DNA of 64,000 nt from Chrysomallon squamiferum. Its lineage: Eukaryota > Animalia > Mollusca. Below the pieces are notes generated by a model. It was not told where the DNA came from, made no database searches, and saw only the letters and a program-made list of their open reading frames with translations. The DNA is taken from assembly GCA_012295275.1 (NCBI GenBank), contig CM022665.1, forward strand, positions 30,628,001 to 30,692,000, written 5' to 3'. Made by a program: the position numbers and the translations under genes. How positions within the stretch are numbered: the stretch's first letter is position 1; every line of letters begins with the position of its first letter. Below, piece by piece: positions 1 through 64,000 of this stretch.

Positions 1-1
1 T

Positions 2-3000
2 GTTTTAGCATACAACATGGCTGGTCTCCTGACCTGGGACTCTTCTGATGGCTTCTTTGTGGACAAAACACCACCATTTTCAGGCATTGTCAATGATGGA
101 AGAGGTAAAATATCAAATAAAAAATAGACAAGAGATTCCATATCTACATTTCTTTTTTACACAAAACTGCTGATGATTGGAGTCAAAAAGATAGAATGTT
201 ATAATGAAAAATTTCAACCCAAAGCTAAACTTGAAGATATACTGGTTAAGAACATTTTTCAAATTTTAACTTCACATTTTGTTTTAATTTAAATTACAGG
301 TCTTGATGATGCAGATTTTCAGTCTGATCCTAAAGATCTGTCAGCTTCGTGGCATGGATTCTCTGACACTGGATATGGTATTGTCAGCTACACTTGGTGT
401 GTTGGTGATACCATGGCAACCACTGAGTGTACCATCCATAAACCAGTCAATGTTGGACTGCACACGAGTACCACCAAGACATTACAGACAGCTATGTCCA
501 ATGGTTTGTTTGGTTTTTCCCAGAATAAACATAAAAGCTAATAATCATGTAATTCTGAAATTTAACTTCTTTTTCATATGTTAATTGTTTAAATGTGTTA
601 ATATTTCTGTTTCATTTATCTCGGTGTAAATACCAAAACAGTGAATTAACTACAGTAAATTTACAGACATATATTTCATTATAGACTTTCAGTTAAATTT
701 TTAAATAAATAAATTACTTTATATTTTACCTAAAGATGTTTTATCTTTTTATTTTAAGGAAAGAAAATATTCCACAAAGTATTTTCATTTGATGTTTTTG
801 GACACAAGTCATCTGTCAGTGTGTCTGATGGTGTAACGGTTGACTCCACCCCACCCCAGTCTGTCAGTGTGGCTTACTTGGGAGATAATCTGTTTAATAA
901 TCCATCTTTTGAAAGTTACAGTCAGACTGGAAACTGTAACAGCAATGTCCCAGCATCATGGCAGACTGATTCCTGTGTGCAGTTTGTCTCAGAAACATCA
1001 TCAGTTGCTCATCATGGAAAGAGTCACGTGGTTGTCAGTGGCAACATCTGGCAGACAGTTTCAACTGTACAAGACAAACTGTACAAACTGACAGTTCACT
1101 TTGGATACCCACACAACATTTCAGACAAACACACAACAACCGAGGGTTACATCCAGTTTGGAGATGACAAAATTTATTTTGATTTGGATCCACATCTTTG
1201 TAAAGGTCTTTGTGATGTTGGAGAACAAAAAACAATTCTCTGGCACAAGTTTACATACACCTTCACTGCAAAACATCCTTCCACAAAAATATCTTTTGGA
1301 ACATCTTCAAAGGAAGCTGAACTAGCTGTGGATTCAGTCTCACTTAATTCAGTGGATTACATAAAACAGTCAAAAACACAAGATGAGAACATCTCAGTAA
1401 CAAGTCTGTTTCTGCCTCACTGGACTTCTCTTCATGTTGTCTGGTATTTTCAAGATGAACAGTCTCCTATCGCTGATTACAAATGGGCAATAGGTGAGTT
1501 AAACAAGTAACAGAATAATGTTGATTTATCAGATTAGTGGAAAACACTTTCGGACACAACATATTAGAGTGATTTGCAATATTTGTAATTAATTGTGATT
1601 TTGTGATTTTGATAACAGAACTTTATGATCATACTTGTACATTATATACCTGTTTGTTTCCTATTATACAGTGCACTGATGCTTTATATGTTATATAACT
1701 TGTGTTTAGCTATTATAAAGGTTCATTATGAATTCTTCATATATGCTCATTTGCAAAATTAGAAGATAATATGTTATATGTTGTATAGTTTTGTTTTTCT
1801 TGGAGATTTATTGTTTCTTTACAATGGAACAATTTATATTAAATAACTGTTTAGGTTCTGTGCCTGGTGGAACTCAGGTTAAAGGATTTCAAAGAGTAGG
1901 ACAGCAGACTCATGGTTTTACATCAGGACTGAAGTTGACACACAACACAGACATCTACATCACTGTGGTCGCCACCAATGCTGCAGGACTGAGCAGTGTG
2001 ACAACATCTGGTGGCATCAAAGTTGACATGACACCACCTGTAATTACTGATGTCATCGATGGACAAGGTTTGTAAGAAAGATATTAATGAGGTGTCTCAA
2101 TTTGTAAGATATGATGGCATGTTTCAGTAATATGATCATTTTAATAGAAATATCTCAGATTTTCAGGAGATTGTGATAGTTTAAATAGAGACTTGTTAGA
2201 GTTTCAGGTCAATTTAATAATTTTAATAGAGATGTCTAAGTGTTTCCTGATACTGTGATTATTACTATTGTATTTTCCTACAGAAACTGATGAAGATTTC
2301 CAGAGATCCACACGTCTGTTTGTCAGTTACAAAGTTATAGATGAAGAATCTGGAGTGGACTACTGTGAATGGGCAATAGGTGACACATTTTAACAAATTT
2401 CTCCATATCATTGGTGATAACAGTTCATATCTTTCAAAAAAATCAAATATCCAAAAAGCAAAATATCGAAAATTAACATTTATATATTTACATTTTATTA
2501 CATTTAAAGTATCAAGTGAAAATATTTTCTGTGCTAGTCTTTGATAGATATGTCTCTTTTTTTTTCAATTTATGCTTAATGTAATTTTATATATGTTATA
2601 AATTAAATTTATTTATTAAAACCTGTAGACAGTATTTTAATACATATTAAGACTGATTTCTTATCTTTTTTTTTATCCTTTATTTATTTTTTTATTTATA
2701 AGCTTAAAAGTAATTATTTTATAATACAGCAGTCATTTATATATTGTAGCCTTAACTTAACATTTTGGTTTAAAAGTATTTTTTTGTAATATGACGAATA
2801 ACAAGCATTTACTTATTCATACCACACAGGATCTATATCTGGCTCATCTGACCTCAAATCATTTGTCAAGGTTGATGGTGACAGTAATCATCATGATTTT
2901 GATTTGTCCAGTGTGGACGTGTTTCTGATGGTGTACAGCACTGTGAGGTGTCACAACAAGGCAGGACTGCCAGCCCAGGCTACCAGTGACGGGGTGAAGC

Positions 3001-4339
3001 TGATTGGTAAAGGTCTGTCTAACACTGTGTCAAGTAACAGTCTCACTGTGCTGCCTGCTGGCTCAGTCTGTCACACTCAAAACAATTCACTCAGGATCAG
3101 GTGGCAAAATGATGCTGCCTTGGTGGACATAAAGAATTTAAAGGTAACCCTACACATTTTTCTTATTCAAGGAGTTTGTTTTGAAAATTTGATAATCTGT
3201 AAAGACTGTTTATATACGATCGTGGATGTTTGTAAGATTTGGTTTATACATACTTAATGGTTTGTAGGAAGTATATTGCTCAGGGTTCGTTTTGTTTTTG
3301 TTTTTACAGTGGTCTTGCCTAGAACAGACATGGCAGATAAATAACCAGATTTGATGTTTTAGCAATAAGGAAACAAAGAAATGGGTACAAGATTTCTTAC
3401 AATGTGTAGAAAATTGATGTCATTTCAGATAACCCTGGTAGATTCTTTTAATATCATCCAGAATATGATTCCATCTTATCTAAGTTTTGACCATGTCAGT
3501 CTGCAAAACTTAAACCTTCAACAAAACACAGAGTACAAATACAGCTTGACTCCAGTGGATGTTCTGAACAAGGAAGGTGTCTCAGTGTCATCAAGTTTTA
3601 AAATGTTTCGTAAGCCACCAACTTGGGCAGGTGAGACGAAATGTATCTTTTTCAGCCTGAGTTATAATATAGTGATCATCAATACAATTATTATAACAGC
3701 AGCTTAAAATATAAATAACATTGTCCATCACTTCGAGATTTTGATGGGTTTTTTTTTTTTTTTCAATATTAATTACATTAATGATTAAACATGTCATTAT
3801 CTATATTAAATTGTTTCTTAATAAAATAATCACTGGCTAAGTCAGGACTGAATCTTATTCAGATCTCCACTCAGCTCTAGACCTAAATAAATACACAGAA
3901 TGCTTAGTTCTTTTAAAATATTTGAATTCACCCGGTATCAGTCAAATAATTTTAATTTCAATGTAGTTTTACTTTATACAGATTATTTATCAAATGATAT
4001 TGTCCATGATAATTCAGTGTTAGGTATTGAAATATTGGGTTCTGTATTTCAGATTCATTTAAAATAAATGTGACAAAGATGTCTGACAGAAAGATCACGT
4101 TGTCATGGACAGATGCTGTGACATCATCATGGCCTGATCTAGTGTATGAAGTGTCACTGGGATCTGTACTGGGAGGAGCTGATATCCTAGATAAGAAACT
4201 CACTAAGAATACAGATGAAGCACTGATACTGCCGAAGTCAGTCAATAAAGCTGTGAATATCTTTGTCACAATTGTTGCAAAGGACCTGTGTGAAAGTTCT
4301 GCATTACACAAAGAACTGATCACTATCAGTCCAGAGTAA
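2..4339 (+). CDS. 3' part of a large uncharacterised FN3-like repeat protein with a CBM4/9 or DUF642-like insertion (5' end lies outside the window)
   Basis: Phase-consistent GT-AG exons <2-104, 300-503, 759-1493, 1855-2067, 2284-2379, 2830-3143, 3429-3630, 4053-4339 (TAA). Repeating motifs N.AGL...SDG..VD.TPP..G.V.DG and W..F.D..S.I..Y.W.IG. NLFNNPSFE marks the start of a jelly-roll-like module. Confidence 0.8.
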
Positions 4340-5738
4340 AACATGCTATAATATTTGTCTGTACAGATTACCATCTGTAATAACTAATAAAATAGATCAT
4401 TTAATTAGGCAACCCACTTTGAATTTTCTTATTGAGTTAAAAATTATGAAAACAAGATAACTGGACTGCTTCCTAGAAACTACTTATTTGCTTATTCAGG
4501 TTTCAAAAAGAGTGTAAGATAACACTTATTCCTTCCAAGTATTGAAAAAAGTGCACTAAATACGATGGATACACTTTTTGTTATGAATTAAGTTTTATTT
4601 TAAAGTAATGAAACATATACTAGGATAGGATATGGATAATAAAAATAAATAAATAAATAAATAAATAAACAATACTAAATTTGCATGTAACTTTGTAAGA
4701 GCTAATAAAAGACAAACAACTGAAAATGTTGTGATTAAAAATTGTTATTTTTTTATTTTTTTTATTTTCAGTAATGATATGTTGTTAACAATACATTCCC
4801 GTATACTTTCATTTTTATATATTAACTAATAACTGCAGTTCCTTACAAAGATGCTCCTTAACAAAAAGGCCATTTTGTCTATTTTGATAATGTTATAATT
4901 AATATTGACATTATTAGAAACATTACAGTATATTCTCTTGAAGATCATACAATAAATTTTTTTATCTTAATTATCATTTTGTGTTTTGATGCATTTTCTT
5001 TTCTTTTTTTTGGTCCTTTTAAGTAATTTTTCAAAATGCAGTAAAATATCATTTGGTCATCAATAATTGGAGGCCTGCCAAAATGTTATTGCTTCAAAAC
5101 CCAAAATTTCTATTTTTGAACCCAGTGAACCACTTAAAGACAGTCCTCTCAGCTATGGACCACTACCATAAAAGGCACAACCCTTTTTTCACTATGCATT
5201 TTTACTTTCTGCAAATGCATCTCATTTTCCTCCATTTTCACTGCTAATGTAAAACATTTTAAAATTAACAATTAACACATGAAGTGTACAGAAAGATGCA
5301 CTGTGAAGCAAAATCACACACTTAAATGCATCATACTGAAAAAAGCTAACTTTTTGTTCGAACCAAGAATTTCAAGTATACCTTTGGTTATATGAACATC
5401 AGGCTAAAAACACATTTTATATAATTCTATGTGAATGCTTTATTTATACTAGTAAATCAATCTTTGGCATTAATAAAGACTGACAAAGAAATAACAAGCT
5501 CACAAGGGTGTAATACAGTTTCTACTTTTTTCATGACATCAGTTTGATACACAGAAAATGAAATAAAGATAATATAAGGAATGGTGTCATTCATAAATCT
5601 ATAAGGTCTTTTCTACAACTTCCTTGTTCAGATTTCTCTTTACAATGTCCCACGTCAAACAAAGTGTGAACCTCCAACTTTCATTAGTATTTATTTGTAA
5701 ATAAAACAACAAAATTGTAAAAACAAATCTTATATATA

Positions 5739-5794
<56 letters not shown>

Positions 5795-5887
5795 TCAAAG
5801 ATATACCTTAAATAAATAATAATTTATATTCTTTAAAGTTTTGATGAAATAGTGATTTATATTCTTTAAAGCTTTAAGTTATAATTT

Positions 5888-8800
5888 TCATATATTTTCA
5901 GAATCATCAAGATTTTTAACAATCCATTGTTTTAGCAATTCAATTTCTTTTCTGTTAATTTCGTGGTAAAGATCTGGAAAAGTGTGAAACTGTCCATCAA
6001 CTCCCAGTGATTTCAATTTTTCAAAAGTATCTTTACCCCAGTCAAATAAAACTAAACTGTCTTCTTCTCCATGACACTGAAACAGTGGAGCAAGGTTCTT
6101 GTCATGCTCTTCAACACTCTGAAAAATGGATTTTTTTCAAAATGTATATAATTATTATGATCCAAAGATAATTACACCAATTAGATCTATCTATAACTAG
6201 TTATATCTCCGATTTAAGTTCAAGTAAGTTATTTGTGTTAGTTGTTAAAACTAACCTTGTATACTGATGATTCTTTCTGAAGAAAACTGGACAGTGCAAA
6301 TACACCAGCTATCTGTCTATGGAACTGATATGCTAGATGAAGAGCTAGGCATCCTCCCATAGAAAAACCACCTGCATTAATACAAATAACAAAGAAAATC
6401 ACCTGTAATAATATAAATAACATAGAAAAGCTACCTATAACAATAACAATAACACAGCAAACCCATCTGTAAAAATACAACATAGCAAATCCGCCTCTAT
6501 AAAAATATGTATGTCTATGAAGGTATACATAACATAAAATTTGTTTGTATTAAATTTAATTAAGTCTGATGATTGAATAATTACTAGAAAACTTAATAAA
6601 CATAACAAATATTGTATGGTTCTTAAATTAACTTGAATGGATATCAGATACATCAGGTTAAAATCAGGGTTCATAAATATTCAACAATAATAATAAATCT
6701 ATAAAAAATAATTTGTAAAATGTTTGAACATATATTTCTAATTCTGTTTTAAAAATAACTTTAAAAATAAGATAAGGAATAGACTAAATAAAACAATGCT
6801 GAATTCTTCAATCTCTTCAATTTATTTTTTGCCACAGTTAATCTGACTGGGTATTAGGATAAATTACAATAATTAAAAAATGGATTTTAACTACAAGCAT
6901 CAATTTTAAATATTTAGTGAACTGTAATTATATCAATTTTGTAAATAATGGTAAAAATTACCGATCATGATTCTGTGTTTAGGTATACCATTCCTGATCT
7001 CTGCTTCAATTAGACAGGAGAATTCTTCACATGTTGTTTTGACCGAGTCACTTTCAGCTGTGAATGGAGAAATCTGGTTTCTATCAAACCAAACAGTACT
7101 TACTGCACCTCCCATAGGTGTATACGGCCTGTCACACATAAGCAAATGTAAATTATCTGTATCATAAAATGTACAAACTACTAAAGAAAAATGGATTCGT
7201 TTTTTTTTTTTTTTATAGAAATTAGGGCTAAGCCAGATGCAGATATTCTTAAAATTTTTAAAATTATATTTTAATTACTTAACAAACAAAAAAACAACAA
7301 TAATAAATAAATAAATAAATATAATTTTTTTTTTTTTTTTTTTAAAACGGTAACAAAAAAATGGTTGAACGAAATCTATTGTGTTTTATCCTCTTTTAAT
7401 CACTAATTTAAAAAAGCCAATGAATGGAAATTGGATCTGTGATTAAGAAACTTACCTAGGAGGTGCTGTAGGAAAGATAACTCTAAGGTGTGGAAAAACA
7501 AATTCTTCTCCCAGGACACTATGTAACGACTGTCGAATTCCTGGTCCAGTATCTCCTAATCAAATTTAAAAAAAGGTCAAAGAATGCTGGTCATGATGAA
7601 CAACATAATTTAGCAAACTGTTACCCTATATACTGCTAATGTGTATACTATTTACTTGTGAATCATTTTAAAAACTACACATACAATTTTTCATTATATT
7701 AATTCATATTTGGCAGCATTCAACATGTAATTGTAAATTGATAATCTATTTGATACTTAAAGTATGTTCATCAAAAACAACACAGTGATTTTAGGTATGG
7801 CTACTACTGGCCAACTAACTTTAGGTGGTTATCTTATTTTGTTGTAAATAGTTACAGTACATAATGTAAAACAAATATTGATACAGTGCCTATAGTCAGT
7901 AGAAAAAAAAAAAAAAAAAAAAATTTAATTAGAAAAGATTTTTTTTTTAATTATTACACATTTGAAGATGCAAATCTGAAGTAAAATGATTATAATTTAT
8001 GAATGGCTATCTGACACACACACAGTGTATACACATTTTTGCTTATATGGACATCATCCATATACAAAGTGTGTCACATCTTTTTATATGTGAACAATAT
8101 AGATTATAAATAAAATTACTCAAATAATATATTATTTGGTTTTCCAAGCAGCTGATTTTACTTTTATAAAATAGATGAATTCTTTTGGATAAAGTATAAT
8201 CCTCATGCATAACATATATCTCCCCGAGTGATTTAATAATACTAATACAGCTAATTAAGTGAATTTTATTTGTTTGCAAATTCGGAATCCCATATTAAAT
8301 TAATTTTGGATTTTAATGAAAGTTCAGTTCGTCAGTTGACTGGACATTTCACAGAGATTGGTGTTTGTTTCTATGTCTGCATTTTTTTATACGTATCTAT
8401 TAAATAAATAATAAAATATGTGCAATGTAGATCTTTACATTTGATTTGTAAATTGTGAATAAAATGTGACAATGACTAAATGAGTAGGGGCTATGTTGCT
8501 TTTAATTTGTGTTGTTAGCACATGCATAAATCCATGAGATGGTTAACAAGCTTTGTCATAACATCATAGTCAAGATCTAAAACATGATTACAGATGTAAG
8601 GCACTAAGAAGTCCAACCATACTGGTAAGTACCAGTGAATCAACAACTAATTACCAGATAGCCAGAATGTCTGGTTTGAGATCTTGCCATAGTGTAATGG
8701 GAAAAACCAGGTTGCACTGTTCCCAGTCTGGTAGCCAGCTGAGCTTACCTGGATTACAGTTTGTTGAGGGTAATTAACCAACAGCTGAAACTGATCTGGT

Positions 8801-11347
8801 ATCTATAATATACAAGGTTCCGTTTATTAAGGGTTTTATACCCCAAAACTGGACCAAAATACATAGTTAGTTTAGATGGTAATCCATGATAACCAGGGAC
8901 CAGTTTTGCCAGTTTCCACTATATATACACACACATATATATATCTGTCTGTTTTGAAAATACATATATATATACTTTTAGAAGTACTGTATCTGTTTAG
9001 TTTATTTTGACATTTTATTAATATTAATCACAAATTGAAGATGATCTAAGATAAATGTAATATAATACTGACTATAAAACAATATTAATAAAATATTATT
9101 CACAGAATGCATAATGTTTGTATGAATAACATGACATTTTGTTCCATTACCATTTACAGGATTGTCCAAGTAAAAGTATATGTGCTTGGATAAAAGTCTA
9201 ATCCACTTAAAGTTCACATGCCAGAAGAGTCAAAACTAGATCCTGAAGTAGAGCTGAAACCAAAGCCGAAACCCAGTATCATCCATCAGTTAAGTGAACT
9301 GCTGTCTAGCTGGTCCTGCCAGAAAACACTCAAGTATCCATGACAATGGAAATTATGAAGATGCAGTCATTGGATTTGACTGCAGATGTATTTGATGACT
9401 CCACTGTCGTTCCTAAAGCTGATGAAATTCTGGTTATGGAAAGTATTGACAAAAATATATCTGCAGAAATCATCACCACCAATCCATCCACAGTCAGTGA
9501 GTGGATGATGGGACATAATACAGATGATGCTTTATCATTTAGGATTGCTTAATCATTCCTACTGGTGATACAGTATACAGAACAAGCATATGAGATGTTC
9601 TACCACTGAGAATAAGTGAGGAAACAAATATAAAAGATGGATTCCTGACTTCCTGTGACACAACATCACTGCCGTTTGGTACTGCAATGCAACAGCAGCT
9701 GGATTCCTACAGAAGGCCAAGACGTGGTATGTGGATGCTACATTCAAAACCCTCAGACCAAAAGACCCATTTCATCAACTGTTCTTTGTCCATGCTTTCA
9801 TACAAAAGGATAGACAATCTAACCAGGTGCTGCTTGTCTATGTCTTCACATTGAGGTGAAACAAAAAGGACTGCAAAAAAATACTGAAGATGAGATACTG
9901 TTTATTTATTTGAATGCATATGTCTGGTTATCTGAATGTTATTTCAGTAATGTGTTTTGCAACACCATTGTTCAACATCAACACTAAGGACTGCTGCAGG
10001 TTATATTCATGAAAGATCAGGTATGTACATTATTTATTGCTATATCATTCAAGAATATGAATATGATAATATGTGTGCTGAACATAATAGTGAGTTTGCA
10101 CAGATTTTCATAATTATGATTCTCTCTATTACATATTTATTCTGTGTTCACGTGCAATAATTATTACATATAACCCCACTGTTATTTATTTCCAGGCTCT
10201 TGGGCTGCAAGGTGATTAGACAGAAAGGGCCATGCTTCAAGTGCATAAGGAGGGTATTAGTGCTATCACTGCTGCCTGATGAACACATCATGCCTACATT
10301 TGACAAACTGTGTGATGAAATGTCTTTAACACTAAAACCACTGGAACTTACATCAAATCAACATGGATGACAGGGATGTGGACTCCCAAAGACTGTTCCA
10401 TATGTTGCCAACCTGTTCAGACAAACAATGATTGTGAAGGTAACTTCATTACTTGTGAGTACTAATGCAAATAATATTATAATTATTAAATTAATCATGG
10501 TCAATAGCTAGCGAAATGACATTAAATGAATGTACTAGCTATTTTTGCACAGACTTTCATAATTATGAATCTCACTATTACATGTGTACTACGTTTTGCA
10601 GGCTGGCACATGTATATGAAGTGAAGAAGTGTCAGACTACCACCATTCTCTCTGCTCACACAGCTGCTTCACCATGAATACTACTGTTGCAGATGAATTT
10701 TTTTCTCATAACAAAAATTATCAAAGATACAGTGCAAGTGCAGACAAATGATTCAATCAATAGTTTTTACTTTGATCACGTTTGGATTTCTGTCACATTT
10801 CTGATAAAAAAAAAACAAAAAAAACCATTTTTATATCTAAAAAGAAATTTGCAGATGAATCATTTAAGATAACAAGATACAGGAACGTTTTGACCTTTTT
10901 GTTTTAGGTACGTTTTTACACGCACCCCATCAGGATCATTGTAACTACTGAACTAGTTTAAAAATTATTTCAATACTTTTGAAACATTCGTTACATTGTA
11001 AGTTTACAGGAAAACTGAAAAGGAAAATAATTCCCGATAATATTAAATGTTATAACAAACTGCATAATATAATTGATTACTTTACTGTGTAACACTACTA
11101 AAAGTGTTTTAATAACTCAGTTACTCACTGAATCAGTGAATGACTGCGGCATTAAATTCCTTAATTTTTGACATCTGTATGGTTTAATGGAAATAGTCAT
11201 TACCACCGATAATATCAATAGAACAGTTGTTGCTTATTTCATTTTAGAATTACCTGAACCATGTAGAAATATAATACTGCCTGTACATTTTTCTTTACTT
11301 TGTGCTATTATTTGTGGACGAAATTTACGAACTATGGACGCAGACAT
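5888..11347 (-). CDS. LYPLAL1: Lysophospholipase-like protein 1 (alpha/beta hydrolase), about 235 aa
   Basis: Exons 11347-11254, 7555-7456, 7128-6962, 6371-6256, 6118-5888 join in frame (708 nt). Motifs [40 protein letters not shown] (nucleophile), [12 protein letters not shown] and LYHE complete a Ser-Asp-His triad. Confidence 0.93.
9210..10700 (+). mobile_element. Decayed Mutator-like (MULE) transposase remnant in LYPLAL1 intron 1, antisense to the host gene
   Basis: Fragments [12 protein letters not shown]...[13 protein letters not shown]...QVLLVYV (~9710-9845), [20 protein letters not shown] and TNNDCEG|WH match MULE DDE motifs. Stops and frameshifts are present. Boundaries and TIRs are not resolved. 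Confidence 0.75.
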
Positions 11348-11446
11348 GTTTTTCCCACAATTCCACTGCCGGTAGTCGGTGCGCGTGCCAAGTCACAGCT
11401 TGTTTGTTTGTAAAGTTTTAACTAATTAATCTGGCAGGATATACGG
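11348..11446. promoter_or_regulatory. Probable compact bidirectional promoter and TTLL5 non-coding first exon
   Basis: Local CpG patch TGCCGGTAGTCGGTGCGCGTGCC just upstream of the LYPLAL1 ATG. A + strand donor (ACGG|GTATGA, ~11446) can splice to the TTLL5 acceptor at 12557. Confidence 0.6.
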
Positions 11447-12157
11447 GTATGATCTAAATTTTTGTCAGCATTAACGTAAATGGTATATTAATTATTGGGA
11501 TAACTTTTTATTTATTAATAACCATTTTTGTTACGGTTTCTGTTTGGATGATACCGTTAATCGCTTAATATTGATTTGTGTCGTTGCTTCGGCTTAGCAA
11601 CATTTCCTATACCTTAATTTTTTAAAATTAATTAATTTTGGATATTCTTATTAGTGAGTATAATGAGCGTGCATATTTCTGAATTTTGAAAGTGACGAGT
11701 AATATTTTAAAACATAAAATTAATTTTTGGTTTTCTTAAAAAGAAGGTTTTCTGTGACCATGGTTACCGGAAACTACACTGTTCAAAAGAAGAAACTTGT
11801 TACATTTTTCAGTTATTAAATTCAAAGCAAATCAGCATACCAAATGAAAAGGTTGATAAAAAAAAAGATTAAAACAAAACAAACACGTTACCACAATTTC
11901 AATCATGTAACACATTAAAATAGTTTTGTTTTGTTTTTGTCGTATATCAGTTTCGTACATGCGTGATACGGTTGCCATTTCATGCTGTGTAATATTTGGC
12001 AATCTAGTTTACATGTTTAGTAATAGCTGATGGGTATAGTGTCAGTGCTTTGTTATGAACATTTTGTTTGTTGGCCTACTGAGTACTGGTCTCTAAGAAT
12101 ACTCACAAAGAGCAGAAGTTTTCCTTTGTCATATATCATCAGTATAAAAAAAAAAAA

Positions 12158-12202
<45 letters not shown>

Positions 12203-12456
12203 TTTAAATAACACCAGCATGAATTTTATGCCTGACATGGTGTTTAATATTGAAATATTTATTCATTTATTTAATCCACCACCCCCCAAAACACAGCAAC
12301 AAAACACCCTTTCCATAGTTACGTTTTCCTTAATTGAACTGTTTCAGATATTTACCCTAATAAATAATCAGATTAACTGTGATTGAAACTAGTAAAAACA
12401 TATCAATAGAACATATATATATATACATACATATACATACATACTGAACTGTTGCA

Positions 12457-12492
<36 letters not shown>

Positions 12493-12638
12493 ATACTGAA
12501 CTGTTGCACATCATAATTATTCAGAATTATGTATAAATTTGTTTTTTTTCATTTTAGAAGATGAAAAGATGGAAGCTCAGCTAAAGAGATGATTGTACTA
12601 TGTGAACATCTGCTTATGTATGTTGTGTGAAAGTAACA

Positions 12639-31573
<18,935 letters not shown>

Positions 31574-33058
31574 TATTGTCAGACTGAAAAATACCTCACA
31601 GTTGACTGGGGCATGCTGTGAAAGTGACAAAGTTCTGCATGATGATCTGATTTCAACAAGACTACCTGCAAAACCTCTATCAGTGCCAGTGTATCTGTTT
31701 TAATTTAAACACTGTGAAATGACTGTGATACTACAACAATGTAGCTGGACCAGTGATATTTTCTTTGACAATCTGAAACATTCCTATTACAAATTCTTAT
31801 GAAATAGGCATTCCAATATTTGGGATGAGTTAACATATGCTCCAGAAATATTACACTTTATTTTACCCTTTTTAAATTTACCTTTCAGAATATAAAATTT
31901 AAAACTTTTAACAGCTTTGAACTAAATAAAAACTCTCTCATTGTGATAGATATGTTCAAGTTGTATAATATTTTCTTGTGTCTAAAGTTGAGAGTGATTC
32001 CCACACACTTTAATAAATCTATAGAAGTAACAAAGTATATATTAATCTGTATCATTTTATTTATTTTATGATAACTACCTTATATTTAAAAGTAACTGAT
32101 TGTATTGGCAGTTAGCTTGCACAGTTTAAAATGACTTGAACTGACAGTATCTGCAATTAACAAATGTGTGTTGTATTATGCTGAACTTGAAAATTCTGAT
32201 TTCTAAAATAGACATATCTCAAGTTTTTAGATGAATTAACTGACCTCTGGAGTTTGGTTTAAATGATATTTTGGTGTAAACTCTGGTCATTCTGTGATAT
32301 TCTTAACTTTACTACCATGATAATTAGATTTATTATTTATACTGCAAATATCTGTAATGAAATTTTGTACTTAAATAATTGTTCAGTGTTTTATTTAAGC
32401 TTGCAACATTTGAAGCCTTAACTTCAATTTCAAGTTTAGTGAATTGATTTATTGGTGTGGTGTTAATTTATTATTATTTTATTTTTTTATCATTATTTTA
32501 TTTTTTTATTATTATTATTAATTTATTGAAGTTAGTCTCCATTTTGTCTTAGTAAGTGTGGGTGTTGATTCCGTCCATACATATCATGTGATAACTGTTA
32601 TTTTCTTAGATGTTTGTTCTTAAAACTAATGTATTTCCAATAATCTCATAAACATATCCATTCTATGCAAATATGCAGGTATGTTTTTAAGATATTTTAT
32701 GTTTATCTGTATTAAAATATTTCAGTTATATTGATTTGATTATACTGTCTGATATAGAAGTTTTGTATTGGAACCACTGACTTAGGTGTATGTTCAATTG
32801 TACAGTAATCATACATGTGTATGAATGTGTACATAAATTATTTTTTAACAGCCTTATTTAATTTCTTTTCTGTTTTTGTTTTATCTTCAGCATTTTATAT
32901 ACATTTACCAAATATCACTATTTTAATTATTTATGTAATCATTTATTCAGTTTCTTTATTACTTTTAATGTATACTTTTTTATCCTCAGTCTTCATAATG
33001 GTGTATTTCTTCATACAGAAATCACTATATTATTTGCATTTTATTCTATTATACATAC

Positions 33059-34464
33059 CTCTTCAAACTATGGAAATAAAACCACAAACCCATTCCTTAA
33101 GTACAGCTAATTTATCCATGCAGAAAGAAATGTGAATAATTCTCCAAATATAGCATATTAAAATCGCACTATTGTATCCATAAACTGTTATCATTATCAT
33201 TACTGTTATCATTATCATCATTATTATTAATGAAGATGGAGATTGCAAATATAGCTGTAATTTGGAAATCTCAATTGGTAGTTCTGTTTCCACAGTTTGA
33301 ATCAGTGTATAATTTTTTATTGTATCAATAACTACTTTTGTGCATCGACATCTAAACAAAATTAAAACAATTAAGAATTCTAGTCAGTATTCAGACCAAA
33401 GGTTTAGCTGACTATTTACTAACTCAAAGTAATACCTTGTTTTTTTGTTTGCTTAATATTAATTCAAGTATGATAAATTAGATAACGGTAACACAGAAAA
33501 TAATTTCTAGTAGTCATTTGCAACACAAAATTAATTAAAATGCACACAAACATTCATATAAATACACATGGTCTTTTGTTTAAATTTGAATATATTATTT
33601 AATATTTTATTTGGTATATATACAATGAATTTATTTCAGAAAGGTGAAAATAAATTTAAAAAACTCTCTGAATACTTGTAGAAACATTTAGTAATGTGTA
33701 CTATGCAAACCAGTTTAAATATTTAGTAATATTTAACAATTGTATATGTGTGTTGGTATAATGTGTGAAAACATGAATATTCCTGGTGTTGGCATAATTA
33801 CACATATTGCAAAGACTGCTGCAGTGTTTAATATTTCATTTATAAATATTTAGCTTAATTTTATTCTATTTTAATTTTATATATTGGGGTGGTTCTTTTT
33901 AATTTTAATTTTTTTTGTTTTAACTGATGCATGGATTTGTTTTAAATTTTGTTAACTGAAAACAACCACATATTTATTTTTCCACATATATTTTATATTT
34001 GTTTTTCCATATATATTTTTATTTCCATTTTTTCATTTTATTCCCTTATTTAATTAATACCAACATTTTTTTTATTAATTGTAAACTTGTGTGGAATTTG
34101 ACAATACAATTACTTTGCATTGAAACCTAAATGGAGTTCAGTGTTGTTATTTTAATTCCTTTAGTTATCCAAGTTTCACTATTTATTACAATTTATCTAT
34201 TATAGATGTGTTTTATAGTCAGGCCACAAAATCTCATTTAAGCTAAAATTCAATTACTGGATTCATTTATGAATTTGCTTTACTTGTTAAAGTGATAATA
34301 ATTAATTTAGTTAGTATCACACAAATTGTCAACATCTTCATTTAAATAAAAACATTTTATCAATAAAATTTATTTTTCTTATTTTCCATGATCATTATAT
34401 ATAATTTCTTGTAACTGAAATTTCTTTTACTATTTATTTATTATATTATATTATTATTATATTA

Positions 34465-34499
<35 letters not shown>

Positions 34500-34924
34500 G
34501 TTGATAATTTTTTTTTTTAAATTAATAATAAAATGAAGATTTCTACATATGTAAGATTTGATATAGTATGGTGACTTAACTCTTCGATGTAATACTATGA
34601 GCTCTAAGTGAATTGTATAAAATATTGAATTTATTTTATCTGCTCATTGCAAAAGTAAAAAATGTTCAGTATATAACAAAGACAGTTTGTCAAATCAAGT
34701 ATTGACCAGTACTTTATACAGAATCAGTAGTATTCTTGTGACTGGTTTTGAAAATATCATGTATGTTAGAAAAGATGTTGCCATGATGATGTATTAAAAA
34801 CCAAAGAAAGCTAAGGTTTTATAAAGAGTTTATTAGTACATTTGATATCAGTTTTATTTCAGTTTATTATGCTCTTCAAACTATGGAAATAAAACCACAA
34901 ACCCATTCCTTAAGTACAGCTAAT
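33059..34924 (+). repeat. Exact 53-bp direct repeat (33059-33111 and 34872-34924) containing AATAAA
   Basis: CTCTTCAAACTATGGAAATAAAACCACAAACCCATTCCTTAAGTACAGCTAAT occurs twice, 1.8 kb apart. Confidence 0.9.
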
Positions 34925-35472
34925 ATAAATTGGAGAAAATAATATTCCAAAACTTTTGAATCTGTATTTACCATAAGTTGGGAGAGGTTCTGAAGCTCAG
35001 TGGCAGACTGAAGCTTGAACAATTATGGGGGCCCTTCACAAGCAACAATGAGGTCTGGGTAGCTACTCTTACCTTCTTATATAACAACATTCCATGACAG
35101 GTTTTAAATATTTAGATTTGGATTAAAATTTTGAAGAAATGTGGACTAAAATTGCTTGTGGGACCCCTCTGGGAAATTTTGAATATTTATTTTTTATTAT
35201 CTGCAATATTGTTCTGAATTATTTAATAATATACTCAGGTTTAGTTGTACACTGTAATTATGTAATATGTGTTAAAATACAACAACAAATGTCCTTTCCA
35301 CAAAAATACATTCAGATATTTAAAATCAAATAAACTTAGCAGCACATATAACATTTATCAGTCAGTCTTTATTTCAAATATATTATCAAATTAGAAATAA
35401 TTATGTACAGCACAGTTGTTGATAGAACAAAACTGATTACCTGATATCTCATTTGTGTCTTTTGTACAGTTT

Positions 35473-35671
35473 TACTTATACTTGAGAATCTCAGTTCACA
35501 AACTTAACAAATACACTTCAGAATCTCAGTGCCTAAGCTTATACTTAATTATGTTCTCAAAGTTACTAATTTTATATTATAATCTCACTTCTCAACCTTA
35601 TTAATTATATTTAAGAATCTTTGTTCTCAAACTTACTAATTATATTGAAGAAATTCAGTTCTTGAACTTAC
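35473..35671. repeat. Degenerate minisatellite, about 35-bp unit
   Basis: Recurring AAACTTACTAATTATATT.AAGAATCTCAGTTCTC-like units. Confidence 0.7.
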
Positions 35672-37022
35672 TGGGTTAAATGTAGATACAAGTGTGAATT
35701 CTATTCAGCTCTTAACCTCTAAAAATGATATTAGTTGAAATTTTATGTATATCTTTCGAAAATTAAATGTCTGTTTATGTCGTCTTCTTGGCATTGACAG
35801 CATTTGAGATAATGCTTATTGAATATGTTTTGGGAAAAGTTCATTTATTTGGTTTTTGAATCCAAAGGGAGATAACAGATTTAACATTGACAACATCTGC
35901 AGAAATTGTTACTGTTACTACATGCAAATCAAAACTGGAAAACAGCTTAATTTATTTATTTATTTATTTTATTTTATTTTATTTTATTTTATTTTATTTT
36001 ATTTTATTTTATTTATTTAATGTGTTTGTTGTTGTTTTTTAATTTACTGGGTTTTTTTTCTTCTTTCTAAGGTAATAATTTGCAACTTGCGAAGAATGTC
36101 ACACTTTGTATGATCTTATAGTATTAGTGGTGTTTTGCTGTGGGATGGATTGAATCAGCTATATCTATCAAAGACAAATCCATACATCGTACTTGTATTA
36201 TGTGACACCTCTGGGGATGTTTTAACATTTAATACAGATTTTACCACACTATGTTTAGAACTGTTATTCTAAATACTGAGTCTTATTATTGGCAGGTTTA
36301 TTATTTCTTTCCTCCTTTCTTTATTTATTTATTATTGCCTGCATGCACAATTCTAGCTATCATCTTAATATTTATCCCAAATTACTATTTTCTGGCTATG
36401 AATTTCACAGATCTATATATATATATGTATCACTCACTCACTCCTCTCCCTCCTTCCAGTGGATGTCAATAATATTTTCATGAAATTTCCAAATCACTTC
36501 CTGGCTCTGGCTACCAAATCTTATATGCTGTTTGAAAATTATTTTAAAACACAGTACACAGTGGTATCTGCACTTGGTAATAAATTTGTTATGTTCTGTT
36601 GTCAAACATTGTGTTGTTCACAAATAACTACTTAGTTTGTCAGACCTCTCTACAAAATGCAAGACTCTAATAGATTAACCATATACATGTTTTACACCAA
36701 AATGGGATAGGCAAATTTCGCTTTCAACCATTATCTAGGATTTCAGCAAAGAGCCATAAGTTGTCATGGTGATGAATGTAATTTGTTTGAAAATGAGTTT
36801 CATTATAGATGGGGGAAAAAAAAAAAAATAATAATAATAAGATAATATAACAAGAAAAAAAATGTGATAAATTAAAATCAGCAACATATAGATAGAAGTC
36901 TGTAGTGCCCATCCTAGAGTTATATGCATAAATTATTAATAATTTAATTAATGAATGCACTTAAAGATTATCTGAATGTAAACTGATTTATAATGAGAAT
37001 GAAACTTTATATATATATATAA

Positions 37023-37072
37023 TAAAGTAATACATACATATATATATATATATATATGTATGTATTACTTTA
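37023..37072. repeat. Perfect ~50-bp palindrome centred on (TA)n
   Basis: TAAAGTAATACATACA(TA)nTGTATGTATTACTTTA is its own reverse complement. Confidence 0.85.
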
Positions 37073-39212
37073 GTGTTAACAAAGGTTAAAAGACAGGTAT
37101 GTTTTCTCCCCAGTATGAGAAAATAATATAGGTTCTATTTTTGTTGTCCATTGAAAAAAAATAACATTTATTATCTACATGGTCTTTAGCCATATATGTA
37201 TGTGATGATCATTTAATCATGCATTCTCCAGTAAATTCTCAGTAACTATATCATTATTAATATATCTTTTCTTATGCAAACTGTCCTCTTCATGCACATT
37301 GTAATATGCCTGAATGTTCACAAATAAATGAATTTTCATCATCAGATCTAATATGAAACATTACATCATCTGACAGTTGCAAAATTTATTGAGCAATATT
37401 ATCAGCAGTTAATTTACTCATTGTGGAAATTAATTTTTATATACAATGCTAATGGCATTGCTTCATAACATTGATTACCATTAATGTCAAATCCATGTTC
37501 ACTAACGACAAATTTATACTGATCAAGATGATAATAAATACATTTATAGAAATCAAATACTCTTGCAATTGATAAGCCGAGATGGCAACTGCTGATAACT
37601 CTGTATTTATGAAGAAGCTACAGAAAAATAAAAAAAATAAAAATAATAATAATAATAATAATAATAAATATTGATTAATTAGATTCAGAACTTGAAAGGA
37701 ACCCAATTTTATTTAATCTTATGTTTACTCAAATTTTTAAATTTTTTATGGATGCGTCAAAGAGAAAACTGTTTATGTTTGCCTAACAAATTATTATATA
37801 TTGATTAGTTCTAGAGGATTTTTTAAATTATTTTTATTTTTTATTTCTGTTTTTATTTTTTTATTTATTTACTTATTTTATTATCATCATTATTATCCTT
37901 GTTGTTGTTGTTGTTGTTAGTATTATTAAAGTACTTTTTTTTTTTATGATTTTTATTTTTTCATAAATATTTTTCCTTTTTTTTTTACTTATTTATTTGA
38001 AGAGCATAAGTTGAAAATATATCAGTTTTCAGAATTTCAAGTGTTAGCACAATCCAACACCTACAACTTTTTTTTAATAAGCCAGTACAGTGCCCAAGTA
38101 CGAATGTTTATTAGCTATCTGTAGGGAGTGGGGGGAGGGCCCGACATGAACGAACTGTATAAAAATAATGTTAACAGAATATCCTCTCTCTCTCTCTTTA
38201 GCCATATATGTATTTCTCTCTCTCTACATACGTGCATGTGTATGTGTGTGTGTCTGCGTGTGTGTCTGTCTGTGTGTATGACACTGTTGTTATTAATCAC
38301 ATTACCTAGCAACGATATCAGTTAATGAAAAAAAGCTTAATAAATGTTTAAAAATAATTATCACTTATCTCGCGTTTGGGTTGATTCCAACGAGAAACTA
38401 TCTAAAAACCGCTAGTTTACTAACAGTTAAACGCTTGTTGTTGATCAAGGTGGATACATTTCTTCACGATCTTTCAACTAATAAACAAACGAATTATTAC
38501 CCAAAACAAACAAAACAGAACAAAACAAAAATTATGGTCGATCGATCATCTACTTACGTATAAAGAAATTTGATAAGTTAAATATGGATTGTTTAAAGTG
38601 TGGAACGTTTGTGTCGTGTGATGAAGCGGACGCCGTTGTGCGATATCATTGATCAAATTTGCTCCATGTGGAAAAAACCATCGATCGCACTATCGCCAAT
38701 CTATATATGAAATGCTGTGAGTGATACGAGTTCCATTTGTGAATTTTCTTTTTTCACAATACGTTAGACTGTCATTGCTGGAATCAGGTAAATATAATAA
38801 AAATCAGTTATAACTTATTAATTTATTTATTTATTTATTCGTTTATTTATTTTAGTGTTTTGATGTAAACAGACTGTTATTCAGTTATATTATTTCTGTA
38901 TTTGAAAACCGTGACTGTTTAGTAAAATATTCATCATTGTCTAAAATGTCAAAATGAAACTGGTTATTATTGTTAAGGATTTTTTTTTTTTTTTTTTTTT
39001 TTTATAATATTGTATATAATTTAAGGACAGTTTTTGAAAACGATTGAAAAAGAATAACATCTCCTAGATATGATTCAGTATTTAAAATTAGAACTGAATA
39101 CATTATAGACTGCCTGTAATACATTTTATTTAGAGTTATTTTTCGATTACTTTAATTATCTGAAATTTATTGTTAACTTAGGTGGTGTTGAAATTACTAT
39201 TATCAAATAATG

Positions 39213-39214
<2 letters not shown>

Positions 39215-39278
<64 letters not shown>

Positions 39279-39696
39279 CTTTTTCGTGATACTGTTATTA
39301 TTCATCTATATATTTGTTCATTAATTTAATTGTCTATTTTATTATTGTCCATCTAGATAGGAAAGTAAATTTCAAGATGCTCCAACGTAAAACTGATTTT
39401 TTAAATAAATAAAAATAGCATAAATCAAGCCGAAATCACGAAATAAGACGTGGAAGAAGATGATGATGATGATGAAGACGACGACGAAGAAGAATATAAT
39501 TTAAACATTTGTTTTGAGTACTAAATAATTATATGTCATCCTTAATCAAGGCATTTAATAATAAATAAATATTTTTTAAAAATATGTAATGAACATATTG
39601 AGGTCATCTTGTACTAAAAGCTGGAGAACCGTGAAATTCAGAAAATTTGTAAATGATTTTATTTGAGGATGTAACTTTCAAGAAGAAAGGGGTTTC

Positions 39697-39762
<66 letters not shown>
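39215..39762. repeat. (TC)n tract at 39215-39275 and (GA)n tract at 39699-39762
   Basis: Two directly visible, mutually complementary microsatellites. Confidence 0.95.
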
Positions 39763-39765
<3 letters not shown>

Positions 39766-40502
39766 GATGAGAGAGCAAGAGGTGGTTGCTTTTAACTTAA
39801 ATTTGTGTTTACATATCGGCTCAGTATAGCTTCCAAAATCTTTATCACAAAATATCATAAGTTCTTAGCTTTGGTAACTTTCGTCTTATTCTTTGTATTT
39901 TCATTCAATGCTATGAAATAATTTTGCGAAAATAAGGCAGAGATAAAAAGTAATTGTTTATATTACTAATTTAAAATATAAATGTTAAAATTAGAAAATT
40001 TAAATATTTTTAAAACGATAAACACTGTATGTACATTCAGTTTTATCACAATGAATACTAATGTGATTTACGTAATTTTATTAGTTTGTTTTTAATTAGA
40101 TATTTTTGCATTTTATACTAACTCCAACCGAAAAAGCTAAAAATTAGTTACCTGCATCTAATAAATCTCTCTTTCTTTTGTAAGACTACAATAAAATATC
40201 CTATATATCCGCACAAAGCTCGACTCCATAAAATTCAGAACAAGTTGACCATCTGCAGTTTCGAGTGTTAAAGTGAACACATAGATGTGTTGTATTTTGT
40301 TTGATTAAAAAGGGATATAAATTATTAATTCATTCAATGATTTTCTTTCCATTTAAGTATGTTTCCTTTGTTATCTGTTATTTATGTGTAGTTTTACAAA
40401 TAGATTCACGTAGATGTTGTTTTTTTTTTTTTTCAGAATTCACCATTGTCATGTCCACATTTTCCCCTGATACTTATTAATACGAACTTAAAATATTTAT
40501 AA

Positions 40503-43500
40503 ATGGAAAAAAATAAGTTTGACACTGATGCCGGTTCCGACGACAAATCAGCTATGTACAGTGTGAATAATTCATCACCGAAGCCACAACAGCCCACCGA
40601 GGAAAATGGTTTGCTGATTACAGACAATCTTATCGAACTGAGTGAAAAAACGACGTTACAAACTGAATCATTGTCAATACAGAATATTAAGCCCGACAAG
40701 CTGACTGAACCAGAAATTGAAAGAAAATCTGGAACAGAAGCCAGGGCGAAAGTAAATTCAGTTTCTAGTACAAGCGACAGTTTATGGACAAGTGAAGCAA
40801 GTGTTTCTTACGATAAAAATATCAGTGAAGAAAAGAACGATATATCGAAATCACCGGCTTATTCGAATGACACGTCGCATTCTAACACAGAATCTAACAA
40901 CAAAAAGACAGAATTTGAAATAACAGCTCATACAGAAAATTCAGATGCAAACAAAAATGATGATTTCAGCATTAGTCAAACCAGCTCTGCCCATGCAGTG
41001 AGAAGTGATGATTCTGATAATATTATTTCAAAATGTGCAGGAGACGATGAATCAAACAAAGTAACCAAAAACATTTTGGATCCTAACCAGAAAGAAAATA
41101 CGTCTGTTTTAATTGTTGCTCCAGAGGAAATAAATCTAAATCCGAACAACAACAGCAATTGCAACATTTACAAAGCTGGACTTGATGAAAAAAATAACCA
41201 GGAAAATCATAATGGTATCATAGAATTAGCAGTAAACGATATTCCAAGTGTACAATTCTTTGAATCTCAACAGACAAATATTTTAACTGAATCTAATAAA
41301 GAAACTGTAAAAGAGAATCAAGGACAGAATACTACTTGGAGCAAAGAAAACTTAACTGCTGATCAAAGCAAAGACTTGTCTAATGTTTTAGACCCTGACA
41401 ATAGTGATATTAATACAACTAATAAATCAGACAGTAATACCGAAAATACTGAAGAACATAACGATAAAACAAAAGATACTAAACTCCATTTAGATATGGG
41501 TAAATCTGAGAGCAAAGACATCATTACTACATTAAATACCACTCTAATGGCTGAAGCAGAAAATGCAGATATACGTGATCAAAAAGACATGCCAGAACTG
41601 AAGTCAGTGGATGAAGTGTCGTCGTCTGCGAAACAGGTGTCATCAGCGCTCGAAATCTCAAAGGTCGCTACAGATGGAAATTTGGAAAAAGACAATGATG
41701 AAAAACAAAAGAAAAATGAAAAAGAACAAGCTGATAATAAAGAACAAATCACACTTGTTGATAACAAAGAACAAACTTCTACAAAAAATATTATTAAAAC
41801 AAACAAATCATCATCTGAAGGAAAACCAGTAGCAAGATCAAAGCCTCAAAGGGACAGAAAAACGAACACAGTTCGAGACGGAGCTTTTAGAACTACCGGC
41901 CGTAAATCTTCAACCCCTAGAAATATAAACACTAAAAGAGATGATCAAAAGACACTGGCTTCAAAAGACATGAGAAAAACAACCCCAGCTAGAAAAATTG
42001 GAATTGATCATTCTCGAGAAAAACTTGGACAGAATGCCGTAGTGAAAGACACAAAATTCCAGAAATCTTCATCCACTGATAAATCAACTCCTTTGACAGG
42101 TCGAATATCGGACGACTCAAAAAACAGAGAAACTGATGAAAAACAAGACTCCGAAAAGAAACCACTTTCAGAAAATAAGAATAAAGCAGAAGCAGAAATT
42201 CCTTCATCCACAAAAGAAAAGGACGCTGAGCAAAACAAATATGATATAAAGAAGAATAAAGATGAAAGTTCTCATCCTAACACTAGTCTTTCCGTTATTG
42301 ATGAAAATGAAGAAATTAAAAAGCCTCAGAAAGTGAAGTGGAACGAAAAAGTTATCATCCAGACAAAGAATAATGAAAAGAAACAAGTACCTAACGGGAA
42401 CGTTGTAACGAAAGAAAACCAAGAAAATGATAAACTACAAAAAGCTGAATCAGCTCTAGATGGCAAAGCGAACAATGTCATCGAAAAGAATCAAACTGTG
42501 GTGACAATCGAAGAAGGCAGTGCACACGAAAAAGACGGTGAAAAATTTAATCCAAAAGCTATTTTCGCTAAAGCGGTCTGGAACAAGGCTGGAAAAGATA
42601 AACCAGGGTCTATGGCTATGAATGGACCAACTAAGACACTGAGTAAGTCTTCCTTGGCAGTGCGAAGTGGTTCCACAGTTGAGGAAAAAGAGGAGAAATT
42701 ATCAGTAGAATCACGCAGAGATTCCACAAAACTTTCCCTCGATTCCGTCTCCCACAAATCTATAGACTATCGGAATGCTACAACCATTATTAATCCCATT
42801 CCAGAAGAAAAACCTCGATCTCTTCTGAACAGCAATGATTCGTGGATCCGCTCGGCAATTCCTTATCAGCCATTAAGCTTGTCGATTCTCTGTTTGTTCC
42901 TAAATGTTATTTTACCTGGATCGGGTTAGTGGTTGCTTATATTTTTGTTTCAGTAAATGTTCAAAGCAGGAAATGTGACGATAAAGTTGTTGTTTTTTTT
43001 ACATATATTTTGATTGATAACTTGTATCTATTTACACTGGTTAACAGAAAGCGAATATTGTAGTAATAAGATGAAATTAATTTTTCGAAAGGTTTACTAA
43101 AATAATCCGAGGGTCCTGATGTCACTACCCATATAAATTATCTTCCCATAGTTTCGTTATTTTTCACTATTTTCTAAACTTCTTATATAATTTCAGCAGT
43201 ATTTATAGTTCAGAATATAAAACGTTAAAGTGAACTTTTATTTATTATTATTATATTGTAGGAACTATAGTAAGCGGATTTTCAATTCTGTGCTGCGGGA
43301 AAACACGAGTCACCAGCAAAGATGACCACGTGCCTATTACGGTGTGTTTGAACATCTGGGTTGGAGTAGCTCAGTTCTTCACCATCACTTTCTGTCTTGT
43401 TGGATGGTTCTGGAGCATCGCCTGGGGAATCAAGATGATTATCCTTTCAGGTGAGTCAGATTGAAAATATGTTTTAATATATTATGTTCTTCTGTGGGTT

Positions 43501-45916
43501 TCTTAAATCATCGTAAACGTGTATTTCTTCAAGTCTCTATAAAACAGAGAGTACGACAAAGCTTCAAATCTTCCAGCGTTATACATAATAATGTTGAAAT
43601 AATGAAGATACAATCTAACTTTTTATGTTAGATGTATTATATATACCTCGACTTACGAGTGCCCGAACTTACGAGTTTTCCGAGTTACAAGCGAACTTCA
43701 GACACGCTTCCGCTAGTTGGCGCAACGAACAACATAACATGCGGCCAGCATCCCGCGTCTGACTCGCTCACTTTGCGTGGTTACTTCGCTGCGGAAGCAT
43801 CTCTGTTGTGTTGTGCTCGCGTTTTGTGCAGTGTTTTGACCAAATTATTTTTTTCTGGCCATGGATCCTAAGAAAGGACAGTGCTGAGAAGAAGCGGGTG
43901 ATGTCCATTGAATTAAAGCTTGAATTCATAGAAAAACATGAGTGAGTAGTGAATGTACTCGACTTGGCTAAGCAGTACGAGCGTAGTACTTCTACGATGT
44001 GTACCGTACTGAAGCAGAAGGAATCAAGAAAGGCTGTAACTCCAGCCAAAGGCGTTAAAATAATTTGTCTGATCTCCAAGATAAATACACTTTACAAAAC
44101 CAATTTATTTCTTTACATTCTCTTTTATTATAATTTTTAAAAATATTTGTCATTTATAAATACATTTTTCTTATTTATAATAACGTAAGAAAAAAGAAAA
44201 AATATATATATATAAAATAAAGGGGTGGTTTTGGGGGGGGGCTGGAACGGATTAATGGTATTTCAGTTAATTTCAGCTGGGAAAATTGATTTGATATACG
44301 AACAAATTGAGATACGAGCTCGATCACGTAACGAATTAAACTCGAAGGTCAAGGTACCATTGTATCTATCTATCTATCTATCTATCTATATATATAAAGT
44401 TTTTTCCTTCATTATTATTATTACTACTACTATTAATCTTCAATTACAACACCAAATCTTGAGATTCAAGATATTTTTGTCTGTGAAGTCAAACCTATGA
44501 AATATCGACAGAACTTGTGAAGATTATGTTGGACGTGGTCGTGTTTCTGGGAGACTTTCTCATACAAAGGGAGCAGGAGGAGTGAGCGGAAGAATGCCAC
44601 TTTTAGAAATAATGACTATTGATTATCCATTTGTAGCTTTGTTCTCGGGTAAACACAGAAGTTTACCTTAGCAACAAGAACAGCTTTACGCCATGCGGAT
44701 CAACGAGTGAATTGGCGATCATTACATTATAAACAAAAGCAGCAAAGAAAAAATATAACGTGTTCTCTGTGTGGTTCTGATACAGTTTCGGTTATAATTA
44801 TAAAGCTGATGGACATTTGTAAGATTTACTGCATAGTAAAAGAATAGCGTTAATGGTGTTAGGATTATTATTATTTTTATTTTTATTTGTTTACGGTTAT
44901 TCTCAAGAAAAACAATTTCCTGACTATTAATGGTGGTAGATATGGGAAAGATGTCTTTTAAATTACAATTTTTAAAACATTAATAATGATGATGATTATG
45001 GGTATGATTATGACGATGATGAACACTGGTTATTTTTCCTGTTATATACATATACATATATACTCAGATATACATATATACAAGCAAGCATGCATGCACG
45101 CACTCACATTTACAAACATACATACGTATAAATATTTTTGAATATTTAAATTTGAAAATTCCAGTGAATAACAATGTGAACAAAGAGTTCGTTATGTAGT
45201 ATTAATTTAAATAACAAATCGGCGACTGTTTAAAAACTCCAATACCAACGTATCCATTTTGTATGGAAGTATAAGCTGCTATATAATATTATAGAAAGCC
45301 TTAACGTTTGGTTTTTATTAGATAAATGGATTACTTTTCTCCAGGGAAAACTTGTTATCACAATCTATTGCTGGTTGTTACGCACTGTAACAACAGTACT
45401 TGAATTTGAAATTATGATTACTACTGTATTAATTTTTCATGACTTTTAACATGCGACTTAAAATTACTGGAATGTTTATTATAACTAATACTCTGTTGAC
45501 GTTACACAAATTTTAACTTTCGTTAACTTTAGCATTATACTGTATGACTTTTAATATATATATAGTAGCATATTAACATTACATTACTTTTAGCTTATGA
45601 CCAGTATGATATTAACAATAGATGAATTTTAACAAATGACTAGTATCTTATTAACATTACATAAATTTTAACATATGACCAGTATTATAGTAATATTACA
45701 TGAATTTTAACCGATGACTCTAGTGTAATATTGTATTATTGTTACATGAATTTTCAGTTATGATCAGCATTATATATATATTAAATCATTTATTGTTCTT
45801 TTATTTCAGTTGAATATCGACGAGAACTAAAAGCAAAACGAGAAATGGAGTTACAAGCCATGGCTCTTAGTGCTTTTGGCTCCCCATCACGTGTACGTCA
45901 GTTATTCCATACATGA
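40503..45916 (+). CDS. STUM: Protein stum homolog (SPEC3/Stum family), about 905 aa, with a long low-complexity N-terminus
   Basis: Exons 40503-42924, 43262-43450, 45810-45916 are in frame. The C-terminal IRSAIPYQPLSLSILCLFLNVILPGSGTIVSGFSILCCG...NIWVGVAQFFTITFCLVGWFWSIAWG is the Stum/SPEC3 membrane domain. A probable upstream non-coding exon ends at 38787 (CAG|GTAAAT). Confidence 0.88.
43638..44362 (+). mobile_element. Non-autonomous Tigger/pogo-like (Tc1-mariner) DNA transposon, copy A, in the last stum intron
   Basis: Right TIR ...GTCAAGGTACCATTG followed by TA. Left TIR eroded (TACCTCGACTTACGAG). Internal truncated CENP-B/psq-type HTH (AEKKRVMSIELKLEFIEKHE*...LAKQYERSTSTMCTVLKQKE). Confidence 0.85.
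45410..45775. repeat. Degenerate minisatellite, about 39-bp unit
   Basis: Repeated TATTAACATTACATGAATTTTAACATATGACCAGTAT-like units upstream of the last stum exon. Confidence 0.7.
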
Positions 45917-48209
45917 TGATGTTACACTGAATTCTTATAATTATTCAGATAGATTTCAAGAAATTTCTTGGTGCAGTTAAAAAATCCAGATCGTTTTGAT
46001 AAAATTATCATTTGAGAAATCACTGAGTCTCTGTTACTGTTCAGAAAGCAGTATTAGAGATCTTTATAAATGAAATGTAGAAAAGGTCCTAATTTTTTAA
46101 CTGCTGAGCAGTTTTTAATAAGCAGGCTAATATAAATTGGCAACTTCATAACTTTGTTAAAAGTTGTAAAAATTGTTTTTACTATTTAATTTTTTCTGTG
46201 AAGAAAAATAAATTATATATTACAATTTTTATGACTTCTCTTGTTTTTATGATTTAAAACGAAGGGGTGATGGTAAGAATAAAGAAAATTAATAATTATT
46301 TTGATTGTCAACTATTAATAGGGTCTCCGAAGACAAATATGTTTTCCTAAATTGACATAAGATATATATCATACAGATTATCATTAAACTCGGAACAAGT
46401 GTTATATCGATTGAACCGATTTTCTTTGTTGTTTTAATCAACACTACTTGCATTTAATAATAAAATTGTTTAATAAACAGCAACCACTGAAATTTTAGGC
46501 GAATACATGATACTGTAAATATTTAAAGTATGTTCTGAATAATCATCAAGCAGTTTTTAGGTAATTAATATCAGACATTGCAAACTACATTTTTTATTCA
46601 GTTCTCTTCCATTTCTCGATGCACTGACCTTTCAGGCTTATTTACTATTCACTTTTATTGAAAAGATGTTAACAGTTACAAAATATAGCAATTTGTAAAA
46701 TCTATACGGAATGGCTTCACCTTTGTTTGTACTCGGACAGCCATCGCCAATAACGACCAACCTCTCAGTAAATAAAGGAAAACAAATCGATCCCCGAGAT
46801 TTGACATTGATTTGCAAATAGTTTCCTTCCGACTGTTATTGTTAAACATTCTTACATTTTAAGCAACTTAAAATAATCTCTTTAATTACTGATTTATTGG
46901 GTAAAGTCATCCAGTAAAGCAGTAATTAAAAATAATGGAAATGACTTCAAAATACATATATGCCTTTAAATTTAAAAAAATATTTGTGATGTGCATTGTT
47001 ATTAGCTTTATCTGAATTTGTGGTTGCTGCAACTTTTCTGTGTACATGACACTATTTCCATGAAAGCATTATGAAGAGACGATAAACTAACCCCCTCCAA
47101 AAATACCCAAAACACTTTTTATACATCGATTAAATGTAAATTGATTTTTCACAAGTGGTTTCCGCTTACCTGATCAAAATCAATGAAGCAAGTATTTTGT
47201 AACAGAAAAAACACAACTGCTGACAATTTGTTTTCAGAAATGCTTTGTGTAAACATTAATTTTCTTTTGAAATAATTGTCATTGTCAAACTTCTGAATTT
47301 GTTCAATATTTGTTGAAATTAGTAATTATGATAAAGTTTTAAATATATTCGTAATTTACCTATAACCAAAGACACAATAAGAAAAATTATCCTGTTGTTT
47401 GCACAAAAATAAATTAATCCATAAATGAAATATCAAATATCAAGACACAATAAAAGTACTGAACTTGAATTCATAGACATATTTTCAAGCTTGACCTGTA
47501 TTTTCTCAAAAACCATTAATATTAAAATTCAGAATGAAGATTATAAAAACAGATTTCAAATTTTAATGGAGTTTTAATTGGAGTAAGGACATGATAAAAA
47601 TAAATTAAAAACTGTTTATTTCTGTTTATTGTAAACAGTAATGAAAAATACATAGATAAACACAGGAATAAGAGGAAAAAAAAATACAGTGAGATTTGGA
47701 AGTTTATTAGAAACAACGGCCATCTACAGTGTAATCAAAATTTAGATTATTTCATTTTACAGAAATTAGATAAAATTACAAATAGAATTACAATGTTCAC
47801 AACATACAACCTTTTTTTTTCTTTTTTCTTTTTTTTGGTCACTATTAAAAAGTAATTAAAAAAAAATAAATAAAAAATAAACAACAAAAAAGTATATCAG
47901 CTCTAAACTTTTAACAACATAACTGTACAGAATGTTATGATTTATATATATAAAAAAAAAAAAAAAAAAGATTTTAAAAATGTTAAAATAAACAAAGTCC
48001 CAAAGTCTCTTTTTTTGTTTCTGTTATAATTTTTTAAAATATGTTTTCATGCATTATACATTTAATTTTTCTTGCTTTTATATCCAATATGAATATTTGA
48101 AGAAACAAATCTGCACTAGAAGCAAACACATATATATATTAGGAATGCAGAACTGTTTTAAAGCCAAGATGTTCTGGGGCAGCTCACTATGGAAACAAGT
48201 GTGTCAGTT

Positions 48210-51200
48210 TTAACCAATGATAGGAGTGGAAGAGAAGCACAACTTGAGGATGTATGGATTCTTTCCAGCTGGAATACAGAACATAAAACAACAAACTGAA
48301 TCACATTTATGACTGAAAATACATTCTCAACAAAAATTATTTTAATCATTTTTTATTATTTAAAAAAAAAAAAGTGTAAAACTGAAATAATCATTTAAAA
48401 TAACCTGGTAATTCTAAATTGTCAGATTGTTTTGAAAAGTATATACTAGCACATCATTTTCTATTGCAAACAGTTCATTTTTAAGACTGCTTTGTGAATC
48501 AACCTTTATGGAAAACAAAAATGCATTTTCTGAAATTTAATCCATACCTTCATGTGGAATTGGGGTATGATTAGTCAATGCAAGGGCTTCCATAGCATCA
48601 GATTTGTTCTCAAATTCAATTAGTCCAGTAGAACTTCTTTCGCCTGAAAGGAATGAATGAACATTTATTTAAAGACATAATACATCTTGTCTGAAGATGT
48701 TATTGGATCTAAAATTAAATTAATAGATTATATTAAAGCATTTTATACTTACTTTTTGAGGGGAACTGTTTGAATTTAATTGGTGGTTTGGCCTCAGCAG
48801 TTTCCATGATCTGAAATGAAATGTGAGAGAAAACTTCAAAGCATTCATTAACATTAAACAGAATTTAAAAAAAAAAATTTAAATTAATTATAAATGAACA
48901 AGCCAGATTTAGAAATAAAGAAAATAATAATAAAATAATTGAATGATAAAATATTTTTTGTCAGGCTTTTACAGGTATATACAGTGGTACCTTGACTTAC
49001 AAGGTTAAATTGTTCCATGATTGAGCTCGTAACTCAATTGTCTCGTATATAAAATCAATTTTCCCCAACTGAAATTAACTGAAATATCATTAGTTCATTT
49101 CAGCTCCACAAAATACACCCCATTTTTTTGAAACATGTTTTTAAATAAGAAAAATGTATTTATAAATGACAAATACTGTATGAAAAACAAAAGAAAAGAA
49201 ATAAATTGGTTTTCTAATGTGTATTAATCTTGGAGATATGACAATTTATTTTAAAGCCTTTGGCTGGAGTTACAGCCTTTATCGACTCCTTCTGCTTCAG
49301 TATGGTATATATCATAGAAGTACTACTCTCGTACTGCTTAGCCAAGTTGACTACACGCACACCTCACTCATGTTTTTCTATGAATTCATGCCTTAATTCA
49401 ATGGACATCATCTGCTTCTTCTTCTCAGCATTGTCCTTTGCACTCACAAAACAACACAGATGCTTCTGAAGCAAGGTAACCATGTGAATTTAACAAGTGA
49501 GATGTGGGATGCTAGCTGGATGTTGTGTTGTTTGTTGTGCCAATAAGCAGTGGCCTATATGAAGACTGCATGTAACTCAAAGCAAAAAATCGACTGGGCG
49601 ACTGCTTGTAACTAAAAAAAACTCTCAAGTTTAGCACTTGTAAGTCAAGGTACCATTGTATATAAATACCCCAGGACTAAAAGATACAAATGCTTTATAA
49701 CTTACTGTTCTGATCTCCTCATCTGTCAAATTTGGTGGAGCATTGAAATAATGTAGGACTTTGCCAGGAGCCTGGATTCGTGGACATCATTAAGGATAAT
49801 ACAAACTTCATTTAAACCAAAAAAATAGCTAAACATTAGCTATCTTAATATTATTACTAAGCTGATATCAATCATATTTTTAGGAAAAATAATTAATAAG
49901 ACATACCTTTCTAATAATATATCTAATTTTGTTACTTTAATAAAATCAAATTCTCCCCTGCCCCCAATGATACCAGATATACAGTTTTACCCTATACAGC
50001 AATATTTGTTGTATTAAAAATTAAATTTAGTTATATTTTCCAGAATTCCTGCTCTGTGATTTTTATCAAACTGAAACCAAAATGTAACAAATTACATTAT
50101 GATTACAACAGATAAATGTAGCAAAAGGATATTGTTTTTTTGAGCTGCCTCTGGATTAGTAAATCTGTTGTTTCGATTTCCCATGCAGTCCAGAAATGAG
50201 GAAGACCCATCAGGTAACTCATGTGGATTGTGAACATCTTGAAGATATGCTTGTTTTGAGTGACTGAAATTGTATATTGTTTGTCACTGTTTGGTGTCAA
50301 TATATATAATTTGTGTCCATTCATAGATTTCTGAATTAAACTAATTCTCACTGTGATAAACCTATCTTACAAGTTGTATAGGTAATTGTTGGAACATAAC
50401 TCTAAATATAAAATTATTAATATACAAAATGTATCTCAAATATCCTTAAAAAAATTTAAAAAAGAAAAAGATAAAAGAAATTAAATTTAAAACAAAATAA
50501 ATAAAAATTGTAGCAATACTTGTTATTATTACTTTTTTCTTTTTGTTTTGGTCTTTTTTGTAGTGACCCACACAGTCTGGTGTAAATAGAAAATATTCCA
50601 ATAATTATATTTTACCTGAGCTGCAGCTTGCTGTCAAAAAGAGTCATCTGATTTAGATTATGAATTAGACGTTCCACTGAGAGCTGGTCTCCCATCTGAA
50701 CCATGGCAGAACCTTCTTTACTCTTGAGAAACTTTATCTAGAATAACACCCAATTTACAAAACTATAACAAAATACACATTTACAAATGCATATGGTAAA
50801 ATGATTAAATAAATATATTAACTGCATATTTAATTTAAAAAGTAAAAAGCATGTTCTACTTAAGTACTGAAATGATGTCTTTAACAGCTTCACTCTAAAT
50901 ATTTACTAAAATTCAGTAGATTAACTAATTTTATTCTCTACTGTAAGAATAACCATCAATGTTTACTGTGTTTAAAAAATACTATATAATTTACCTTGAC
51001 AACATTGCCATACAGACAGAATAAATTGAAAAGTCTTTCACAATTCATTTTTTCCATGTTTAGTCCATATACCATGACAACTGAACTTTGCTGCTGGGAA
51101 GGTCCAGGTCCAGGGCCCATTCCCATATCTGGAAAAGGTGGTGGCCCATAAGGATCCTAAAAAGAAAATATATTTTTAGAACTTTCATTTAAAAAAACGC

Positions 51201-54145
51201 AATCTCACCACCTGATTATATTTTTGGCTGTATTTTTTGTTGTCTTTCCACCACCCTTTGTTCTTCCTTCTTGTCTATAAATGTAATTGGAAAACAAATG
51301 GTAATGCATTTTGTTCAAATATATATCCATTTTAGTTTTGTAAGCACATACCAGCATCTATAGTTATCATAATCACACTGTCAGCCACTTAAAATACTAA
51401 TACATACTTAATGAACTGAACATGGACACACACATGCATGCACGCACGCTTGTAGAAAGAAAAAAATTCCATAAGGTATTTACCAATAAACAATACTAAC
51501 TGCATGTTGGAAAGTTTCAAGACAACCAAACACAGCTGACTTACCACTGCATGATCAGCAAACCTATGGGGAGGTCCATACTGATCCTGGAACAAGTAAA
51601 ATCCAGGTTATTTGTTATCTTTACTGATTTCACCTACATACATCCCGTAACAATTACAAATACTTCTCATTCCCCCTTCCCCAATCTGAAATGGTTAAAT
51701 ACTCACTTCACCTTTCAAAAGTAATATTTGAAAAAGAATTTTCAGTTATAGCTGCTGTCAAAGTTAATTTAAAGAAAGGAATTCAATTACCATAACACCA
51801 GGCTTCCCTCCAAATCTGTCAGGTGGTCCACCAAATCCACGACCAGGACCTCCATATCCACCATCATAATCTTGCTCATAATAGGCTCCAGGACCATATC
51901 CTCCACCATGTCCAGAAATATCTGCAGGGCCATCTAACACGTGAAAATAACATTACATTCTTCTACTGCAGGCGGGGGATAAAACTATCATTAACTTTCT
52001 GTGGTTTCCTTATCTTTTTATGTGATTTGTGGAAAATAGATAGGAATTGCTGCTTATCAAGAAAATCTCCATGACCAAAATGCTATTTTTTCTGAAATTC
52101 ATTATCAGCCAGTACTGTTACAAAAAGAACTACTTGTTCAACATTATAAATTTACAGATACAATTTCAGTTTAACTAAAATACAAATTCAACTCCCTTAT
52201 AAAATAGTTATGGATTAATATTTTTGGTAATTGGAAGAAAAAAAAAGAAAAAAAAGGAATGTTCATTAAATCTAATATTATGGAGGGAAAATGGCCAGGA
52301 AGGAAACATTTGAAAATGAAATGTAACCTTTTATTCATTCATTCAAAAGCTCACAATCATGAGTATCAACAATTACAAATTTAAAAAAAAAAAATTAATA
52401 AAAAAAATTCAAACATCAAATAAAGAAAGAAAGAAGAAAAAAATTGTTTTGTTTATATATTTTTATGTATTCCCCCACCATTTGCAAAGAAATTGTATGA
52501 GCCTTCAATTTGTTTAAAGGAAAAAAATAAAAAAATAAAAAAAATAAAGGTTTTGTATTTTTCTTAAATACTGTACATTATTAAAAATATAGCTGTATAA
52601 AATAAAATTAGTATTTAAAATAAAGTTACACTATATACAGTAGTAATCAACACTTCCCCAATTTTGACTGAAGGTAAAAATGTGGCCAAAGCAAAATTGA
52701 TCATTATCAGCACTTATAAAATCCAGTGACAAAATAACTTCATGCACTGCACTGTAATCTACACCACACGATAAGCTAGCAGGTTAAAATAAAACAGTAG
52801 TCTCATTTGAAAACTACTTACTATATGGAGCAGGAGTTCCTCCCATTCTGGGATCAGCCAGCAGCGGCATGTTGCGATGACCCGCACCTTCCTTTCCTAA
52901 TCATAAAATTATTTAACAGTCAATCAACTTGAAACATTTGCTTACATCTACTAGTACTGCTGACATTAAAATCCAAACTGATACCCATGATCCAGGTATT
53001 TTTTTTTTTAATTAAAAAGTAAACATTTACTTCAAATTTTATTTTTTATGCCACCAGTTTTTGATGTTTCTTAAATTTAAAACCAAAAATATTCAAAAAG
53101 ATGCTTTCTAAATAGGCAGACTTTAATTTTCACCCTCCAAATTAGGTTCTCTGAATTCTGATCATTTACACTGAAATGAATTTAAGAATCAGCTTTTTAA
53201 AACAGCTAGTGAAGGTATTTTACAAGGAATATCGATACAAGATGTGAATAAAGCTAGCATGGACTTGCCGCTTAAAACTGCTAAAGATACTACCTGTTAA
53301 CATATCATTTTACATTACTAAATGTGGATGCAAGTTAAACCTTAGTAAGGAAGAATGTTTTTTTCCTTCACCAACTTTTTAAAAACAATTTTATAAATGC
53401 TTGAAATGATCAGTTCATTTTTATTCTTACTATCCATTAAAGCATTTCAAGTTCTTTCATGCAATTTGTTTTAGGGGATTTTGTTGTTTTGTTTTTAACT
53501 TTAAAACCTTTACACTGAAGCATTTCATATTTACTTTTCACATCCATATTTGTTACTGTGTCAAAAAAATACAACATCTTAAAACAGTATTTTAGGATAT
53601 CAATTGACTCCCACTGTACAGTTTGTTTTAAAAATCCATAAAATAAATGAAACTACCCTTGTCAAATAAACATGGCATAAATTCATTCATTCATTACAAA
53701 CAAACATAAGGGAGTGAAGAAAATTGATCATTAAATATTCTCAACAAGCACAGCAACTCTATCTATTCCACTGTGTCAGATGTTTAATCCTAATACTCTT
53801 AGTATAAACTTATTCTGTGAAACTGTGCAACTTGTATAATATTTAAACAAAAACCAACACTCTAAAAGAATATCTTGTTCAGTCCATGACAGATGAAAAA
53901 TATTTGTATATAAATGCAACACATCTTAATTTGTTTTTTGTTAATACATGACATTCCATTTATGAAAAGAAACAGTATAGTTTACATTATCTAAAAACAA
54001 AAAACAACAACATAACAAAAATGATTAAGTAAGAAATGTTCATAAACAAAAACTTGTTACAAGGAACTACAGAACAGCTGAAATTACATACTCATATCTT
54101 TAGTTCTTTTTATAGTTCGGACTATATATACACACAAACACGTAT

Positions 54146-54216
<71 letters not shown>

Positions 54217-54696
54217 CATATACACAGACACACACACACATATATATATACATATACACACACACACACATACATAGATATATATCTATACATACACATA
54301 TCTATACATATTTATATATATCTACATACACACACACGTATACATATATATATATATATATAGAATAAGAAAATAATATTCAAAATGTAATTTATTAGCA
54401 GAATAATTAATATACTGTTAAAAAAAAGAAAGGTTAATTGTGTTAAAATACAAAATCCATTGTTATGGGGTAAAAAATTCACATTATCTTCACAGCATCA
54501 ATAATAATTTTAAAGATTAAAAAATAAATAACTAAATAAACATCCTAAATACTGTAAAAATTATTAAACAAATCAGTCTTATTGTTACAAGTTCTGGGTT
54601 AGATTTCAGATAGATAATCTTTTTCAATAGCAGTCTGCTTAAATTTGGTTGTTTTTTCTCTTTTCTTTAGATTAAATCCAAAGGCAGGATATAACA

Positions 54697-54742
<46 letters not shown>

Positions 54743-57700
54743 CATACAGGTTACACACTGACTGTTGCAGAATGATAGAGTTGTCTACACATATTTGCTT
54801 GGAACTCTCCCTTTGGATAAGCGAATCATGTGCACATCGTCATGGCCACATTACACATGCCGCTTTAGCAACACAATACCATGCAGACACCAGCAGAAGA
54901 AATGTGTCTTCCATCTTGTGGAGCCAGCCCATGGGCCACGTCTGACCCTGCACAATGTACAATCACTTGATTAACAAAAAAAAAAAAAAAAAAAAAAACA
55001 ACCAGTCAACAATCTAGTATGAATGTCATGTGCCATGTTGTGTTGAAATGCACTGCACTAGGTAGTATTCACGTTCTTGTAACTGGCATGATGTATTTTG
55101 TTATTTCTTCTGTTACACAAATCCCAGTTTTGTAAGCTGTGTTATCTCTGGTTTCTATAAATGTTCCTGTATGTTGTGCATTTATTAAAAGATGGGTGGA
55201 TCACACTGTATATTCCTGTTTGTATGATTGCCATTTCTTCTGTTGTAAGAAATGTGTAATGTCTTCTGATCCCATGCTTTGTTTTTAAGGTAAGAGTTTG
55301 TTGTCTTCCATGTTAAATCCATGAAATGTTTGTGATGAACTACTTGTTCACTGATGGTTCCTTTTATTGGAAGAACTCCACATCAAAGATATCATGCAAC
55401 ACTATTTTCATTTTATATTTCATATGTATACATTGCATGAATGGAACTGAGCTTAACTTTACTGAAGTAAGAGTATTATATACAAACCATATACCCAGTG
55501 ACAAATATATGTGAAGAAAAATAAATTTTGCATGCATACCCATTACCCTGTGGCCTTGAGATTTTTTTTTTTTAATTTTAATTTCTCTGCAGCTATGAAG
55601 ATTGTAAAAAGCATAAAATAAATGCGAAAAAGCTGTTAACAATCATAATGAGAATAAATGTATGAATGAATGCATAGCTGCTTAATATACTATTCAAAGT
55701 GTGTAATAATTACTACCTTCTGATCCCATTAAACTGACTTGCTGTATTTCAAAAAGTTTTTTTTTTTTTTTTTTTTTTAGGAACACAGGTGTATGCATAG
55801 TAATTGCTGTAACTAATTACCTAGTCAATAAATAAGCTAGTAACATTGAAAAAATGGAGTACAAATACAGTACAAGCAAAACTAGTATTTATCACATTAA
55901 AAGGGATTTGTATTTTTATAATAAAATAACATAACTCAATGAATTGTTTAAAAAAAAAAAGGAAATAAAATAAATGACAACAGTAACCCCCAAGTTCATG
56001 AATACAAATTTTCCTTTAAAGTGACTGGTCTTGTTGCATGCATTTCATTATTAGTAATTCAATATATGAAGATTCATTTGCTTTTATTATTTTGTGGTGA
56101 CAAAAAAAAAAAAAAAAAAAAAAAAATTGAAATATGCCTAAAAGGTTGTGTCAAAACTTCCATGATTTGCAAGAAAGGAGGATAATTATAATGGATTAAT
56201 GAAAAACTACGTATGTAAATACATTTTTTTGCAGATAAAATATGTGTGTGTTTAAAATGTTCACAACATACATGTGATTGGTAAATTCATGGTTCACTGC
56301 AGAATGTGTTGAGTGTTTTTATGCTGGATTTTGTTTTGTGTGTGACAAATTAAATGTCAATTTTCTCACAACTTTATAAATTTAATTTTATAATATTCAA
56401 AATTTTAATGGCAGTTTTAAAATATTAAGTTTATAAGCATTTACTTTTAAGTATTAAATATATTCAGTACCAAGCTGAAAAATTAAACCAATTTAATAAT
56501 GAAAATTTAACTTGAATGCAAGAAAATTTAAGCTTTTATAAATATTTTAATGATTAAAATAATTAAATTTCAATGGCTGAAAAATACAAAAAGAAAATGC
56601 ATATTATAAATATCTTACCTAGGCTTGTATTTGTATAGTCTCTGCTTTCTGAATCATTTCTTACAACATTCAGTCTTGTTGGCTACAAATAAACAAATAA
56701 TTACATCTATGCTAAAATATGATTCTAGTGTTACTTCTAGTTTATCCAACACACAACATAAAACTGAAGGCCAATAATCATCTCTGCAGTGTGCTCTAAG
56801 TGTTAATTGCAGTGTGAATTAAATGAATACTAGCTTAATACACACTGAGTTGAAGGTTCAATCATTATCAGCTACTTCCCATTCTATGTAATGATTAGCA
56901 TGTTACTTATCAATAGCTATGATATGTAGATATAAAAGAAACATTGCTACTAATCAATCAATACCAACTTGTAACTTAATATGAAAATGTCTTAAAGTAG
57001 TATTATTTTATCTACAAACCTTAGCATATTCAATTTTCAATGTGCAGCATCCAGAATAGATGTCTGCTCCATTTAAAGACTGCTTGGCTCTTTTTGCTGA
57101 TTCAATACTATCAAATCTTTGAAGTTTTAAGGATAATCACAAGTTTTACATCAAATTTTAATCTTAAAAACTGAAAGCCACACTTTAACAGATATTATAA
57201 ACCACAAAGAGAATTGCATACAAATTTCAGAAAGGATAATGCTTTTTATAAAACAGTTTTACTTAGAAACACAAGGCCTGACATCAGTGCTCTAGTATAC
57301 CTATTTGTAAATTATTTCCACTACAATTTTGTAATTAACAGAATTCATTGTTTAAAATGTACTAGTTTTCAATAGGTTTCTTTTTAAATACTTATCTTAA
57401 TGTGAACAAAAATTAAAAAATTAAAATGTTTCAATAAAATTATATTTGTGTTCAACTTAGTTTCATCACATATAATCAACTGATTAATAATTCAGAGTTA
57501 ACTAATTTCAGTGAATTAATAGTATAATTTAAAATCCATCTACAATGGGCTACAAGGATACTCGACCATAGCCTGGACACCATTCTTTTTGAAGATGACA
57601 ATACGCAAAACCTGACCATATGCCACTGTAATTGTGTGCATGACATCCTAAAAAGTTAAAATAATGAAATATTAATACCAAAATAATACTGAATTCATAT

Positions 57701-59949
57701 TCTGTTTCAGTAATCATGTCATTTTAGAAGTGAGCAAAATGAAACAAAATTTAAACATCTGAAATAAAAACAATGTATAAAGAACAATGAACTTACGACT
57801 GTGATAGGGTACTGTGGATTCAGGATTGTGAACAAAAGAATATGATTTGCAGGTCTTGTATCTTCAGGATCTCTGGTAAAAAAAAAAAAAAATGAAAGTT
57901 TAAAAATAATAATTTGAACATTTCAGTAAAGTATCAAATGCAGGAAAATTTATTTAAACAAAATTACACATCAGTGTTATTTATCATCTGCAGTTTTTTT
58001 TCTCTTTTTTTTTAAAAATTATTGTTCATGCATTGTACTTGTTGATCTGCATATTATTTTTATTTTGAAAATAATACTTTATCAGGTTATGAAAACTGAA
58101 AAATCATTTGCTGACAAAAAAAACACACACTAAATTGCCCAGTGTTAAACAACAAATTCTTGTATGCATTACAAGTTATTTTGTTTGTGTTTTTTTTTTT
58201 TTTAAGCTGAAATAAAAAAGTTATACCCGGGTCTCTGTATCTTTTGACTTGTAGAATAATTAAAAAATGCTGGCTGGCCTGCAACATATATTGAATCGGT
58301 CTGTGAAAGAAAAAAATGAAAAAAATGAAAAGAGTAAAATAAATGAATGCATCATAAAGTGTTTAATTATACTTAAAAGGTAAATGGTATTTGAAATCAA
58401 AAACACTATCATGTCTGTACTACAACACTGAAGAAAACATGAAAACCACAGGTGATTTATTTTAATTTTAAAAAAGCATTTCTGTATTTCATTTTACAGT
58501 ACAAGTAAAAATGATAAATCCACAATAAAAATTAATATATTCTTTACTGTGTTAAAAAACAGCACAAGTTATTATTCTGAATTTATGGGATGGGGGATTT
58601 TTAATTACTTTAAGAAACTCTCAATGTTACTGAAACAAAATATGATTTTCAAAGAAATCAGTAAAAACTTACCTGGCAGTAATTCACACAATTCCTTGCA
58701 CCACTAATATCCTGTTAATAAAAATATTGTTACAAAATATTTTAAAAATCATAAAGCCTGAAATTTCATTTAACAAAAATATAATTTACTGTCACAATAT
58801 AACAAAAATTATTTAATTATTTAACAAACAATTAAGCAGTTGAAAAGGCACCATTATTTTAAACTACCAGTCCAATAGTCACTTTCACCAAAATTTCTGT
58901 ACATTTTTCAAAATTATAACTTTACCTCAAATTCAATAAGTGCTTGGCGTTTTCTGGGCATCATGATGACATCTCTGCAATAAAGAAAAGTCACATTTTG
59001 TGGACTTAATTCCAGACAAATATTACACAAAGGAAGCCAATGCTTTAAATTTAAAATGTTCAATACCAGACTAAGTTTTGAAATCACACTTGTATATGTA
59101 AAAATATCTAACAGGCTTCTCCTTTTAAACTATTACTATCTCAAACAAAATTCAAAACAGTTACCTCACAGTCCCAAAATTTTGGACAGCCTCCACAAGA
59201 TCCCTTTCAATTGCATGTTCAGACAGACTCCGTACATGGATTACTGGTGAAGGTGAAGGTTTGTGTGGGTCATCAAATTTATCCTGCTTAAAAACAGAAT
59301 TAGATATTTATGCATACAATTTCATGGCTACACAAATGGATCACATAAACAATCCACTAAGCACAAAATAACTTTTTAAGTATCTTCTTGAAAAAATTCA
59401 TCCAAAATATTTTCGTTTCGTTAATATATTCTGATCATTTTTTGGGGTAAATTAAACTATATATGATATAATAATATTAGTTGCCTTTAAAATTACGTTT
59501 AAATTTTAACGGTAAATCAGTGAACGTTTTTTTACATTAATGTGATTATTCATTTAAATTTTAACAGCCGATGGTGTGTTTTTTGGGGGGTGTTTTATAC
59601 GTTTCTTACACACTGAAGAAAACAACGAATTTTAGGTTTCAATATATATAAATATATGAATTAAGTTTCGAATGAAGGGTAACATTTAGATTATCCACGT
59701 GCATTAGAATTTAGACTGGCCTTTTTAAAAATTACAAAATCAGCAACCGGTCTATATTACTTGTATTGGGAAAACAAATTGAAAGAAAATAACTGCAATA
59801 ACACATATTTAATTTGCACATTACAGATACAAATAGTCTCTGCATGTAGAAGAATGCAGTTCAATAACTATTAGTATTACCCTTGTTCCTATTCCGTGCA
59901 TTCCGTCGTCAGTTCTTTGTCTCTTGGAAAGATGACCGTCATACGCCAT
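48210..59949 (-). CDS. HNRNPL: Heterogeneous nuclear ribonucleoprotein L (hnRNP L/LL pro-orthologue, smooth-like; four RRMs)
   Basis: Exons 59949-59881, 59283-59165, 58974-58926, 58711-58673, 58300-58227, 57872-57797, 57647-57562, 57116-57020, 56682-56619, 52896-52822, 51933-51791, 51586-51545, 51156-50995, 50737-50616, 50263-50133, 49779-49706, 48810-48753, 48643-48548, 48268-48210 join in frame. Motifs SPVIHVRSL, AFFNYSTSQKIQRP, NHILLFTILNPQYPITVDV, LNGADIYSGCCTLKIEYAKPTRLNV, KNRIQAPGKVLHYFNAPP and NPYILKLCFS. Confidence 0.93.
48982..49658 (-). mobile_element. Non-autonomous Tigger/pogo-like element, copy B (same family as copy A, opposite orientation), in an hnRNP L intron
   Basis: 22-bp TIRs CAGTGGTACCTTGACTTACAAG / CTTGTAAGTCAAGGTACCATTG (1 mismatch). 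TA target duplication on both sides. Same truncated HTH fragment as copy A. Confidence 0.92.
49780..50132 (-). other. U12-type AT-AC intron in hnRNP L
   Basis: 5' end ATATCCTTT, branch TTATCCTTAAT and 3' end GTCCAC. Removal restores the conserved KN-R-IQAP frame. Confidence 0.92.
54120..54362. repeat. Compound (TA)/(CA) microsatellite, read as UG/UA-rich in the hnRNP L pre-mRNA
   Basis: Directly visible; accounts for the spurious ORFs 54036-54368 and 54084-54299. Confidence 0.9.
54880..54947 (-). other. Candidate 68-nt frameshifting (poison) cassette exon of hnRNP L
   Basis: Minus strand reads (T)n..TTAAT..TTGTGCAG|GGTCAGACG...TCTGCATG|GTATTG. It is a GC-rich island in an AT-rich intron, and its length is not a multiple of 3 between two phase-1 junctions. 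Confidence 0.65.
55020..55350 (-). promoter_or_regulatory. ACA-rich intronic cluster, putative hnRNP L binding platform upstream of the candidate poison exon
   Basis: About 30 ACA triplets on the transcript strand in ~330 nt by hand count, against about 3 on the opposite strand. Confidence 0.6.
57117..57561 (-). other. U12-type GT-AG intron in hnRNP L
   Basis: 5' end GTATCCTTG. Branch TTATCCTTAA lies ~10 nt before the AG with no polypyrimidine tract. The intron splits AMVE/FD in RRM2. Confidence 0.9.
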
Positions 59950-60096
59950 TTTCTTTCTATGCACAATAGAGGGCGCATACTCGGTATATTCCGGTTAACG
60001 ATTAACGAATTCAGCCGAATATGAAAAACAAAGAAGTACGAAAAAGAACATTAGGGCCAGTCTGAACATCTCTAATCACAAAGAGAAAAGTTTATT

Positions 60097-60188
60097 GAAT
60101 GAATGAATGAATGAATGTTTAACAACACCCCAGCAAAAAATAAAAATAAAAAAAAAATAAAAATATATCGGCCATTGGGTGTCAAACA
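60097..60188. repeat. Short (GAAT)n-headed interspersed repeat remnant
   Basis: (GAAT)n followed by GTTTAACAACACCC ... GGGTGTCAAAC, an imperfect inverted pair around an A-rich spacer. Confidence 0.5.
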
Positions 60189-60481
60189 AAGTTAGATATA
60201 CCAAATTGGTGAATATTTTCTATATAAAAATTCAAAATTAAAGAAAAGTTTAAGACGACATATAGTAATTTAACTTAATGTCTAGTACTTTATCTCTGTG
60301 AAAGATGTAAATAGTATTTTACTGGACGAAAATATGCACCTATTACAGGATTTGAAATTACTGTTACTTCTTTAATATTCAACATAATTACTGGACCTTA
60401 GTGTCATTTTAAAGGGGTTTTCAAGCTCTTACCAACTATCTTATTTGTTTTTGGATTTCTGTGTTCTTGTCCACATACCTA

Positions 60482-60529
<48 letters not shown>

Positions 60530-61067
60530 TGGATTTCGCTGTAATTCGGCATTCTCACTTTCCCAAGATAAAGCTAATATCTTAATAACCCATTATTCTC
60601 TGCTTAAGCGTAACTATATATGACGTCGTGACTGTATGCTCAAATAATTTGCAACAGATATATTATTGTCTTATTAATATTGGCTAATTTTTATGATGTA
60701 ATAACCAAATATTTATATTTTTAATTTGTATCACTAAAGTGCCCTTTTATTTTACAAGCGCAGTGATTTGATGCTAGTGACACTAGTAGTAGTACTAGTA
60801 GTGTTTATTATGGAAGCCCACTGATGTCAAGTATCATAAATATGTGTTTTGTTCACAGCCACCAGAAATATAAACATATCTATATTTATTACTGACCTCA
60901 TATGAATTCCCATTATGAATTAAAACGTCTAGTGGGTAATGTAACTTTGTATGAGGCTGAAAATAAAATAATCGGTTTAATTCGTTTTATTCCTCTGTTA
61001 GCCTTCGGTCAAAATTTATAAATACTGTTCGAAAAGAAGCCAAATTAAAAATACCTTGAATTTAGTT

Positions 61068-62506
61068 ATGGTTACTATCATTCAAGAGAAAGTCGGTAAA
61101 AAACAAGGTGTCCAAGAAGGTATGACATTACATACAATTATTAATAATATGTTTCTATTGACTGAAATACATTTCACCTAAATACCGATATCAGGGGCCA
61201 TATTACTATTAGATATTATTACGGTTCTCTGAAATTTTATTTACTTTCCTACGAAGCTCAGTGTAATTTGAATGTATTTTTTTATGTGAACCATATGTGT
61301 ATGTTTTAATTGTATACGAAATTTAGTAATCTTTAAAATGACACATGTAAACACATTTTAAAATGCCTTGTTCATTCCATCATTATATGGCCCTGTTACA
61401 GTAGCGTGAGTAGGCCTATTTAATCATTAATTCCTTGTCAAAAACTATCAATTGTGTTGCGAATATTTACATTAGATACAGTAATGGACAACAGCTTTAT
61501 TTTATACATATACCTAACATGAGTTAATTAAAGAATTTATTATTGTTATCATTATTTTTATATGTACATCCCCCAGTGTGTAGGTGTGGCCCAGTATCAG
61601 TATGTGTATGAAATACGTAAATAAACACATGCAGTTCCTGATGTTTCAGCTTGTGTTTTACAGACATCTCTCTAACAATAGATTTACAGTTTTCTTTGTA
61701 GTTATTAATATTTGTCTAATACAATAAATATTACTGTATTTACTAAAAATATTTTTTAAATCAGGTATTTTATATAACTTAATTATCTATTGTTAAAACT
61801 TATCCTTTCATATATAAATGTGTGTGCAAGTGTGGTTGTTTGTATGTTTTTACATTGTGTAATAAATATATTTTTAGAATTAATAATGTTTTTTTTATTA
61901 TTATCTTTTAATTAATTAATTTATTTAGATTTATTTTTAAAAACGAGAACAATGCTATTGCAAAAAGTATGGACTATGGTGGAACAATAACTGATATTAT
62001 GATACCAGGAAAAAGTGAAAATGTTGTTGAAACATGCCTCAATCTGACAGTCTTCAAGGTCATTATTATTTCATTTATTTATTTTTAAGTTTTGCATTTG
62101 GCACAATTAGTTAATTAATTAAAAAGTGAGTTTATTGGGTTTTTAAAAAAATTTGTTCAATTATATTTATGTTGATTTATAAAAAGTTTTACATAATATA
62201 ATGATAATAATTATACAGACAGTCAGAATAATGTTATTTCTTTATTTTTCTGTGGCAAACATTCCTTTTTTCAGATGGTTAATATTAGTGATGTTAATTT
62301 CAGTATACATCTGTCATTATCTGATGTGTTTTTGTAGGCTATGAGGCAAATCCGGGGTATACAGGTGCCATTATAGGTTGTTTTACTGACCCAATTGCAG
62401 ATGGTACATTTACAAAAAACTGGATGGTGTCAAGTACAAGTTACACTGTAATGACTTGAATCATTCTGGACATATGTTGCATGGTGAAAAGAAGGGCTTT
62501 GATAAG
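61068..62506 (+). pseudogene. GALM: Unprocessed, truncated galactose mutarotase (aldose 1-epimerase) pseudogene
   Basis: Exon-like segments ~61068-61119, 61929-62058 (FIFKNENNAIAKSMDYGGTITDIMIP...DSLQG) and 62338-62506 (YEANPGYTGAIIGCFTDPIADGTFT/LDGVKYKL...MLHGEKKGFDK). Frameshifts at ~62045 and ~62415. The conserved GRxANRI motif reads GCFTDPI and LHGG reads LHGE. No later exons recognised in the window. Confidence 0.8.
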
Positions 62507-64000
62507 GTATTCAGAAACTCAGTCTTGAATACAGAATGACCCATTATTTTCCCCATTTGTAATATATATATTTAGACCACACAGTCAGCATGGTGAGACA
62601 GAACAAATTAATTTCAGACTTTCTAGCAGTAGACAGCATGAAGCATCTTTATCTTTAGCAGCACTGATTTGCAATCATATTATTAATATACAAAAACCTG
62701 CTAATCAGTATTAATAACTAACATGACAGAAACAGTTTTAGCTTAGCATGTTGAAGATCAGAAAGAGAGAAGACCTGGTGAAGTAGTTTAAATAAAATAA
62801 CATTAGGATGCAGTTGAAGTATCTACTAATTTAAGTCATAAAGTCAGAACATTGATCTAACACTGTGGGTGGGGTTCTGTACTCCTCAGTGTGTCCATTT
62901 TTCCATTGCTTTTATACGTTTCTACAGGAAATTAAAGTAAGCTGATAAAATTCATTCTTTTCTGTTAAATCAGGTACTGATGAAATGTCAGGTTACCTCT
63001 CCCTTATTACCAAAGCACAAAAACAAACAACAAAAACACCCATATATTTCACACATAATTATTATTCAATAAAAAATACATGAACGAGATATTAAGTATT
63101 AATTAATTATTCACACCCAATTAATACACCCACACCCACACAGTGTTTTGGTTCTGGTATATTGTTGAGTATTCATTCATTCATTAATTATATAGACATT
63201 AATTAGACATTTATATATTTTGATTTTAAATATTTTATTTACTGATAAATAAAATATCTGAATATCTTTACTATTTCCCCTTAAGAATATTTTCCATTCC
63301 AGCTGTTGTTCCCTCATGGGTTTGTTCAAATTTTGGTATGTGCTGATAAAAAAGTAAGATAATATTTTTCTCATAATGTAATAATAATAATAAATTATTA
63401 TTATTATTATTATTTATTTATTTATATATTTATTTATAAATACATTTTTTTTTTTAAATTTAAATTTTTTAAATTTATTTTTTATTAACCTCTTTTCAAC
63501 AAAATGTACCTGTAGGCATTTTTGTTTACCATTTAGCTGATGTCTTTCTCCACTGGGGTTTTTCCCTTCCTCATCTGCGGATTATAAAGCAGAAAGTATT
63601 AGTCTGATGACTAGATTAAAATGCATAATACTCTCCAACCCAAATGCCGGCAACCTAAAGGAAAAAAAAAAACCCAACAAACTTTCCTTGTTTGCGTACT
63701 GAACACTGCTTCATCTGTGTATTCCTGTCTTTATCTTCCTCTTGTCATCCTGTGAAAACAAACTGAAGAATAGTCAGTATTTCATTTTACAAACTTTAAA
63801 ATAAATACAAAAATAATTCCATCATTACTAGTATTACTCATTACTATCTTCATTATTAATCTTATTATTCTCTTTGATGATGATGTTGTTGTTGTTGTTA
63901 CTGTCATTATTATCATTATTGTTAATTGTATTGTTATTATTTATGTATTTATTATTATTATTAATATATATATAATTTTAATTAATCTCTTTTCATCAAA

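Follow-up and report, generated by a model that had tools for sequence, protein, structure and literature searches.

In the scaly-foot snail relative of the vertebrate hnRNP L gene, that of Chrysomallon squamiferum, exon 9 is spliced to a hidden acceptor that lies within intron 9. This acceptor is real, because RNA contigs from three of four runs join exon 9 to it, at position 54947 of the window, by which we mean the whole stretch of 64,000 nucleotides analysed here (GCA_012295275.1, contig CM022665.1, positions 30,628,001 to 30,692,000). The explanation that we favour, giving it about an even chance, is an unproductive exon within the exon-6A intron: hnRNP L itself would drive use of the acceptor, most transcripts would read through into a terminal exon, and a minority spliced as a cassette would be hidden by nonsense-mediated decay (NMD). 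In position and anatomy the hidden exon works like vertebrate exon 6A, and it is a candidate member of that class.

Exon 6A of hnRNP L is a textbook autoregulatory poison exon, and the literature accounts that we found cover mammals only. In the full-text literature searched, from which subscription journals are largely missing, we found neither this exon nor autoregulation by hnRNP L described for an invertebrate.

The hnRNP L gene and its surroundings

All positions below are those of the window, and the features discussed are collected in Table 1. The initial annotation, made from the letters alone, had named hnRNP L as the host gene, and this is confirmed by the gene model, by the protein of Gigantopelta aegis (XP_041352711.1; 524 of 544 residues identical, 96%) and by a Pfam search on that G. 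aegis protein, which found the four RRMs. Identity falls to 73% for a Haliotis orthologue and 51% for a mammalian one. RNA contigs cover most junctions of exons 2-9, and the solved RRM2 construct 2mqm corresponds to residues 111-228 on the G. aegis protein.

Table 1 Features of the hnRNP L locus discussed in the text (a slash marks an exon end)
Feature	Positions	Strand	Description	Basis or status
hnRNP L gene	48210..59949	-	544 aa with four RRMs, from 19 coding exons	gene model
Exon 9	56619..56682	-	PTRLNV...DYTNTSL/G, end of extended RRM2	
Intron 9	52897..56618	-	3722 nt, phase 1	counterpart of vertebrate exon-6A intron
CA-rich cluster	55020..55355	-	31 ACA, ~50 CA; 73-400 nt upstream of hidden acceptor	candidate hnRNP L site
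3' splice region	54948..54998	-	U23 tract 54998-54976, CAG acceptor (AG 54949-54948)	used in X1, X2, X3
Exon core	54880..54947	-	68 nt, GC-rich; donor ATG/GTATTG	acceptor used in RNA; donor predicted
3' extension	54748..54879	-	GC 0.43; ends at donor-like CCT/GTATGT, then U43 (54740-54698)	read in X1
AATAAA	54391..54396	-	first behind hidden exon; candidate intronic poly(A) signal	sequence match
Exon 10	52822..52896	-	cassette of 75 nt, in frame; either spliced to exon 9 or left out	RNA contigs
Frameshift stop	51060..51062	-	TAA in exon 13, for 68-nt cassette form	in silico

Two hnRNP L introns, 57561-57117 and 50132-49780 on the minus strand, are of the U12 type (minor spliceosome). One is a GT-AG intron with a GTATCCTT donor and one an AT-AC intron with a ATATCCTT donor; both contain a TCCTTAA branch motif, and splicing of the first (57561-57117) is visible in the RNA contigs. 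Elsewhere in the window, exons of a phospholipase/carboxylesterase-family gene lie at 6238-7274 on the minus strand (Pfam Abhydrolase_2, E 5.6e-06), and a low-complexity open frame of 808 codons without a Pfam match runs along the plus strand at 40503-42929. It is on the strand opposite to hnRNP L and ends some 5 kb away from the stop codon of that gene.

A hidden 68-nt segment in intron 9

Intron 9 is the longest of the 18 hnRNP L introns, as the initial annotation had stated, and the segment that it singled out there has every part ascribed to it, namely 68 GC-rich nucleotides, a poly-U tract, a CAG acceptor and a weak ATG/GTATTG donor. The GC content of the segment is 0.56 versus 0.27 for intron 9, and it is here that the most GC-rich 68-nt stretches of the intron fall. 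Scored with a position weight matrix (PWM) built from 16 major introns of this gene, both splice sites are weak: the donor at 54880 reaches 5.2 (rank 11 of 229 GT sites) and the acceptor at 54947 reaches 4.6 (rank 12 of 164 AG sites). The start of the hidden exon, G/GTCAGA (54947-54941), is itself donor-like and takes rank 3 of 229 in intron 9 by the same matrix; re-splicing at this candidate donor would leave one extra base.

Inclusion of the 68 nt as a cassette is predicted to shift the frame to a TAA that lies 65 nt ahead of the next junction, just as had been proposed, with five further junctions behind it. In silico this outcome is unchanged by skipping of exons 10 and 12, and the predicted stop, which precedes a downstream junction by over 50 nt, is in an NMD configuration. 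An Rfam search of intron 9 returned seven matches, all far under the gathering score and all on simple repeats; by this measure the intron therefore appears to hold no snoRNA or other known RNA. Folding of 54975-54745 pointed to no special structure (z = 0.30), and neither the CA cluster nor the hidden exon has repeat copies inside the 64-kb window.

CA-rich sequence ahead of the hidden acceptor

The initial annotation had placed about 30 ACA triplets in some 330 nt before the segment. Our count is 31 ACA versus 3 TGT in the 331 nt of 55350-55020, a number that none of 300 dinucleotide shuffles of intron 9 reaches (best 330-nt stretch per shuffle, mean 15.3 ACA, maximum 22). With simple CA repeats masked, this is also the top minus-strand ACA stretch of the 64 kb. 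For a set of four CA tetramers, which reportedly goes back to SELEX work on hnRNP L, the count of the cluster was reached in one of 300 such shuffles. When the dinucleotides of 55350-55020 are shuffled locally, 182 of 1000 shuffles reach 31 ACA. Because the excess of CA dinucleotides accounts for the ACA count, the stretch is a CA-rich cluster and no special ACA code. It is likely a binding region of hnRNP L. A second, weaker CA-rich patch lies toward the 5' end of the intron (56425-56030, minus strand), with 19 ACA and 41 CA per 330 nt.

Use of the hidden acceptor in RNA

The RNA data are contigs of four RNA runs from one study (X1-X4), together with a further set of unknown kind from a second study (X5). 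Contigs were placed on 54745-59990 (X1-X4) and on 51450-54135 (X1-X3); on the latter, X5 gave foreign short matches only. The contig records are filtered and rare forms are dropped from them, their depth is unable to rank parts of a gene, and the presence of a form is informative while its absence is not. Joints with a side of fewer than 30 letters may be spurious.

Three of the four RNA runs of the one study, namely X1, X2 and X3, join exon 9 to the hidden acceptor at 56619>54947, and the ends of this junction are those of splice sites; the junction was not seen in the X4 contigs. This is the upstream joint for which the initial annotation had recommended a search. Its short side measures 27 letters plus three shared ones, slightly below the 30-letter caution length; in X1, X2 and X3 alike the joint falls on the predicted base, with hnRNP L exon 9 on the opposite side. 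The remaining partners of the exon 9 donor in the contigs are exon 10 and exon 11.

Contig depth at 56619>54947 is 61.8, 30.5 and 13.1 in X1, X2 and X3, versus 205, 79 and 71 at the constitutive joint of exons 8 and 9. Expressed as a share of exon 9 donor use, this corresponds to about 38%, 37% and 24%, rough figures from a depth comparison that itself calls for caution and that, for X1, involves subtraction for one further contig.

The transcript beyond the hidden exon

Only the acceptor side of the 68-nt poison cassette proposed initially is thus seen in RNA. Its donor joint, 54880>52896, occurs in none of the X1-X4 contigs, which drop rare forms and include no NMD-inhibited run, and no loose end at 54880 is present among the rows listed for the contigs on 54745-59990. 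In X1-X3 the letters ahead of exon 10 are those of exon 9 only, and ahead of exon 11 stand exon 9 or exon 10. One X2 contig spans exons 9, 10 and 11, and single contigs from exon 11 extend about 1 kb onward in X1-X3.

Some variation is found among these downstream exons. Contigs of X2 and X3 omit exon 10, which bears a PLL motif, without a change of frame, and a segment matching this exon is absent from a Physella isoform (P0352) and a Littorina isoform (P0315). Exon 12 (42 nt, 51586-51545) is left out of the main contig in X1-X3, with a loose end at 51790 that reads exon 13; isoform X5 of the G. aegis protein likewise lacks exon 12.

The form visible in X1 runs past the 54880 donor for about 130 nt and across an in-frame TAA. 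That the RNA continues beyond the donor follows from the mean X1 depth of 64.2 over the bin 54745-54919, because cover of the 40 exon bases alone would require a depth of 281, more than the constitutive upstream contig itself has (205). By one-contig arithmetic the X1 contig ends at 54747-54751. X2-X4 are without cover at 54745-54919, an uninformative hole that possibly reflects filtered records. The TAA of the read-through form, at 54867-54865, predicts a 251-aa RRM1-RRM2 protein that ends right behind the extended RRM2.

Farther on, the distal intron (52870-54040) has depths of 12.4, 7.3 and 4.8 in X1, X2 and X3, versus 13.7, 5.9 and 6.1 in the intron upstream of the acceptor. This is background, far under the depth of the 56619>54947 junction as far as contig depth, a poor measure, can tell, and the contigs do not distinguish DNA from pre-mRNA as its source. 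In qualitative terms the upstream junction stands far above the downstream one on the contigs. If the depths are comparable, the RNAs that carry the junction end between about 54750 and 54040. The sole canonical polyadenylation signal in that interval is the AATAAA at 54396, and a TA/TG repeat (54362-54143) begins about 30 nt after it. Neither a poly(A) tail nor a 3' end is present in the RNA contigs on 54745-59990 and 51450-54135. An A-rich stretch at 54673-54643, with up to 16 A in 20, could allow internal priming on intron-retaining RNA and so mimic an end.

Counterparts in vertebrates and other lineages

In 2009, Rossbach et al. reportedly described the poison exon 6A of human HNRNPL together with a CA-rich enhancer in the intron upstream of it. 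Binding of hnRNP L just upstream of exon 6A is reported to promote inclusion of the exon (PMC8652244, PMC7547044, PMC6884704). The human exon measures 70 nt and is mostly hidden unless NMD is blocked, with a dPSI of +0.64 on loss of UPF1 and +0.48 on loss of SMG6 (PMC6547761, Table 1). An unseen 54880 joint in contigs that drop rare forms therefore does not refute the snail cassette.

The snail intron sits in the same place as the human one, which agrees with the initial claim: it follows 673 nt of coding sequence, in phase 1, after the RRM2/DYT exon, and vertebrate 6A tails, known on this side from proteins, likewise start in phase 1 after the DYT motif. Four tetrapod-type proteins among the 120 of 286 short homologues listed have a 6A-type tail directly after DYTNPNLSGQG, and these vertebrate tails begin at the same split Gly that aligns with the end of snail exon 9. 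Together with the 70-nt length, the tail peptides imply a phase-1 exon with a G-N-T-C start and an ATG/GT end. The snail 68-nt exon has the same start and the same end, and in one contig protein (P0023) there are 22 codons to M/V, exactly like the snail frame. The window contains 6155 AG sites, of which 46 show the G-N-T-C start and 76 an ATG/GT end 65-75 nt on; both features coincide at one site, that at 54947. Chance would give 0.57 such coincidences anywhere in the window, and the pattern was chosen post hoc. The interior of the exon was compared with nine vertebrate, fly and bug tail peptides through degenerate back-translation, and none scored above shuffles (21-123 of 150 shuffles were as good).

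In Drosophila, 15 annotated isoforms from 13 species leave the frame directly after DYTL[ST]T; the gene is the hnRNP L orthologue that we take to be smooth. Among the Drosophila proteins P0046-P0070 the truncating exon after this motif is read in more than one frame, which suggests a constraint on RNA and not on protein. No truncated mollusc isoform is present in the listed members (up to 15 each) of 11 clusters, nor among the 120 listed short homologues except for one plain read-through model. The short invertebrate matches P0008, P0016 and P0033, which have the appearance of gene models extended into intron sequence, were not counted, and P0019 (Halyomorpha isoform X3, with a short tail) is a lead only.

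A search with the 30-residue tail peptide of the snail exon gave two matches, both to repetitive unrelated proteins, and by this comparison the peptide is not conserved as protein. A metagenome scan yielded 80 of 276 relatives, and none of these 80 shows the orthologous intron; about 50 of them have the DYT motif in a continuous frame (spliced transcripts or intron-less copies) and the rest are without a match to the motif. Short blastn of 55400-54745 against these 80 relatives gave matches of 14-15 nt only.

Possible mechanism and alternative explanations

The favoured explanation begins with what the RNA contigs record, the splicing of exon 9 to 54947, and continues with read-through past 54880 to about 54750, which is seen in run X1 only. 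From the contig depths, termination would follow between about 54750 and 54040, probably at the AATAAA at 54396. By parallel with vertebrates, a minority of the RNAs would instead be spliced at 54880 and removed by NMD. At the donor, which is as weak as the acceptor, most of the surviving transcripts would fail to splice and would undergo cleavage within the intron. Both routes, intronic cleavage and NMD, would lower the amount of full-length hnRNP L. Activation of the acceptor by hnRNP L through the CA cluster would presumably act as a negative feedback, the sign of the effect being part of this presumption. Against such activation, binding of hnRNP L upstream of cassette exons is reported to repress them more often (PMC7547044). 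We give about even odds to a common ancestry of this exon and vertebrate 6A. The broadest form of the idea, an exon-6A switch of bilaterian age whose feedback diverts between a quarter and a third of the transcripts into an NMD-escaping two-RRM form, is tentative and on the unlikely side.

The downstream RNA could also be read as the trace of a plain cassette of the exon-6A type that is destroyed by NMD, with the contigs representing a half-spliced nuclear intermediate shortened by library bias, either through internal priming or at the U43 run or the TA/TG repeat. A retained intron ought to carry the depth of the junction, however, and 52870-54040 is at background in X1-X3, subject to the caveat on depth; nor does the A21 run farther upstream produce a comparable X1 peak (8.5 versus 4.4). 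We regard this reading as unlikely, if still worth serious consideration. Another way to account for the X1 cover is an exon of 200 nt, 54947-54748, with CCT/GTATGT as its donor and U43 as a downstream enhancer, which would be an NMD target when spliced. The in-exon TAA lies 117 nt before the 54748 junction, arithmetic puts the end of the X1 contig at about 54747-54751, and GC is elevated up to 54748 and lower beyond it, all of which would suit such an exon. Yet contig breaks right before homopolymers are common, no contig links the letters of this exon to exon 10 or 11 in X1-X3, CCT/GTATGT falls outside the top 25 of 229 donors by PWM, and the match to the vertebrate exon length is lost, so that the 200-nt exon appears very improbable.

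It is improbable, too, that the exon has neither 6A homology nor a part in feedback and is instead an independently gained last exon encoding the 251-aa RRM1-RRM2 isoform, or a cryptic exon repressed by hnRNP L. Such an origin would fit the missing similarity of the interior to known tails, the repeated appearance of unproductive events in splicing-factor genes (PMC4379411) and the reported tendency of upstream CA elements, or upstream hnRNP L binding, to repress cassette exons more often than not (PMC7547044). The truncation moreover coincides with the end point of the solved RRM2 construct, and the product could fold. That the exon shares its intron and its ends with 6A, is of similar length and has a CA cluster upstream argues, taken together, against independence, as does a tail peptide without protein conservation. 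Under the favoured explanation of an unproductive, mostly read-through exon, the abundance of the read-through form raises a question for vertebrates too, namely whether NMD acts alone or together with premature 3'-end formation, and whether a truncated RRM1-RRM2 protein contributes.

Comparison with known systems

The closest parallel is human exon 6A. The genes are orthologous, the exon lies in the same phase-1 intron after the DYT motif, it is short and non-triplet in both (68 nt in the snail, 70 nt in human) with matching ends, a CA-rich region lies directly upstream, and the protein is truncated after RRM2. The two differ in that the interior of the snail exon has no detectable similarity to 6A, that its 68-nt form is without an in-exon stop whereas the vertebrate tails mostly stop within the exon, and that the product seen in the snail is abundant and carries a 3' extension. 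In human, binding, feedback and NMD have been demonstrated, while the snail exon is known from sequence and RNA contigs. The Drosophila isoforms resemble the snail form in deviating after DYTL[ST]T and stopping about 25-120 residues on, but their tails are longer, occur in several frames and have no similarity to the snail exon, and they are known from automatic protein annotation only.

Poison exons that are extended into terminal exons by intronic polyadenylation form a described class (PMC13187750). The snail exon is like this class in having the upstream junction present and the downstream junction unseen, a 3' extension, a stop codon, an apparent drop of contig depth in the downstream intron and a candidate AATAAA. 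However, that study deals with human exons that contain a stop and sets frameshift exons aside, and the snail AATAAA at 54396 is a sequence match, a candidate only. In its main text hnRNPL appears solely as an NMD-protecting factor; the supplements cover 451 exons, possibly with HNRNPL among them.

That a poison exon may be ancient is already known from SRSF5 and SMNDC1, since deep conservation of unproductive splicing is reported for SRSF5 (PMC4379411) and SMNDC1/SPF30 (PMC11357089). These are other genes, and conservation is demonstrated there, whereas here it is approached through position, exon ends and motif content. They share with the present case the idea that an autoregulatory unproductive event is able to persist across very distant lineages, and use of a hidden exon in the same intron by a mollusc, with matching ends and a CA cluster of its own, would place hnRNP L among the few splicing-factor loops that predate the split of protostomes and deuterostomes.
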